Positions 1-63,679 of a DNA stretch of 63,679 nt are shown piece by piece. Each line of letters starts with the position of its first letter. Position 1 is the first letter of the stretch. The translations under genes were made by a program, and so were the position numbers. Source of the DNA: Candidatus Methanophagales archaeon (GTDB taxonomy: Archaea > Halobacteriota > Syntropharchaeia > Alkanophagales > Methanospirareceae); assembly GCA_017883965.1 (NCBI GenBank), contig JAFNKG010000006.1:1-63679 (forward strand), given 5' to 3'. The notes beneath the pieces are model-generated. The model did not search any database. It was given only the letters and a program-made list of their open reading frames with translations, and was not told where the DNA came from.

Positions 1-359
1 AAAGATGATCCCCCGCCGGAAGTTCGGAGGCAGCTGTGGTATGTGGCACGAGCAAAGCTCAGACGATGGCTCAGGAGAGAATACGCCAGCGAGAAGGTGG
101 AACAGTTCATCGGCAAGATTAGCAACGGCTTTGATTACTGGTTCACATTTATCCTTCGTTCAGATGTGGAACCTACCAACAACAGAGCAGAGAGAGCACT
201 TCGCGAGCACGTTGTTCAGCGAAAGATCATCGGAACACTACGTAATGAGAAAGGGACATCTATCCACGAAAGGATCATGACAGTACTGGCGACGTGGGCG
301 CAGCAAGGGTTCAACAGCTTCCAGATGTTGAGGTTGAAGCTAAGTAGCTAAACACATAC
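1..359 (+). mobile_element. IS66-family transposase, 3' end (truncated by window edge)
   Basis: ORF 43..351 contains VEPTNNRAERALREHVVQRKIIGTLRNEKG, the C-terminal IS66 TnpC motif. Confidence 0.9.
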
Positions 360-402
360 AAATTTTTTATCAATGGCGGGAATTTAACAATGAGGATTAT
401 AG

Positions 403-924
403 TTGAAGACAGAAGATAGAAGAACACCGTGGAAAGAGAAAATACATGAATTGTGTGATGTGTGGAGCGTCAGTCCGCCGGTTTTCATGTTTACGAGGAG
501 AGAATTAAGAAAAATATTACGAAATAAATCAAAATGGGAAGATTTTAAACAAAGATATCCCTACGTGTTCGATGGTGATGACTGGAAAGAAGGAGAGATT
601 AAAAGCAGTTTAAAGGATGTTATCGCTATTGATGACAGATACATTAAAAACAAAAATATTATTCGTCATGAATTTGCCCATTTACTCAGCCAGGAGCTTA
701 GACTTTTTGATGAACGTGAGGAAGAAGAGATGGCGGCGAAGTTTGTGGTTCAGTATGGATTATGTTTCGGATCAGATTTAATAAGCTCCTGGGATGCTGG
801 AAGAAAAGAATCAAAACACAAAAGCATTGAAATATACGTGTTTTTTGTACTAAATGCATACTCAAATCCCATTTTTGAGGAACCTCTAATAGACGGGTCA
901 ATAGATATCCAAGAGATACCATAA
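403..924 (+). CDS. Hypothetical protein with HExxH motif (ImmA/IrrE-like metallopeptidase)
   Basis: IRHEFAH followed by EEEEMAAKF; RBS GAGG upstream. Confidence 0.5.
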   Translation: MKTEDRRTPWKEKIHELCDVWSVSPPVFMFTRRELRKILRNKSKWEDFKQRYPYVFDGDDWKEGEIKSSLKDVIAIDDRYIKNKNIIRHEFAHLLSQELRLFDEREEEEMAAKFVVQYGLCFGSDLISSWDAGRKESKHKSIEIYVFFVLNAYSNPIFEEPLIDGSIDIQEIP

Positions 925-1112
925 TAGACGTTCTTAAAGAACGAAGACCATATAAGTTAGTAGTGGAATGAAAAAGAAAAACCAATCACTATCAGGGTTG
1001 TCGGCGAAGGATAAAATCATGGAATGTTTTGAGAAGGACGTCCCACGTAAAGAAATATGGAAAAGATCCTTTTACCGGGAAGCCCTTTTAATTAATTTGC
1101 CCTCTATTGTAT

Positions 1113-1286
1113 TCATTCTTTCTTATTTGGCAATGGATATCGCAGTCTGAGATATATTGCGCCACGCCTTATTATATCGCGGATTGCATCGCTTCTGCTC
1201 CCATAATATCCCTCTTTAACGAGCCCATCTATATTTTCGACTTCTTCTACCGGTATTCGCATCTCAACCAAACTTTTACTATTCAT
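1113..1286 (-). CDS. Ribbon-helix-helix (CopG-like) protein, 57 aa, not in ORF track
   Basis: Hand translation MNSKSLVEMRIPVEEVENIDGLVKEGYYGSRSDAIRDIIRRG...; GAGGTGA upstream. Confidence 0.75.
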   Translation of the reverse strand: MNSKSLVEMRIPVEEVENIDGLVKEGYYGSRSDAIRDIIRRGAIYLRLRYPLPNKKE

Positions 1287-1537
1287 TTTTTTCCCATTTC
1301 ACCTCATTTATCTTCTTTTTTCATCCCTTCTTCTTCGCCCCTTTTGATAGTGCATGTTGGAACCATATGGGGGAAATATGTACTTATGATAATAAGTTTT
1401 TCGATTTTTTCGCTGATTCCAATTTTGAGAACCCCTTCCTTTTGAGGATTATAGAGCATTTATAAGGAGCTAAAAAGATTGTCAAGGTTTATTATTTTTC
1501 ATAAATTCCACTATGAAAGGGGAAGAGGGAATATATT

Positions 1538-1651
1538 ATGAACCCGAGTTATGAAGGTAAGATACTAAAGTGCGGAATTTGCCCCCGCATCCTTACATCT
1601 TGCGTCCTGAAGAGAGAACCCTGCTATGAATGTCTACCAGCTCATACATAA
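1538..1651 (+). CDS. Possible Cys-rich zinc-finger microprotein, 37 aa
   Basis: MNPSYEGKILKCGICPRILTSCVLKREPCYECLPAHT: two CxxC pairs; purine-rich upstream. Confidence 0.3.
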   Translation: MNPSYEGKILKCGICPRILTSCVLKREPCYECLPAHT

Positions 1652-2355
1652 CCTTTATCACTTATTGTGTTCCGGGGGAAATTTCGAATACTACAAAAAG
1701 GGAAAGATAACAGAAGATAGGAAGATGTTGGCTATAATGGGTCAAGATACCATATTTATATACCTATTGGAAAAAATATGAAAGTAAAAGTAGTTGTTGA
1801 AGAAACCCCAAATTGTTTACTGCCTATAACGACTTGGTCTCAGAGCTTCGGCTAACTTTTTAGCAACGTTCTTATCATCGAATAGTATTTCAATACCAGA
1901 CAAATCACGACCTGACAAGCTCACAGAGCAAAGGCATCCGATTCAAGCGTTTTCTCCCCAATAGAACCAAAGTTTATAAGTAAAGACCCAGCTCTCTCAT
2001 TTAAGTTAATATATACGGGGAGAGAGCTTTTAACTTTAACTTCATTAGTACCCTTACTATCACCAGCTAAACTATCCTGAAGTCCCACATCTATCACTCC
2101 CAGACTTTTGGCTCTTCCAAGATCAGGAATATCTAAAAAATCTTACTTTTTATTGTATGGTTTTTGTCGGTGAAAAGAATTGGAGCGAGATTTTTGATAA
2201 ACTTTGGAATTATTAGCGGGATTATTAAGGCAGTTGGAGAAGGTATTATGGTGACTATTATTCCATAAAAAATATTTGAAAAAAGAATATTTACCCTTTA
2301 AATAAAAAATTTTATTTCCACCATGTTCTTACGTTCATACTCTATCTTGTTTCAT

Positions 2356-2931
2356 TTAAAAACATTTAGCCAGAGCCTTAAAATCCTCAACCAACACTTC
2401 TTTCATCTTTGGATTGTAAGTAGCAACTGCTGGATGATACAACGGTATTATTTTTTTAATGCCCCTAATTGCGCTTACAGTAAATTCTTTACCGTGCATC
2501 TTACTTATTTTATCCTTCTTCAACCCGAACTTATCGAAGATATAGGACAACGAGAAGTTTCCAAGTGTAGCAATAACTTCGGGTTTAATGATTTCCAGTT
2601 GTGCATCTAAATAAGAAGTGCAGGCTCTTATCTCGTCCGTTGCTGGATTTCTATTACCCGGCGGTCGGCATTTTAAGACATTGGCTATATAAACTTCGTT
2701 TCTTTGCAACCCCGCGGATTCCAATAACTCATCAAGTACCTTTCCCGCTTTTCCCACAAATGGTCTGCCTTCCTGGTCTTCGTAGTAACCCGGTGCTTCA
2801 CCTACGAACAATATTCTCGCGGATAACGAGCCTTCTCCAACAACGGGATTAGTTCTCGTTTTCCATAACTCGCAGCGCTTACATTCTTTTATTTCCTTTT
2901 CTATGCTTTCCATTTCTTCTTCATAAGGCAT
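2356..2931 (-). CDS. udg: Uracil-DNA glycosylase, family 4
   Basis: CxxC, VGEAPG, GRPFVG, KCRPPGNR and HPA motifs. Confidence 0.95.
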   Translation of the reverse strand: MPYEEEMESIEKEIKECKRCELWKTRTNPVVGEGSLSARILFVGEAPGYYEDQEGRPFVGKAGKVLDELLESAGLQRNEVYIANVLKCRPPGNRNPATDEIRACTSYLDAQLEIIKPEVIATLGNFSLSYIFDKFGLKKDKISKMHGKEFTVSAIRGIKKIIPLYHPAVATYNPKMKEVLVEDFKALAKCF

Positions 2932-3061
2932 TTGAGTAAAACATTTAAAAGAGCTTTATTAAATTGGAAAATTTTTGAATGGAAGATATTAATGATTTCG
3001 TTTTAATATAGAAATATTGACATATCCGCTAAAAATCGAATCAGCATAAACGGGTGAGAGT

Positions 3062-3217
3062 ATGAAAAAGGGAAGATGGGAGAAGTTTTCGGTATGGGTA
3101 AAGGATTATGAAAGAGAACGGCTTAGAGATAAGACCCCGTTAGAGCGAATCGAGATTTTTGAAGCGCTTTATAGAGCGGCATTAACAGTAGTTCCGAAAG
3201 TAGATAAATACCCATGA
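3062..3217 (+). CDS. Small hypothetical protein, antitoxin-like, 51 aa
   Basis: Hand translation MKKGRWEKF...KTPLERIEIFEALY; GGTGA RBS. Confidence 0.45.
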   Translation: MKKGRWEKFSVWVKDYERERLRDKTPLERIEIFEALYRAALTVVPKVDKYP

Positions 3218-3475
3218 AGCTCTGATTGGCTTTTTAGGGTTTTTCAATTTTTTAGGTGAAACAGCTGTAACCTTACGGAATCATATATCAACCTCGAATA
3301 AGCATCGGAAGCCCGTCCTCGTGCAGTATTACAGCTCTGAAGGGAATACCCTTGAGGGGGATCTCTGTCTCCACGATCTTCTCATTTTCCCAGAAATCCT
3401 CTTTGAATTCCGATTCCGGGATGCTTGCCATCTCCTTCTATATTAACATCCAGGATATCAAGATGCTTTTTCTGT

Positions 3476-4210
3476 TTAAATGTCGAAAACTATTTGACGC
3501 TTTATATTGCCCCAAAGTTTCGTTGCCGCTTCTCTCCTTTTCTTTTCAGCATAAATCCCCCGTCCAACTATCGCATAGCTCTCATATGGCAGAACAGTGC
3601 TAAACGCTACAACAATGTCTCCTCCCTGACCCTTACCGATACCAGGGAAAAGAAATTTTGGCTCTTGGATGATTTCTTTTAGTTCCGAGCAATACCTCTT
3701 CATACTTTCTACCTTTGTACCTGGAATAACAAAATATTCAACGCCAAGTCTTGCGGCATCTAAGTAAATTCTTTCGGGTGCATCGTCTGCTATGTAGCCG
3801 CCTTCACTCGCAAGATATCCCCTATGAGTCATCTCTCCCCCGACAATGGGCGTTAAACCAAGTCTCTTGCAACCTTCAACAACGGCCCTTAGAGTTTCTA
3901 TCCCTGATTCTGGAAATGCAATAGCACCATTGATGCCTGCCTTTTTTAATATCTCTAAAATCTTCCCGCCACAGATATCAGGAATATCAGTCCCAAATTT
4001 TTGATGATCATAAATTATTGGAAGATTTGTATACCTCCGAATGACTTCCGTGACTTTGTATATCCCATGTGGAACAACGAGATCCATCCCAATTTTATAC
4101 CCTAGAATAAACTCCAGATCATGCGTTACCTTTATGAGATCTGCTAAATCACTTATATCACCGATGTCACAGGCCACTATGATTCCATGTTTCGAGGAAA
4201 ATAAAGACAT
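3476..4210 (-). CDS. Orotidine-5'-phosphate decarboxylase-like protein (divergent)
   Basis: IIVACD, GYKIG, YDHQKFGTDIPD, PGIG.GQGG, IVGRGIY (OMPDC TIM-barrel motifs). Confidence 0.8.
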   Translation of the reverse strand: MSLFSSKHGIIVACDIGDISDLADLIKVTHDLEFILGYKIGMDLVVPHGIYKVTEVIRRYTNLPIIYDHQKFGTDIPDICGGKILEILKKAGINGAIAFPESGIETLRAVVEGCKRLGLTPIVGGEMTHRGYLASEGGYIADDAPERIYLDAARLGVEYFVIPGTKVESMKRYCSELKEIIQEPKFLFPGIGKGQGGDIVVAFSTVLPYESYAIVGRGIYAEKKRREAATKLWGNIKRQIVFDI

Positions 4211-4211
4211 T

Positions 4212-4940
4212 TCATCCTCCTCCTAATAAACCATTAATAAGCCCCCACATAAAGTTCACGACAACTCCTAATATCACGGTTGCGATAAAACCCAGTATAA
4301 CAGAGCCCAGGTGTATTTCCCCTATGGTTCTATAATATACTTCAAAAGTTTGAGGGAAGTTACCTTGATTTACTTGGTGTACGATTTCTCCTTTCGAGTA
4401 GTCTACATTGCGCGTATCCAGTCCTCTTAGCAGGATTATATCATATAAGCCTTTTTTTTCTTTTTTTCTTAGTGACATGAACCGACGCAAAAACTTATAC
4501 CTGATTCCCTTGAGTTTTGGTAATGTTACCTTAATGCTGATCCATGTGGCTTTCAATTGGGGTTTAAATTTTGATAGTGTCACTTTTTGAAAATCGTGAG
4601 TTAACCCCCGGATAACTCCCCCTCCCTCCTTGTAGGATATTTTTATTATATCGGGAGATGACGATCCCAGTAGTTGTTTTATAGTTTCAAAGTCAAGGAC
4701 GAACTTACTTGAATTTACATCGTATCCATCTGCATCTGACGGAGTTTTGTCATTGACTTTTATCTTAAAATCAGAAAAAGGACATCCAGGCGGTAATATT
4801 ATTGATAGAGATTCATCTGCCGTTTTAATCTTTTTCGAAAAATCAAAAAGTCTAATCGTCCAGTTATGCTGAGCTTCTCCACTACTACTGAGTTCAACGT
4901 TCCATTCAACTTCGGATCTGTATTCGGATGTCAGAAGCAA
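4212..4940 (-). CDS. Hypothetical protein with C-terminal transmembrane helix
   Basis: 242 aa, beta-rich, C-terminal hydrophobic VILGFIATVILGVVVNFMWGLI; 1 bp from next gene. Confidence 0.7.
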   Translation of the reverse strand: MLLTSEYRSEVEWNVELSSSGEAQHNWTIRLFDFSKKIKTADESLSIILPPGCPFSDFKIKVNDKTPSDADGYDVNSSKFVLDFETIKQLLGSSSPDIIKISYKEGGGVIRGLTHDFQKVTLSKFKPQLKATWISIKVTLPKLKGIRYKFLRRFMSLRKKEKKGLYDIILLRGLDTRNVDYSKGEIVHQVNQGNFPQTFEVYYRTIGEIHLGSVILGFIATVILGVVVNFMWGLINGLLGGG

Positions 4941-4958
4941 CCACCCCTATAAGTATAC

Positions 4959-5603
4959 TTAGCGCTTTTTCTGGCTTTTAAGGCTATCACCGACTTCTAA
5001 TTCTTTTGGAAGCGGGTATTCAAAATGAGGTATTATTCCTCTTTTTTCAAATGCATCCCAGTTAAATTCATCTGGTACATAGGTGCAAGCAATAACGTCC
5101 GTTACGATACCCCCATTGTATTCAATTGCATCTACAGCTTTCAATACTTCATCCCCTCCCGTGCAGTGATCTGTAAGAATTACCACATTCGGCTGATTCA
5201 ATCTCCCTTTCCAAGGCTTACCCTCATCACGAGGGATTTTAAGTCTTTCGAACCTAAGTTCTTTACCCAGCCTGACTGGAACATTTGGCAGCCCTGTAAG
5301 AATGGAAATAACTCCTACAAGTCTTATGACTCCGGTTGTTCCACTTTTGTCTTTCTCAATAGGAGAAAGTAGGTCGATTTTTCGTTCTCGAGTGATTTTC
5401 TGAATTTTATCTGCATATATGTTAGCGATTACTTCACATCGGTGCGGATCATTGACTGCTGAATCAAAGTCAGAGTAGTGAGGGCTTTTACCACCTCTTC
5501 TCAAACCGTGCATACTACGCTTAACCACCCCTTCTGCTTTAAAATATTTCTTCGCCCTTTCGTACATCAACTCCATCTCGCTCTCGTTTGCGAGTCTTAT
5601 CAT
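4959..5603 (-). CDS. Type I phosphoribosyltransferase, orotate PRTase-like (divergent)
   Basis: LRRGGKSPHYSDFD resembles the PyrE N-terminus; VVILTDHCTGG is a variant PRPP-binding loop. Confidence 0.7.
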   Translation of the reverse strand: MIRLANESEMELMYERAKKYFKAEGVVKRSMHGLRRGGKSPHYSDFDSAVNDPHRCEVIANIYADKIQKITRERKIDLLSPIEKDKSGTTGVIRLVGVISILTGLPNVPVRLGKELRFERLKIPRDEGKPWKGRLNQPNVVILTDHCTGGDEVLKAVDAIEYNGGIVTDVIACTYVPDEFNWDAFEKRGIIPHFEYPLPKELEVGDSLKSQKKR

Positions 5604-5624
5604 TTTACCACCTCCTTTAATATT

Positions 5625-6035
5625 TTATACCTTCTCAGCCATTTTTTCTAATTGCAGAAGGATCATGTAGTAACTTTTGATGGCTTTAAATAAATAAGTT
5701 ATCGCTTTATCCTCGTAAGTTTTTTCATCTTCTAAATTGAGGCTTAGCCATATAAAAGAGCTTAGCTCTTTCGAAAACGAATTGACGAGAGGGTCGTCCT
5801 CGGGGAAATCAAAAGAAGCATCTGTTGCAAGATTAAACCAAAAATCTTTAACCAGTCTTTTAATCAAGTATAAAACTGCGAGAGCTTTTTCATCTACTTG
5901 GGACGCTATCTCAACAAGATCTAAATCCACAACAAGCGCTTGAATGTTGCGTAAAGAATCGAAATTTCCATCTGAAAGCTCTTGAGCATAGCGGACAAGT
6001 TCTCCTAAAATTTTTTCAGTTTCTACCACATCCAT
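5625..6035 (-). CDS. Hypothetical helical protein
   Basis: 136-aa ORF, co-oriented and tightly spaced in the operon. Confidence 0.65.
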   Translation of the reverse strand: MDVVETEKILGELVRYAQELSDGNFDSLRNIQALVVDLDLVEIASQVDEKALAVLYLIKRLVKDFWFNLATDASFDFPEDDPLVNSFSKELSSFIWLSLNLEDEKTYEDKAITYLFKAIKSYYMILLQLEKMAEKV

Positions 6036-6048
6036 TATCTTTTTTTAT

Positions 6049-6216
6049 TTAACTTAAGTTTTGTCCTTCTCTCACCCTCCACCATCTATAAGGCTTTCTT
6101 TGATAACTTTCAACTTTACCTCCCGCTTCGAGAACGCTAAGATACTTCGCTGCGTTTGAATGACTAAGCATGAAAACTGTAATATGTGCAATAATATGCC
6201 ACATTTCAGTTATCAT
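6049..6216 (-). CDS. Small winged-HTH-like protein, 55 aa
   Basis: Hand translation ...LSHSNAAKYLSVLEAGGKVESYQRKPYRWWRV. Confidence 0.5.
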   Translation of the reverse strand: MITEMWHIIAHITVFMLSHSNAAKYLSVLEAGGKVESYQRKPYRWWRVREGQNLS

Positions 6217-6219
6217 ATT

Positions 6220-6390
6220 TTATCCTTCATCTCCTTTTAATGCACTATAGAGAAGTTTTCTCACAAACTCAGCATAACTTGTTTCTTTCTCTCCTTTTTC
6301 TTTTCTCTCCATATCATACTTTTCTTTGGCTTGGTTAAATTGCCTATACAACTCTTCCTCTTCTTTCAACCGAATTGATATGACTTTCAT
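6220..6390 (-). CDS. Small RHH-like DNA-binding protein, 56 aa
   Basis: MKVISIRLKEEEELY...SYAEFVRKLL; AAGGAGGT RBS. Confidence 0.6.
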   Translation of the reverse strand: MKVISIRLKEEEELYRQFNQAKEKYDMERKEKGEKETSYAEFVRKLLYSALKGDEG

Positions 6391-6823
6391 TCTTTACCTC
6401 CTTCTTTTTTTCTTTCGCTTTTTCCCCTTCGCTTTCCCCGCCACTTTCATCTACTATACTTCATTTTGTTGCATTCTAATATTTAGTAAAACATTATGTA
6501 TATAAAAGCTTTACTATATGATGCAACACTTTGCTTCTCATCATAGCAAAATCCAATTCAAGACGATTCTTCTACGGCGGTGGCTTTTCCATAATACTCA
6601 TTTGAAGAAGAATAATAAGCCTTTTTGCTGTTATTAATGACTTATCGGCGATTATTCCTGAAACTATGCTTAAAATCATATTCACTATCACCCATAGATT
6701 ATACGAACAAACAGAGAATAAGAAATAGTATAAACGAACTACGGGGTTCGTTGATGTCGTTTTTGGTTTGAAATTATCCTCTATCCTGTAAGAGGTTTCT
6801 ATCCCCCATCTTCTTCTAAATAA

Positions 6824-7887
6824 TTAGACTTGTTGCTAATTAACGATTTTCCCCACGCAAAGGCTTTTAATTGGATATGACAAATATTATCAAACAGGAT
6901 AAGCATTAGCAGGGCTTTGAAGAATAACAGAGTAATAAGAGCCACAACAGGACTATCCGCGTCAGAATTTAATCAACTGGCGCAGAGTTTCGGCCAGGAA
7001 AATCAAAATGAGAGGTGGATTAGATACGAGAGAGGGCTTGAACGGGGGGATAGAGAAAGGAAACCCGGAGGTAGAAGAATAGGCAATTTGAGAAGTTTTG
7101 CAGAAAAATTATTTTTCATTCTCTTTTATTTCAAGTGTTATCCCACTTTTGACGTCTTAGGGATTATATTTAATCTCGACCGATCCAATGCATGCCGCAA
7201 TGTCCAGAGATTAACCTCGATATTGGAGAAAGTGCTTGATAAAAAGATGGTATTGCCAAAGAGGAAAATCAGCTCTTTAGAGGAGTTATTTGAGATATTC
7301 CCCGAAGTTAAGGACTTATTCATCGACGGAACTGAGAGGCCGATTCAAAGGCCTAAAGACACCGAGAAGCAGAAGGCAAACTACTCCGGCAAGAAGAAGA
7401 TGCATACTCGTAAGAATATACTCATCACCGACAAAAATAGACGAGTTGGTTACCTGAGCCCACCTGCGGAAGGTAAAAAACACGATTATGGCATGTTTAA
7501 AGAGCTATTCCCGCCAGAGCTATTCCCAAATAGTATAACGTTATGGCTGGATTTGGGCTTCATTGGCGTTGAAAAGGATTACCCGGATGCGACTGTTATG
7601 ATGCCGAAGAAGAAGCCGCGAGGGAAAGAATTGAGTGATGAAGAGAAGGCGCAAAACAAAGTTATCAGCGGCCTTAGAGTCCTGGTAGAGCACGCTATCG
7701 GTGGAATTAAGCGATTTAGGATAACTACTGAGAAGTTTCGTAATAAGAAAGATACGTTTAATGATGATGTTATGTTGATATCGTGTGGATTGTGGAATTA
7801 TCATTTGATGTGTTGTTGAGTCGGGAGACCCGTAAGGATTGGAGTAACTAATTCTTTCGTGGATGTGTTATTCCGCAACAAGTCTAA
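6824..7887 (+). mobile_element. IS5-family insertion sequence (DDE_Tnp_4 type), apparently complete
   Basis: Inverted repeat TTAGACTTGTTGC (6824) / GCAACAAGTCTAA (7887) around the transposase. Confidence 0.9.
6917..7819 (+). CDS. IS5-family DDE transposase
   Basis: IDGTERPIQRP, YSGKKK.H, DLGF.G, RVLVEHAIGGIKRF. Confidence 0.93.
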   Translation: MKNNRVIRATTGLSASEFNQLAQSFGQENQNERWIRYERGLERGDRERKPGGRRIGNLRSFAEKLFFILFYFKCYPTFDVLGIIFNLDRSNACRNVQRLTSILEKVLDKKMVLPKRKISSLEELFEIFPEVKDLFIDGTERPIQRPKDTEKQKANYSGKKKMHTRKNILITDKNRRVGYLSPPAEGKKHDYGMFKELFPPELFPNSITLWLDLGFIGVEKDYPDATVMMPKKKPRGKELSDEEKAQNKVISGLRVLVEHAIGGIKRFRITTEKFRNKKDTFNDDVMLISCGLWNYHLMCC

Positions 7888-7918
7888 TATAGATAAAAAA
7901 GCCTTTAATCAAATTACC

Positions 7919-8479
7919 ATGATTTCAATAGAAAAAGCGCGTGAATTGGTGGAAAGAGAAATAGAAAACGATAATCTAAGGAACCACATGCTTGCAGTTT
8001 CCAAAATAATGGGCGCGCTTGCGGATAAAATAGGGATTGGAGAAGAAGACAAAGAAAAGTGGATACTGGTCGGCTTGTTACACGATTTGGATTACGAACG
8101 CACAAAAGATAACTTCGAGAGACACGGTATTATCACGGCGGAGATGCTAAAAGAAGAACTGCCTGACGAATGCCTGCAAGCGATAAAAGCGCATAATAAT
8201 AGAACGGGGTTTGAACCGAATAGCGTAATGGCAAAGGCTTTGATTGCCGCAGATGCCGTTTCTGGTTTAATCGTGCCGACTGCCTTGATGATGCCCACCC
8301 GCAAATTGTCTGAAGTAAGTGCGAAATCGTTAAAGAAGAAATTCAGTGATAAGTCCTTTGCACGAACCGTCAGCAGAGAGAATATAATGGTCTGTGAAGA
8401 ACTCGGGTTCGAGCGAAACGAATTTTTCAAACTCGCTCTTGATGCTCTTCAAGCGATAAGTGATGATTTGGGACTATAA
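7919..8479 (+). CDS. HDIG-type HD-domain phosphohydrolase
   Basis: H...GLLHDLDYE...HG...AH...AADAVSG; start moved to 7919 because 7859 lies within the IS end. Confidence 0.88.
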   Translation: MISIEKARELVEREIENDNLRNHMLAVSKIMGALADKIGIGEEDKEKWILVGLLHDLDYERTKDNFERHGIITAEMLKEELPDECLQAIKAHNNRTGFEPNSVMAKALIAADAVSGLIVPTALMMPTRKLSEVSAKSLKKKFSDKSFARTVSRENIMVCEELGFERNEFFKLALDALQAISDDLGL

Positions 8480-8493
8480 GTCGCCTGTCAGCT

Positions 8494-9174
8494 TCACAGC
8501 ACCTCCCATTCATTCTTTCCCATATCCGATTCCCTCAACCATATCGCCCAGCAGAGCAATATTTGCGAATAGCCTATCTCTTTCGATAACCTCTCCATCT
8601 CCTCGACAAACAGTAAATCGTCATTTGCATGAACTCCAAACTCTCGTTCCGCCACCCGCTTTATTATCTTATCCGGCATGCTCGTATCTACACCGGCTTG
8701 CATTCGCAGATACTGAAACGTAATCAGTCCGACGCCGTTAATCCTTCCTATTTCATCATTCTTCCATTCCTTATGGTTTGCACGCTCAGCCCAATACCGC
8801 AACGCATCGAAATCGCTATCTAACTCATTGTCTTCTTTAATGCCACTTAAAACACGACTTATAGCTATTGCCGCGTGCCAAACGCGTCTGTTATTTATTA
8901 TCCTCCGCAACCTCGCATCTTCTGGCGAAAGCTTCGAAAACGCATTAAATGAACTTATCTCGCCTGTCTTTACGTAATCGGTATAAAATCTCTTAACCCT
9001 TGGCACAACGATTTTGAAGTAGTTCAATCCAATCGAATCTAACGAAGCGTCCACAACAATCAATACCGCATCTCCATCCCATCTCTTACCATTTAAGCAT
9101 CGAAGCTCGCCTTCTTTCGCCGCTGCAAGAACTTCTTTGAATCTGTCCTCGAAAATCTCCTTTAACCGCATCAT
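8494..9174 (-). CDS. Hypothetical protein, HhH/DNA-glycosylase-like fold
   Basis: INGVGLITFQYLRMQAGVDTSMPD (HhH hairpin followed by PD). Confidence 0.6.
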   Translation of the reverse strand: MMRLKEIFEDRFKEVLAAAKEGELRCLNGKRWDGDAVLIVVDASLDSIGLNYFKIVVPRVKRFYTDYVKTGEISSFNAFSKLSPEDARLRRIINNRRVWHAAIAISRVLSGIKEDNELDSDFDALRYWAERANHKEWKNDEIGRINGVGLITFQYLRMQAGVDTSMPDKIIKRVAEREFGVHANDDLLFVEEMERLSKEIGYSQILLCWAIWLRESDMGKNEWEVL

Positions 9175-9869
9175 AATAACCTCCTTGCCTTCATTCGTCT
9201 TCTTATGTGCGAATAAAGTTTTAAACTTTCGTATTCTATCCGCTCAATTATTTCTGGCGATATGTCGCTTAATCGGTCTATTAAATAAGCATCCGCATAG
9301 TCCTTTACAATAGCGGGATGAAACGATACATTCTTATTATACAAATTCTCCACAGCTTTTAGTTGCAGCTCAAACCATTCCTTCGGTCTGTTTGTTATCT
9401 GCTCAAAATTCTCAGGTGTTCCGGTTTTAAAAGACAGCCTTACATGCAGATTATGGTATTTTGAGAGCTCATCAACGTATTTTTCATCTTCACCTAATAA
9501 TATACCGTTGGTTTCAAGCACAAAGAGAAGGGCTGGGTCTAAAAGTTCAGCGGTTCTTATTACATCCAGCAGATGGTTTTTACACAACGTTGGTTCGTTT
9601 CCGCTTATCCTGATCGCTCTGAACTCATGTTCGTGTGCGATTTTAACAAGTCTTTCTGCAACTTCTTCTGCCGTGTAAAACTCTCCAAATCTTTCTGGAT
9701 GAATTCTCGTTCGGTAACTCCAGCAGAATGCACAGTCCATGTTACAGCCCATACAGTCTGCAGTTGCGATACCTCCGTAGAACCGATCCGCTCTGAAACG
9801 GTAATATTTTCGTTTGGTTTCGTTACAAACTTCCATCTTTCTTGTAGCTACATATACCGTTAAGTTCAA
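9171..9869 (-). CDS. Radical SAM protein
   Basis: GCNMDCAFC (CxxxCxxC), RISGNEP, LETNG. Confidence 0.9.
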   Translation of the reverse strand: MNLTVYVATRKMEVCNETKRKYYRFRADRFYGGIATADCMGCNMDCAFCWSYRTRIHPERFGEFYTAEEVAERLVKIAHEHEFRAIRISGNEPTLCKNHLLDVIRTAELLDPALLFVLETNGILLGEDEKYVDELSKYHNLHVRLSFKTGTPENFEQITNRPKEWFELQLKAVENLYNKNVSFHPAIVKDYADAYLIDRLSDISPEIIERIEYESLKLYSHIRRRMKARRLL

Positions 9870-9905
9870 TCATAATTTATAGCAGTTAGAAGAATACGAA
9901 TACCT

Positions 9906-10535
9906 ATGAACAAAATCGAAGTGCTTCTCGTTAGCTTCCCGTTATATGCAGAAGACCTTGGGATAGACCTGAAGGAGCCGTCAGGCAGGTTCAAGTGGTT
10001 TTTAGCCTCCATTCTGTTCGGTGCGAGAATAAGCGAGAAAATCGCATCGAACACATACAAAACGTTTGAACGGTATGGAATTGACAGCATGGAGAAGATC
10101 ATCGCTGCTGGCTGGGACGAACTGGTCAGGATTTTGGATGAAGGCGGATATGTGCGATACGACTTTTCTACTGCGACAAAGCTGCTTGATATAATGGAGA
10201 TGCTAAAAGAGAAATACGGGTCGTTGGAGAGCCTTTATGAAGAATCTTCGGATACAAAAGATTTAGCGAGAAGGTTGCAGGAATTTAAGGGCATTGGTAC
10301 GGTAACGACACAGATATTCCTGCGTGAATTGCGCGGTGTATGGCAAATAAGCCCTAAAATATCGAGTAAAGCTAAAAGTGTGGCAGAGAGTCTGGACATA
10401 AATCTGCGAGAATTCGAGGGTGAAGAACTTTCTCGGGTTGAGACTGCACTCGTTAAGCTCGGCATAAAATATTGCAAGAAGAAGAGATGCAAGGAATGCC
10501 CGGTGATGGATTTTTGCGGGCTGGTTGTGGGGTAA
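9906..10535 (+). CDS. HhH-GPD superfamily protein with C-terminal Fe-S (FCL-like) motif
   Basis: LQEFKGIG; YCKKKRCKECPVMDFC. Confidence 0.8.
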   Translation: MNKIEVLLVSFPLYAEDLGIDLKEPSGRFKWFLASILFGARISEKIASNTYKTFERYGIDSMEKIIAAGWDELVRILDEGGYVRYDFSTATKLLDIMEMLKEKYGSLESLYEESSDTKDLARRLQEFKGIGTVTTQIFLRELRGVWQISPKISSKAKSVAESLDINLREFEGEELSRVETALVKLGIKYCKKKRCKECPVMDFCGLVVG

Positions 10536-10559
10536 TTTTAACAACTTTTGTGACATTTA

Positions 10560-11063
10560 ATGCTATGCACACCCCTTAAAAATAAAAATGAAAAACTTGC
10601 ACCAGTGGTGCGAGAAATTAGCTGGACCAAGAACATCGTCATTATGGAAAAATGCAAGGACGACCTGGAGCGAGAATTTTATATCAAAATGACCAAAAAG
10701 TTCGGCTGGACGAAAAATGTGCTTATCCATCAGGTAGAGAGCCGAGCGTATGAGCGATTCCTGCTAAACCAGACCAATTTTGATTTGAAAGTAGGCGAGT
10801 TCAAGCCGGAGTATGCGGGCAAAATGCAGTTTTATCTTTCGGTATTAAATGACAAAGTAAGACTGGAAGAGGAGAATCCATCTATCGGAATTATCCTCTG
10901 CAAAGAGAAAAATCGGATTATTGTTGAGTATGCCCTCTAGGATACTACTCAGCCCATCGAAGTCTCCACCTATAAAATCACAACTACCCTGCCCGAGGAA
11001 TTGCGGAACTATCTGCCTTCTGATGAAGAGATAGCGAAAAGATTGGAGGGTGTGGAAATATAA
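10560..11063 (+). pseudogene. DUF1016/YhcG PD-(D/E)XK nuclease pseudogene
   Basis: LEREFY...GWT joined directly to DLKVGEFKPEYAGKMQFYL (large internal deletion); in-frame TAG at 10938 with homology continuing (TLPEELRNYLP) to 11063. Confidence 0.85.
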
Positions 11064-11169
11064 GTGAAGAAAGCTTACATTTTATAACTGTTTTCAAGAT
11101 AACTCTGTAATTTTATGGCAATTCCAAGTCCATAAAGCCATCATTTATTTAGAAATCGAAAAGAATTCT

Positions 11170-13239
11170 TTACGTGCTCTCTTCTTTCATATAATCATGG
11201 GTTTTCTTGCAATCTTCGGAAAAATAAACAATACTCTTCATACGTTTATTTCTTGGGTCTATCGCCTCTAAGACATCATTGGCGTTCACATATTCGTCAC
11301 AATAATGGCACTTTACCTTTAAATCAGGAATCTTGACCTTTAGACCAATATCTCCGGTCAGACATCTTGCCATTTTATTTTCTCTAAACACCCTGTCCAA
11401 AGCGCTAGCTATTGTTAACCTGTGCTCTCCTAACTCTTCGCCAAACTCAGAGATTATAGCTAATTTTGCGTTAGACTTGTATATAGTTGAGAATACGCCT
11501 GTCAGCATTAGATGATTCTCTTCCTTCTTCGCCATATCATCTCCAATATTGAAGTCATTTTCATCTATTGAGCCGAGATGAGGAACAATTATGTCCACAT
11601 CTTTATATTGTTCCTCAACATCCATGTCATGCCGGGTGTCACTTGTGTACCCTATCCTGAAAGGTCTGGATTTCGTATAACCACTTTCACCATATAACTC
11701 CAATATAAGGCCAACAGAATATGCCTTGCACAGAACTTCTTCATGAACAGCTTTTGTAACTCTTATTCTGATGTAGTCTCCTAAGTCGTATGTGATTCCC
11801 TCCTCTAAAGGGTATATCCGATTTATCTTAGCGTCTTTTTCATCTTCGTTTAGGGGAATCCAACCCAAGAACTTCTTCAGAGCTCCTAGGTTCATAAAAA
11901 CATTTATCTTCTTTTTCTTCTCGTTTTCTTCAAGATTATCATTGTATTCAAATATCAGCGTGAGTAGGGACTCGAAATCGCTACTGTGGTCTACATGGGC
12001 GTGTGTTATGATTACCGTGTCTATATCATAGATGACCAACTCATTATTGAAGAAATTGTCGAGAAAGTTGAAACCAGGGTCTATGACGATGCCTTTTCCT
12101 TTCCAATAGAGAAAGTATCCTCCTCCAAGGTTCGACTCTGTGGGTGTGAGCATCGTTGGTGTGTAGGAGTTCCATCTCCTCAACACTAAAAAGAAGTTTT
12201 CTTTTAGTAGTTCATTCCTTGGTTTTAAAGAATCAGCAAGTCTTTTTTCGTATGTCTTTTTTGCATCGAGGATTGCCTTGTATTTATCCCTCAGTTCGTT
12301 TATAACCTCGTTTCGCGCATCTATTTCTAAAATCCGTTCCTCCTTCTCTTTTTTGGGCTGTGTTGATTTTTCAATTTCTTTCTTTTTTTCTAAATATAAC
12401 TCTTCTCTCTCTTTTCGCGCTTCCAAATCTCTTCCAAGCAATATCAACATTAAATTTCTGTTATTTTTGGCCAACTCATACTTCGGATCGATTTTGAGGG
12501 CTTCCTCATAGCACGCGAGGGCTTCTTTGTATCTGCCTAAATTACCGAGCGCATTTCCTTTGTTGTTCCATGCCTTTTCATCTTTCGGATCGATTTTGAG
12601 GGCTTCCTCATAGCACGCGAGGGCTTCTTTGTATCTGCCTAAATTACCAAGTGCAATACCTTTGTTGTTCAATGCCGCTTCATTAGCAGGTTCAATATGG
12701 AGGGCGTTGTCATAGCACGATAGGGCTTTTTCGTACCTGCCTAAATTACGGAGCAGATTGCCTTTGTTGTTCAGCGCAGGTGTGTACGTTGGTTTGATTT
12801 GTAGGGCACGATCATAGCACGCTATTGCTTCTTCGTACCTGCCTAATTTAACAAGCGCATTTCCTTTGTTGAACCATGATTCATAATACATCGAGTTGAT
12901 TTGTAGGGCACGATCATAGCACGCTATTGCTTCTTCGTACCTGCCTAATTCATAGAGCGCAAAACCCTCATAATGCCAAGCTTTTAAAAAAGTTGAGTCT
13001 AGTCTTATTACCCGATTAAAGTGCTTAAGTGCGTCTTCCCAGTGTTCATCTATTAAGTCTATCTTACCCTGTATGTATTCTGTCTCCAGTTCTTTCTTCA
13101 CTTCTTTGGCTATTTTTAAAGCATCCTCATAGAGGGGTTTTGACTCCTTACTCCTCATAGCATCTGCAAAAGCATCATCAGCCTTTTCTATCATTTCCTG
13201 CAACATTTTCTGAACTTTTTTATTGGGCATGCTCATCAC
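11170..13239 (-). CDS. TPR-repeat protein fused to metallo-beta-lactamase-fold hydrolase
   Basis: About six 34-aa TPRs, then VIDPG, THAHVDH, H, YTSDT motifs. Confidence 0.88.
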   Translation of the reverse strand: MMSMPNKKVQKMLQEMIEKADDAFADAMRSKESKPLYEDALKIAKEVKKELETEYIQGKIDLIDEHWEDALKHFNRVIRLDSTFLKAWHYEGFALYELGRYEEAIACYDRALQINSMYYESWFNKGNALVKLGRYEEAIACYDRALQIKPTYTPALNNKGNLLRNLGRYEKALSCYDNALHIEPANEAALNNKGIALGNLGRYKEALACYEEALKIDPKDEKAWNNKGNALGNLGRYKEALACYEEALKIDPKYELAKNNRNLMLILLGRDLEARKEREELYLEKKKEIEKSTQPKKEKEERILEIDARNEVINELRDKYKAILDAKKTYEKRLADSLKPRNELLKENFFLVLRRWNSYTPTMLTPTESNLGGGYFLYWKGKGIVIDPGFNFLDNFFNNELVIYDIDTVIITHAHVDHSSDFESLLTLIFEYNDNLEENEKKKKINVFMNLGALKKFLGWIPLNEDEKDAKINRIYPLEEGITYDLGDYIRIRVTKAVHEEVLCKAYSVGLILELYGESGYTKSRPFRIGYTSDTRHDMDVEEQYKDVDIIVPHLGSIDENDFNIGDDMAKKEENHLMLTGVFSTIYKSNAKLAIISEFGEELGEHRLTIASALDRVFRENKMARCLTGDIGLKVKIPDLKVKCHYCDEYVNANDVLEAIDPRNKRMKSIVYFSEDCKKTHDYMKEEST

Positions 13240-13674
13240 AACCTTTACACTTAATACACAAACACGCTATATATATTCGAGAAGTCAAGAATAGGTTAAA
13301 TATATTTCGTTTTGGGATTGCTTTACCTCTGAAAAAATGTAGTGCAATAGAGAAATATACCCCATCTTAAATAATGCGTTGTACTGCAAATATGAATTAA
13401 GCTGTGATGGCACACGTGTATGCAAATTCCCAGATGGTCATCTTCCACCTTTAAAGCGGGTATCCAAAATGCACTAAAAATTTTATTGGGATACCTTTAT
13501 AAATGTCCTATGCCTTAAGTAAAAGATAAACACAGGGTAATAAAAGTGGATTGATAAAAATGCATGAAGAGGAACTTTTTAGGGGTGGAGAAATTTTGTC
13601 TGAGGGAGAGTTTAAACGGACTAAACTTAGATATAATGCCAAAATAACTGGGCATATCCGAGGGGGTGACTTAA

Positions 13675-14553
13675 GTGTCAAAAGATAAAGAAGTTTGTTT
13701 TGTGATCATGCCATTTAGCAAAACGACAGAGGAACATACTGAACGCTACTGGACAGAACATTTTAAAAGCTTCTTGAAACCCCTTATCGAGGAAAATTCA
13801 AACCTCAAAGCTCGTCGCTCAGAGGCACTGCGTGGAGATATTCTGAGACAAATCATCACTGATCTTGTTGTTTCCCGGATAGTAGTTGCAGATTTAACAG
13901 ATCAGAATCCTAATGTTTATTGGGAGCTAGGGGTTCGCCAAAGTTTTAAGCATGGTACAGTTACGATCGCAGAAGAGGGCACGAAAATTCCTTTCGACCT
14001 TGGTGGCAAAGGCACCCTCTTCTATTATCCAGAGGATCACGTAAAGCTGGAGGGTTTTCGTAGACGTTTCAAGGAAGCTATTCAAGATTGTTGTGCAGAT
14101 CCTGATAGTCCTGATAGCCACGTACTGGAGACCCTTTCGGGTCGAGGGACTTTGTTTGAGATTTTTCGTCGAGACGAGGCTATCCGCCGGCTAGACGCTG
14201 TACTATCAGAATGTGACTGGAATTTAGATGTTTGGGAAAAGGTAATTAACCAAGCCCGTGCTAACCAGGAAAACCCTGAGAAGCGTTTGTTCATCACCAG
14301 GCGTTTTAGGGTCTCGGCAATCGAATTGCTAGTGACAAATCGCTATGTCGATGAAGATCACTCATTCTTCACATTAGCTGAACTCAACCAGGATCTCAGT
14401 ACTGCGGCGAATGATATGCTAAACGGTTGGGTATATAACCCAGGAGGGGCGGAGAAGTGGTTATTATCGGAGACAAAATCAAGGAAGGATAAGATTGAAC
14501 AGTTTAAAGTAGCAGTAGTGAATGCTCGTGAGAAGCTAAGTAAGCAATTTTGA
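13675..14553 (+). CDS. Nucleoside 2-deoxyribosyltransferase-like (NDT/TIR-like) domain protein
   Basis: CFVIMPF...VVADLTDQNPNVYWELG...IPFD. Confidence 0.75.
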   Translation: MSKDKEVCFVIMPFSKTTEEHTERYWTEHFKSFLKPLIEENSNLKARRSEALRGDILRQIITDLVVSRIVVADLTDQNPNVYWELGVRQSFKHGTVTIAEEGTKIPFDLGGKGTLFYYPEDHVKLEGFRRRFKEAIQDCCADPDSPDSHVLETLSGRGTLFEIFRRDEAIRRLDAVLSECDWNLDVWEKVINQARANQENPEKRLFITRRFRVSAIELLVTNRYVDEDHSFFTLAELNQDLSTAANDMLNGWVYNPGGAEKWLLSETKSRKDKIEQFKVAVVNAREKLSKQF

Positions 14554-14899
14554 TACGGAAGGCGAGCATTTCACATAATAGGATATATATAGTTCGCAAC
14601 TTCGGTCACTAACACATTTTTTATTCGGCAAAAATTACAGGTATACCAAGCATGTTATGTGCGATTGCCTTAGTCTAAGAAGGAGGTATTCTGTCAAGAA
14701 ATGTACCCAAAATTGTTTCAGTTATGAAAATTTAATACAATTACATTTTTGAGTCCTTACATTACCTTTACCAATCTGCCTACTCGAAAAAAAACGACAA
14801 CGCTGAAAACCGAAGCGACTGCGAGTGTGCCGAGCAAAATTCATAATATCCGGTTGGTGAAAATTCGACACCTCAGAACTGAACCTTGCATCCAGTCTG

Positions 14900-15060
14900 G
14901 TTGGTAACAACCGTGAAGAAGCTAAGGGGATGAGATACTGGACGGTGAAATTGTGTAGGTGTATTCAACACCCAACAAATTGACAGTCCCTCGGGGAGAA
15001 GTGTGTATGCAGCAGGTGCTCAAGCAAGCAGTCATCGGTAAGTTGACGGAAGAGTGAAGA
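14900..15060 (+). pseudogene. Type I restriction-modification HsdS remnant
   Basis: QQVLKQAVIGKLTEE*R resembles the HsdS conserved spacer motif; broken frames. Confidence 0.45.
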
Positions 15061-15113
15061 ATGAAGCATTAACACTCGTATTGCTCTTGCTTTTGATCAC
15101 ACCTTTGCATTCC

Positions 15114-15512
15114 CTATGACCGCACCTCCAACCTAACAACCCCCTTAACCCTCTTTACCGTAACCCTCTTCCTTTTAAACACCTTCCACAGGTTTATTTT
15201 CCGTGAATGCCTCTCGTAGATGCCTTTTATATACTCTCTCCACGCCGCATCATCCACTATCTTTCGAAGCACAAAAGAGGATTCCACCGCTTTCTCGTAT
15301 GCATAATCCCCCATCGTCTCTATCAACGATTCTGTAAACGCTTTCAATTCCTTCTCCACCTCTTCTTGCATCTCATCCTTCAAATAATTCAGCAGTTTCA
15401 GCCGGGATTCCGCACTGAAGCGATAATCACGCTTCTTCTTGATTAACGTGCTCAGCAGTTCCTTATCACCCAACCGCATTCCGGCATCCACGCAAAGGTC
15501 ATAATACTTCAA
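15114..15512 (-). CDS. Hypothetical protein, probably the C-terminal part of the SWIM protein
   Basis: Overlaps the SWIM ORF by 4 bp; HSRKINLW-type C-terminus. Confidence 0.5.
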   Translation of the reverse strand: MKYYDLCVDAGMRLGDKELLSTLIKKKRDYRFSAESRLKLLNYLKDEMQEEVEKELKAFTESLIETMGDYAYEKAVESSFVLRKIVDDAAWREYIKGIYERHSRKINLWKVFKRKRVTVKRVKGVVRLEVRS

Positions 15513-16435
15513 CGAATTTTTAAATACAGCTTGAACCTGCTTCCTTCGCCCAGTGATGTTTTTCTCTCAATTAATGCACTCGCTTTCCCCGTCTTTCCAC
15601 ACTTTATCAAAAACTCTATAAACGAGTACTCGTCTATGAACCGCTCAATGTAACTATCAAAGACACACAACCGCTTTGCATTCTCTTCATCCACCATTCT
15701 ATCGAAAAACGGTGCGAGCATATCATAATCATCCGCCCTGTTCAACTCCGTCAACCGCTCAAAATCACTTTCTTCCAACTGCTTCCTCAAAAAAGCATCA
15801 CATAAATTCTCGAATATCGCATCACCTATGGTGTCGTCCGTGTAGTCGTCATAAAAATACCCGTAATCCTCGCACTTCTCCACCAGGAACTTCAATATAT
15901 AAAAAATCTGGTCTTTCGTCAATATGTCCTCATTTGTCTTTATGAGCCTTGCGAAATCATGCACAAACTCCATATCCGCGTAGTAGTGCTCTATACTTTT
16001 CAACATCGTTTTTATCTGTTTATCAAGCCCTTTGACCAGTTTTTCACTCACATCACCCTTCTCGCTCAGGGGCAATAAATAAGGTAAGAGTTCCTGCGGG
16101 TTTACGCTTACCAACCGTTCAACCATCTCTTTTAAATCCTCCCTGCTCGCACTCTCTATGCGCTCCATTACCTCATCACCCTCTGTATATTCACCACTGG
16201 AATAGCGAAGCAGGACTGCAACGCCGTGTTTACAGTTATGCCGATACGGGCACGAGCAATTGCACTGAAAATCGTCCAATTGCACCTCCGTATTGTATCT
16301 CTCTGTCCCTATAACTTCACCAAACAGCTTATTCCTGAACTTCACCACGTTTAAAACTCTTCCTTCTTTAAAATACCCCTTGCCCCTTTCGAATATCGCC
16401 TCACCATAAACATGTTTTATCTCACTCTCCTCCAT
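15509..16435 (-). CDS. SWIM zinc-finger protein
   Basis: FERGKGY...CNCSCPYRHNCKH. Confidence 0.85.
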   Translation of the reverse strand: MEESEIKHVYGEAIFERGKGYFKEGRVLNVVKFRNKLFGEVIGTERYNTEVQLDDFQCNCSCPYRHNCKHGVAVLLRYSSGEYTEGDEVMERIESASREDLKEMVERLVSVNPQELLPYLLPLSEKGDVSEKLVKGLDKQIKTMLKSIEHYYADMEFVHDFARLIKTNEDILTKDQIFYILKFLVEKCEDYGYFYDDYTDDTIGDAIFENLCDAFLRKQLEESDFERLTELNRADDYDMLAPFFDRMVDEENAKRLCVFDSYIERFIDEYSFIEFLIKCGKTGKASALIERKTSLGEGSRFKLYLKIR

Positions 16436-16499
16436 TCAATTCTTCACCTCCTCACTTCTTAGTACCGCTTTTGTTTTAGCAAATTGGAAAATGTAAAAA

Positions 16500-16700
16500 A
16501 CACTTTTTCTTTAAAACGTTTAAGAAAAGTTTTATCAAAAACGCTTCGCGGAAAAGGAAAACCTGTGCTAAAAGAAAAACTAAGATAAGATTTTTAGTCA
16601 AGGTTTTTACCGAAGGTAAAAAAGTTGTTGGTAAAGCTTTCTTTTTAAAGAAATCTTTATTTTGACTTTTGCACTTTGCACTTTTCATTTTTCACTGTCT
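16500..16700. repeat. AT-rich dispersed palindromic repeat (AAAAGTTTTATCAAAA / AAACCTGTGCTAAAAGAAAA family)
   Basis: Related sequence at ~32640-32720, 33240-33270, 38660-38690, 44520-44630, 62640-62720 and 63510-63580. Confidence 0.6.
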
Positions 16701-16733
16701 GTTCAAAATTCAACGATTTTTGAGCAGATACCT

Positions 16734-17459
16734 TCACTCCGCAACCATCCTCTTCAAATCTCTCACCAACTCCTCCCTTACACGGTCTTCTCTGTTACCA
16801 CCGCATACCATGCCCCTAACACCAATTATATCAGTCTTAATCTCTTTTAACGCAGGAATATCATCAAATGTAAGCGAGCCCGCAATAGCAGTCTCCAGTC
16901 CCAGCGCTTTTGATTCCGAAACAAACGTCTCAAGCTCTTCTTCACTTAGAAACTCTAATGTTGTCCTACCGTCTTTTATACCGGTGTCCACCATCGCCAC
17001 GTCTATATCCACCTCTTTCCCAATTTCCGCGATTTCAAAAGGCGAAATCGAATTTATTCGTTTGTAGTCAGAATAGAAAGCAGAAACGACTTTCTTGGTT
17101 GGTGCGAAGTCTTTCACCGCTTTAACAACCCCGGTAAGCAAATCTATCGCCTCCTGCCTCGTTTTTATTTTGAACAATCCGACTTTTATGTATTCTGCAC
17201 CGGCAGAGGCAGCACCTAACGCGGCTAAAGAAGCAGTCCCCGGCTTATAATCGAAATTCCCTATCGCAGCACTTATTTTTACCCCATCTCCTTTCTCTTT
17301 TTCCACCAATTCCTTTATTGACTTTATAATCCATGGGAAATTAGCGCCAAGAGAACCTTCTTTCGGATTCTTCACATCTACAATATCAGCATTTCCGCGA
17401 ATCACCGCCTTCGCTTCCTCCATATCCTTCGGGCTCACCAACAATTTCATTTTTCTCAA
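16734..17459 (-). CDS. mfnB: (5-formylfuran-3-yl)methyl phosphate synthase (methanofuran biosynthesis)
   Basis: LLVSP, DVKNPKEGSLGA, YIKVG, MVDTGIKDG, GVRG. Confidence 0.93.
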   Translation of the reverse strand: MRKMKLLVSPKDMEEAKAVIRGNADIVDVKNPKEGSLGANFPWIIKSIKELVEKEKGDGVKISAAIGNFDYKPGTASLAALGAASAGAEYIKVGLFKIKTRQEAIDLLTGVVKAVKDFAPTKKVVSAFYSDYKRINSISPFEIAEIGKEVDIDVAMVDTGIKDGRTTLEFLSEEELETFVSESKALGLETAIAGSLTFDDIPALKEIKTDIIGVRGMVCGGNREDRVREELVRDLKRMVAE

Positions 17460-17653
17460 ACCTCTCTTTTCTCCATACTCCTGACTTCTTTATTTATAAA
17501 ACACCTCGCTGGCGTGCCAATTAATATAATCTTCTGTTGCCTGTGTCTTCCCGAACCAGCTATAACACTGGGTCCCTTCATTTTACGGAAGAAAGCAACT
17601 AAGACTTCCCCCTCCACTCCATCACCCTTTTTATAAAGAATTGTCATTTAACC

Positions 17654-18007
17654 TCAAACCTCCTTTACAAAACCTTCTTTCTCCAATTCTTCTACCATTT
17701 CTACAACGAATGCGAAATCGAGTCGCAAGTCATCAGCAATCTCATCTAACCAAGCCTTATCTCTGCTCTTCAAGTAGTCCCTTATCTCCCTTTTGGCTTC
17801 TTCTCTTGATATATTTCTGATTTTAATTACCTTTACCAGCTCTACTTCTTTAACGTAATGCTCAATAGCTTCCCTGATAAAATCAGTTCGTGACTTATAG
17901 CCGAACGTATCCACTATTTCATCTACTTTGTTGACCTGAACCTCGGGCAGTCGAATCGGGATCATCCTTGCTTTTCTGGCTTGTGTTCGCAATATGTTAC
18001 GTGGCAT
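17654..18007 (-). CDS. RHH plus wHTH DNA-binding protein
   Basis: IPIRLP...GYKSRTDFIREAI; C-terminal EIADDLRLD. Confidence 0.8.
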   Translation of the reverse strand: MPRNILRTQARKARMIPIRLPEVQVNKVDEIVDTFGYKSRTDFIREAIEHYVKEVELVKVIKIRNISREEAKREIRDYLKSRDKAWLDEIADDLRLDFAFVVEMVEELEKEGFVKEV

Positions 18008-18036
18008 TGTATTACACGTATATAAAGATATATCTT

Positions 18037-18726
18037 TTATCTTTTTAACACCTTAACTCCTTTTTCATCCCCCACATGCACTTCAGCAGCATTCGTAAAT
18101 ATTCCATGCTCGACAGAGCCGACAACCGAAGAAAGAACACCGCTCATTTCCTCTGGATTACTTATAACGCCAAAATCCGCATCTATCACCAAATTACCAT
18201 TCTCCGTTATAAAATATCCTCCTTTATTTCCTTCATTCCTCAAAACAGGCATACCTCCTAGCTCTTTCACTTCTCTCTCCACTACTTTCACGGCATAAGG
18301 TAAAACTTCTAAAGGAACCGGCTTATTCAGCAACTCCACCATTTTCTCTTCTTCAACACAGATAACAAGTTTTTTTGCTGCGTAAGACACTATTTTCTCC
18401 CTCGTATGCGAGCCCCATCCACCTTTTATTAAATTTAGTTGAGAATCCACTTGTTCTGCTCCATCTATGCATATATCCAGAGAAGGATGCTCAGAAAGTG
18501 TGGTAACGTGAATCCCGCATTCTATTGCTATCCTTTCGGTTCTAAGCGAAGTAGGAACGCCCAAAACATCAAGCTCCTCATCCTTTATCCTGTCGCCTAT
18601 CCTTCTTATCGCAAGTTCTGCCGTAGACCCTGTGCCGAGACCCACTACCATCCCGTCTTTTATCAAAGAAGCTGCGGATTCTGCTGCTTTTTCCTTTTTC
18701 TTCTTTCTCTTTTTATCTTCGTTCAT
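18037..18726 (-). CDS. rpiA: Ribose-5-phosphate isomerase A
   Basis: GLGTGST, IDGA, LIKGG, REKIV, VEHGIF. Confidence 0.93.
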   Translation of the reverse strand: MNEDKKRKKKKEKAAESAASLIKDGMVVGLGTGSTAELAIRRIGDRIKDEELDVLGVPTSLRTERIAIECGIHVTTLSEHPSLDICIDGAEQVDSQLNLIKGGWGSHTREKIVSYAAKKLVICVEEEKMVELLNKPVPLEVLPYAVKVVEREVKELGGMPVLRNEGNKGGYFITENGNLVIDADFGVISNPEEMSGVLSSVVGSVEHGIFTNAAEVHVGDEKGVKVLKR

Positions 18727-18820
18727 ATTCTCAATCTGGAGTTTTTCCCTTCTTAAAACTTTTCTTTTTTTTAGAGCTAATCAAAAACATATTAAGGATG
18801 CGTGTATAGGATATAATAAA

Positions 18821-20299
18821 ATGCAGGGGAGTAGCGTGGAATGGACAGAGAAATACCGTCCAGAGAAGTTAAGAGAAGTTGTGGGCAACGAAGAAGCGAT
18901 AAAAGAACTAAAAGAGTGGGCTGAGGAAGTCTATAAGTATAAGGCAAAGTCGAAGAAAGCTGCTATACTTCACGGACCACCGGGCTGTGGAAAGACATCA
19001 GCCGCGTATGCTCTTGCTTCCGAGCGCGGATGGGAAGTCATAGAGCTTAACGCATCAGACCAGAGAAGTGAGGGGGTGATAAAAAGTATTGTAGGACCGG
19101 CTTCCACAAGCAATACTTTCAGTCACACGACGAGATTAATCATTTTGGACGAGGCTGACAATCTTCACGGTAAAGAAGACCGCGGGGGAACGAAGGCGGT
19201 AACAGAGATAGTGAAAAGAAGCACGCAGCCAATAATCCTCATTGCCAACGACAAATACAGGATGGGAAAAGCGTTGCAGCGGAATTGCAGGACAATTAAG
19301 TTCACGCAGGTAGAACCGGGGAAGGTTTACCATGTGCTGAAAGAGATAAGCGATGACGAAGGGATAGAGATAGCTGATGAAGCACTGCGCATTCTGGCTA
19401 AAAACGCTCATGGCGATTTGAGGTCCGCAATAAACGACTTGCAGGCTATTTCAATGTCGGAATCGAAATTGGAGAAAGGAGACATAGCGACAGGGGGAAG
19501 AGACGTTGAGGAGGACATTTTTGCGGTATTGAATAAAATCTTCGGCGGATACGACATGCAAGAAGCGCTTTTCTCTCTTTACGGTATTGACAAGACGCCA
19601 GAGGAAAGCATACAATGGATATATAAGAATTTTTCGTATGAACATGATGAAGAAAGCTTTTTGCACGGGTTGCATTACCTGAGCAGGGCGGATACGTTTT
19701 TAGGAAGAGCAAGACGCCGTGAGAATTTCAAGTTCTGGCGCTATGCATCCAGTTTAATGGCTTGCGGCGTGCTTTCTGCAAAAGAAATGCAGGGCGGTAA
19801 AAGAGAAGGAGGGCAAAGGCGATATTTTCGGTCGCCGTGGCAACGCGAGCAGCGAAGTGGTGAAGATAGAAAATCCGTGCCTATACGCGAAGAGATAGCG
19901 AAGAAAATAGGTGCGTATTGCAAAGTGCCACTGAGCTATGCACGATTCTTTGTCGTTCCTTTTTTGCCGTTTTTTTTCCGCGACGAAAGAAAGGCGGTGG
20001 ATATTACCGCATCGCTCCGGCTTGATGTTCCTCAAATTGCGTTTTTGGTTAGTGATACGGAAATAGGGGCTAAAGAGAAGGAGGAAAAAGCGAAGAGAAT
20101 ATACCATGACGCATTTGCGATAGCGGTGAGAAAAGGAAAGGAGCGGGTAACGGGAGAGGAAGGTGGAAAAGTGGTTAAAGCTGAAGTTGGAGATGAAGAA
20201 CTATTAAAAACAAGGGAAGTGGAAACAGTAGAGGCGGAAGGCAAGGAAGAGGAGGTGAAAGAGGTGAAAAACCAAAAGACGCTGGGGGATTTCTTTTAG
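18821..20299 (+). CDS. rfcL: Replication factor C large subunit
   Basis: WTEKYRP, GPPGCGKT, ELNASD, LDEAD, C-terminal PIP box QKTLGDFF; start taken at 18821. Confidence 0.95.
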   Translation: MQGSSVEWTEKYRPEKLREVVGNEEAIKELKEWAEEVYKYKAKSKKAAILHGPPGCGKTSAAYALASERGWEVIELNASDQRSEGVIKSIVGPASTSNTFSHTTRLIILDEADNLHGKEDRGGTKAVTEIVKRSTQPIILIANDKYRMGKALQRNCRTIKFTQVEPGKVYHVLKEISDDEGIEIADEALRILAKNAHGDLRSAINDLQAISMSESKLEKGDIATGGRDVEEDIFAVLNKIFGGYDMQEALFSLYGIDKTPEESIQWIYKNFSYEHDEESFLHGLHYLSRADTFLGRARRRENFKFWRYASSLMACGVLSAKEMQGGKREGGQRRYFRSPWQREQRSGEDRKSVPIREEIAKKIGAYCKVPLSYARFFVVPFLPFFFRDERKAVDITASLRLDVPQIAFLVSDTEIGAKEKEEKAKRIYHDAFAIAVRKGKERVTGEEGGKVVKAEVGDEELLKTREVETVEAEGKEEEVKEVKNQKTLGDFF

Positions 20300-20351
20300 T
20301 TCAGCACATATCACGCAAGCAATAGCTATTATCGCAGTGGTAATCGTCGCT

Positions 20352-21113
20352 TCAGTCATTCTTCTTTGGTTTTGTGGTTATTTTTTTCTTTCCTTTCTTG
20401 GTCTTCTTGGGACTCGGGGATTGGGATTTAGTTTGGATTTGAGAGTGTTTGACAGCGGGATTTTTTAAAGAGCGGTGGTCGTTGCACACTTCCTTTAGAA
20501 GCCCGAACAGTTCCTGGTGTTCTCCGGTGAGAATCCTGTCTAATTCGCACAGTGCGATGATGCAGTGCTTCGTTTCTATGTGCCCCTTCTCAGGGCTTAA
20601 AACGGTGTCCGGGAGTTCCGCAACTTTTAAAATTGTATCCTTCATCTCTTTTGGTATACGACCGGTCAGTGCATACAATTCGACGATCTGATTTAACTTC
20701 GCCATTCCGATGAGATTGAGTGCGCTGTCCATCCATTGTATAAGTTGTGCAAGCGTAACCGTGTCAACTATTTCATTTTCATTTCCGATCCCGATCCCAG
20801 CTCCGACTCCAAATCCATTCAGCTCTGATTCTGATACCGCCGAATTGTGAATTAGCGGTTTTTTTGACTGCGATTGTGCTTCTGTTCCTGTTCCTGTTTC
20901 TGTCAACTTCTCAATAGCATCTTCCAAATTTCGCAGCCTCCCTACCTCTACATTACCCATTTCCTTTAATTGTTTCATAGCCACCTCCAATTTTTTTATT
21001 CTTTCCTCATCTATTCCATTACCTCCACCCCGTTCCTTTAATTGTTTCACAGCCTTCTTCGGATTTTTTACTCTCTCTTCGTCAACGCCACCACCGTTCA
21101 TTCGCCGCATCAT
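20352..21113 (-). CDS. Archaellum accessory FlaD/FlaE (ArlD/E)-like protein
   Basis: LIQWMD...IG...LNQIVELY...GRI resembles the FlaD/E C-terminal domain; repeated coiled-coil N-terminus. Confidence 0.6.
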   Translation of the reverse strand: MMRRMNGGGVDEERVKNPKKAVKQLKERGGGNGIDEERIKKLEVAMKQLKEMGNVEVGRLRNLEDAIEKLTETGTGTEAQSQSKKPLIHNSAVSESELNGFGVGAGIGIGNENEIVDTVTLAQLIQWMDSALNLIGMAKLNQIVELYALTGRIPKEMKDTILKVAELPDTVLSPEKGHIETKHCIIALCELDRILTGEHQELFGLLKEVCNDHRSLKNPAVKHSQIQTKSQSPSPKKTKKGKKKITTKPKKND

Positions 21114-21304
21114 TTTTTATTTATCATTCCTTTATATTTTTAACTAATCTCTTTAACTTAATTTACATAGAGGCTATATAAATTTTCCGAATATTTAAAT
21201 TTTTCTTTAGCATATTTGAAAGAAAAATGTCGAATAGTGATTATTTATGTCTTCTCGATACTCGGTAAAAGACTCCACAAGTTCAAAAGCCATCCTTTGT
21301 CATC

Positions 21305-22744
21305 TCACCGCTCTCCGCGTTCCCGGCGGTAAACAAATACTGATTTTTCACCCCTATGTATGTTATTATGCGAGCAAAAGGGCACTATTCTACCATCTGA
21401 CAAACCATAGTGTATCACACATTTCCTTAAACGAGCAAAATCGAAATTGTATGTGTCCATGAAATGCATTGAGCCAATAAATAGAAGGTTGAAATGGAGG
21501 TCGCTTAAGTCCCGGTAATCGTGGCTTTTTACGAACTCGATAAAAAACTCTTTTAAAAAACCTGGACGGATACTTCTTAAAGCCGTAAAAACAGGTATCT
21601 TTTTCTTTTTTTTATATGCCGCTGCCAATCTTTCCAGATTCACGTATTTCGTTATCGGCTCTACTTTTTCTTCTGCTTTTCCGTTTTTCTCGACTACGAG
21701 ATAAGAAAAAGCGCCACAGGAAAAATGACAGCCCACTTCCGATTTGCCTAAAGTTCCAAGTAGCACGCTCATCTGCGAAGGGGGCAAGAAATCATCTCTA
21801 CGAAGAAAACCTGTTTGTTCTTCTATTTTACTAATGACATCAGAAACCGTTATCCTTTCATTTTCGGTATATGATGTCCTACCGCAGAAGGAAATAGGCT
21901 GGAAATTTACGCCTCGTATGATATCACTATTCTCTATTGCAAATTTTATAATAGCACCGATTTGGTAGTCGTTCACGCCTTTTACGATGGTAGGCACGAG
22001 AACGATAGCAGGGTTGGGTCCCGCATTTCGATGGTTTTCTATCGCTTTTTTCTTTACTTCGAGCAGTTTTCGACCTCTTAGCTTCTCGTAGGGCTCTTCT
22101 GTTACACCATCGAATTGAAGGTAAATAACACTTGTGCCTGCGGATTCTATCTCTTTGCAATATTCCTCGCTCTCTGCCATTTTTATACCGTTGGTATTTA
22201 CTTCCACGTGCTCAAACTTTTTTCTCGCATACGAAATAAGTTCAGGGAGGTCGTTCCTCAGCGTGGGCTCGCCGCCACTGAATTGAAGCCCCGCGGCATT
22301 TGTATTCGATGCGAAGTTGTCTATAATCGCTTTTAGTTCTTCTATTTCAGCGTCTTTTTCATGTCCACTGCCATTTCCTTTATCATTACTTTTTGCAAAG
22401 CAGGTAGGACATCTCAGGTTGCATCTCATCGTTACGTCTATGACTCCTAAAACAGTGGATGATTCATGCTGTGGGCACAACCCGCAAGCAAAGGGGCATT
22501 CTCCATTATTTTCCTTTATTCCTCTTCTTCCTGCTACTTCGATGTCTTTCGCTTCAAATAGTCTGTAAAGTTGATAATCCGACCAACATAGGTCTTTAAA
22601 AGTGCCGTGTTCCGCACAGCTCTTCTCCATATAAACTGCTCCGTTCTCTTCATACAGCCTCGCATCTATGATGCAGTAGCATACCGGGCAGATGCTTTTC
22701 GTGGCTCGGATGGGTGTAGGTGCGGATACAGGTACGGATTTCAT
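21305..22744 (-). CDS. Radical SAM enzyme, MJ0619/Tes (tetraether lipid synthase)-like
   Basis: SICPVC...CAEHG, CPFACGLC..H, CNLRCPTCFA, MHFMD.YNFD...CVIHY...PFC. Confidence 0.8.
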   Translation of the reverse strand: MKSVPVSAPTPIRATKSICPVCYCIIDARLYEENGAVYMEKSCAEHGTFKDLCWSDYQLYRLFEAKDIEVAGRRGIKENNGECPFACGLCPQHESSTVLGVIDVTMRCNLRCPTCFAKSNDKGNGSGHEKDAEIEELKAIIDNFASNTNAAGLQFSGGEPTLRNDLPELISYARKKFEHVEVNTNGIKMAESEEYCKEIESAGTSVIYLQFDGVTEEPYEKLRGRKLLEVKKKAIENHRNAGPNPAIVLVPTIVKGVNDYQIGAIIKFAIENSDIIRGVNFQPISFCGRTSYTENERITVSDVISKIEEQTGFLRRDDFLPPSQMSVLLGTLGKSEVGCHFSCGAFSYLVVEKNGKAEEKVEPITKYVNLERLAAAYKKKKKIPVFTALRSIRPGFLKEFFIEFVKSHDYRDLSDLHFNLLFIGSMHFMDTYNFDFARLRKCVIHYGLSDGRIVPFCSHNNIHRGEKSVFVYRRERGER

Positions 22745-22826
22745 TTTTTGTTATGTATCTTTTTAATATCTGAGGAATGATATAATAATAACGGGATATT
22801 GAAGTTAGTAAATTCATTGAAATTGA

Positions 22827-23591
22827 ATGAAGTATGAAGTAATGGAAAAATTGAAAATAGTGCTGGAAAGATTGAAAGAGTATCAGCCAGAGAGAATTAT
22901 CCTTTTTGGCTCTTATGCCAGAGGTGAAGCCGATGAATACAGCGATTTGGATTTCGTAGTTATCAAAAAGACGGGTAAAAGATTTTTAGAAAGGTTGATA
23001 GAGGTAGCAAAACTTATAGACGATGATTTGGGAAATGTGGATGTTTTCGTTTATACGCCGGAGGAATTCGAGAGGATGATTGACTGGGAAAATCCATTTA
23101 TTGAACGAGTGCTGAAAGAAGGGAGGGTTTTATATGAAAAGTCATGGGCTCCGCCCATGTCCCCGCAAGCCCTGAAAGGGCTTAGTAAAGAAGAGGCAAA
23201 TCGCTGGTTAGAACAGGCAAAGTATGATTTTGAATCTGCTAAAAGAATGTATGAGCAAAAAGATTACTCCGATGCCTGTTTCTTCTCTGAACAGGCGGGA
23301 CAAAAAGCATTAAAAGCCTACCTTTATTTTAAAGGTGAGCGATATGTTTGGGAACATTCAATATTTAAACTTGCCATCAGATGCAAAAATTATGAGAGTG
23401 AGTTTGAACAAATCATTGACTGCGGGAAGATTCTGGACCGGTATTACCTTACCACAAGATACCCGGATGCAATTGCACCCCCGGCAATACCCTACGAATC
23501 GTTTACTGAGAAAGACGCCGCAGAAGCAATAAGTTATGCACAAAAAATCCTGGAAATGGTGAAAAATAGATTGACCGAAAGGGAAAAATGA
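22827..23591 (+). CDS. MNT nucleotidyltransferase-HEPN fusion (fused by repeat insertion)
   Basis: LFGSYARG...SDLD; then HEPN FFSEQAGQKALKA...YLTTRYPD; linker encoded by the 44-bp repeat. Confidence 0.88.
   Translation: MKYEVMEKLKIVLERLKEYQPERIILFGSYARGEADEYSDLDFVVIKKTGKRFLERLIEVAKLIDDDLGNVDVFVYTPEEFERMIDWENPFIERVLKEGRVLYEKSWAPPMSPQALKGLSKEEANRWLEQAKYDFESAKRMYEQKDYSDACFFSEQAGQKALKAYLYFKGERYVWEHSIFKLAIRCKNYESEFEQIIDCGKILDRYYLTTRYPDAIAPPAIPYESFTEKDAAEAISYAQKILEMVKNRLTEREK
23141..23184 (+). repeat. 44-bp double-hairpin REP-like element (GGGCTCCGCCC...AAGCCCTGAAAGGGCTT)
   Basis: Identical in reverse complement to 59657-59700; variants at 24476, 26506, 30541, 47826, 49967. Confidence 0.9.
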
Positions 23592-23746
23592 TGGTTACAC
23601 GAGAAGAAATCGAAGCACGCATTGATTCAGTTGAAATTCTTAGTAATCCAAAAACGATGGAAGCACTCCATAAAAGCGACATGGATATTAAAGCAGGTAG
23701 GGTTAAGGAAGTTACTTCTGTTGAAGAGTTGCTTGATGAGCTGTGA
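23588..23746 (+). CDS. Small antitoxin (RelB/Phd-like), 52 aa
   Basis: Hand translation ...EILSNPKTMEALHKSDMDIKAGRVKEVTSVEELLDEL. Confidence 0.7.
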   Translation: MMVTREEIEARIDSVEILSNPKTMEALHKSDMDIKAGRVKEVTSVEELLDEL

Positions 23747-23748
23747 AC

Positions 23749-23800
23749 ATGACCTGGGTAGTAAAGCGAACAGACACTTTTCTGACATCTCTCAAAATCT
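23749..23800 (+). pseudogene. RelE/YafQ-like toxin N-terminal stub
   Basis: MTWVVKRTDTFLTSLK directly after the antitoxin, then cut by a repeat element. Confidence 0.5.
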
Positions 23801-23887
23801 ACCGCCGAGATCACGGAGAGCGCTGAGATGAGATAAATGATTTTTCTGACTCTCTGTGTTCTCTGCGGGCTCAGCGGTAAACAAGTA
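23800..23887. repeat. ~100-bp palindromic MITE-like element (TTGTTTACCGC...GCGGTAAACAA)
   Basis: Inverted copy at 39152-39251; partial copy at 21301-21340. Confidence 0.8.
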
Positions 23888-23895
23888 CAACACCC

Positions 23896-25725
23896 TCACA
23901 AATAATAATACTTCCCCTTCTCCTTCTGTTCACGGTCTTTTGCCGAACCTATCTTATTTATCCGTGGGCGAAGAGAGCTTTCATCACGCCTGAACGTTAC
24001 GCTTAAATCCTTCAAAAACAAATCCATTCCCTCTCGCATCTCAAAGCAACCTTTTATCTCTCCTCGCACACCCGGTTCACCATCGAAAACCATCAACCTG
24101 TCGCTTAACAAATCTATCAAATATATGTCATGGTCCACAATCAACATTGACACGCCTCTTCGCTCCGCATACCGCCTGACTGTCTTTATCAACCGCACCT
24201 TCTGCTCCACATCAAGATGCGCTGACGGCTCGTCCAGCATATATAATGATGCATCATGGCAAAGACACGCAGCTATCGCCACGCTTTGTAATTCACCACC
24301 ACTGAGCTCTTTTATGTTCTTTTCCTCTATCTCGGATATTCCCAACGGATGTAGCACATCAATAACATCGGCTTCGCTTGACTCTTCTTTTAGCGAATAA
24401 ATGAAGTCCTTCACCTTCATATCCAGCTCGCCTTTTATATATTGCGGCTTGTAAGAAACGCTAATATCAAACGACTGTGGGGCTCCGCCCCACGACCCCG
24501 CAAGCCCTGTAAGGGCTTTTTTCCCGATTGTCGGCTCTGTCTCGCCTGCCAATACTTTCACAAACGTGCTTTTACCAATGGCATTTTTCCCTACTATGCC
24601 CAATACTTCTCCCTCCTCTATACTGCCCGGCTTCGCCTCCAATACAAATCCATCTCCGCCATATTTCTTCTCAAATCCATCGTATTCGATGAAAACACTT
24701 CTTTCTTCTCGCTTCTCCCTCGGTGGATGAGCGCTGAATTCTATTGGCTTATCTCTTATCCGAACGTTCTCCGCTTGCAAGAATCCACTCAAATATTCGT
24801 TTATGCCTCTATTCGTGCTCTTTGGCATTGTAACAACGCCATACCCACCGGGTTCACCATATAGTTGATGCACGTAATCAGCAAGCATGTCAAGGATAGC
24901 GAGGTCGTGTTCCACCACAACCACTGCTTTTGCTTTATCCTTCAAAACATCCTTTATTCCTTTTGCCACTTTCACTCGTTGATAAATGTCCAGATAAGGC
25001 GTTATCTCGTCAAAGAAGTAGAAATCGGCATCTCTTATCATAGAACCTATTACCGCAACCCTTTGCAGTTCGCCACCACTTAGCTCCTTTATATCATTCT
25101 GCATCGCTTCTTCGAGCTCAAAAGCCCTCACGAGCTGTTTTGATACTCCTGTCTCGTCTGTGCTTTCCAGTAACTCGTAAACTTTGCCATCGAAGAATTC
25201 AGGAATTGCATCCACGTATTGCGGCTTATATGCCACCTTAATTTTTCCTTTTGACAGTTTATCGAAGTAATTTTGTAACGTGGACCCTGCATATTTCTTT
25301 ATTATCTCATCCCAACTCGCCTTTGCTTCCGCTTCCACTTCTACTTTGCCCATGTTTGGCACTTGCAACCCGGATAATATTTTAATTGCAGTGCTCTTCC
25401 CTATCCCATTCTCGCCTATCATCCCTGTTATCTTCCCTGCTTTTGGAATGGGCATACCATAAAGAACGAACCCGTTTTCACCATATCTGTGCGTCTCTTC
25501 ACCCTTCAGCTCCTCCGGCAAGCCTATTATAGAAATGGCAGTGAAGGGGCATTTTTTTATGCATATCCCGCATCCCTCACACAATTCTTCAGATATTACC
25601 GGCTTGCCATCGCCACCCTGGACTACCGTCTCCGCCCCTGTTTGCACCATCGGGCAGTATTTTATGCATTCATACTCGCATTTCCTCGGCTGGCACTTAT
25701 TCCTCTTCAGTATCGCTATCCGCAT
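23896..25725 (-). CDS. rli1: Ribosome recycling ATPase RLI/ABCE1
   Basis: N-terminal 2x[4Fe-4S], two ABC domains (LSGGELQ), DREQKEKGKYYY C-terminus. Confidence 0.97.
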   Translation of the reverse strand: MRIAILKRNKCQPRKCEYECIKYCPMVQTGAETVVQGGDGKPVISEELCEGCGICIKKCPFTAISIIGLPEELKGEETHRYGENGFVLYGMPIPKAGKITGMIGENGIGKSTAIKILSGLQVPNMGKVEVEAEAKASWDEIIKKYAGSTLQNYFDKLSKGKIKVAYKPQYVDAIPEFFDGKVYELLESTDETGVSKQLVRAFELEEAMQNDIKELSGGELQRVAVIGSMIRDADFYFFDEITPYLDIYQRVKVAKGIKDVLKDKAKAVVVVEHDLAILDMLADYVHQLYGEPGGYGVVTMPKSTNRGINEYLSGFLQAENVRIRDKPIEFSAHPPREKREERSVFIEYDGFEKKYGGDGFVLEAKPGSIEEGEVLGIVGKNAIGKSTFVKVLAGETEPTIGKKALTGLAGSWGGAPQSFDISVSYKPQYIKGELDMKVKDFIYSLKEESSEADVIDVLHPLGISEIEEKNIKELSGGELQSVAIAACLCHDASLYMLDEPSAHLDVEQKVRLIKTVRRYAERRGVSMLIVDHDIYLIDLLSDRLMVFDGEPGVRGEIKGCFEMREGMDLFLKDLSVTFRRDESSLRPRINKIGSAKDREQKEKGKYYYL

Positions 25726-25885
25726 TTTACAATTTTTCCTATATTTTCATCTTCAGGTATCGAAAATCTTATTTTATTTGGAAAAAGTATATAAAATCTC
25801 TCATAACTTTAATGTATAGCGAGAATAGAAAATAAAAAAATAAAAGTGGAAGGTTAAAAGTGCAAAGGAGGGAAATGGAAGAAAA

Positions 25886-26440
25886 ATGGAACTCGAAAAG
25901 AAAGCATATCCGAAATTGCTCGTTCGACCGGTGGTGGTTATTACGACAATATCGGAGAGAGGGATACCAAATGCAGCGCCTTTCAGTTTTGATTCACCCA
26001 TAAGCTTTGAACCGTCTCTATATGGGTTCTCGTGCAATCCTGCACACGATACATGGAAGAACATCCAGAAGAATAGCGAGTTCGTGGTGAACGTAGTAGG
26101 AAAAGACCTTGGCGAGCTAATGCATGTTCTGGAAACGGATTATCCGTATGAAGAGAACGAGCTCGAGCATGCGGGGCTAACGGAAGAAAAAGCAAGGGCT
26201 GTGAAGCCGCCTCGTATAAAAGAAGCAATCGCGTGGATAGAATGCAAGCTCGAAAAACATGTTGAATTAGGCGACCATGTTTGGATAACGGGAAGAGTAT
26301 TGGCAGTAGCAGTGAAAGACGAGTTCTGGAAGGAAGCAGGAGTGATAGACGTGGAGAAAGCGAGACCGTTATGTCATATATCCGGTGAATCCTTTGCCGT
26401 GGATATGAAAGAAGCGAAGTATAAAAGGGCGAAATCTTAG
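25886..26440 (+). CDS. Flavin reductase-like protein
   Basis: PVVVITT...NAAPFS...ECKL...GDH. Confidence 0.9.
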   Translation: MELEKKAYPKLLVRPVVVITTISERGIPNAAPFSFDSPISFEPSLYGFSCNPAHDTWKNIQKNSEFVVNVVGKDLGELMHVLETDYPYEENELEHAGLTEEKARAVKPPRIKEAIAWIECKLEKHVELGDHVWITGRVLAVAVKDEFWKEAGVIDVEKARPLCHISGESFAVDMKEAKYKRAKS

Positions 26441-26639
26441 ATAAGTAACCCGCCAAAAGCTTTGTCCTCCACCAAATCACAAGCTCTAAGCACTAAATTC
26501 CAAACTGTGGGGCTCTGCCCCATGTAGGGGCTCTTTGCCCCTACCACCCCGAAAACCCTGTAAGGGTTTACCTGCAAGCCCTGAAAGGGCTTAATTTGGC
26601 GTTGACGCTTGGGATTTGGAATTTTTTAAGACAGGATTT

Positions 26640-27437
26640 TTAGGAGCTACTTATCACCGTGCCGAATAAGGTCTCGTCCACTAAGAATTTATAAACATTT
26701 GATTCTTTTGATGCGTTAAAAAGAATAGAAGGAGTATTACTCTCGGATGCGAGCTTTGCCAATAAATAAACTTTCTCTTTCATACCCCCGGTTACGTCCA
26801 CATGCGCAGATCCGCCAATACTCATTTTTTCCAGATCTTCAGGCGTTATTTTTCTTATTACTGCCCCATTATCGTTCACAACGCCGTCCATGTCAGTGCC
26901 CACGCCGACTTTTATCGCTTTGAATTCCTTCGCTATATACACCACCAGTTGGTCGCCGCTTATTATACGAAAACCCTCCTTTTCATCAAAGATGACATCT
27001 CCATGCAAAACCGGAATTATTCCCATCTTTAATGCCTTGTCTATTTGCTCCTTTATTTTATACTTTATTTCGAGCCCTTTTGATACTACTGCGCTTAGAG
27101 GATGTATTGGCATCGCATTCACTCCGCATTCCGTTAGCGATGATATTACCATTTTGTTCAGCTCTTTCACTGACTCGTGCGTGATTAAAGCGTCCTTTGC
27201 ATCACGACTTTCCAGATACACCTTCGCTTGTGGATGCCCGAAAGAGCCAGCACCGTGCACCAGTATCAACTTTTTTCCGGCTCTGGCAGTGGCAGTGGAG
27301 AGAGTGAGAGCGATTTCTTCTGATATTCGCCTTATTTCTTCCTTTCGAACTCTTCTTTCCGCACCCTTTTCTGTTATTACACTACCACCTATTTTCAGCA
27401 CGTATATCCCAGCCACATCATCAGGATATTCTTTCAT
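26640..27437 (-). CDS. ipk: Isopentenyl phosphate kinase
   Basis: LKIGGSVIT, VHGAGSFGH, PVLHGD, SGD, DVTGGM. Confidence 0.92.
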   Translation of the reverse strand: MKEYPDDVAGIYVLKIGGSVITEKGAERRVRKEEIRRISEEIALTLSTATARAGKKLILVHGAGSFGHPQAKVYLESRDAKDALITHESVKELNKMVISSLTECGVNAMPIHPLSAVVSKGLEIKYKIKEQIDKALKMGIIPVLHGDVIFDEKEGFRIISGDQLVVYIAKEFKAIKVGVGTDMDGVVNDNGAVIRKITPEDLEKMSIGGSAHVDVTGGMKEKVYLLAKLASESNTPSILFNASKESNVYKFLVDETLFGTVISSS

Positions 27438-27526
27438 GGATTAATCTAAGAGAAAAAAGCGATAAATATTTATGCTTTCAGTTTATATCCTCCGTTTGTT
27501 GATAGCAAAAGGAGGAGAAGGGGAAA

Positions 27527-30361
27527 ATGGCAAAAAAGGCACTGGAGACATTAAAAGAACCATTGTTGGAAATTTTTGGAGAGCGTGCTTGTTTTAATGA
27601 AATCGAGCTAAGCCTTTATTCAAGGGACATCAATGTTCTGCCGGATTTCGTGATGGAAAAAATCAATAGTAAACCAGACGCAGTTGTGCAACCGGAGAGC
27701 GTTGAAGAATTGGAAAGGTTGTTGAGGTTTTGTTATGAAAACGAGATTCCAGTGGTTCCAAGAGGAGCCGCTACTTCTGGTTACGGCGGTGCAGTTCCTT
27801 CGAGAGGCGGAGTTGTAGTTGACTTTTGCAGGCTGAACCGGGTTATTGAAATAAATGAGCAAGAGAAGACGGTTGAGGTAGAGCCAGGGGTTGTTTGGAA
27901 TTCGCTTGACCGTATTCTCAATTCACGCGGTCTTGCTTTAAGGCTTTATCCAAACAGCGGTATTAGCGCTACCGTTGGGGGCTGGGTTGCCAATGGCGGT
28001 GGTGTAGGAATAGGGAGTTACGAGTTCGGAACGTTCCGCGAAGACCTTATCGAGTGCGAAATAGTGACGCCAAAGGGTGTCGAGAAACTCTCAGGCGCTG
28101 ACTTAGATTTGGTCTTCGGTCTCGCTGGCACTACCGGGTTAGTGAGCAAAATAAAGTTCAAAGTCATGGAGCAGGACAAGCTTCTATCGGTATTGGCTGC
28201 TTTCGACGACTTCGATGACCTTGTGAGTTGCATTAAGGGTTTGAAGACCGTGAGTTCTGATAAATTTAAGCTCTGGCACGTATCGTTCAAGAATGCCGCG
28301 AATGTGAAATTATCTGCGGAGGCGGTAGAGAAGCAAGCAAAACGAAATCCTACGCATCACGAGACGACGAGGTTGAAGCTGCCAGAGAAAAATATCGCTT
28401 TTTTCGTCGCTCACTCGGAAGATGGTGCTGAGGTGAAAGTGATAGAAGAAATTATAGGTATGCTCAGTGGAGTGGTAAAAGAAAACAATGGAGAAGTTTT
28501 AGATGGGGAGCTTGCACGTGCCGAATGGGAAGACCGATTCATGTTGATGAAACTAAAAGCATTAGGACCTTCTTTGATCAGCTCCGAAGTAAAGATAAGC
28601 ACAGAAAATCTGAGCACACTCGTGGAGAGCACAAAAAAGAGGGTGGGTGAGTTCGCTCTTGAAGGGACGGTTGCGAATACCGGTGATTTTGCGGTTGTCA
28701 TGGGTTATATTCTGGATGACGAGCGAAGGAAGGGCTACAAGTTCGCACTCGCAAAGAGTTTGGTTATGCTTGGAGAGGGAAAGAAATTAGGTGGCTATCC
28801 GTACACCGTTGGGATGTATTTAACAGATGATGCGGAACTTTGTCTTGGAGAAAACCTCAAGAAAGCATACGAGTTCAAGAAGAGCGTTGATGATAAGGCG
28901 ATTTTGAATCCCGGCAAAGTATTCCCGATAAAACTCGAATCCAAGTTGGTGAAAGATACAAAACAAAAGGAAGTGCCAACAAAGAGTTTGATCCGGATGA
29001 TGCGAACAGTGCGAAAGGCAGGGATAGTGCCTTCGCTTCTTGAAAAGATAGCGGTTGGAGAAATGAAGATGGAGCGAGCGAGTGCGCTAACGAGTTATCC
29101 TTTCGGCGATGATGCTCTGTTAGACGCCTTCATTTGTTTGAGATGTGGCTATTGCCGGACTGAATGTCCTGTTTACAAGAAGACCCTTTGGGAGGGTACT
29201 TCTCCAAGAGGGATGTTTTATTTCATCAAGGAATTCGCGAAGGGTAATCTGGAAGCAGATGAGCGTATGGTGGACAATTTTTTTGTTTGCACTACCTGCG
29301 AGAGGTGTAACCTTGTTTGCCCGGCGGAGATTCCGATTCTTCAGCGGTGGGACCTTACGATGCGTCCTGCTTTGTTTAAGGGACAGGATTGGTATAATTT
29401 ACCGCTTGCGTTTAAGGCTTCTACTGCGAACGTTTTGGAGCACAAAAACGCCGCGGCTAATCCGCACGAGAACAGGACAAAATGGTTACCGGAAGGTGCG
29501 GAATATGCGGATGAAGGAGAGATTTGCTACTGGGCTGGTTGCATACCTTCTTATACTATGAAGAACATGCCTGAGAACGCAATTAGAATCTTGAACCGTG
29601 CAGGTATAGTGCCTGTTTACCTTGGTACTGACGAGTGGTGCTGTGGCGCTCCAGTCGTTCTTGCGGGGCAATACTCTGATATTTCGGATGTGATAAGACA
29701 CAATATCGAGGAATTCAATAAAAGAGGGATCAAGAAACTAATCACGTCATGTCCAGGCTGCTGGGCTACGTTAAGTCTCTATTATCCGGTGTTTGCGAAA
29801 ATACTCAATTTAGAATATAACGTCGAGGTTTTACATATCTCGCAGGTATTCGCTGATTTGATCAAAGACGGTAAAATAAAAATGGAAGAAGAGGTCAAAC
29901 TGAAAGTGACTTATCAAGACCCTTGCCACATAGGTAGAGCGGGCGGAATTTATGAAGCACCGAGAAACGTGCTAAAAGCAATTCCCGGGGTTGAGCTGGT
30001 AGAGATGGAGAAGGTAAAAGAGGAGTCGAATTGCTGCAGCAGGCACGTGATGAGATACCCGGCATTTGGGTCAAAGATTGCAGTCTCAAGGGTCGAAGAA
30101 GCCGCTTCTACGGGCGCTAACGCAATCGTGACTGCATGTGGGACCTGTATGTTCAACGTTAACGTAGGTGTCCGGGATGCGGGTGTTGAAATGGACGTTT
30201 ACGACATCAGTGATTTGATTGCGCTGAGTATGGGTCTCGAGATAAAAGGTCCAGAGGCAGTCGCAAAGGTGATCCTCAATGCCCGCGATACTAAACAAGT
30301 TCCAACTCTGGAAAAGGAAGCAGAGAGAGGGAAGAGGCTTCTGGTGCCTCAAAGTTTGTGA
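27527..30361 (+). CDS. FAD-binding oxidoreductase (GlcD-like) fused to 2x[4Fe-4S] and CCG (GlcF/HdrD-like) domains
   Basis: PRGAAT..GG, LNPGK, CLRCGYC, CERCNLVCP, WCCG, QDPCH. Confidence 0.9.
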   Translation: MAKKALETLKEPLLEIFGERACFNEIELSLYSRDINVLPDFVMEKINSKPDAVVQPESVEELERLLRFCYENEIPVVPRGAATSGYGGAVPSRGGVVVDFCRLNRVIEINEQEKTVEVEPGVVWNSLDRILNSRGLALRLYPNSGISATVGGWVANGGGVGIGSYEFGTFREDLIECEIVTPKGVEKLSGADLDLVFGLAGTTGLVSKIKFKVMEQDKLLSVLAAFDDFDDLVSCIKGLKTVSSDKFKLWHVSFKNAANVKLSAEAVEKQAKRNPTHHETTRLKLPEKNIAFFVAHSEDGAEVKVIEEIIGMLSGVVKENNGEVLDGELARAEWEDRFMLMKLKALGPSLISSEVKISTENLSTLVESTKKRVGEFALEGTVANTGDFAVVMGYILDDERRKGYKFALAKSLVMLGEGKKLGGYPYTVGMYLTDDAELCLGENLKKAYEFKKSVDDKAILNPGKVFPIKLESKLVKDTKQKEVPTKSLIRMMRTVRKAGIVPSLLEKIAVGEMKMERASALTSYPFGDDALLDAFICLRCGYCRTECPVYKKTLWEGTSPRGMFYFIKEFAKGNLEADERMVDNFFVCTTCERCNLVCPAEIPILQRWDLTMRPALFKGQDWYNLPLAFKASTANVLEHKNAAANPHENRTKWLPEGAEYADEGEICYWAGCIPSYTMKNMPENAIRILNRAGIVPVYLGTDEWCCGAPVVLAGQYSDISDVIRHNIEEFNKRGIKKLITSCPGCWATLSLYYPVFAKILNLEYNVEVLHISQVFADLIKDGKIKMEEEVKLKVTYQDPCHIGRAGGIYEAPRNVLKAIPGVELVEMEKVKEESNCCSRHVMRYPAFGSKIAVSRVEEAASTGANAIVTACGTCMFNVNVGVRDAGVEMDVYDISDLIALSMGLEIKGPEAVAKVILNARDTKQVPTLEKEAERGKRLLVPQSL

Positions 30362-30369
30362 GCATGCAT

Positions 30370-31053
30370 CTACAAAATATCTTCAATCAGCCGTTTCGCC
30401 CACTTCAACTTCTTCCTTTTTCTCTCACTTACGTGCTTATCCTCGAAATCAAACCCTATGAGTTCTATTTCCTTCGCACCAAATTCCTTCGCCAGAAATA
30501 CACACCTGTCACCGTCGGTGAACCCTCCGAAGTTGTGCACTGTGGGTATCTGCCCCACGACCCCGCTTAGTGGTTTGCTCTGCGTTGTGCATATCACAGC
30601 TTCATTTAACCCGGGCAACACCTTCTTCAGCATCTCTATGTTGTCACTGTGTGCATGCACCACGATTATCGAACCAAGCCTGTTTGCATGGATTATATCA
30701 GCGATGTCCCCGTCAAGGTCAGTAACCACGAGGTCGGGTATTATGGCATTACGCAGAAGAGCAGAAGTAGCACCATCCGCAGTTATCACAACGCATTCAC
30801 GAGAAAAGGGAAAAGCATCGAACTCCTTTTTCTTCTCTCTTATATCACGCTCCAAACAGGGTGCATTGCCACAAATTATTACTCGTTTCCCTTTTATTAG
30901 CTTTTCTACTTCTTCTTTTACGTTTTTCTCTCTACTTCTTCTATGAGTTATTATCTCAGATGCCACCCTCGCCGCTTCATCGTCTTTTTTTCTATCGAAT
31001 CCAAAATCTTTCAATATTTCCTCGTATATCGGCTCCCAATCGCTGTACTTCAT
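30370..31053 (-). CDS. mptE: 6-hydroxymethyl-7,8-dihydropterin pyrophosphokinase
   Basis: TADGA, VTDLDG, HAH.DN, NFGGFTDGDR, KKLKWA. Confidence 0.9.
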   Translation of the reverse strand: MKYSDWEPIYEEILKDFGFDRKKDDEAARVASEIITHRRSREKNVKEEVEKLIKGKRVIICGNAPCLERDIREKKKEFDAFPFSRECVVITADGATSALLRNAIIPDLVVTDLDGDIADIIHANRLGSIIVVHAHSDNIEMLKKVLPGLNEAVICTTQSKPLSGVVGQIPTVHNFGGFTDGDRCVFLAKEFGAKEIELIGFDFEDKHVSERKRKKLKWAKRLIEDIL

Positions 31054-31143
31054 ATCAAACTTTATTTAAAAAAGAAAGTTTAATCAATGAAAAAGAAAAA
31101 CTTTAAAAGAATAAATCCTGTTACTGAAATAATAATAGAATAA

Positions 31144-32640
31144 ATGAACGCAGAAAAAGGTAAAACAGAGCAAAAGACGAGAGGGAAAGACAGGGCGCTG
31201 CAAGTAATCCTTGGTTGTGGAAGAATTGGCTATGCAGTGGCAAAGGAGTTGAAAGGGCGAGGGATAGAAGTTGTCATCGTGGATATAGATGAGAAGAAGG
31301 TGGAATTGCTGAAGGAGGAGGATTTCATTGCTTTCGTCGGTGACATAAGCGACTCCAAGATAATCAATAAGATAATAAGCGAGGGTGAGCCAGAAGCGCT
31401 TTTTATCGTGAGTAACGGCAGCGAAGTGAACAAAAAAGCGGTGAAAAATGCAAAAGAGATGCTGCCACATGCTCATTTAGTAGTGCGAGCGATTGACCCC
31501 GCGGATAAAGAAGACCTAAAGGAGTTAGACGCGGACGTGGTTTTGTCCATTCCCGATATAACAGCAGGAACAGCGATAGAGTATTTAGAGAGAGTGAAGT
31601 CTCTGAAGAAAGCGAAAGAACTGACTTCGATGATTGAAGAGATAAGGAGGAGAAAGAAAGGTAAAGGGAAGTTAGGGATTATTGTTCACGACAGCCCGGA
31701 TTCAGATGCAATAGCTTCTGCTCTTGCATTAAAGCAAATAGCAAAGCACGTGGGTGTATCTGCGAATATACTGTACCGGGGGGTAATAGGGCATCATGTG
31801 AATCGAGCTTTTGTAAACATCTTAGGAATAGAGATGAGGAATATAGAGCGAGAGGATGAATTAAAGGAATATGATAAGCTGGCACTTATAGATGCCTCCG
31901 TTCCGGGTGCAAACAATCCATTGCCTTCGCCCCCGGAAGGTAATGTGAACATCGTCATAGACCATCATGCAGCGAATAATAAGGAAAAAGTATATGCTGA
32001 TTTTTTTGACGTTCAAACAGAAAATGGTGCGACTTCAACGATAATGACGAGGTATCTACGGGATTTGGATATACCGGTGGACAAAGTGTTGGCAACTGCT
32101 CTTTTGCACGGAATAAGGACAGATACAAGTGGCTTTAAGCGTGAGACACATCCATCGGATTTCTCCGCTGCCGCTTTCCTCCATTTAAAGGCGGATAAAG
32201 ACCTTTTAGAGCAATTAGAGACGCCACCTATGTCCACAGAAATGCTGAATGTAGTAGGTAATGCGATATTGCACAAGAAGATAAAGGGGAGTTATTTAAT
32301 CACGAATGTAGGGGCTGTGGCGAATCGGGATGCTATTCCGCAGGCTGCTGATTATTTGCTAAATCTGGAAGGAATCACAACTGTTATTGCGATAGGACTA
32401 TATGAGGATATGATATACGTTTCCGGTAGGAGTAAGGATCTAAGGGTGAATATAGGAGATGCGTTTGTCCGAGCATTTGGGGGGATAGGCTCCGCAGGTG
32501 GACACGCTACGATGGCTGCTGCGCAGATATCTCTTGGTATCTTCGGTGGGATAAAGGATAAAGATACGATTATACTACTCGTAGAGGATGCAGTATCAAA
32601 ACGTTTCCTATCGGTTATGAAAGAGGAACAGAGCGAATAA
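31144..32640 (+). CDS. TrkA-N/RCK + DHH/DHHA1 phosphoesterase
   Basis: GCGRIG, HDSPDSDA, IDHH, AGGH. Confidence 0.9.
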   Translation: MNAEKGKTEQKTRGKDRALQVILGCGRIGYAVAKELKGRGIEVVIVDIDEKKVELLKEEDFIAFVGDISDSKIINKIISEGEPEALFIVSNGSEVNKKAVKNAKEMLPHAHLVVRAIDPADKEDLKELDADVVLSIPDITAGTAIEYLERVKSLKKAKELTSMIEEIRRRKKGKGKLGIIVHDSPDSDAIASALALKQIAKHVGVSANILYRGVIGHHVNRAFVNILGIEMRNIEREDELKEYDKLALIDASVPGANNPLPSPPEGNVNIVIDHHAANNKEKVYADFFDVQTENGATSTIMTRYLRDLDIPVDKVLATALLHGIRTDTSGFKRETHPSDFSAAAFLHLKADKDLLEQLETPPMSTEMLNVVGNAILHKKIKGSYLITNVGAVANRDAIPQAADYLLNLEGITTVIAIGLYEDMIYVSGRSKDLRVNIGDAFVRAFGGIGSAGGHATMAAAQISLGIFGGIKDKDTIILLVEDAVSKRFLSVMKEEQSE

Positions 32641-32788
32641 AAACTTTTTTGCTTCGCAAAAAACTTTACTAAAAATGCTTACGCAGAAAACTTTTTAGAA
32701 AAAAGTTTTATCAAAAACATTTTTTGTCTATTTTGCTTTTTTAGGAAAGCACCTCCGCTAATCCCTGTCTACTTATAGAGGGAAGGCT

Positions 32789-33097
32789 TCAGATTTTCAC
32801 CATCTGAGCATGCGGCACGCCGTCCACGAAAATCACATTGGCTTCTTCGATAAAATCGTTGTCCAAGGCGCATTTTATTGCCCTTTTCCCTACCAAATTC
32901 GCTATTGTTGCGTGCTTTAAAGAACCTATCACTTCTCTTTCGGTTGCTTCTTCACCTTTATAAAAACCTTCCGTAATTTTTAGAAAAAGACCATCTCCTT
33001 CAAAACTTTTACCTACCAACTCCTTATCGCAGACTGCTACCATTATCTCAGAGCCGAGGTTATGCTTCTTTACGTATACCTTTTTTTGGTTGCTCAC
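32789..33097 (-). CDS. DUF424 family protein
   Basis: VAVCD.ELVGK...FYKG...NLVG...GVPHAQ. Confidence 0.88.
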   Translation of the reverse strand: MSNQKKVYVKKHNLGSEIMVAVCDKELVGKSFEGDGLFLKITEGFYKGEEATEREVIGSLKHATIANLVGKRAIKCALDNDFIEEANVIFVDGVPHAQMVKI

Positions 33098-33158
33098 AAT
33101 AAAAAATAAGTTATCATATAAGATTAAAAGTTAATAATGTCAAAGTTGGTATAGAAAA

Positions 33159-33233
33159 GGGCTCGTAGCTTAGCATGGTTGGAGCGCTCGGCTGATAACC
33201 GAGAGGTCCGGAGTTCAAATCTCCGCGGGCCCA
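33159..33233 (+). tRNA. tRNA-Ile (GAT)
   Basis: GGGCTCG/CGGGCCC acceptor stem, anticodon arm CTCGG-CTGATAA-CCGAG, GTTCAAAT T-loop. Confidence 0.96.
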
Positions 33234-33288
33234 TCATAAAACTTTCTTAAAAAGAAAGTTTTATCAAAGAAAAGGAAAAAGAAGGGAA

Positions 33289-33690
33289 ATGGGGATAGAG
33301 ACAAGGGTCATTTTAATTTCGCCGGATTCTGATATAACGCCGGAGCAGGCGAAGAGTAAGATTTTGTCTATGATTAGCGAAGATGTGCGCATGGCAGTGG
33401 CGGGCTTAGACATCAGGGTAAAAGAAACATGTTTTGGTATATTGGTGGAAGGAGAAGAAAAGAAAGTAAGAAAAATAGTGGAAGAGGTAAGGAAAATGGA
33501 TAAAAATGGTATTTTTTCAAAAATCCGGGGGTTTCCAATCGGCGACCCACGGATATGTAGAGCGACGAGAAAGGGCGGACCCAGACCTGGTTTTCACCAG
33601 TTAGAACTTGAACATAGGCTGCTTCCCATGGTGAGGGTAGCATTGAACAAAATAGAAGAGGAGAGGAAAATCGGTGGTCAAATTGAGTGA
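33289..33690 (+). CDS. Methanogenesis marker protein 6
   Basis: VKETCFG...IFSKIRGFPIGDPRICRA..GGPRPGFHQLE. Confidence 0.88.
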   Translation: MGIETRVILISPDSDITPEQAKSKILSMISEDVRMAVAGLDIRVKETCFGILVEGEEKKVRKIVEEVRKMDKNGIFSKIRGFPIGDPRICRATRKGGPRPGFHQLELEHRLLPMVRVALNKIEEERKIGGQIE

Positions 33691-33976
33691 GGAGGAAGTT
33701 GACGAAGAGGAAAGTGTATTTCATAAAAAGCTAAAGATAAAATTAAAAGAGAAGGGTAAAGAGGGCAGGTTAATTTTACTTACGGATTATCTGGATTATC
33801 TTATAAGGGGTAATAAAACCATTCCTCCGGATTTTCCTACTTTTGTAAGAGAGATTATGGGCTTAGACGCGAGGGGAGGGGGGTTTATCCATATAAGGAT
33901 ATGGCACGAGAACAGTGAGCTTGTAGATTTTGCAAAGGCAAGGAGTTACGAGTATAAAATAGATAGTTATGATTGA
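33674..33976 (+). CDS. Hypothetical protein
   Basis: 100-aa ORF overlapping both neighbours. Confidence 0.6.
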
Positions 33977-35180
33977 TGAAGGATTCATGGTGGGAGAGGC
34001 TCTTGTAGGAGAAGAGCCGGAAATAGCGCATATTGACCTGATTATAGGCAGTAAGAGAGAGGCGGTAGGTACTGCATTTGCCTGTTCTATTGCCCAGCCA
34101 AGGCAAGGGCACACACCCATTCTTGGCGTTATTAGACCAAATCTTCCCGTCAAGCCAATGACACTTATAGTGCCTAAGGTAAGCATAAGAAACCTCGCAG
34201 ATGCCGAAAAGATGTTCGGGGCAGCACAAAGTGCGGTTGCAAAGGCGGTTGCTGACGCTGTGGAGGAGGGCATAATATCGAAAGCAGAAGTAGAAGAACT
34301 CGTAGTTATAGTTTCTGTGTTCATCCATCCCAGAGGCAAAGATTATCAGCGGATATACCGGTACAACTATGCCGCAACGAAGCTTGCCCTATCACGAGCG
34401 ATTCAGAAATTCCCAAATATAGATAAAGTTTTAGAAGAGAAAGATAAATCTATACATGCTATGATAGGATTCAGAATAAATAACCTAAAAAAGCCGCCAT
34501 ATCTGGAGGTTGCACTGGACATTCCAGACTGGAGAAGGGTAGAGGGCGTTATTAGAGCCTTACCCAGAAGTGATGCAATAATAATAGAGGCAGGCACGCC
34601 GCTTATCAAGCGGTATGGCGTTGAAGTTGTGCAGAAGATACACCAGCTGAGACCTGAGACGGTTGTTCTTGCCGATCTTAAGACTCTGGATACTGGAAAC
34701 TTAGAAGCGAGGATGGCAGGAGATGCTACTGCCGATGTCGTGGGTTTTTCGGGATTAGCGCCACTGAAAACAATGGAGAAGTTTATAGAAGAGTGCACGA
34801 AAGTCGGAGCTCTCTCTCTGATGGACACGCTGAATGTGCCAGACCCTGTCGGAGTGCTTAAGCAGCTAAAGGCGAAGCCAGACATCGTAGAGTTGCATAG
34901 AGCAATAGACTTGGAACAGGTCCAGACGCATGGAGAGCAAGAGAGTGAATGGGGAAATATTGGTGAGATAAAAAGAGTGTGTGGAAACGGAGCACTCGTT
35001 GCCGTAGCTGGCGGAATAAGAGTAAACAAGGTAGAAAAAGCGCTGAACGCAGGAGCGGATATTCTTGTGGTTGGTCGAGCAATTACTGCTGCCAAGGATG
35101 TGGCTGGAGCGGCAAGGGGATTCCTTCAGAAGATGGGTGTAGAAGAGGTAGATCAGTTCCGCATTATGACGGATTTTTAG
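33969..35180 (+). CDS. fae-hps: Bifunctional formaldehyde-activating enzyme / 3-hexulose-6-phosphate synthase
   Basis: AHIDLIIG (Fae) plus [22 protein letters not shown] (HPS). Confidence 0.95.
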
Positions 35181-35290
35181 TTCAAAAGAATGCAGAGCAG
35201 ACCGAAGCCCAAACCATGCCACACTGCGATAACTAGTAAAGAAGGTGATTGAGAAGAAGGATAAAGCGAATAGATCAGCCGATTCATCAT

Positions 35291-36064
35291 TTATTGCGCC
35301 ATAATCCTATTACACACCTCAAGATAAACCTCCGAGAGATTCCCCTTTCCTTCCCTGAACACGTCTTTATCCAAACTAAGTATCTCGCCTCTTTGTTCGT
35401 GTGCGTCCTTATCCCAGAACCGGCAGACATCAGGCGTGCCAACCTCGTCTGCAAGAATTATAGCCCCGTCCTCTTTGCTCCGACCATACTCCAGCTTGAA
35501 ATCCGCCAATATTATCCCCCTCGGGATTAAATAAGACTTCATTATATCTCCTATCCTTCTCGTCTCCTTTTTTATATGCTCTATTTCACTTCTGTCCATC
35601 CAACCTTTCTCTATTATCTCTTCTTCCGTTATCGGTCTGTCAACACGCTCAAATTTGGTGGTGAACTCCAGGAAGCTTTTAGTTAGCGGCATCCCTTCCT
35701 TCTTTTCTTCTTGCACGAGGAAATCGCTGCCTATATCTATCTCACCTTTTTTATATCTTTTCCATAGAGACCCGTACAGAAAATTTCGAGCTATCACTTC
35801 CACCGGCAAAATACTCACTTCTTCCGCCACCAGCATGTTTGGTGCTATACATTCCTTGAAGTGTGTTTTTATTCCTTCTGCTTGTAGCTTCTCAAACCAA
35901 AAACAAGATAATTTACAGCATGTTTCTCCCTTTCCTTTGTAATCCGCTTTTTTTATACCGTCAAACGCAGTAACGCGGTCGGTAAACACGAAGATAATAT
36001 CACCGTCGGGTCTTCGATAAATGTCCTTCGCTTTTCCACTCCTTATGAACTCTGCCTCGTTCAT
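35291..36064 (-). CDS. purC: SAICAR synthetase
   Basis: SGKAKDIY, DRVTAFD, DFKLEYG, LADE..PD.CRFWD, LDKD. Confidence 0.95.
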   Translation of the reverse strand: MNEAEFIRSGKAKDIYRRPDGDIIFVFTDRVTAFDGIKKADYKGKGETCCKLSCFWFEKLQAEGIKTHFKECIAPNMLVAEEVSILPVEVIARNFLYGSLWKRYKKGEIDIGSDFLVQEEKKEGMPLTKSFLEFTTKFERVDRPITEEEIIEKGWMDRSEIEHIKKETRRIGDIMKSYLIPRGIILADFKLEYGRSKEDGAIILADEVGTPDVCRFWDKDAHEQRGEILSLDKDVFREGKGNLSEVYLEVCNRIMAQ

Positions 36065-36193
36065 ACGATTTTCAGATATAAAAAGCACCACTTATTTTTA
36101 AATATAAACCCTTTTCTTTTAGAAAAAGAAAAGCGTTTTCGGAAAAGAAAACCATCCAAAAAGTTTCTGTTCCAAAAAGGGTTTTAAACAAAA

Positions 36194-36778
36194 ATGAGAA
36201 CGGCGAGCATAAAAAGGAAGACAGAAGAAACGAATATCGGAGTGGAGTTGAATCTTGACGGTGTTGGAACGCAAGATATAAGCACGAGGATAAAATTCTT
36301 TGACCACATGCTGGCTACTTTTTCACGACATGGATTTTTTGATATGGTTGTGAAGGCAGAAGGCGACTTGAACCACCATGTCATAGAAGATACCGGTATC
36401 GTCTTAGGTGAGGCGTTTAAAAAAGCAATTGGCGGCGTTGAGTCTGAGGAAAGAGAAAAGACCGTGCGGTTTGGCTATGCAATTATACCGATGGACGAGT
36501 CCATTGCAAGATGCGCAGTGGACATAGGCGGAATAGGAGGAGAAGGCAGATGTTATACCGTGTTCGAGGTGGACTTCGGTAAAGAAAAAGTAGAGGATAT
36601 TAGCACCGAGAACATATCTCACTTCATAAATTCTTTTGCCACTCATGCAAACTTCACCATTCACGTGTATGCGAAGGGCGAGAACGAACACCACAAGATA
36701 GAGGCGATTTTTAAAGCACTGGGAATAGCGTTGGACAAAGCTACGAGAATCGAAGAGAGGAGGAAAGTGAAGGATTAA
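36194..36778 (+). CDS. hisB: Imidazoleglycerol-phosphate dehydratase
   Basis: FFDHML, HHVIED, PMDES, NEHHKIEAIFKA. Confidence 0.96.
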   Translation: MRTASIKRKTEETNIGVELNLDGVGTQDISTRIKFFDHMLATFSRHGFFDMVVKAEGDLNHHVIEDTGIVLGEAFKKAIGGVESEEREKTVRFGYAIIPMDESIARCAVDIGGIGGEGRCYTVFEVDFGKEKVEDISTENISHFINSFATHANFTIHVYAKGENEHHKIEAIFKALGIALDKATRIEERRKVKD

Positions 36779-36886
36779 AGGTAACCTCTCTGAGACAATT
36801 TTCAAGCACCGTGAAGAGGGGGGATGAGAACTTTTTAGGATTCAGGATAAAACTTATTTGGCAAATTGAGCACCTATCAAAAGAAA

Positions 36887-37150
36887 ATGATATACATTCA
36901 GGAGCTTCTGTGGAATGATTGGAACATTGACCATATTGCCAGGCATAATGTTTCACCACATGAAGTGGAAGAGGTTTGCTATTCTAACCCCTTTGTGACT
37001 AGGGCGAGAAATAAAACTTTAAGGGTTATTGGTCAAACTTATTCCGGACGTTTTCTCGCCATCTTCCTTGCTCCTCGAGGGAAGGGGAGTTATTTTTTGA
37101 TTACGGCGAGAGAGGCTACAGAAGCCGAACGGAGAAGATTTTATAAATAG
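36887..37150 (+). CDS. BrnT-like toxin
   Basis: WNDWNIDHIARHNVSPHEVEE...ITAR. Confidence 0.85.
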   Translation: MIYIQELLWNDWNIDHIARHNVSPHEVEEVCYSNPFVTRARNKTLRVIGQTYSGRFLAIFLAPRGKGSYFLITAREATEAERRRFYK

Positions 37151-37191
37151 AAGATATTGTTATATACAACAAGAGAAGATAGTAAGGTGAA

Positions 37192-37443
37192 ATGGGAAAG
37201 ATACCAAGGTTTAAGAGTGTTGAGGAAGAAGCGGAATTTTGGGATACTCACGATACTGAAGAGTTCACAGATGAATTTGAGCCCGTAGAGGTGAAGTTCG
37301 CTCGCCCTTTGAAGCATAAGTGGATGTTAACCATAGAGCTGGATGAAGAGACCTTTAACCAGGTGAAGAAATTGGCTGAAGGAGCAGGGAAGGAGCCTAA
37401 TGTTCTCATTCGTACGTGGGTTTTGGAGCATCTCAAGAAATAG
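37192..37443 (+). CDS. BrnA/CopG-like antitoxin
   Basis: IPRFKSVEEEAEFWDTHD. Confidence 0.85.
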   Translation: MGKIPRFKSVEEEAEFWDTHDTEEFTDEFEPVEVKFARPLKHKWMLTIELDEETFNQVKKLAEGAGKEPNVLIRTWVLEHLKK

Positions 37444-37455
37444 GATTTTGGAAAG

Positions 37456-37554
37456 ATGGGAGTAAAGACAATATCTGTTACTGACACCGCATATAACCTA
37501 TTGCTAAGCATGAAGTCGGAAGATGAGGATATTTCATTCAGAAGCTATCATTGA
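37456..37554 (+). pseudogene. VapB (DUF217-type) antitoxin fragment
   Basis: MGVKTISVTDTAYNLLLSMK...; frame lost afterwards. Confidence 0.55.
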
Positions 37555-37621
37555 TCAAACTTTATTTAAATGTTGAAAGTTCTCTTTTAGTCAAGGTTTT
37601 CTCTTTAGAGAAAAAGTTGAA

Positions 37622-38680
37622 ATGTGGACAGAAAAATACCGACCGAAGAGTTTGGATGAACTCGTAGGGCAAGAAGAGGTAGTGAAACGGATAAAAGGTT
37701 TTGCAAAGGAAAAAACGATACCAAATCTATTGCTCTGGGGTCCAAAAGGTACAGGCAAAACATCTCTGGTTTATGCATTAGCGAAGGAGCTCTATGGTGA
37801 GTTCTACGATGAGAATATTATGCTTATAGAAACATCGGATTTCATGGAACAAAGGAAAAAATGGTTGAAAGAGGATAAAAGATTCAAGTTCTTTTACGAT
37901 GAGCAGAAATCCGCAATAGACATTTTTAAGGACATGATAAGGGAATATGCGGCGTTGTCACCTATAAATGCATCTTTTAAAGTGTTATTTTTCAGTAATG
38001 CCGATTTCCTTCCCGAAAATATCCAGCAGGCTTTGCGAAGGGTTATGGAACGGAGCAGCAAAACGAGCAGATTAATTTTCGCGACCACGAAACCCGCTGG
38101 TGTCATACCCGCTATAAGGTCAAGATGCCTGAACCTTCACTTCACGCATTTAGATAAAAGCGATGCGCTGGAGACATTGATAAGGTCAATAGCAGAGGGG
38201 GAGGGGGTAAAACTTACGGAAGGGGGTTTAAAAACGCTTAAGGAATATGCGAGAGGAGATGCAGGCGCTGCCATTAATATGCTGGAAGCAGCAGCAACAA
38301 CTGCTTCTCCGGCGACAAAACCGATTGATGCGAGCAGAATAGAAGAAGTAGTGCGAAATGCGTTTTTTCAAAGAAAGAAAGCAGAGGAATTGATAGATTC
38401 GGCATTCGCATCCCGGCATAAAGAAGTGAGAGCGGGATTAGAATTTTTGGTAAAAGAAGAGCGGATAGGCGGGAAAGAGATTCTGGTGGAGATACACGAG
38501 GCGTTGCGAAGGAAGATGAAAGCAAAGATGGCGATAGAAGAAGCGCAAAAATTCGCCCGGCTTGTTTTATACGAAGGCGAGGCGGATTTTAAATTATGCA
38601 ATTCTTTAAATACTATGATACAGTTAGAAGAGATGATAACACACTTTTTCTTTTTTAACAAAAAAGAAAACCTGTGCTAA
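37622..38680 (+). CDS. Replication factor C small subunit paralog (RFCS2-like)
   Basis: WTEKYRP, GPKGTGKT, QQALRRVME, SRC; degenerate Walker B (FSNAD). Confidence 0.85.
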   Translation: MWTEKYRPKSLDELVGQEEVVKRIKGFAKEKTIPNLLLWGPKGTGKTSLVYALAKELYGEFYDENIMLIETSDFMEQRKKWLKEDKRFKFFYDEQKSAIDIFKDMIREYAALSPINASFKVLFFSNADFLPENIQQALRRVMERSSKTSRLIFATTKPAGVIPAIRSRCLNLHFTHLDKSDALETLIRSIAEGEGVKLTEGGLKTLKEYARGDAGAAINMLEAAATTASPATKPIDASRIEEVVRNAFFQRKKAEELIDSAFASRHKEVRAGLEFLVKEERIGGKEILVEIHEALRRKMKAKMAIEEAQKFARLVLYEGEADFKLCNSLNTMIQLEEMITHFFFFNKKENLC

Positions 38681-38750
38681 AAGAAAAAAATATGGTAACC
38701 TTTTTAAGGATTTAATAATATCTCTTCACCTGAGAGGTGAAAAGAAAAAA

Positions 38751-39143
38751 ATGGCGTCAACGGCAAAATTCTGGAGGGAGCAGGCATCTCGTTATAATTT
38801 AGAAGGTACGCACTGCTTGAATTGCGGCAGTTTCTTCTTCCCACCTCGTGTTCTGTGTCCAAAATGCAGGAGAGGAGGAAACATCGAGCCTTACAAATTC
38901 AAGGGAACTGGTGTGGTTGTTACTTATACGACGGTTTACCAGGCTCCGAGGAATCATAACCGACAAACTCCATATACATCCGCGATTATCGAGCTCGAAG
39001 AGGGTCCTCGTTTGCTTTCTGAGGTGATATGCGAGCCTGAAGAGATAAGCACGGGGATGCGTGTTCGTGCTGTGTTCAGGAAAATAGGGGAAGAGGGCGA
39101 GAAGGGAATAATCTACTACGGGACGAAGTTCGTGCCTGCGTAA
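38751..39143 (+). CDS. DUF35 Zn-ribbon/OB-fold protein
   Basis: CLNCG..FFPPR..CPKC; GIIYYGTKF. Confidence 0.9.
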   Translation: MASTAKFWREQASRYNLEGTHCLNCGSFFFPPRVLCPKCRRGGNIEPYKFKGTGVVVTYTTVYQAPRNHNRQTPYTSAIIELEEGPRLLSEVICEPEEISTGMRVRAVFRKIGEEGEKGIIYYGTKFVPA

Positions 39144-39151
39144 AAGCAAAA

Positions 39152-39251
39152 TACTTGTTTACCGCTGACTGAGCCCGCAGAGAACACAGAGAGTCTGAAA
39201 AAGCATTTATTTCATCTTAGCGCTCTCTGTGATCTCGGCGGTAAACAAATA
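39152..39251. repeat. 100-bp MITE-like element with 14-bp terminal inverted repeats
   Basis: TACTTGTTTACCGC ... GCGGTAAACAAATA. Confidence 0.8.
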
Positions 39252-39509
39252 CGAACGCATAAGTATCAGTCGGCATTATACGCGTTGATGATTGCTGATA
39301 ATTATGGTTTAAAAGTGAATCGCGGGTTTGTGTGTCATACGAGAAGTAATCATTTGGTGAAGGAGGTGAAGCTCAGTGATAAGGATTTTGAACGTGCAAT
39401 CGCTATGGTGAATGCGGTATTGGATATTATTCAAAAAGGTTTTTATCCTGAAGCGACAAAGTATAAGGCAAGGTGCGTAGATTGCACGTACCGGAATATT
39501 TGCGTGTGA
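39252..39509 (+). pseudogene. cas4: Cas4 C-terminal fragment
   Basis: HKYQSALYAL (QxxxY) and C-terminal CVDCTYRNIC; 5' part replaced by the MITE. Confidence 0.8.
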
Positions 39510-39520
39510 GGTGAGAAATA

Positions 39521-39814
39521 ATGGGAACTGAAACCATGCGTATAGAAGTTGAATTGCCAAAAACGTTTTCTTTGACGACAAAGGTTAAAGAAAAGGAAAT
39601 GAACAAATTTATCCGAGAAACATTGGCAGTAGAGCTTTATAGAGAGGGGAAAGTATCATTAGGCAAAGCTGCGGAGATTGCTGGGACAAGAAATAAGTGG
39701 GAAATGTTGATAATACTTGACAAAAGAGGCGTTGCAATAGATTACACATTGGAAGATGCGGAAAAAGACCTTGAAACGTTAAATAAAGTGTTGAAAGAAG
39801 ATGATCGTGAGTAA
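39521..39814 (+). CDS. UPF0175 family antitoxin
   Basis: LAVELYREGKVSLGKAAEIAG. Confidence 0.88.
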   Translation: MGTETMRIEVELPKTFSLTTKVKEKEMNKFIRETLAVELYREGKVSLGKAAEIAGTRNKWEMLIILDKRGVAIDYTLEDAEKDLETLNKVLKEDDRE

Positions 39815-40284
39815 TTCAACGCCACTCATCGCTTTATCAAAAATCGGTAAGTTAGAACTTCTACGCGAGTATTTTGGAGAGTCGCATTCCAAAAGGGGTT
39901 TATGATGAGGTAGTAACGCGAGGGAAGAAGCTGTTTGGCGCAATGGAAGTAAAAAATGCTGAATGGATAAAAGTTGAAGAAGTCAGAAACAAAATCGCTG
40001 TGGATTCGTTGCGCGATTACATAGATCAAGGAGAAGCAGAGGCTATTATATTAGCCAAAGAAAGAGACGCTAAGCTATTACTCATTGATGATTCGGATGG
40101 GCGACAGATAGCGGAGAGACTCACCTTGAAAATCACGGGAACAATTGGTATTTTGTTGCTTGCGGCAACGGACAAGAAGTTAGTGTTTAAGGAGACTCTT
40201 GATGATTTGGTAGCTTGCGGGTTCAGGCTCAGTAAAGAGGAGTATGATAAACTACTGAAGAGAAGTGAGAAGGTTTGTAAATGA
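39801..40284 (+). pseudogene. DUF3368 PIN-domain toxin, frameshifted near 39880
   Basis: MIVSNSTPLIALSKIG from ATG 39801 is out of frame with IPKGVYDEV...GEAEAI...IDD...GTIGIL. Confidence 0.8.
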
Positions 40285-40377
40285 GATATTGGACTCGTTC
40301 AAAATGGTTTTTATCCTGATGCGACTAAGTATAAGGCACGGTGCGTGGATTGCACTTACCGGAATATTTGCGTTTGA
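40277..40377 (+). pseudogene. cas4: Second copy of the cas4 3' end
   Basis: Diverged direct repeat of 39408-39509 (GFYPDATKYKARCVDCTYRNICV*). Confidence 0.8.
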
Positions 40378-40527
40378 AAAGGTGATGGAAGAAGAAATAA
40401 AGAAGCGGATTATTGGAAATGTTGTGAGTGGTTTTATAGCAAAAAGGGAAAATGTGACAAATGTCAGAGGTAAAGAAAAAGGATGAAAACGATGCTCTTC
40501 GATGTGTTCAACGAAAGCAAGTGCCTT

Positions 40528-41051
40528 GTCGCAGAGACTAATCCAATAAAACAAGGATTGAAACTTATTTTTTAGGAGATGATAAAATGGAATCTTTAAA
40601 ATGTAAGTTCGATATTCATAAATGGAAAGAAGATAAAGCGAGTATGGAAGATGTATGTGAGAGATGTAGGATTAGTTATCATAATTATGCAAGAAGAAAT
40701 AGTGGGTCGGTTTGGTTTTGTAGTTTGAGAGTCATACGTTCTTCTTTATCTCGTTTATGGATATGGCTAAGAGGTCCAGATAAGAAATATTCTCCAAAAG
40801 GGACAATGGATCCGTTTTATACTTTAAGTAAATGGACGATTGTTGGAAGAGTTATGTGGAAGCTATTGGTTGTGATTGGTATAGTGTTCGTGGTATTAAG
40901 ATTAATAGAATTAAGCACAGCAATCACACACTGGTAATTATGCCCCAAAAGTGTCTGTGCTTATGAGTAAAAGTCCTTAAATGGATTAGGAGGTGATAAA
41001 AAGAGGGATAATCAGTCGCAGAGGCTAATCCAATAAAACAAGGATTGAAAC
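40528..41051 (+). CRISPR. Two-repeat CRISPR remnant with a 450-bp inter-repeat segment
   Basis: GTCGCAGAG(A/G)CTAATCCAATAAAACAAGGATTGAAAC (37 bp, 1 mismatch) at 40528-40564 and 41015-41051; ATTGAAAC end; follows cas4 and an AT-rich leader-like stretch. Confidence 0.85.
40587..40937 (+). CDS. Hypothetical protein with N-terminal C..H..CxxC motif and C-terminal TM helix, inside the CRISPR inter-repeat segment
   Basis: CKFDIHKW...CERC; LLVVIGIVFVVL; AGGAGATGA RBS. Confidence 0.65.
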   Translation: MESLKCKFDIHKWKEDKASMEDVCERCRISYHNYARRNSGSVWFCSLRVIRSSLSRLWIWLRGPDKKYSPKGTMDPFYTLSKWTIVGRVMWKLLVVIGIVFVVLRLIELSTAITHW

Positions 41052-41135
41052 CTCAAACCTTTTAAAAAAGGTTTGAGCCAAAAAACAATTTCTTTATGAA
41101 AGCGCTTTCTTTCCACGAAAAGATTTTATTAATCG

Positions 41136-41702
41136 CTAATCAACAAACCTTTCTGAAGTTTTACGGTAGAACCGCCATGAGAGGAAATACGCTATTGCTA
41201 CCGCACCAACTCCGCCTACGAACCAGAACGGACCAAAAAATGCAGAAAAGTTATTTGAGAAATGAAGAACCACAGCGGTCAGATAGAACCGCGCAGGTCG
41301 CTTCGTTGCAATACCGTAGGCAGCAATCGAAGTGCTTGCGGCGTGGAAGAAGATCATAGGCAATCTGATAGGTACCGGCGCTTCTAATACAAGTATATAT
41401 ACAAAAAATTCAGAGATGCCAAATCCCAACCCGACCAGAAAACCGAGCGTAAAAATTGATTTCTCTGTTTCTCCATGACGATAGAAGAGCGGATACACTT
41501 TTGCAAATTCCTCGATGAAAGGCGTGAATATCGCAGTCGTGCATAACGTAGCATAGAATATCGGCATCACTGCACATAGCTGGTCTGTGAATGTCCCAAT
41601 AAAGAGAGTAAGAGGAACGCTTATTATAAATCCAGAAATACAAAAGAAAAGATTCTCTTTTAAGTCAGGTCTATGAGGCGTTATTACCTTTTGCATTTTC
41701 AT
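41136..41702 (-). CDS. PrsW-family intramembrane protease
   Basis: PFIEEFAK, GLGFGISE, FHA, LHFSNN. Confidence 0.85.
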   Translation of the reverse strand: MKMQKVITPHRPDLKENLFFCISGFIISVPLTLFIGTFTDQLCAVMPIFYATLCTTAIFTPFIEEFAKVYPLFYRHGETEKSIFTLGFLVGLGFGISEFFVYILVLEAPVPIRLPMIFFHAASTSIAAYGIATKRPARFYLTAVVLHFSNNFSAFFGPFWFVGGVGAVAIAYFLSWRFYRKTSERFVD

Positions 41703-41731
41703 CGCCTGTTAAAATAGCCATCTCTCTATCT

Positions 41732-43645
41732 CTACGCCTCCTTCATCATCTGCTTGAATTCTTCGTAAACTGCCTTTACTTCCTCTATCGAAGCTTCGTC
41801 TTCCAGAGTTGTAAGGTCGCCAACAGGCTTGTCCATTATGATGGTCTTTAAAACACGTCTCATTATCTTACCAGACCTTGTCTTTGGCAGTTTTTCAACG
41901 AAGTGAATCTCCTGAGGTGTAGCTATGGCACCTATTTGCTTACGAACTTCTTTGATTATTTCCTTCTTTAGATCATCTGATGGTTCATATCCTTCTTTTA
42001 ATATCGCAAAGATGACAATATTCTCTCCTTTTATAGGGTCTGGCTTGCCAATGACAGCCGCCTCTGCTACAAATGGTGTCTTTACAACAGCACCTTCTAT
42101 CTCCGCTGTGCCCAACCGATGCCCCGCTATTTTTAATACTTCGTCTGCCCTTCCAAGTAACCAAAAGTAACCATCTTCGTCCTTTATCGCATAATCGCCT
42201 GTATAATACATCCCCTTAAATTTTGACCAATAAACCATTTTGTACCTTTCAGGGTCTTTGTAAAGTCCCATCAACATACCGGGCCAGGGTTTTCTTATTA
42301 CTAAATAGCCTTTTATACCAGTGCCTACCGGATTGCCTTCTTCATCTACTACTTCGGCATCTATACCAGGTAAGGGCAGGGTTGCTGAGCCAGGCTTAAG
42401 CGGTACGAGCTCTAAGCCCGGTACTGGCGAAATCATTATTCCTCCTGTTTCTGTCTGCCACCAGGTATCAACTATCGGGCATCTTTCAGCTCCTATATGC
42501 TCGCAATACCATTCCCATACTTCTGGATTGATAACTTCACCGACAGAGCCCAGAATCTTTAAACTACTTAAGTCATACCTCTTTATACGCTCTTCTCCAT
42601 AACGCATAAACATCCTGATTGCAGTTGGAGAGGTATAAAAGATTGTGACGCCATACTTTTCTATAATTTCCCACCACCTATCTGGACTTGGATAATCAGG
42701 TGCTCCTTCATACATAAGAACCGTTGCACCATGAAGTAAAGGCGCATAAACTATTGACGAGTGCCCTGTTACCCAACCTACGTCTGCCGTGCACCAATAT
42801 ACCGATTCGTCTGATATGTTAAACACCCATTTGTAAGTGGCATAATTATAGACTAAATATCCTCCTGTTGAGTGGACGACTCCTTTAGGCTTACCTGTGG
42901 TTCCTGATGTGTAGAGGATATACAATGGATGCGTGGACTCCAGAGGCTCAGGTTCAACATAATCTCCAGCATCCTTTATTAATTCATGATAGAGTAAGTC
43001 CCTGCCCGGTTCTATATTTATACTTTCTCTCGTCCTTCTTATCACAACTACTTTATCTATGGTAGGAGTTGTCTTCAGCGCTTCGTCAGCAATCTCTTTA
43101 AGAGGTATGTATTTCCCTCTTCTTATTCCAAAGTCCGCGGTTATCAAAACCTCTGCCGACGTGTCATTAATTCTATCTGCCAGTGCATGGCTACTGAACC
43201 CTGAAAATACGACGGTATGGATGGCACCTATTCGTGCTGTTGCAAGCATTGCAATCGGTAGTTCCGGGATCATCGGCAGGTATAAAACCACCCGGTCTCC
43301 CTTTTTTACTCCAAGATTCTTCAGCATGGATGCAAACCTGTTCACTTCACGGTAAAGTTGAAAATAGCTGAAAGCTTTTGTATTCCCCTTTTCATCTTCC
43401 CAGTATAAAGCCACCTTATTCTTATGCCATGAATGTAAATGTTTATCTATGCACAGGTAAGATGCATTTAGCATACCACCAACGAACCATTTTGCAAATG
43501 GCTCCTCCCATTCGAGTATCTTATCCCAACATTTAAACCAATCCAGTTTTGCCGCTTCTTTCTTCCAAAAACCTTCTATGTTAGAAGCTGCATTCTTTTG
43601 AAGGTCTATATACCCCTTTACAGGATAAAATTTTACTTTTTCCAT
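41732..43645 (-). CDS. acsA: Acetyl-CoA synthetase (AMP-forming)
   Basis: [31 protein letters not shown]. Confidence 0.96.
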
Positions 43646-43799
43646 TGTATAATTGGTATAACTTACTCTTTTTTATAATTTACAGGTTTCATTTCAAAGT
43701 AGAGCAAAATTTGGTGGTTTACAGAACGAAAAAAATAAAGAGGGCTTATTTACATCGCCCTCCTCAAAATTTTTAGGATAAGGTTGGGTATCTCTTCAA

Positions 43800-44285
43800 C
43801 TATTTAACTTTGACTTCTATCTCTTTGGGCTTGACTTCCTCCGCCTTCGGCATATGGATTTCAAGGATACCTTCTTTATATTCGGAATCAATCTTCTCCT
43901 TCTGGACCCCGGCAGGCAGCAAGACCTCACGGTAGAATCTCCCGTATGCTCGTTCGCAACAGTAGTAGTCCTCATCCTTGACCTCCTCTTCTGCTTTCCG
44001 CTCGCCCTCTATGGAAAGGACATCGCCGGTTACCGAGACGTGAACGTCCTCCTTTTTCACCCCTGGAAGGTCGGCTCTCAACAGAATCTCATCCTTTCGG
44101 TCAAACATCTCTACAAGGGGACTCCATCCCCTTGTCTCCACAATAGCACGGCGCCGTGGCACTCCTAACATTCGCTCGAAACGCTCGAACATATTCTCTA
44201 TATCTTCTTCGAACGTTGGAATCACACGGGCAGGCGCCCACCTTTTCAAACCCCAACCAAAAGGTCTCCATCGTTCAATTGCCAT
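43800..44285 (-). CDS. Small heat-shock protein Hsp20
   Basis: ADLPGV, ERAYGRFYR, GILEI..PK, C-terminal IEV. Confidence 0.93.
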   Translation of the reverse strand: MAIERWRPFGWGLKRWAPARVIPTFEEDIENMFERFERMLGVPRRRAIVETRGWSPLVEMFDRKDEILLRADLPGVKKEDVHVSVTGDVLSIEGERKAEEEVKDEDYYCCERAYGRFYREVLLPAGVQKEKIDSEYKEGILEIHMPKAEEVKPKEIEVKVK

Positions 44286-44475
44286 ATTTTCCACCTCCTT
44301 TCCGTATTGTATTTTTACCTCCAACTTTTAGGCAGATAGAAGAAGGCGCATTTCTTATCAGCGCTATTAATATTCTATTTCAACGTCCTATAAAAGGCTT
44401 TAAGTAGAAATAACATGTGTCAGTGGCATATAGAGAAAACAGATGCTTAAATATCCTATGCTCCCATCTTGAATA

Positions 44476-44726
44476 TGCTCAATAAGAAGTGAAAAAACCT
44501 AAATCCTAATCTCAAAACAAACTTTTTTGCTCCGCAAAAACCTTTACTAAAAATTTATTCTTTCTTTGGTAAAGCTTCCTTTTCCGCGTAGCGTTTTGAT
44601 CAAACTTTCTTAAAGTTTGAAAGAAAGGTTTGTTTTGAATTTGTAATTTTGGTCATTAGGATTTGTTTAGGATTTAGGATTTAGTGCTCAGGATTTCGTC
44701 CACAAGATATTGAGCAATTACGTTTA
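44476..44726. repeat. ~250-bp MITE-like element (ends TGCTCAATA/TATTGAGCA), left of che cluster
   Basis: Inverted homolog at 59604-59860; internal AAATCCTAA/TTAGGATTT arrays also at 26480, 47800 and 63450. Confidence 0.75.
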
Positions 44727-44880
44727 CTTTTGGATATAATCCTTTTCAATTCGATAATCGCTTCCAGCTCACGTTTGAGCGCCCTTCTCACGACAAAAAT
44801 TTTTGACGCTTGCTTTATACAGGTGAGCGTATCCACTTTACCTCAATTTCACCTTCAAAGGAAATGCACAATATTTCAAC

Positions 44881-44960
44881 TTTTGTTTCAAATATCTATC
44901 AGTAAAATTGCAAATGATAGACAAAAAATTTCGTCACTACGGAAACTTTTTAAGATAACT
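44881..44960 (+). promoter_or_regulatory. Putative promoter/regulatory block upstream of MCP
   Basis: Conserved copy at 48091-48166 upstream of cheW2; both end in a TTTTTAA TATA-like box. Confidence 0.55.
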
Positions 44961-45018
44961 TTAGAATATTTTTACGTGGGTAAGGCAAAAAAACTATTAG
45001 GAGGTGAATGCGAAAAAA

Positions 45019-47175
45019 ATGAACTTGGGAAACATGAAAGTTGGACCGAAACTGTTTGGGGGCTTTGGCGTCGTGCTAATATTGACGGCAGCGCTGGGAA
45101 TGGTTGCATTTATGCAAATAAACACCATGCAAGAGCAAACCAACATGATGGAAAAAGCGGCAGACATGAAGGTGGAAATGAAAACGGTCAGGCAACAGGA
45201 AAAGAACTACGTAATAAGAATGGACCAGGCGAGCATTGACAAGACCAACGACGCCGTGGCGAAAGTAAAGGCTCTGACAAATGCGCTTGAAGCAATGGTG
45301 CAAACCGTGGAAGGCAGAACGGCAGTGGGGGAAGCCAAGACAGAGATTCCGAAGTATGAGAGTGCTTTTGCTGAGCTTCAGACACTTACAAAACAGAAAG
45401 ATGAACAATTAGCGACCTGTGAAGCCCATGCCCGGGATATAGAGAGTGCGATAAAAGGCAGTTCCGCAGACCAGGCGACCGAAGATAAACTGATGATTAA
45501 TCTGTTAATTATCAGGCGAGCGGAAAAGAACTACGTTGCGAGGGAAGACGACCAATACGTTACTCAGGTAGCAGATGAGGTAAACGCGTTGAAGGCAGAC
45601 GCCGATGCAGCGGCGATTACGGGAGCGGAAAAGAACGCAGTCAAAAGTGCGGCAGATACGTATCTGAAGGACTTCAATGCATACGTGAGCACCACGAAAG
45701 ACTTTGAGGATATCCAGTCAACTGATGGTCCGCTGGTACAGTCAGGACGAGGTATAGATGCTGCGGCAACCAGTCTGCTTGCGAATGCAAAGGCAGAAGC
45801 GGCAAAGGCAGCGTCAAATGCCATTATGTTCGTGGTAGCATTTATTATCGCAGCGATCGCAGTCGGTGTAGGAGTCGCAGTTGTCGTTGCCAGATCAATC
45901 ATTGGACCAGTTACAGATGTGGTAAGGGTAGTGAAGGATTTTGCGACTGGTAAACTCGGCAGCAGAGCGGAAACAAAAGCATCTGGTGAGCTCCTGGAAA
46001 TGCGCGACACCTTGAACCAGTTCGGAGAGGAGCTGCAGGGTATTATCCAAGATGTCGGTAACGTGACAGGGAGCATGGCAGCAGGGGACCTGGGCGTAGA
46101 TTTCACCGCCAAGACACCCGGGGAATTCAATGCGATACGAGACAACCTCAACAAGGCTAACGAGAGTTTATCTGATTTGATCGGTGAGCTACGAAGCGCA
46201 GTGGATAACGTCGCAGGAGTAAGCAAAGAATCTGCTTCTTCTGTACAGCAGGTGAATTCCGGTATGCAGCAGATTTCATCAGCATCGCAGCAGATTTCAA
46301 AGGGTGCGCAGGAAACTTCTGCTACCGTTAACGAAGCGGCGAAGGAGGTTAAGGAGACGAACGCAGTGTTACAGCAGATGCAGTCGAATGCCGAGGAATC
46401 AAATAAGTACGCCGAGGAGAGTGCGGACAGCGCAAAAGAGATGAACGAAGTGTCTATGAAATCGTCAGAAGGGATGAAGGAGATACAGGATGCGATCGCA
46501 GGTGCCGTGGAGGTAATAAAGAACCTGGGCAGTTCGATAGAGCAAATAGGGCAGACTACGGAGATGATAGAAAGCATTGCAGACCAGACGAATCTATTGG
46601 CATTGAATGCCGCGATAGAAGCGGCACGTGCCGGAGAACATGGACGTGGCTTTGCCGTCGTTGCCGAAGAAGTTAGAAAACTGGCTGAGAACTCGAAGAA
46701 GTCAACTGCAGAGATAGATTCAATGATAAAGGCATTGCAAGAGGAGATGGAGAAAGTGATGAATGCCACAGAAGCCATCACGCAGCGTGCCGAGGTAGGT
46801 CGCGAAGACCTCGAAAAAGTGGTAGAGAGCGTAGAGAAAACATCAGGCATGATCGAGGACATCAAGAACAGGATGGGACAAATTACTGATGGTGCAAGAA
46901 AAGGTGCGGAGAGCATGGAAAGAGTATCGAAGGGCGTGGACGAGATTGCGAGCTCGTCAGAAGAGGCTGCATCGTCGGCAGAAGAAAGCTCTTCCGCAGT
47001 AGAAGAGCAAACGGCAGCCGTAGAACAGCTCAGCGGTGGTATTCAGAAACTTTCGGAAATCTCAGAGCAAGCAGCAGAGATGATTGCGAAATTTAAATTG
47101 AAGATGGGCGTAGGCAGGAGACAGGAAGTTGCAAGCGCTGGCGCTGTGGAAGAGAAAGAGAGTGAAGAGGCGTAG
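45019..47175 (+). CDS. Methyl-accepting chemotaxis protein
   Basis: Two TM helices, helical sensor (twin EKNY), [34 protein letters not shown]. Confidence 0.96.
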
Positions 47176-47262
47176 CGTAATTGCAAGCTCTGCATACGAG
47201 TAAAGAGGCATCATGCCTCTTTACTTTTTTTATTTTAGCAAAAGGAGGTGATAAGAATAAAA

Positions 47263-47787
47263 ATGGAAGAAAGAACAGGAATAGAAATGGGAAAGAATGA
47301 AGTACATGAAACAGGAGGCGGGGTAAACCAGCAACAATTAGTGGTCTTCAAGCTCGGCGGCGAGGACTTCGGCGTTGACATCATGCAGGTGCGAGAGATA
47401 ATAAGAAAAGGAGATATGACAGCAGTTCCAAACGCTCCTGTGTTCGTTAAGGGCGTGATAAATCTCAGAGGACAGATAACAACGATTATAGACCTGAGAA
47501 GAAAGTTAGGGTTGTCAGAGAAGGAATCCAGTGATGACCAGCAAGAACGCGTAATCGTGGTTGAGGTGGACAAAAATACCGTCGGGATGGCTGTTGACGC
47601 CGTGACAGAGGTAACGTATCTCGCAGAAAGCGAAATAGATGAAGTGCCGGACATGATAAAAGAGACTATCGGGACGGAGTATCTCAGGGGAGTAGGGAAA
47701 CTGCCCAATAGACTGCTCATCCTGATAGACTTGAAGCGCGTGCTGCAGCACAGTGAGGATATGGACGCCCTGCGACAATCCGCATAG
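47263..47787 (+). CDS. cheW: Chemotaxis adaptor CheW (copy 1)
   Basis: FGVDIMQVREI, GVINLRGQI. Confidence 0.95.
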   Translation: MEERTGIEMGKNEVHETGGGVNQQQLVVFKLGGEDFGVDIMQVREIIRKGDMTAVPNAPVFVKGVINLRGQITTIIDLRRKLGLSEKESSDDQQERVIVVEVDKNTVGMAVDAVTEVTYLAESEIDEVPDMIKETIGTEYLRGVGKLPNRLLILIDLKRVLQHSEDMDALRQSA

Positions 47788-48249
47788 CAACTGTAATGTA
47801 AAATCCCAAATCCTAAGCACCAAACTAAGCCCTTTCAGGGCTTGCGGGGTGCGGGGTCGTGGGCAGAGCCCAAGCCCACGAAAACAAATCCAAATACCTA
47901 AACTCAAAATCCAAAACAAACTTTTGGTTATTGGGATTTAGGTATTTGTTAAAACTTTTTTCTAAAAAGTTTATTTTGGACATTGGAATTTTGATATTAG
48001 GTATTGTTTGGATTTTGGTATTTGGTGCATGGAATTTTTTACCCTACTTGACTTCAGCTTCGGTGAATAATACATACACGACACTCCATTTTTTGTTTCA
48101 GATATATGTCACTAAAATTGCAAATAGTGGATAAAAAAATTTACCAGTTCAAAGGTTTTTTAAATAATAGAGATAGATACAATGATAAAGAGTGAAGAGG
48201 CATTATGCCTTTTTTTTTCTCTTTTTAGCAAAAGGAGGTGAGAACAAAA

Positions 48250-48789
48250 ATGGGTATAGAAATGGGAGTAGAAATGGGAAAGGAGGAGGAAGAAAGAACA
48301 AAAATAGCTGTAGAAGGAGGGGGGGTAAACCAGCAACAATTAGTGGTCTTCAAGCTCGGTGGCGAGGAATTCGGCGTTGACATCATGCAAGTCCGAGAGA
48401 TAATAAGAACAGGAGATATTACAGCGGTTCCAAACGCTCCTGTCTTCGTTAGGGGCGTGATAAATCTCAGAGGACAGATAACAACGATTATAGACCTGAG
48501 AAGAAAGTTAGGGTTGGCAGAGAGGGAAGCTGGTACTGATGACCAGCAAGAACGCGTAATCGTGGTTGAGGTGGACAAAAATACCGTCGGAATGGCTGTT
48601 GACGCCGTGACAGAGGTAACGTATCTCGCGGAAAGCGACATAGATGAAGTGCCTGACATGATAAAAGAGACTATCGGGACGGAGTATCTCAGGGGGGTAG
48701 GGAAACTGCCCAATAGACTGCTCATCCTGATAGACTTGAAGCGCGTGCTGCATGGAGAGAATATGGACGCCCTGCGACAATCCGCATAG
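48250..48789 (+). CDS. cheW: Chemotaxis adaptor CheW (copy 2)
   Basis: Near-identical to copy 1. Confidence 0.95.
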   Translation: MGIEMGVEMGKEEEERTKIAVEGGGVNQQQLVVFKLGGEEFGVDIMQVREIIRTGDITAVPNAPVFVRGVINLRGQITTIIDLRRKLGLAEREAGTDDQQERVIVVEVDKNTVGMAVDAVTEVTYLAESDIDEVPDMIKETIGTEYLRGVGKLPNRLLILIDLKRVLHGENMDALRQSA

Positions 48790-48842
48790 CAATACGAGAA
48801 ATCTCAAATACAGGTTAAAAATCAGACAGGAGGTGTAGGAAA

Positions 48843-49841
48843 GTGAAGTTCTCTTTGCCCGGGGATGACGGAGAGTGGAAAGAAGGAAAGTTGGTGCTCG
48901 AAAACGGTAGTTTATTCTTTGACACGCAGATGCCATCCGAGCTCGAACACCAGCGTCCCCCCAGTCCTATCCCTATCCCCGCACCTATAAGCAGTATAAT
49001 AGATGCAATATTAGGGAAAATAGGGCGAGGTAAGGAGGAAGAAACGGAGAAAAAAGGCTTCTTCGTTCCTATAAATAGCATAAGAGACGTGAAACAAGAG
49101 GATAATGGCATCCTGATGATAAAACACACTGACAACCAGAACATATCTACGGGAGAACCGGGGTCTGAGTCAGAATCAGAGCCACTGGTGGTCTCTACAA
49201 GGCTATCGGCAGACGAGAAGGTGCTGAACGAGGTGGAACGGGAGTTGATAACGAGCATAGATGCATACAAGTTCAACGTTTTCTTTACGCACGCAGGCGA
49301 AGGCGGTGTTCTATCAATGGAAAAGAACGTAGATCTCGAAAAAGGTGTTTTGAAGATTTCTACCGATGTGTTGTGGATAATCGGACAGAACAGTCTTAAG
49401 AGAATCGCATGGGACGACATAGTAAACGTGGAGCAGAAAAAAAGGGGTAGATTTAAAGGCACGGAATTTGGTGCAATCTCTTTTGACTATTTCGGTGAGG
49501 GAAGTGACGAGGTGATTTCCACTATCGTCATCACCCAGGGCACCACCATTGAGGTCTTAAAAAGACATGCCCTGGAACTGCTGAAGGAATATAAAGTAAG
49601 TGAAAAACTTCCGGACATGGAAAACCAGATACTGACAATGATGTATGCAGGTGCTTTAGACCTCTCCTCTTCCGCACTCGCAGCAACTGCTGAAGCCTTT
49701 GGGCTGAGCGAAGAAGAGCTGAAAAATCATTTGGAACACATGAGCGAGCTGGGCATAGTTGACTCGGCGGATCAAACACTGACGAAAAAAGGCATTAAAT
49801 ATGTGGTTGACCTCTCGAAAGATGGTACTTTCGGTGGTTAG
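48843..49841 (+). CDS. cheF: Archaeal chemotaxis adaptor CheF-like protein
   Basis: GEWKEGKLVL, HAGEGGV, EXQILTMMYAG and C-terminal wHTH; located between cheW and cheY. Confidence 0.75.
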   Translation: MKFSLPGDDGEWKEGKLVLENGSLFFDTQMPSELEHQRPPSPIPIPAPISSIIDAILGKIGRGKEEETEKKGFFVPINSIRDVKQEDNGILMIKHTDNQNISTGEPGSESESEPLVVSTRLSADEKVLNEVERELITSIDAYKFNVFFTHAGEGGVLSMEKNVDLEKGVLKISTDVLWIIGQNSLKRIAWDDIVNVEQKKRGRFKGTEFGAISFDYFGEGSDEVISTIVITQGTTIEVLKRHALELLKEYKVSEKLPDMENQILTMMYAGALDLSSSALAATAEAFGLSEEELKNHLEHMSELGIVDSADQTLTKKGIKYVVDLSKDGTFGG

Positions 49842-50058
49842 TCAGAGGAGGTGAAAGAAACCACGAGATTAACACAAGACCAGAAATCAGAGAATAGATA
49901 ACAGAAAACAGAATTCTGACTTCTGTTCTCTGACTTCTTGTATCTTCACAATTTCTCGTGAAAATTATGGGGCTCTGCCCCATGTCCCCGCAAGCCCTGA
50001 AAGGGCTTATGTGTAATCTTGTGGTTAATAAAGGAAAGGAGGTGAAATAGAAAGAGAA

Positions 50059-50421
50059 ATGGCGAAAATATTGATTGTTGACGATGCCGCTTTCATGCGG
50101 ATGATGTTGAAGAACATTTTGGGTTCGAACGGACACGAAGTTGTGGGCGAGGCAGCAGACGGGGTGCAATCAGTGGAAAAATACGAGCAGTTGAAGCCAG
50201 ACCTTGTAACAATGGACATAGTAATGCCGGTGATGGACGGTATCGAGGCTACAAGAGAGATTATGCAGAGCTACCCGGACGCAAAAATAGTAATGTGCAC
50301 CGCGGTTGGACAACAAGCAAAGGTGCTGGAAGCGATGAAAGCAGGTGCAAAAGGCTACATAATAAAACCTTTCCAGGCTCCGAAGGTAGTAGAGGAAATA
50401 GGAAAGGTATTGAGTTCTTGA
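50059..50421 (+). CDS. cheY: Response regulator CheY
   Basis: IVDDAAFMR, TMDIVMP, KPF. Confidence 0.95.
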   Translation: MAKILIVDDAAFMRMMLKNILGSNGHEVVGEAADGVQSVEKYEQLKPDLVTMDIVMPVMDGIEATREIMQSYPDAKIVMCTAVGQQAKVLEAMKAGAKGYIIKPFQAPKVVEEIGKVLSS

Positions 50422-50480
50422 TTAAACCACTTCGTGGAGAAGAGAAGCATTTTCGGAAAAGAAAACAGATGGGAGGAGAA

Positions 50481-51566
50481 ATGAGAGAAATAGGATACAA
50501 GAAGATAAAGGTGCTCGTGGTAGATGATTCTGCATTTATGCGTGTTCTTGTTTCAGACATGCTCAACGCCAGCCATGAAATAGGGGTGGTAGGCGTGGCA
50601 AAGGACGGCAGAGATGGTGTAGAACAGACGAAGGCACTTTCTCCTGACGTGATAACGATGGACGTCGAGATGCCAAAAATGAACGGCATCGAGGCGGTAA
50701 AGCATATAATGGCAGAAAAGCCGACGCCCGTTGTAATGCTAAGCGCCCTCACGAAGAGAAACGCAGACATTACGTTAGACGCACTGGCTAATGGCGCTTT
50801 TGACTTCGTCACAAAGCCTTCCGGCAGTCTATCTCTGGACATAGATAGAGTAAGGGGAGAACTTATATCGAAGATAAAAGGTGCTCATGCGTATGGCGGA
50901 AAAATTAGCGCCGGCATGAAACAACTTCAAGGTGTGAAGAGATCCAAAGCTCCAGCTCGTGATTATTCTATCTATACACGTGGACCGGCAGATAAGGGTA
51001 GAATAAGCAAAAAAGTGGTTGTTATCGGCTCTTCCACCGGGGGTCCGAAATCGCTTGACGAACTCTTTTCCGCACTTCCAGACGGCATCCCCGCCGGAAT
51101 GCTCGTGGTTCAGCACATGCCACCATATTTCACGAAATCGCTTGCAGAACGGCTTGACAGGAACTCCCCGGTTCACGTCCGGGAGGGAGAAGACGGAAAT
51201 ATGATAACCAACGGCTCTGCACTCGTCGTTCCCGGTGACTATCACATGACCGTAAATAGCGGTGGGGTACACCTTAACAAAGAAGCGCCAGTGAACGCCA
51301 TTAGACCTTCTGTTGACGTTACAATGCAATCTGTCGCTAAAACTTACGGCTCCAACACGATCGGCGTATTACTCACCGGTATGGGTAAAGATGGAGCAGA
51401 AGGAATGAAAACGATAAAAGACTGGGGTGGTAAAACGATAGTCTCTGATGAGAACACTTCTATAATCTTTGGTATGCCACAGGAGGCGATAAAGCTCGGC
51501 TGTGTGGATAAAATCGTTCCTTTATATGAAATCGCAGATGAAATCATGAAATTTTTAGGGAGTTGA
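50481..51566 (+). CDS. cheB: Protein-glutamate methylesterase CheB
   Basis: REC domain plus GSSTGGP, QHMP, GMGKDG; start at ATG 50481 after GGAGG. Confidence 0.95.
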   Translation: MREIGYKKIKVLVVDDSAFMRVLVSDMLNASHEIGVVGVAKDGRDGVEQTKALSPDVITMDVEMPKMNGIEAVKHIMAEKPTPVVMLSALTKRNADITLDALANGAFDFVTKPSGSLSLDIDRVRGELISKIKGAHAYGGKISAGMKQLQGVKRSKAPARDYSIYTRGPADKGRISKKVVVIGSSTGGPKSLDELFSALPDGIPAGMLVVQHMPPYFTKSLAERLDRNSPVHVREGEDGNMITNGSALVVPGDYHMTVNSGGVHLNKEAPVNAIRPSVDVTMQSVAKTYGSNTIGVLLTGMGKDGAEGMKTIKDWGGKTIVSDENTSIIFGMPQEAIKLGCVDKIVPLYEIADEIMKFLGS

Positions 51567-51571
51567 TCAAA

Positions 51572-53662
51572 ATGAGTTCCGATACTGACATTTCACAATA
51601 CCTGAATGTGTTTCTGGAAGAGACAAAAGAGCACTTACAGATGTTTACACAGGCTTTGATAGACCTCGAAGAGGCTGATGCTGAGCGTGCTGCCGAAGCG
51701 TTAAACAAGGCTTTTCGCGCCGCTCACACGATAAAGGGTATGGCAGCCTCAATGGACTTCAAGAACATGGAGCAGTTATGCCATTCCACGGAAGACTTGA
51801 TGGACGAGCTCAGGAGTGGCAGCCGCAGTGTAACGCCGGAAATAATTGACTTGCTATTGGTATGCTCCACGAAATTAGAAGAGCTGACCAGCAGTATTGA
51901 GGAAACCGGAAGCGACGACATTGACATCTCCTCGGTGATATTAGAGCTCAGGAGTTTTATGGCGGAGGAAAAGGAAGAAGAAAAAGAAGAGGAAGAAGGA
52001 AAAGCTGAAGCTGAAGCAGTGCAAAAAGAAAAAATCACAGTGCAAAAAGAATATGACAAAATAGAGAAGGAGGTGAGGGAAGGACGTAAAACATACGAGA
52101 TAAAAGTTTCATTGGACAAAAGTTGTGAGTTTAGAGCTGCAAGAAGTTTCTTAGCGTTACATAACCTTGCGGAAATTGGAGAAATTGTCAAAACGGTTCC
52201 ATCGCAGGATGATATAGAAAAAGAGAAGTTTGAGTTCGAATTCGAGGTGATTTTGGCGACTGACGCAAATGAAGATGCCGTGAAGAAGGCTCTCGCAGCG
52301 GTTGCAGACATAGAAAAAGTGGATATAAGCGAAGGGAAAGAAGAAGTAAGACCCGAAGCAGGAGCACGTGTTGCTGAAGAGGAAAAAGAAGTTTCGAAAT
52401 CAAAAGAGGTGAAGAGAAAGGATAAAGGAAAAGAAAAAGAGGATGCATTAAAGAGTGTTCGTATAAGCATAGATAAACTGGATACCGTAGTTAACTTCGT
52501 GGGCGAGCTCGTGATAAGCAAAGGCAGGCTTATCCAGATTGGCAAGGAGCACGAAATAGAAGAATTAAGTAGCACGATGGCTGTTGTCGAAAGAACGATA
52601 AGTGACTTGCAATACGAAGTGACGCAGATGAAGATGATTCCGGTGGAGAACGTGTTTAACAGATTTCCGAAGCTCGTTCGCGACCTTTACAGAGCGCAGG
52701 GGAAAGAGGTTGAATTCATAACCGAGGGAAAGGAGATAGAACTCGACAGGACTGTTCTGGACGAGATAGTGGACCCCGTAGTCCATTTGCTTAGAAACTC
52801 CGTTGATCATGGAATAGAGCTGCCGGAAGAGCGAGAAAGGAAAGGAAAAAGCAGAAAAGGCAGGATAAAGCTGGTTGCACAGCGTGAAACCGGACACGTA
52901 ACGATAAGCGTAGAGGACGACGGGAAGGGCTTAGATCCGGATAAACTAAAGGAGAAAGCGGTTAAGAGGGGACTCAAGTCTGCCGAAGAAGCTTCTAAGC
53001 TCACGGATGAGGACGCATTTAAACTCATCTTCATGTCCGGATTCAGCACGGCAGAAAAAACTACTGAGGTCTCAGGGCGCGGCGTAGGCATGGGTGTGGT
53101 GAAGACGAAGGTAGAAGCACTGGGTGGTCTTGTGGATATCCAGTCCAAAATGGATATGGGGACAAAAATAACGTTGAAGTTACCGCTTACCACCGCCATC
53201 ATTCAAGCACTGCTCGTGGACGTCAGCGATAAAATTTATGCCATCCCGTTAACAAATGTGAACGAGATTATAAGCGTGTTTAAGGACGATATAGAAACGA
53301 TACATGAGGCAAAGGTAACAATACTCCGTGGTTCCATATTACCACTTGTTATGCTGGAATCTATTTTTGGACTCTTTGCTAATCCTGGTAATGGTAATGG
53401 TGGTAATGGTAATGGTGGTAATGGCAATGGTGGTAATGGCAATGGCAACCGCAAACATAAGGATAAATTCGTTGTGGTTATCGTGGAAAGGAGCGAAGGT
53501 CGGATAGGTTTAGTTGTGGACGCTGCACTCGAAGAGCAGGAGATAGTGGTAAAGCCACCGGATGAACGTTTTAAGGATGTTACAGGGGTCGGCGGCTTCA
53601 CAATTCTCGGTGATGGTGGTGTCATCCCAATACTTGACGTCTCTACGTTAACTCTGGCTTGA
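51572..53662 (+). CDS. cheA: Histidine kinase CheA
   Basis: AHTIKG (Hpt), P2, HLLRNSVDHG, SGRGVGM, CheW-like domain. Confidence 0.96.
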   Translation: MSSDTDISQYLNVFLEETKEHLQMFTQALIDLEEADAERAAEALNKAFRAAHTIKGMAASMDFKNMEQLCHSTEDLMDELRSGSRSVTPEIIDLLLVCSTKLEELTSSIEETGSDDIDISSVILELRSFMAEEKEEEKEEEEGKAEAEAVQKEKITVQKEYDKIEKEVREGRKTYEIKVSLDKSCEFRAARSFLALHNLAEIGEIVKTVPSQDDIEKEKFEFEFEVILATDANEDAVKKALAAVADIEKVDISEGKEEVRPEAGARVAEEEKEVSKSKEVKRKDKGKEKEDALKSVRISIDKLDTVVNFVGELVISKGRLIQIGKEHEIEELSSTMAVVERTISDLQYEVTQMKMIPVENVFNRFPKLVRDLYRAQGKEVEFITEGKEIELDRTVLDEIVDPVVHLLRNSVDHGIELPEERERKGKSRKGRIKLVAQRETGHVTISVEDDGKGLDPDKLKEKAVKRGLKSAEEASKLTDEDAFKLIFMSGFSTAEKTTEVSGRGVGMGVVKTKVEALGGLVDIQSKMDMGTKITLKLPLTTAIIQALLVDVSDKIYAIPLTNVNEIISVFKDDIETIHEAKVTILRGSILPLVMLESIFGLFANPGNGNGGNGNGGNGNGGNGNGNRKHKDKFVVVIVERSEGRIGLVVDAALEEQEIVVKPPDERFKDVTGVGGFTILGDGGVIPILDVSTLTLA
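53387..53448 (+). repeat. In-frame Gly-Asn tandem repeat in cheA
   Basis: (GGTAATGGTAATGGT)-type 15-bp units encoding GNGNGGNGNGGNGNGGNGNGN. Confidence 0.9.
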
Positions 53663-53680
53663 TAAAAAAGGAGGAAAAAA

Positions 53681-54367
53681 ATGAATGAACTGGTAAAGAA
53701 AATGGATGGAGGAGAAAGGCAAGTGTTTGGGGAGTTAGTGCTCGAGTTAAACGATTTTCAGAAGGACGCACTCCGCGAACTTGGTAACATTGCGTCGTGT
53801 CATGCGGTAACGTCTCTGGCAGAGATGACGGGATTGACAATAGATATTGAAGTGCCAAGTGTGGAAGTCGTGTTGATAGAGAATGCGAAAAAACTGATAG
53901 AGGCAGAGAGAATAGTTGCGGGAATCTTCGTTCAGGTTGACGGCGGATTCTCCGGCTATTTACAGGTTCTGTTCCCTGAGCGAAGCGCTCTCAGTCTCGT
54001 TAATTTTCTCCTCTGCAGGATGCCCGGTGAGACGAAAAACATAGAAACAGAAATGGAGGAATCTGCGTTAATGGAAACGGGTAACATATTAGCTGGTTCG
54101 TTCTGTGATGCTATTGCGGACTTTCTTCACTTTTCGCTGATGCCATCTCCGCCCTCTTTTGCTTTTGATATGATGGGCGCAATGGTGGAAGACGCAATAA
54201 TAGCAGTAGTACAAGCACAAGAAACCGAGCACTTTATCCTGTTCAAATGCGATTTTCAGGGAGAAAACGAGAAAGGAATCTATGGCTATATCCTGCTGTT
54301 TCCACACCAGAACAGTCTAAGAGACATACTATCTTCGCTTGAGGTAGCAGCAGCAAGGGTGGAATAA
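53681..54367 (+). CDS. cheC: CheC phosphatase (copy 1)
   Basis: DALRELGNI and SALMETGNI. Confidence 0.92.
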   Translation: MNELVKKMDGGERQVFGELVLELNDFQKDALRELGNIASCHAVTSLAEMTGLTIDIEVPSVEVVLIENAKKLIEAERIVAGIFVQVDGGFSGYLQVLFPERSALSLVNFLLCRMPGETKNIETEMEESALMETGNILAGSFCDAIADFLHFSLMPSPPSFAFDMMGAMVEDAIIAVVQAQETEHFILFKCDFQGENEKGIYGYILLFPHQNSLRDILSSLEVAAARVE

Positions 54368-54433
54368 AATGGTTATGGTTATTGAGCGGACCGCTCTAAG
54401 TCGGAATGAGAAAGAAGATAAGGAGGAAAGAAA

Positions 54434-55090
54434 ATGAGCGAAAAAGAAGAAGATTGGGATGGGGATTTAGAGTTTGAGCTAAACGCTTTTCAGAAGGATG
54501 CACTCAATGAACTTGGTAACATAGCCTCGTGTCATGCGGTAACGTCCCTGGCAGAGATGACGGGAGTGACAATAGATATTGAAGTGCCAACTGTGGATAT
54601 AGTGTCAATAGAGGATACGGAAAAACTGATAGAGGCAGAGAAAATGGTTGCGGGAATCTTCGTCCAGATTGACGGCGGATTCTCCGGCTACTTACAGGTT
54701 CTGTTTCCAGAGAGAAGCGCGCTCCATCTCGTTGATATTCTCATGGGCAAAACGCCCGGGGAGACGAAAACCATAGCGACTGAAATGGAGGAATCAGCGG
54801 TAGTGGAAATAGGCAACATGCTCGCTTCTTCGTTCTGTGATGGCATAGCGGACTTTTTTCAGTTTTCTCTGATGCCATCTCCGCCCTCTTTTGCTTTTGA
54901 TATGATGGGCGCAATGGTGGAAAGCGCAATAATAGCAGTGGTACAAGCACAAGAAACTGAGCACGTCATTCTGTTCAGATGCGATTTTCAGGAGGAAACC
55001 GAGGGTGGAATCTACGGCTATATCCTGCTGTTTCCACACCCTGACAGTCTAAAAAATATGCTATCCATGCTTGAAGCGGAGGTAAGATAA
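54434..55090 (+). CDS. cheC: CheC phosphatase (copy 2)
   Basis: DALNELGNI and SAVVEIGNM. Confidence 0.92.
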   Translation: MSEKEEDWDGDLEFELNAFQKDALNELGNIASCHAVTSLAEMTGVTIDIEVPTVDIVSIEDTEKLIEAEKMVAGIFVQIDGGFSGYLQVLFPERSALHLVDILMGKTPGETKTIATEMEESAVVEIGNMLASSFCDGIADFFQFSLMPSPPSFAFDMMGAMVESAIIAVVQAQETEHVILFRCDFQEETEGGIYGYILLFPHPDSLKNMLSMLEAEVR

Positions 55091-55107
55091 GATAAAAGTG
55101 AGATGAA

Positions 55108-55749
55108 ATGAATGGTTATGGAGGAAAGAAAATGAATAAAAGAAAAGAAGTTGGGGATTTGGTGTTTGAACTAAACGCTTTTCAGAAGAATGCACTGAAT
55201 GAACTTGGTTACAGAGCCTCGCGTCATGCGGTAACGTCTCTGGCAGCGATGACAGGAGTGGCAATGAATATTGAAGTGCCAACCGTGGATGTAGTACCGC
55301 TGGAAGATGCGAAAAAACGGATAGATGCAGATAAAAGAGTTGCAGGACTCTTACTTCAGATTGACGGCGGATTCTCCGGCTACTTACAGGTTTTATTCCC
55401 GGAACTAAGCGCTTTCAGTCTCGTTGACATCCTCCTTGGCAGGATGCCCGGTGAGACGAAAAACATAGAAACAGAAATGGAGGAATCTGCGTTAATGGAA
55501 ACGGGAAACATATTAGCTGGTTCGTTCTGTGATGCCATTGCGGACTTTCTTCACTTTTCGCTGATGCCATCTCCGCCCTCTTTTGCTTTTGATATGATGG
55601 GCGCAATGGTGGAAAATGTAATAATGGCAGTGGCACAAGCACAAGAAACCGAGCACGGAATCTACGGCTATATCACGCTGTTTCCACAACACGACAGTCT
55701 AAAAAATATGCTATCCATGCTTGGCGGAAGTAAGATAAAAGTGAGATGA
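55108..55749 (+). CDS. cheC: CheC phosphatase (copy 3, first site altered)
   Basis: NALNELGYR and SALMETGNI; internal deletion. Confidence 0.88.
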   Translation: MNGYGGKKMNKRKEVGDLVFELNAFQKNALNELGYRASRHAVTSLAAMTGVAMNIEVPTVDVVPLEDAKKRIDADKRVAGLLLQIDGGFSGYLQVLFPELSAFSLVDILLGRMPGETKNIETEMEESALMETGNILAGSFCDAIADFLHFSLMPSPPSFAFDMMGAMVENVIMAVAQAQETEHGIYGYITLFPQHDSLKNMLSMLGGSKIKVR

Positions 55750-55750
55750 A

Positions 55751-56260
55751 ATGGCTGCTGAAAGATTTAACCCGGAATTAGAAGATGAGGTGGAAAAGCA
55801 ATATGCGGGTATCGGAGAAATGAAGATAGCGCATAATCCGGGCTTGCTAATAGTAATGGGAATTGGCTCTTGCATAGCACTTGCTCTTTACGACGGGTAT
55901 GTAAAAGTGGGAGGAATAGCACATATAATGCTTCCGGATAGTAGGGGCGGTAGGAGGACGAAAAAGAGCTGTAAGTTTGCAGACGTAGCTGTTCTTATAC
56001 TGTTAGAGGAAATGCTGCGACATGATGCTAAGAAGAAGCAGATAGTAGCGAAGATAGCAGGTGGTGCATCAATGTTCTCAGTGATGGACACACTACAGAT
56101 AGGAGAGAAGAACGCAATAGTAGTCAAAGAAGCGCTAAAGGAGGAGGGAATAAAGCTCGTCGCAGAGGACATCGGCGGGAATTATGCCCGGAGTGTAATT
56201 CTGGATACTTGCACTGGAGAATTGACAGTGAAGGCGAAAGGCGGGGTTAAAAGTATCTGA
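55751..56260 (+). CDS. cheD: Chemoreceptor glutamine deamidase CheD
   Basis: GIGSCIA, AHIMLP, AKIAGGASMF, EDIGG. Confidence 0.95.
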   Translation: MAAERFNPELEDEVEKQYAGIGEMKIAHNPGLLIVMGIGSCIALALYDGYVKVGGIAHIMLPDSRGGRRTKKSCKFADVAVLILLEEMLRHDAKKKQIVAKIAGGASMFSVMDTLQIGEKNAIVVKEALKEEGIKLVAEDIGGNYARSVILDTCTGELTVKAKGGVKSI

Positions 56261-56320
56261 CGATGATGCAAGTTCAAAAATTGCCAAAATCGAGAAATTG
56301 GAAACAGGAGGGGTTGTCTA

Positions 56321-57661
56321 ATGAAAAAACAGAAAAAAAGCAGAATTCTGGTAATGGCTATCCTCTTAGCTGCTGCTTGCTTTCTCACTTATTATTTTCA
56401 TCTGATACTCAAAACCGATGTTGTTTTTAGCCACTTCTTTTATGTCCCAATTATCTTAGCAGCAGTGTGGTGGAGAAGAAAAGGTGTAGTTGTGGCTATA
56501 TTTTTAGCGGCGTTGCTGATTTTCAGCCATTTTTTTATTAGATTGGGTGTGGAGGAAACTATTAATGATTTGATTAGCGCTCTTATGTTTATAGCTGTTG
56601 CCCTTGTGACTGCTATTTTATGTGAGAATATTGTAAAGTCGCATGAGGGGCTAAAAAAAGAGAAGATTTTTTCTTCAAATATAATCGCTACCGTCCCGGA
56701 TTCTTTGGTTGTTGTTGATAAAGATTTGAGGATAAAGAAAGCGAATCTAACCTTCTACAACGTATTTCAAACGGAACCAGAAAAGGTAATAGGCTGCTGC
56801 ATAACCGATATACTGGGGGATGAAGAAGGAAAACTCAGCACTGAACTGAATAAATTGCTTGGAACCAAAACTCCCGTAGAGAACCTTGAGCTGCAATATC
56901 AATCAGAAAAGCTGGGTGAACGGATATTCAATCTCTCAGCGAGAGGGATAATAGTTACAGAAGGAGAAGAGGAAGAAGGAGTATTGATTGTGATAGGAGA
57001 CATCAACGAGCGGAAGCGAACGGAAGAGCAAATTAAGACTTCGCTCAAAGAAAAAGAAGTGCTTCTGCAGGAGATTCACCACCGTGTCAAGAACAATTTG
57101 CAGCTCATTTCCAGTCTGCTCAAGCTTCAGTCTCGATATATCAAGGAGAAACAGGATGTTGAGATGTTCAAAGAGAGCCAGAACCTGATAAAATCTTTGG
57201 CTCTTATTCACGAGAGACTTTACCAGTCCAAAGACCTGGCGAACATTGATTTCAAAGGATACATCGAGAATCTGGTAAACAGCTTGTTTCGGTCTTATGG
57301 AATTGATAGAGATAAAATTGCACTGACGATAGATGTAAAGGATGTTTTGCTCGGAGTGGATGCCGCCATTCCCTGTGGATTGATCATCAATGAACTGGTT
57401 TCTAATTCCCTGAAGTACGCCTTTCCAGAAGGCAAAACAGGTGAAATTAACATATCTTTCCACCCAACCGATGAAAACGAGATTGAACTGGTATTCAGCG
57501 ATAACGGTGTCGGTATGCCGGAAGATTTGGATTTCAGAAATACTGAATCATTAGGTTTGCATCTGGTCACCATTTTAGCAGAAGATCAGCTTCAGGGTAA
57601 AATTGAACTAAATGGAACCGAAGGAACTAAATTTCAAATTAAATTTAGGGAGGAGAAATAA
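56321..57661 (+). CDS. Membrane PAS sensor histidine kinase (HisKA_2 type)
   Basis: Four TM segments, [26 protein letters not shown]. Confidence 0.92.
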
Positions 57662-59595
57662 TGGCACAGATATTGGTTGTTGAAGATGAAAGGGTTGTTG
57701 CCGAAGACATACAAAGAAGCTTGCAGAGTTTTGGATATGCTGTTCCCGCAATAGTGGCTACCGGAGAGGATGCTATTAAAAAGGTAGAAGAGTATAAACC
57801 GGATATAGTCCTGATGGATATTGTACTACGGGGTGAAATGGACGGAATTGAAGCTGCTAACCAAATACGCTCCCGTTTCAATATCCCTATTATATATCTC
57901 ACTGCGCATACAGATGAAAAAAGGCTGAAGCGGGCAAAAATAACTGAGCCTTTTGGATATATTATCAAACCCTTCGAAGATAGGGAAGTATATACCGCCA
58001 TTGAGATGGCTCTCTACAAATATGGGATGGAGAAGAAATTAAAAGAGAGCGAAAAGTGGCTTTCCATAACACTCAAGAGTATCGGCGATGCAGTGATTGC
58101 CACGGACACAAAGGGTTATGTGATATTTATGAATCTTGTTGCCCAGTCCTTGACCGGCTGGAAGCATGAAGAGGCTGTCGGGAAGCCACTGAAAGATATC
58201 TTCAACATTATAAACGAAGAAACAGGTAAACAGGTCGAGAATCCCATAAAGAAGGCAATCCAAGAAGGTATTGCCGCTGATCTGACGAATCGTGCTTTAT
58301 TAATAGCTAAAGACGGAATGAAAACGTCTATTGAGGATAGCTGTGCGCCAATTAGAGATGACAAAGGGGACATCGTTGGTGGCGTCCTGGTTTTCCGTGA
58401 CATTACCGAGCGCAAATGGGCAGAGGAGGAGCGAGAAAAGATGCAAGCCCAGCTCCTCCAGGCGCAGAAGCTGGAAGCTATTGGAAGATTGACTGCCGGG
58501 ATTGCCCATGACTTCAACAATATGCTGTTAGTTATTCAAGGGTACACCAATATGTTGATGATGAAAGTTGATGAGACAGACCCTTTGCATGGGTATCTGA
58601 AGGAGATATATCTTACCTGTACGTCTGTGGCTGACCTCATCAGTAAGTTGCTTCTTTTCAGCCGCAAGCAGCCAATGAAGCTTACCTCGCTCAATATCAA
58701 CAGGGCGGTTGATGACTTGCTAAAGATGCTCAACCGCCTCATCGGTGAGAACATTGCCGTCAGCACTGACCTGGAGCCAGACCTCTGGATGGTCCGAGCT
58801 GATGAAGGAAATATTGAGCACGTGATTATGAATCTGGTGGTCAATGCCAGAGATGCCATGTCCATGACTAACGGCGGGAATCTCACTATCAAGACCGAAA
58901 ATGTGACCCTGGACGAAGACCTCTGCAAGGTTATCCCCGAAGCGCGACCCGGCAAATTTGTTTCTCTCTCTGTTGCGGACACCGGTGTCGGCATGGATAA
59001 AAAAACCATTCAGCGCATCTTTGAACCTTTTTTTAGCACCAAGGATGCTGGTGCGGGTACCGGACTTGGACTGTCCGTTGTCTATGGCATTGTCAAAGAG
59101 CACGGAGGATGGATAAATGTTTACAGTGAGCCCGGGCAAGGCTCAACGCTCAAGTTCTACCTGCCTGCTTTTTCCGTAAAGCAAAAAGATGAAACTGAAG
59201 AGAAGATTTTGTTGCAGGAACTTCAGGGCAGTGGCGAACGGATTCTGCTGGTGGAGGATGAAGAAAAAGTCCGTGATGTTATCACAATGATGCTTCGTGA
59301 AAACGGCTACATTGTATTTGGGGCTGCAAGTGCGGGAGAGGCGCTGGACATCTTTGAGCGAGAAAAGGGGAAGTTCCACATGGTCTTCATCGACGTGGTC
59401 CTACCCGATAAAAGCGGTCTTCAATTGGTTGACCAACTCCTTTCTCGCAAACCCGAACTCCCGGTCCTGCTGAGCAGTGGCTACGTAGATTCAAAATCGC
59501 ATGGGTCCGTCATACGCAAAAGAGGATTTCGATTTCTACAGAAACCTTACGCCTTAACCGAACTGCTTCGTGCTATTAGAGAAACTATAGAATAG
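57661..59595 (+). CDS. Hybrid REC-PAS-HisKA-HATPase-REC kinase
   Basis: GIAHDFNN, NLVVNARDAM, GTGLGL, two receiver domains. Confidence 0.93.
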   Translation: MAQILVVEDERVVAEDIQRSLQSFGYAVPAIVATGEDAIKKVEEYKPDIVLMDIVLRGEMDGIEAANQIRSRFNIPIIYLTAHTDEKRLKRAKITEPFGYIIKPFEDREVYTAIEMALYKYGMEKKLKESEKWLSITLKSIGDAVIATDTKGYVIFMNLVAQSLTGWKHEEAVGKPLKDIFNIINEETGKQVENPIKKAIQEGIAADLTNRALLIAKDGMKTSIEDSCAPIRDDKGDIVGGVLVFRDITERKWAEEEREKMQAQLLQAQKLEAIGRLTAGIAHDFNNMLLVIQGYTNMLMMKVDETDPLHGYLKEIYLTCTSVADLISKLLLFSRKQPMKLTSLNINRAVDDLLKMLNRLIGENIAVSTDLEPDLWMVRADEGNIEHVIMNLVVNARDAMSMTNGGNLTIKTENVTLDEDLCKVIPEARPGKFVSLSVADTGVGMDKKTIQRIFEPFFSTKDAGAGTGLGLSVVYGIVKEHGGWINVYSEPGQGSTLKFYLPAFSVKQKDETEEKILLQELQGSGERILLVEDEEKVRDVITMMLRENGYIVFGAASAGEALDIFEREKGKFHMVFIDVVLPDKSGLQLVDQLLSRKPELPVLLSSGYVDSKSHGSVIRKRGFRFLQKPYALTELLRAIRETIE

Positions 59596-59603
59596 AGCCA
59601 AGC

Positions 59604-59860
59604 TAAACGTAATCTCTCAATATCTTGTGGACGAAATCCTAAGCACTAAATCCGAATAAGCCCTTTCAGGGCTTGCGGGGACATGGGCGGAGCCCATGAC
59701 TAAACAAATCCTAATAACCAAAATTACAAATTCAAAACTAAGCCCTTTACAAAGTCTTACAGGCTCGTATGGTGGTTTTGTTATTTGAATTTAGAATTTT
59801 GAAATTGTTTAGGGTTTAGAAATTAGAGTTTAGGATTTTCCCCTCTTTATTGAGCAAATA
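59604..59860. repeat. Inverted copy of the 44476-44726 element, with nested 44-bp REP
   Basis: TAAACGTAAT..CTCAATATCTTGTGGACGAAATCCT matches the reverse complement of 44690-44726. Confidence 0.8.
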
Positions 59861-59872
59861 CAGCTAAAAGGG

Positions 59873-61624
59873 TCAAGTTCTTATTCTACGTGATTGCGTA
59901 TAGGCTTCTTCTAATTTCCTTATTCTCTCTTCCACCAGACATTTAGTCACACTCTTCCGGGGAATACCCATCCTCTTTGCAATGTCTGAATCCCTGTAAC
60001 CCCTTGCATGCAAATCTCTTATCTCCATAATCTGTTTTGGGTTCAACCTCACTTCTTCTTCTTCTTCTCTTCTTACTTCTTTCTCCGGATGCGTAATACC
60101 CGTCTTTTGTAAATCCGGATGCGTAATACCCGTCTTTTGTAAACGCAGATGCTCAAAAGCCATATTTCGTGCCATCATCCTCCTCTTTGCAAGGTCTGAC
60201 TCACTCTCTTCTTCATGCAATTCTTCTTTGCTCCGCTGAATCTTTTCTAAGGCATTTTCAGCCGCTTTTCTAACATCCTCATTCTCGACTTTTGATGCTT
60301 GAATGAGAGGTTCAACAGCTTTCTTATCTCCTATCTCTCCAAGAGCCTCGGCAGATCCCTTCTGAACATTCGTATCCTTGTCTCTCAAAGCAGAAATAAG
60401 AGGTTCAACTGCTGGTTTCCCTATCTTAGCAAGGGCTTCTGTCGCACACAACCGAACGTCCTCCTTTCCATCTGTAAAAGCAGAAATGAGAGGTTCAACA
60501 GCTCTTTCATCTCCTATTTTTCCAAGAGCTTCTGCTGCACTTTTCCGAACATCCCCCTTTATATCTTTCAATGCTTGAATGAGAGGTTCAACAGCTCTTT
60601 CATCTCCTATCTCTCCAAGAGCCTCTGCCGAACACCACCGAACACTCTCCTCCTCATCTTTCAATGCAGGAATGAGAGGTTCAACAGCTCTTTTATCTCC
60701 TATCTTTATAAGTGCCTCTGTCACACTCCACTGAATATCTAAATTTTCATCTATTAAAGCAGAAATAAGAGATTCAACAGCTCTTGCATCTCTTATCTCT
60801 CCAAGAGCCCATGCCGCACCCAACCGAACATTCTCCTCCTCATCATCCATGGCATGAATAAGAGGTTCAACTGCTGGTTCTCCTATCTTACCAAGAGCCT
60901 CTGCCGCACTCTTCCGAACATTACTCTTTTTATCTTTCAAAGTTTGAATAAGAGGATCAATTGCTTTTGTACTTCCTATCTTACCAAGAGCCTCTGCCGC
61001 ACTCTCCCGAACATCCTCCTCCTCCTCTTTCAACGTTTGAATAAGAGGATCAATTGCTCGTGTATCTCCGATCTTACCAAGAGCCTCTGCCGCACACATC
61101 CGAACATTCCAATCCTTATCCTTCAACGCCAGAATTAGGGGGTGTTCCTTACCCCTCGCCTCCGCCTCTTTTATAATTTCCTCTCTTTCCTTTTCTTCTT
61201 TCCTCTCCTCCACCACCTCCAGGATATATTGTCCCAGCGTATCGAATAGAACATTTGGATTGCCAACCTTCTTGGTGATATATCTGCTCGCCCCTTTATT
61301 TAATGCCTCCATCGCCACATTCTCGGCTCCTTTCCCGGTGAGGATGATAAAAGGAATGTCGTTTCCTTTCTTCCTCAGCGCCTCCAGAAATTCGAGCCCA
61401 CTCATCCCCTGCATCTTGTAATCAGCAACAATAACGTCAAAATTTTCCTCTTCCAATATTTCCAATGCCTGCTCCGCGGATAATACCGGTGTGATTTTGA
61501 AACAATTATAGCCCTTATTTTGTAGATACAATCTAGTTATCTCGAGCACTCTCTTCTCATCATCCACATGCAAAACCCGTATCAGTCTTGACTTCGAATC
61601 CTGATGCTGGGAATCATTTGCCAT
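59873..61624 (-). CDS. REC domain + HEAT/PBS-lyase repeat + C-terminal HTH protein
   Basis: VLHVDDE..ADYKMQ; about 10 VRxxAAEALGKIG repeats; RDSDIAKRMGI. Confidence 0.88.
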   Translation of the reverse strand: MANDSQHQDSKSRLIRVLHVDDEKRVLEITRLYLQNKGYNCFKITPVLSAEQALEILEEENFDVIVADYKMQGMSGLEFLEALRKKGNDIPFIILTGKGAENVAMEALNKGASRYITKKVGNPNVLFDTLGQYILEVVEERKEEKEREEIIKEAEARGKEHPLILALKDKDWNVRMCAAEALGKIGDTRAIDPLIQTLKEEEEDVRESAAEALGKIGSTKAIDPLIQTLKDKKSNVRKSAAEALGKIGEPAVEPLIHAMDDEEENVRLGAAWALGEIRDARAVESLISALIDENLDIQWSVTEALIKIGDKRAVEPLIPALKDEEESVRWCSAEALGEIGDERAVEPLIQALKDIKGDVRKSAAEALGKIGDERAVEPLISAFTDGKEDVRLCATEALAKIGKPAVEPLISALRDKDTNVQKGSAEALGEIGDKKAVEPLIQASKVENEDVRKAAENALEKIQRSKEELHEEESESDLAKRRMMARNMAFEHLRLQKTGITHPDLQKTGITHPEKEVRREEEEEVRLNPKQIMEIRDLHARGYRDSDIAKRMGIPRKSVTKCLVEERIRKLEEAYTQSRRIRT

Positions 61625-61691
61625 TTTACTTATTTTAATTATATTTGTAAATCATTTATATATAAATGTTTGTATTGTGATTTTGGATTTT

Positions 61692-62531
61692 CTATGAATT
61701 TTTTGAATTTTTCTTATATATTCTTTCTCTCGTATTAACGCACACAAATTTATCTTTCGCTTCTCCGGTCATTGTCTCGGTCCTGCCTATAATCAAGTAG
61801 CCTCCGTCGTTCAACGCATCGTAAAAGTCGAGAAGCAACCTGCTTTGAAGCTCCCTTCCGAAGTATATCATGACGTTCCTGCAAAAGATGAGGTCAAAGT
61901 GCGAGAACTTCTTGCCCGATATAAGGTCGTGTTTCTGGAACCTCACAAAATGCTTCACTTTGTCCTTTATGCGGTATTTGTCGTTCCCATCCACCGAATC
62001 AAAATATTTAGATATGCGGGATTTATCAATTTTTTTCAGCGCCTCAGCATCATAAATACCCGCTTTGGCGGCACTTAGTGCTTTTCCGTCAATATCCGTC
62101 GCTTGTATCGAAATAACGAATTCATTTAGCGTCGGACCAAGTTTTTCGTACAGAATAATGCCTATCGTATATGGCTCTTCACCGATGGAACACCCCGCAC
62201 TCCATATCCTCAATATCCTGCTTTTTCGCTTTGTCTTCTCGGCAAGCAGTTGTGGCATCACCTCTTTTTTGACGGCATTAAACGTATCCACGTCCCTGAA
62301 AAATTCCGAGACGTTTATTGTTATTCCGTCCAGAAGAGTATCGTATTCAGAAGGGTTTTTTTCTAAAAACCGGTAGTATCCGGTGTACGAAGGATCAATA
62401 CCTATTGCTTTTATCCTAAGAGCTATTCTTCGCTTTAAGTAGTTATCCTTGTATTTACTGCAATCTACACCCGTTCTATCCAATATTTTCTTCTTTAAAA
62501 GATTAAAGCCGAGTTCATCGTTCGATATCAT
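61692..62531 (-). CDS. cheR: Chemotaxis methyltransferase CheR
   Basis: INVSEFFRD, WSAGCSIGEEPY, IFCRNVMIYF. Confidence 0.96.
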   Translation of the reverse strand: MISNDELGFNLLKKKILDRTGVDCSKYKDNYLKRRIALRIKAIGIDPSYTGYYRFLEKNPSEYDTLLDGITINVSEFFRDVDTFNAVKKEVMPQLLAEKTKRKSRILRIWSAGCSIGEEPYTIGIILYEKLGPTLNEFVISIQATDIDGKALSAAKAGIYDAEALKKIDKSRISKYFDSVDGNDKYRIKDKVKHFVRFQKHDLISGKKFSHFDLIFCRNVMIYFGRELQSRLLLDFYDALNDGGYLIIGRTETMTGEAKDKFVCVNTRERIYKKNSKNS

Positions 62532-62755
62532 ATCCTACCTCGTGCATGCATACAAAGAACAAATCTCTTATAAAAGATAAGAAATTGACATTGATATAAA
62601 AGTGTATCTTATATCGAAATATTTTTTACAAATAAACCCTTTTAGAAAAAGCGTTTACGGGAAAAACATAGTTTCTTTGATAAAACTTTTCTAAAGAAAA
62701 GATTTATACGGAAAAGAAAGTTTGTATGGAAATCTGTGAAATCTGTGGTTATAAA

Positions 62756-63421
62756 ATGAAGGCGATTATACCGTTTAAGAAGGAAGGAGCAAAATCGAGA
62801 TTGGGCGATTTTTTAAACGAAAAAGAGAGAGAAGAACTCGCCATAAGAATGCTAAAGGATGTTTTAGCCGCGTTATCAGAATCGGAGATAGAAGAGGCGG
62901 AGATAATTTCAACATGCTCCTCCGGGGGAGAAATGATAGAAGAATTGAAGTCAGATTTGAAGTTAAAGCTGACGGTTAGAGAGGATGGGAGAGGGCTGAA
63001 CGAGGTGCTAAACGAAGTGATAAAGGAGGAAAACGAGCCGGTGCTGATAATAATGGCTGATATTCCGCTGGCAACGCCCAAAAGCATAAATGAACTCATC
63101 GAGCATGAGGAGGATGTGGTGATAGCACCGGGTAGAAAAGGAGGCACAAACGCTTTGTTCTTACGCAGACCTTCTGACTTCTCTGTTTCTTATTATGGGA
63201 TTAGCTATTCGGAGCATATAGAAGCTGCGAAGCGGAGGAATTTGAGCCATGCAGTTTACGATTCTTTTTTTATCAGTGCGGATATAGACGAAGTAGAGGA
63301 CTTTATAGAGTTATTGGTTCACGGTAAAGGTAAAGGCTTCTCGGCTGAATATCTACGCGAAATTGGCGTTTTTCTTCGTGTGGATAAAAATTCGAAGATG
63401 CAGGCAGAGGTGGATAGATAA
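62756..63421 (+). CDS. cofC: 2-phospho-L-lactate/PEP guanylyltransferase (F420 biosynthesis)
   Basis: IPFK..AKSRL, MADIP, GGTN, DID. Confidence 0.92.
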   Translation: MKAIIPFKKEGAKSRLGDFLNEKEREELAIRMLKDVLAALSESEIEEAEIISTCSSGGEMIEELKSDLKLKLTVREDGRGLNEVLNEVIKEENEPVLIIMADIPLATPKSINELIEHEEDVVIAPGRKGGTNALFLRRPSDFSVSYYGISYSEHIEAAKRRNLSHAVYDSFFISADIDEVEDFIELLVHGKGKGFSAEYLREIGVFLRVDKNSKMQAEVDR

Positions 63422-63679
63422 GTAACCTCACTCTGTCTTTAAAAAATTCCAAATCCTAAGCACCAAAGCCCAAACAAACCCCAAATCCTAATTTCAAAAT
63501 TCAAAAACAAACCTTTCTTTAAAAAGAAAGCTTTACCAAAGAAACTTTTCTTTTTGCTTTTTACGAAGCAAAAAGTTTGTTTTGGACATTTGGATTTTGA
63601 TATTTGCCCTTTGTGTCATATGACACCTGGTTCATGAAGGCATCTTTCTCTATAAATAGGTGATGCACATGAATCGGGA

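Follow-up and report, generated by a model that had tools for sequence, protein, structure and literature searches.

A small gene enclosed by two type I-B CRISPR repeats in a decayed locus of a Methanophagales archaeon

An integrase ruler keeps the spacers of CRISPR arrays to a narrow range of lengths, and what an array stores is regarded as short guides and not as genes. Integron cassettes combine a promoterless-looking gene of ~0.5 kb with recombination-competent repeats and a fixed upstream promoter. Among the described systems closest to the locus treated here, the prophage PhiAP1.1 integrates into the CRISPR repeats of Streptococcus pyogenes, and spacers can be deleted or transferred when it integrates and excises, according to the abstract of that report (Varble et al., 10.1101/2020.10.09.333658). 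Minimal arrays or single repeats outside full loci are carried by viral genomes, with spacers of normal length or none in the portions available of PMC6858448 and PMC10651486. In CRISPR-repressed toxin systems, the element creA consists of PsiR, a 30-bp PsiS and PsiR adjoining a toxin gene, the promoter of which is matched by PsiS, as far as the available text of the source extends (10.1101/2024.01.05.574328). Moreover, recombination drives the evolution of CRISPR arrays, a process described for normal spacers within species in the part of PMC4524480 at hand. A limited search of the literature on genes or long spacers between CRISPR repeats met no description of a gene-sized spacer.

The window, i.e., the whole 63,679-nt stretch of Candidatus Methanophagales DNA analysed here, which belongs to the 2.48-Mb assembly G000, contains two 37-nt direct repeats that differ at one position and lie 450 bp apart, as a sequence-only reading of this DNA had described (Table 1). 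A search allowing up to three mismatches returned these two copies only in the window and 0 in 100 shuffles, and the genome-wide check proposed with that reading found the same two in the whole assembly. Its question of whether the 37-mer belongs to bona fide arrays is answered by the relatives, where the exact sequence recurs every ~73 nt in arrays (94 copies in G004 and 26 in the same-genus genome G001). On sequence grounds, the window repeats are genuine type I-B CRISPR repeats of the Cas6b type. The insert begins directly after ...ATTGAAAC and stops directly before GTCGCAG..., with a full repeat on either side. This exact bounding by full repeats points to spacer-integrase chemistry or recombination between repeats, unlike what is left by transposition or random insertion.

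Table 1. Features of the repeat-bounded gene and its surroundings (positions in the window; SD, Shine–Dalgarno; TM, transmembrane).
Feature	Positions	Strand	Remarks
MITE-like multi-copy element, terminal inverted repeats TTTGTTTACCGCTGA / TCGGCGGTAAACAAA	39148..39255	.	
cas4 C-terminal fragment, N-terminal half missing	39243..39509	+	Pfam Cas_Cas4 76-159/160
UPF0175-family antitoxin-like gene, 97 aa	39521..39814	+	PF03683 E 7e-22; PADLOC PDC-S70
DUF3368/PIN-like toxin-type gene, frameshifted	39801..40284	+	1-nt deletion vs G019
Second copy of last 80 nt of cas4	40298..40377	+	91% to 39430-39509
Upstream stretch	40378..40527	+	40384-40445 = cas4-downstream intergenic region of intact loci
CRISPR repeat 1 (GTCGCAGAGACTAATCCAATAAAACAAGGATTGAAAC)	40528..40564	+	
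Insert: 5' UTR with SD, ORF116, 3' UTR, second SD, start of next gene	40565..41014	+	
SD-type motif 1 (TTAGGAGATGATAAAA), putative RBS of ORF116	40572..40587	+	
ORF116	40587..40937	+	116 aa, open; N-terminal zinc-ribbon-like motif, long helix, predicted C-terminal TM helix
SD-type motif 2 (TTAGGAGGTGATAAAA), putative RBS of truncated next gene	40986..41001	+	
CRISPR repeat 2, terminal repeat	41015..41051	+	identical to G004/G016 array repeat
Array trailer with 11-bp-stem hairpin (41052-41077)	41052..41123	+	~90% like G001:C67 and G004:C36 trailers

The locus around this repeat pair is a deletion remnant, in which cas4 is truncated at a MITE-like element, the PIN-like gene is frameshifted, and the effector genes and leader are gone. 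The right end of the MITE-like element, of which dozens of copies at 82-89% identity occur in G001, G004, and G019, and at which the depth of run X1 peaks at 1224 vs. 71, is the exact cut-off point of cas4. The sequence-only reading placed the repeats downstream of cas4, and cas4 sequence is indeed present, but as a C-terminal fragment only: it shares 96% identity with the 3' end of G004 cas4 and aligns from residue ~121 of the full 205-aa protein of G019:C28. Duplicated cas4 ends bracket the toxin–antitoxin cassette, a layout that recurs in G019:C28 and G003:C81 and is absent in G004; within the cassette, the PIN gene starts with an ATG at 39801 that is out of frame with a 136-aa ORF at 39874-40284. 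The stretch upstream of the first repeat had been taken as leader-like, a description that has to be corrected: its first 68 nt are intergenic DNA found after cas4 in G004 and G019, the stretch has no match at E <= 1e-3 to the leader of the intact G004 array, and no relative was found for 40446-40527. The part shared with intact loci includes a TATA-like box, TTTTATAG, at ~40431, the motif of which suggests a promoter role.

Moreover, this upstream stretch lacks the genes cas8b-cas7-cas5-cas3-cas6b and the true leader that occupy the corresponding place in G004. Neither Cas6b nor Cas8b (TM1802) was found in G000, an assembly that is 92.7% complete, and its sole Cas6 (on C106) belongs to another system with 30-nt repeats; a tblastn comparison of this Cas6 with G004 Cas6b gave no similarity at E <= 1e-3. 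A working array would have at least three repeats, functional cas genes next to them, and a leader; the locus holds two repeats and the cas4 fragment. No recombinase gene lies in 39253-41123. The same-genus contig G001:C26 joins 39252 directly to 41124 and represents an empty site, the segment absent from G001 ending at 41123, and the window flanks are 94-96% identical to the sister genome, which identifies them as chromosomal.

An intact locus is present in G004, where the order is cas1-cas2-cas4-cas8b(TM1802)-cas7-cas5-cas3-cas6b-leader-94 repeats, all 94 being identical to window repeat 2. Intervals between repeats in relatives are highly uniform: 250 of the 252 unique intervals, drawn from 13 loci in nine related genomes, measure 34-39 nt, and the two outliers (113 and 154 nt) each consist of trailer sequence and half a repeat, so that the search for further gene-sized spacers suggested by the sequence-only reading yielded none. 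The 450 nt in the window amount to ~12 times the normal spacer length and depart from regular spacing. Contig joints skipping 451-461 nt were also considered as possible excision alleles and turned out to be ordinary pieces of other arrays, consisting of a repeat, 38 nt, and a repeat. The proposal that the array serves as a gene-capture and expression platform, from which Cas6 would excise the captured gene as an mRNA, is unsupported in G000, given the failure to find Cas6b or Cas8b in the assembly, the remnant state of the locus, and the narrow range of those intervals.

The enclosed ORF116 matches its initial description as a complete frame of 116 aa with its own ribosome binding site, a cysteine/histidine motif, and a membrane helix: GGAG lies 8 nt upstream of the ATG, the N-terminal motif C-x4-H...C-x2-C has its residues C6, H11, C24, and C27 conserved in relatives, and a hydrophobic helix spans residues ~82-115 at the C-terminus. 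A dN/dS of 0.38 against the copy in genome G078 (96 codons), a family of seven clusters among 1.84 billion representatives, and an AlphaFold model that reaches pLDDT 81 from nine sequences (59 from four) together indicate that ORF116 is a real gene. Between the window and the ORF of the JGI contig L035 (see below) there are five differences, four nonsynonymous and one synonymous (dN/dS ~1), which give no sign of constraint at such a short distance. The gene is sporadic, being present in 2 of 79 genomes of the class and 2 of 401 genomes of the phylum searched. DUF1660 (PF07874) matches ORF116 with 22.0 bits at a gathering cut-off of 21.4, covering residues 4-34 and profile positions 3-34 of 63 only, and matches six of eight relatives below threshold (13.8-20 bits); phrog_2670 is matched at E 3e-5 to 6.5e-5 by three of the four proteins tested, and the sole probable Foldseek match is a Lactococcus phage protein (40 columns, probability 0.95, E 0.44). 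In Foldseek comparisons, the model matched nothing in BFVD or PDB at E <= 0.001, the ORF116 profile found no PDB sequence at E <= 1, PADLOC returned no hit for ORF116 and two relatives, and the ESM Atlas contained nothing above 0.83. ORF116 is predicted to be a zinc-ribbon-like, tail-anchored membrane protein with a distant likeness to phage DUF1660 proteins.

A second context of the whole unit is provided by L035, in which repeat, ORF116, and repeat differ from the window at 6 positions in 504 nt (~99% identity). The 450-bp insert is 98-99% identical in L035 and in contigs from the sediment and seep runs X2, X3, and X4, where unit-bearing contigs measure 504-519 nt; run X4, as well as X20, is labelled RNA-Seq and was judged to be probably DNA. 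The contig comparison covers runs X1-X4, and runs X5-X20 contain 0.24-0.42 of the sampled words. In L035, the unit lies between purL and a flank 93-95% like genomes of genus g14, with G075:C151 as the empty site for this context and G023:C147 as a full I-B locus with an L035-type trailer and downstream flank. Here a second I-B locus, in a different genus, has decayed to this one unit; conserved genes of the two genera differ by 14-27%. The upstream repeat of L035 retains only its 3' 17 nt, a stub more readily explained by a deletion or an illegitimate junction than by repeats having exchanged cleanly. Only two flanking contexts of the unit are known. Short-read graphs break in repeats, and units within long arrays would lose their flanks, which constitutes an ascertainment bias. 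Neither a repeat-only allele nor a circle junction was found in contigs, which drop rare variants and are, hence, uninformative in this respect.

Several explanations of the unit have to be weighed. CRISPR repeats are frequent break and mis-join points in metagenome assemblies, and the sequence-only reading had itself raised the concern that mis-assembly might have attached the ORF to the repeats. Such a chimera can practically be discounted, since a Logan contig of X1 (2334 nt, even depth of 71) covers 39163-41496 with 0 differences and spans both junctions. As X1 is probably the source sample, this contig represents a second assembler without independence of sample; the same two junctions are, moreover, crossed by L035, an unrelated JGI contig, and by contigs from three additional runs, while the N-terminal extension of protein P0001 reads through the repeat/ORF junction as in the window. 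The explanation preferred by the sequence-only reading was a small gene cassette inserted into a pre-existing 36-bp spacer by microhomology at the ribosome binding site. The 16-nt direct repeat on which it was built exists, with 15 of 16 positions matching (40572-40587 and 40986-41001), and is rarer than chance, being reached in 1 of 300 simulations under a Markov-1 model; removal of one 414-bp period leaves exactly 36 bp (TTATTTT+TTAGGAGGTGATAAAA+AGAGGGATAATCA). However, GGAG[AG]TGATAAAA occurs 13 times in G000 vs. 0.2 expected, and both copies of the 16-mer are, to judge by their sequence, translation-start motifs of the Shine–Dalgarno type used genome-wide. In the commoner variant (L035 and X2-X4), the second copy precedes ATG GAT AAT CA, with repeat 2 directly following, so that the fragment stops 10 nt inside the next gene. 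Furthermore, both copies occupy homologous positions in G078:C161, a repeat-less locus on a chromosomal contig in which ~430 of the 450 bp (~40575-41004) are contiguous, from the first motif through the ORF (75-82% aa identity) and the 3' UTR to the second motif. The alignment scores there are reached by 1 of 2000 shuffles for the 3' UTR and 7 of 2000 for the 5' side, whereas the scores for repeat remnants around the G078 copy are reached by 390 of 1000 shuffles upstream and 662 of 1000 downstream. The homology extends at its 5' end to only ~10 nt from repeat 1, and G078, with 88% nt identity, is not the true donor.

Since the 16-mer is a start motif and both copies occur in the repeat-less G078 locus, the insert is one contiguous foreign-type fragment of accessory, mobile-element-like DNA with no cassette within a 36-bp spacer. 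Only ~9 nt (5') and ~10 nt (3') lie outside the contiguous fragment, too little for a spacer, and the 36-nt empty allele is absent from the contigs of four runs, although contigs drop rare variants; this explanation is largely refuted and now very improbable. Contiguity of the 450 bp elsewhere had been named beforehand as the result that would leave only a giant spacer standing, and it was found, albeit on a chromosomal contig and not in the expected virus. The proposed search for a viral or plasmid source of the insert led to none: IMG/VR contained no relative by protein or DNA pattern, tblastn found 0 in 50,697 phage records and 0 in 72,556 plasmid records, a metagenome scan recovered one locus, L035, and a scan of genome contigs the G078 record only. 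Among 207 unique spacers (the G000:C64 array plus a subset of related arrays), none matches L035, the G078 locus, or the 450 bp over more than 15 nt. Alternatively, a mobile element with a CRISPR repeat as its attachment or homology site could have integrated into an array repeat as PhiAP1.1 does, the 450 bp being its remainder or a minimal circle-forming cassette (repeat plus gene, 487 bp) that hops between arrays. The exact repeat–insert–repeat boundaries, the presence of the unit in two arrays of two genera at ~99% identity, and related repeats in IMG/VR (a solitary unit on a 42-kb viral contig and a two-repeat array ending a 13.8-kb contig) are in keeping with such an element, as are the PhiAP1.1 precedent in the accessible part of 10.1101/2020.10.09.333658 and the CRISPR repeats common to ANME-1 lineages in that of PMC9894754. 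It is, nevertheless, unlikely: there is no integrase or other element gene, the 450 bp hold ORF116 only, collinearity with G078 would require a large element to have been deleted to within ~10 nt of the repeat, no ORF116 relative occurs in the IMG/VR, phage, or plasmid collections, and no contig has a circle or excision junction. The unit might also have been kept for a function, either because its product, read from the array promoter, acts in defence or exclusion, or because it is a selfish 'array eraser' that replaces all spacers by crossing over at both the first and the last repeat, after which the useless cas locus decays. In both contexts it is the sole, trailer-adjacent unit of a decayed I-B locus with complete empty sites in sister genomes, the ORF is intact next to broken PIN and cas4 genes, its strand is that of the crRNA with the TATA-like box upstream, and it occurs in several seep and sediment runs. 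Against maintenance stand the low number of contexts (two, plus assembly bias), the fact that one-sided deletions from the cas side leave a trailer-proximal unit by default, the dN/dS of ~1 between near-identical copies, and the purely putative expression of a protein that matches neither PADLOC nor any known function, which together make it improbable. The same low probability applies to the more specific idea of a horizontally mobile cassette that uses CRISPR repeats as recombination sites and array transcription for expression, and that erases spacers by whole-array replacement followed by cas decay, even though it would account for the survival of this unit alone in I-B loci that decayed independently in two genera.

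The gene-sized spacer, which the sequence-only reading had offered as its second alternative, survives these comparisons and is the preferred origin. The contiguous fragment and the exact repeat boundaries expected of Cas1-Cas2(-Cas4) products speak for it, and the length, ~12 times beyond the integrase ruler, speaks against it. To our knowledge, integration of a prespacer ~12 times the normal length has not been demonstrated in any case. With modest confidence, the unit can be regarded as the remnant of a type I-B array with two repeats, in which an over-length, spacer-like capture was later moved between arrays via the repeats. The most likely first step is that the Cas1-Cas2(-Cas4) adaptation machinery integrated one over-length fragment, after which the repeat–gene–repeat unit may have passed from the array of one genus to that of another by recombination within shared repeats. 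The surrounding CRISPR–Cas locus has decayed, with loss of the upstream cas genes at the MITE and deletion of effectors and leader. If expressed at all, ORF116 would be read as an ordinary mRNA from the relic upstream promoter, on the former crRNA strand, ending at the trailer hairpin, and Cas6 would play no part in its release. A neutral history of this kind does not explain why two loci that decayed independently have retained precisely this unit as their last.

A complete gene bounded by genuine repeats, ~99% conserved and common to arrays of two genera, shows that DNA of gene size can enter arrays and pass between lineages by way of either adaptation or repeat-mediated recombination. In uncultured methane-cycling archaea, arrays would, if such events are recurrent, represent an unrecognised route of gene transfer or be targeted by selfish elements that erase arrays. 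As a one-off, the unit would provide a natural example of the failure of the ruler and of CRISPR–Cas decay, the modes of which are illustrated here by MITE-associated truncation, cassette insertions at cas4, and loss of effector genes. The unit is, at present, a rare, unexplained oddity, and a gene-capture system is not yet proven.

Compared with a canonical type I-B unit, the window unit has repeats that also make up intact I-B arrays of related genomes, with the same sequence and the same orientation to cas4 and trailer, an insert bounded at the repeat ends, and a terminal repeat followed by the trailer hairpin of the family, but its spacer measures 450 instead of 34-39 nt and contains a whole gene, there are two repeats, and leader, adaptation, effector, and cas6b genes are missing. 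It shares with PhiAP1.1 the presence of foreign DNA between the CRISPR repeats of an array, and spacer loss such as that outlined in the accessible part of the phage report would fit a one-unit array. PhiAP1.1, which is reportedly ~40 kb in size, is, as far as that part goes, a temperate phage with an integrase and an anti-CRISPR in a bacterial type II-A array, whereas the insert in the window comprises 450 bp with one small gene and no integrase in an archaeal type I-B array, it holds no element genes, and no element with ORF116 was found. Integron cassettes offer an analogy, drawn in the sequence-only reading, in that a single bounded gene may lie downstream of a promoter; unlike them, the unit has no integrase, one kind of gene, and no varied cassettes, with 0 gene-sized inserts in 252 intervals and no recombinase in 39253-41123. 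Virus-borne mini-arrays resemble the unit as minimal arrays or single repeats outside full loci, and differ in the normal length or absence of their spacers and in their viral location, as given in the portions available, whereas the window unit is chromosomal and encloses a gene. In CreTA/CrePA, as presented in the accessible text of 10.1101/2024.01.05.574328, a small and possibly phage-derived gene likewise occurs with degenerate CRISPR repeats at a type I cas locus, and the idea of a toxin-type gene harboured by a CRISPR locus is common to both; in the window, it is the gene itself that the repeats enclose, the locus has neither a short pseudo-spacer nor a short-spaced repeat pair, the sole two copies being 450 nt apart, and the toxicity of ORF116 is hypothetical. 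Finally, the exchange of spacer units between arrays through their repeats, as described in the available part of PMC4524480, is the very process invoked here for the spread of the unit, with the difference that it concerns normal spacers within a species there and a gene-sized unit common to two genera here.

Two 37-nt repeats enclose a whole gene in G000, the Candidatus Methanophagales assembly to which the window belongs, as the sequence-only reading had observed; this is confirmed, with genuine repeats and with junctions covered by a contig from a second assembler. This 2334-nt contig of sequencing run X1, probably the window's own sample, matches 39163-41496 with 0 differences at an even depth of 71. 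Therefore, the structure is no mis-join, and an artefact is barely conceivable. No third copy turns up in the window when up to 3 mismatches are tolerated (0 in 100 shuffles), or anywhere in the 2.48-Mb, 136-contig assembly.

Coordinates of features in the window and, where indicated, in metagenome contig L035
Feature	Position	Strand	Remarks
37-nt direct repeats (repeats 1 and 2)	40528-40564 and 41015-41051		1 base differs between copies
ORF116	40587-40937	as repeats	intact, 116 aa; sole ORF of the 450 bp between repeats; GGAG 8 nt before ATG
Direct repeat (16-mer)	40572-40587 and 40986-41001		15/16 match
MITE-like element, ~105 nt	39148-39255		terminal inverted repeats; many copies in related genomes; truncates cas4
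80-nt duplication of cas4 3' end	39430-39509 and 40298-40377		brackets UPF0175 and PIN-like pair
134-nt MITE	L035:840-973		downstream of unit; hundreds of family copies; up to ~300 candidates per genome, family f1
Hairpin-like multi-copy element, ~50 nt	38641-38689		after RFC gene
Short-period direct repeats	60484-60984		spacing 50-100 nt, two clusters; flagged by k-mer scan

The 27-nt repeat core is present in 13 of the 41 related genomes searched (G000 counted), in arrays with a period of ~73 nt. The array of G004 comprises 94 copies, each identical to repeat 2, behind a full set in the order cas1, cas2, cas4, cas8b (Pfam Cas_TM1802), cas7, cas5, cas3, cas6b and leader, and G001, from the same genus as G000, has 26 copies of a variant one base off. 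The 37-mer thus belongs to bona fide arrays, and both copies in the window are true CRISPR repeats of type I-B. Across 13 loci in 9 related genomes, the inter-repeat length is 34-39 nt in 250 of the 252 unique intervals, the two outliers (113 and 154 nt) being a trailer hairpin followed by half a repeat; therefore, 450 nt lies far beyond the normal behaviour of this CRISPR system.

The other CRISPR system of G000 differs in kind (cas6-cas8-cas7-cas5-cas3-cas4 on C106; cas1-cas2 and a 30-nt-repeat array on C64), with cas3 alone similar to its G004 counterpart (24% identical). In its intact array (C64:2587-4960), the leader-proximal spacer matches C104:20485-20520 at 36/36 positions and another spacer matches C104 (292-329), C44, C47 and C82 at 94-97%, so that either the array targets its own genome or contigs of mobile elements were binned with G000. 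The genome carries mcrA, which together with the habitats named for the samples points to an ANME-type archaeon; mcrA C-terminal domains at two contig ends (C10:8-388 and C97:8-388) represent two copies or alleles in the bin.

The CRISPR-Cas locus of the window is a relic. Its cas4 is reduced to the C-terminal portion (Pfam positions 76-159 of 160), which starts exactly at the right end of the MITE-like element. This fragment is followed by a UPF0175/PIN-like (DUF3368) gene pair, the PADLOC candidate PDC-S70, in which the PIN-like gene is frameshifted (39801-39880, where 1 nt is deleted in comparison with the 161-aa gene of G019) and its antitoxin-like partner is intact. The same duplication-bracketed arrangement occurs in G019:C28 (L016, 778-2270) and G003:C81, and G004 cas4 is without the cassette. 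In G000:C106:20744-22626, a 249-aa nucleotidyltransferase-like ORF stands between two complete copies of cas4; from all these bracketed cassettes, it looks as if accessory genes were recurrently loaded into cas operons at the cas4 3' end. At 36866-37443, next to the RFC small-subunit gene, a CopG-antitoxin gene is paired with a BrnT-like gene whose match falls below the Pfam cut-off; counting the PDC-S70 pair, toxin-antitoxin modules are abundant in this region.

The stretch 40384-40445 is the counterpart of intergenic DNA 3' of cas4 in G004 and G019, after which G004 continues with 7 kb of effector genes, cas6b and leader, all missing from the window. The G004 leader has no match in the window's upstream stretch, and neither Cas6b nor Cas8b (TM1802) was detected in G000 (completeness 92.7%). 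With the locus decayed and Cas6b undetected, the earlier idea of the array as an expression platform with Cas6 excision is unsupported in this genome. Repeat 2 and ~45 nt behind it are about 90% like the array ends of G001 and G004, and therefore repeat 2 closes the array as its terminal repeat, with the trailer hairpin of the family coming next. An empty site in G001:C26 joins 39252 directly to 41124, so that cas4 fragment, cassette, repeats, ORF and trailer, 1.87 kb in all, are absent there. Frequent array decay in the family is suggested by sometimes duplicated array-end modules of trailer hairpin, ~110-160 nt and half repeat (AAAACAAGGATTGAAAC) in L003 (G017:C74, 220-377), L062 (G005:C324) and L031 (G023:C147, 2560-2930), and by solitary full or half repeats in G003:C1 and G011:C89.

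Word search yields three ORF116 relatives and profile search seven clusters among 1.84 billion representatives, while the gene occurs in 2 of 79 class genomes and 2 of 401 in a phylum sample (G000 within both counts). The other genome, G078 (genus g14), carries it without any CRISPR repeat, and alignment of its flanks for repeat remnants was no better than shuffles (score reached in 390/1000 and 662/1000). Homology begins at the Shine-Dalgarno sequence, takes in the ORF and 3' UTR and reaches a second Shine-Dalgarno-like sequence (window ~40575-41004, 430 of the 450 nt), the 3' UTR score being reached by 1/2000 shuffles and the 5' score by 7/2000. The 16-mer is rejected as an insertion scar, since GGAG[AG]TGATAAAA is a Shine-Dalgarno-type motif, seen 13 times in G000 versus 0.2 expected from composition, and both copies are matched in G078. 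In the commoner variant of the repeat-ORF116-repeat unit, the second 16-mer is followed, properly spaced, by ATG GAT AAT CA running into repeat 2; thus, the fragment is one complete gene plus the next gene's translation start. The sequence-only reading had favoured a gene cassette inserted into a normal 36-bp spacer through RBS microhomology, while treating contiguity of the whole 450 bp in a virus as decisive against it; given the contiguity in G078, there in a chromosomal contig, this model is rejected as highly improbable, and its alternative of a giant gene-sized spacer is retained.

A dN/dS of 0.38 over 96 codons between ORF116 and the G078 copy indicates a real coding sequence. D9, H11, E21, C24, R26, C27 and other residues are invariant across 9 family members, C6 is likewise unchanged when the four closest sequences are aligned, and the AlphaFold model (9-sequence alignment, pLDDT 81) predicts a small beta-hairpin (13-24), a long helix (31-62) and a hydrophobic helix (82-115). 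The N-terminus scores 22.0 bits against Pfam DUF1660 'prophage protein', barely above the threshold of 21.4, and relatives consistently give matches below it. There are matches to phrog_2670 too, and Foldseek has a single probable match, to a protein of a Lactococcus phage across 40 columns. An accessory or mobile origin would agree with this N-terminus of phage type and with how sporadically the gene occurs.

The unit recurs in L035, a 1144-nt metagenome contig that shares the 450 bp and repeat 2 with the window (504 nt compared, 6 differences), where the upstream repeat is reduced to its last 17 nt and is preceded by the purL 3' end and 135 nt without a relative in 66 family genomes. Its trailer hairpin differs from that of the window, being the type found after the G023 and G019 arrays, and the flank beyond the 134-nt MITE is 93-95% identical to genomes of genus g14. 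G075:C151 represents an empty site, with just 22 nt between the purL stop and this flank, and in G023:C147 cas6b, leader and a 16-repeat array with the L035-type trailer precede that flank; therefore, L035 is a second, independent type I-B relic in another genus, with the same unit as its single remnant. P0001, an ORF116-relative protein encoded on another contig, runs across this upstream junction too. Sediment and cold-seep metagenomes of at least two named studies (X2, X3 and X4) contain unit-bearing contigs of 504-519 nt, which end inside the repeats as expected of short-read graphs. Conserved genes of the window and L035-type genera differ by 14-27% in DNA whereas the unit is ~99% identical, which therefore indicates recent lateral movement. 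CRISPR repeats are reported to overlap across ANME-1 lineages (PMC9894754), which would permit recombination through repeats. Related repeats are present in two IMG/VR contigs, one solitary, intergenic and 37 nt long (L051:1247-1283; 42 kb, tailed-virus-like, with terminase and ERF-like recombinase) and the other in an array of two repeats and one spacer at a contig end (L052:1-110; 13.8 kb, viral); therefore, mobile elements of this community carry such repeats.

The edges between repeats and insert are exact, the insert is a contiguous fragment of foreign type, and the unit stands in two arrays of two genera, both decayed. Such boundaries would exclude transposition or random insertion and point to spacer-integrase chemistry or repeat recombination. 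Over-length integration, spread through repeats and deletion down to the trailer-proximal unit is, on balance, the somewhat probable reading: Cas1-Cas2(-Cas4) would have performed a single over-length integration, recombination in common repeats would have passed the unit between arrays, and extensive deletions proceeding from the cas side only would have spared just the unit nearest the trailer. It is odd that one and the same unit alone has outlasted the decay of two independent relics whose neighbouring genes are broken; that the unit has a function under selection, or a selfish one, is quite doubtful. No description of a gene-sized spacer was found in the literature searched, which does not disprove the existence of one.

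That a mini-circle or other element carrying a repeat integrated or recombined here is unlikely, if worth serious consideration. Had a large element entered at a repeat, deletion must have trimmed it to within ~10 nt of a repeat to leave such a collinear fragment and, since this trimming would be needed, over-length integration by Cas1-Cas2(-Cas4) is favoured. Element integration at a repeat site does have a precedent in PhiAP1.1, a Streptococcus pyogenes prophage reported to integrate at CRISPR repeats (10.1101/2020.10.09.333658).
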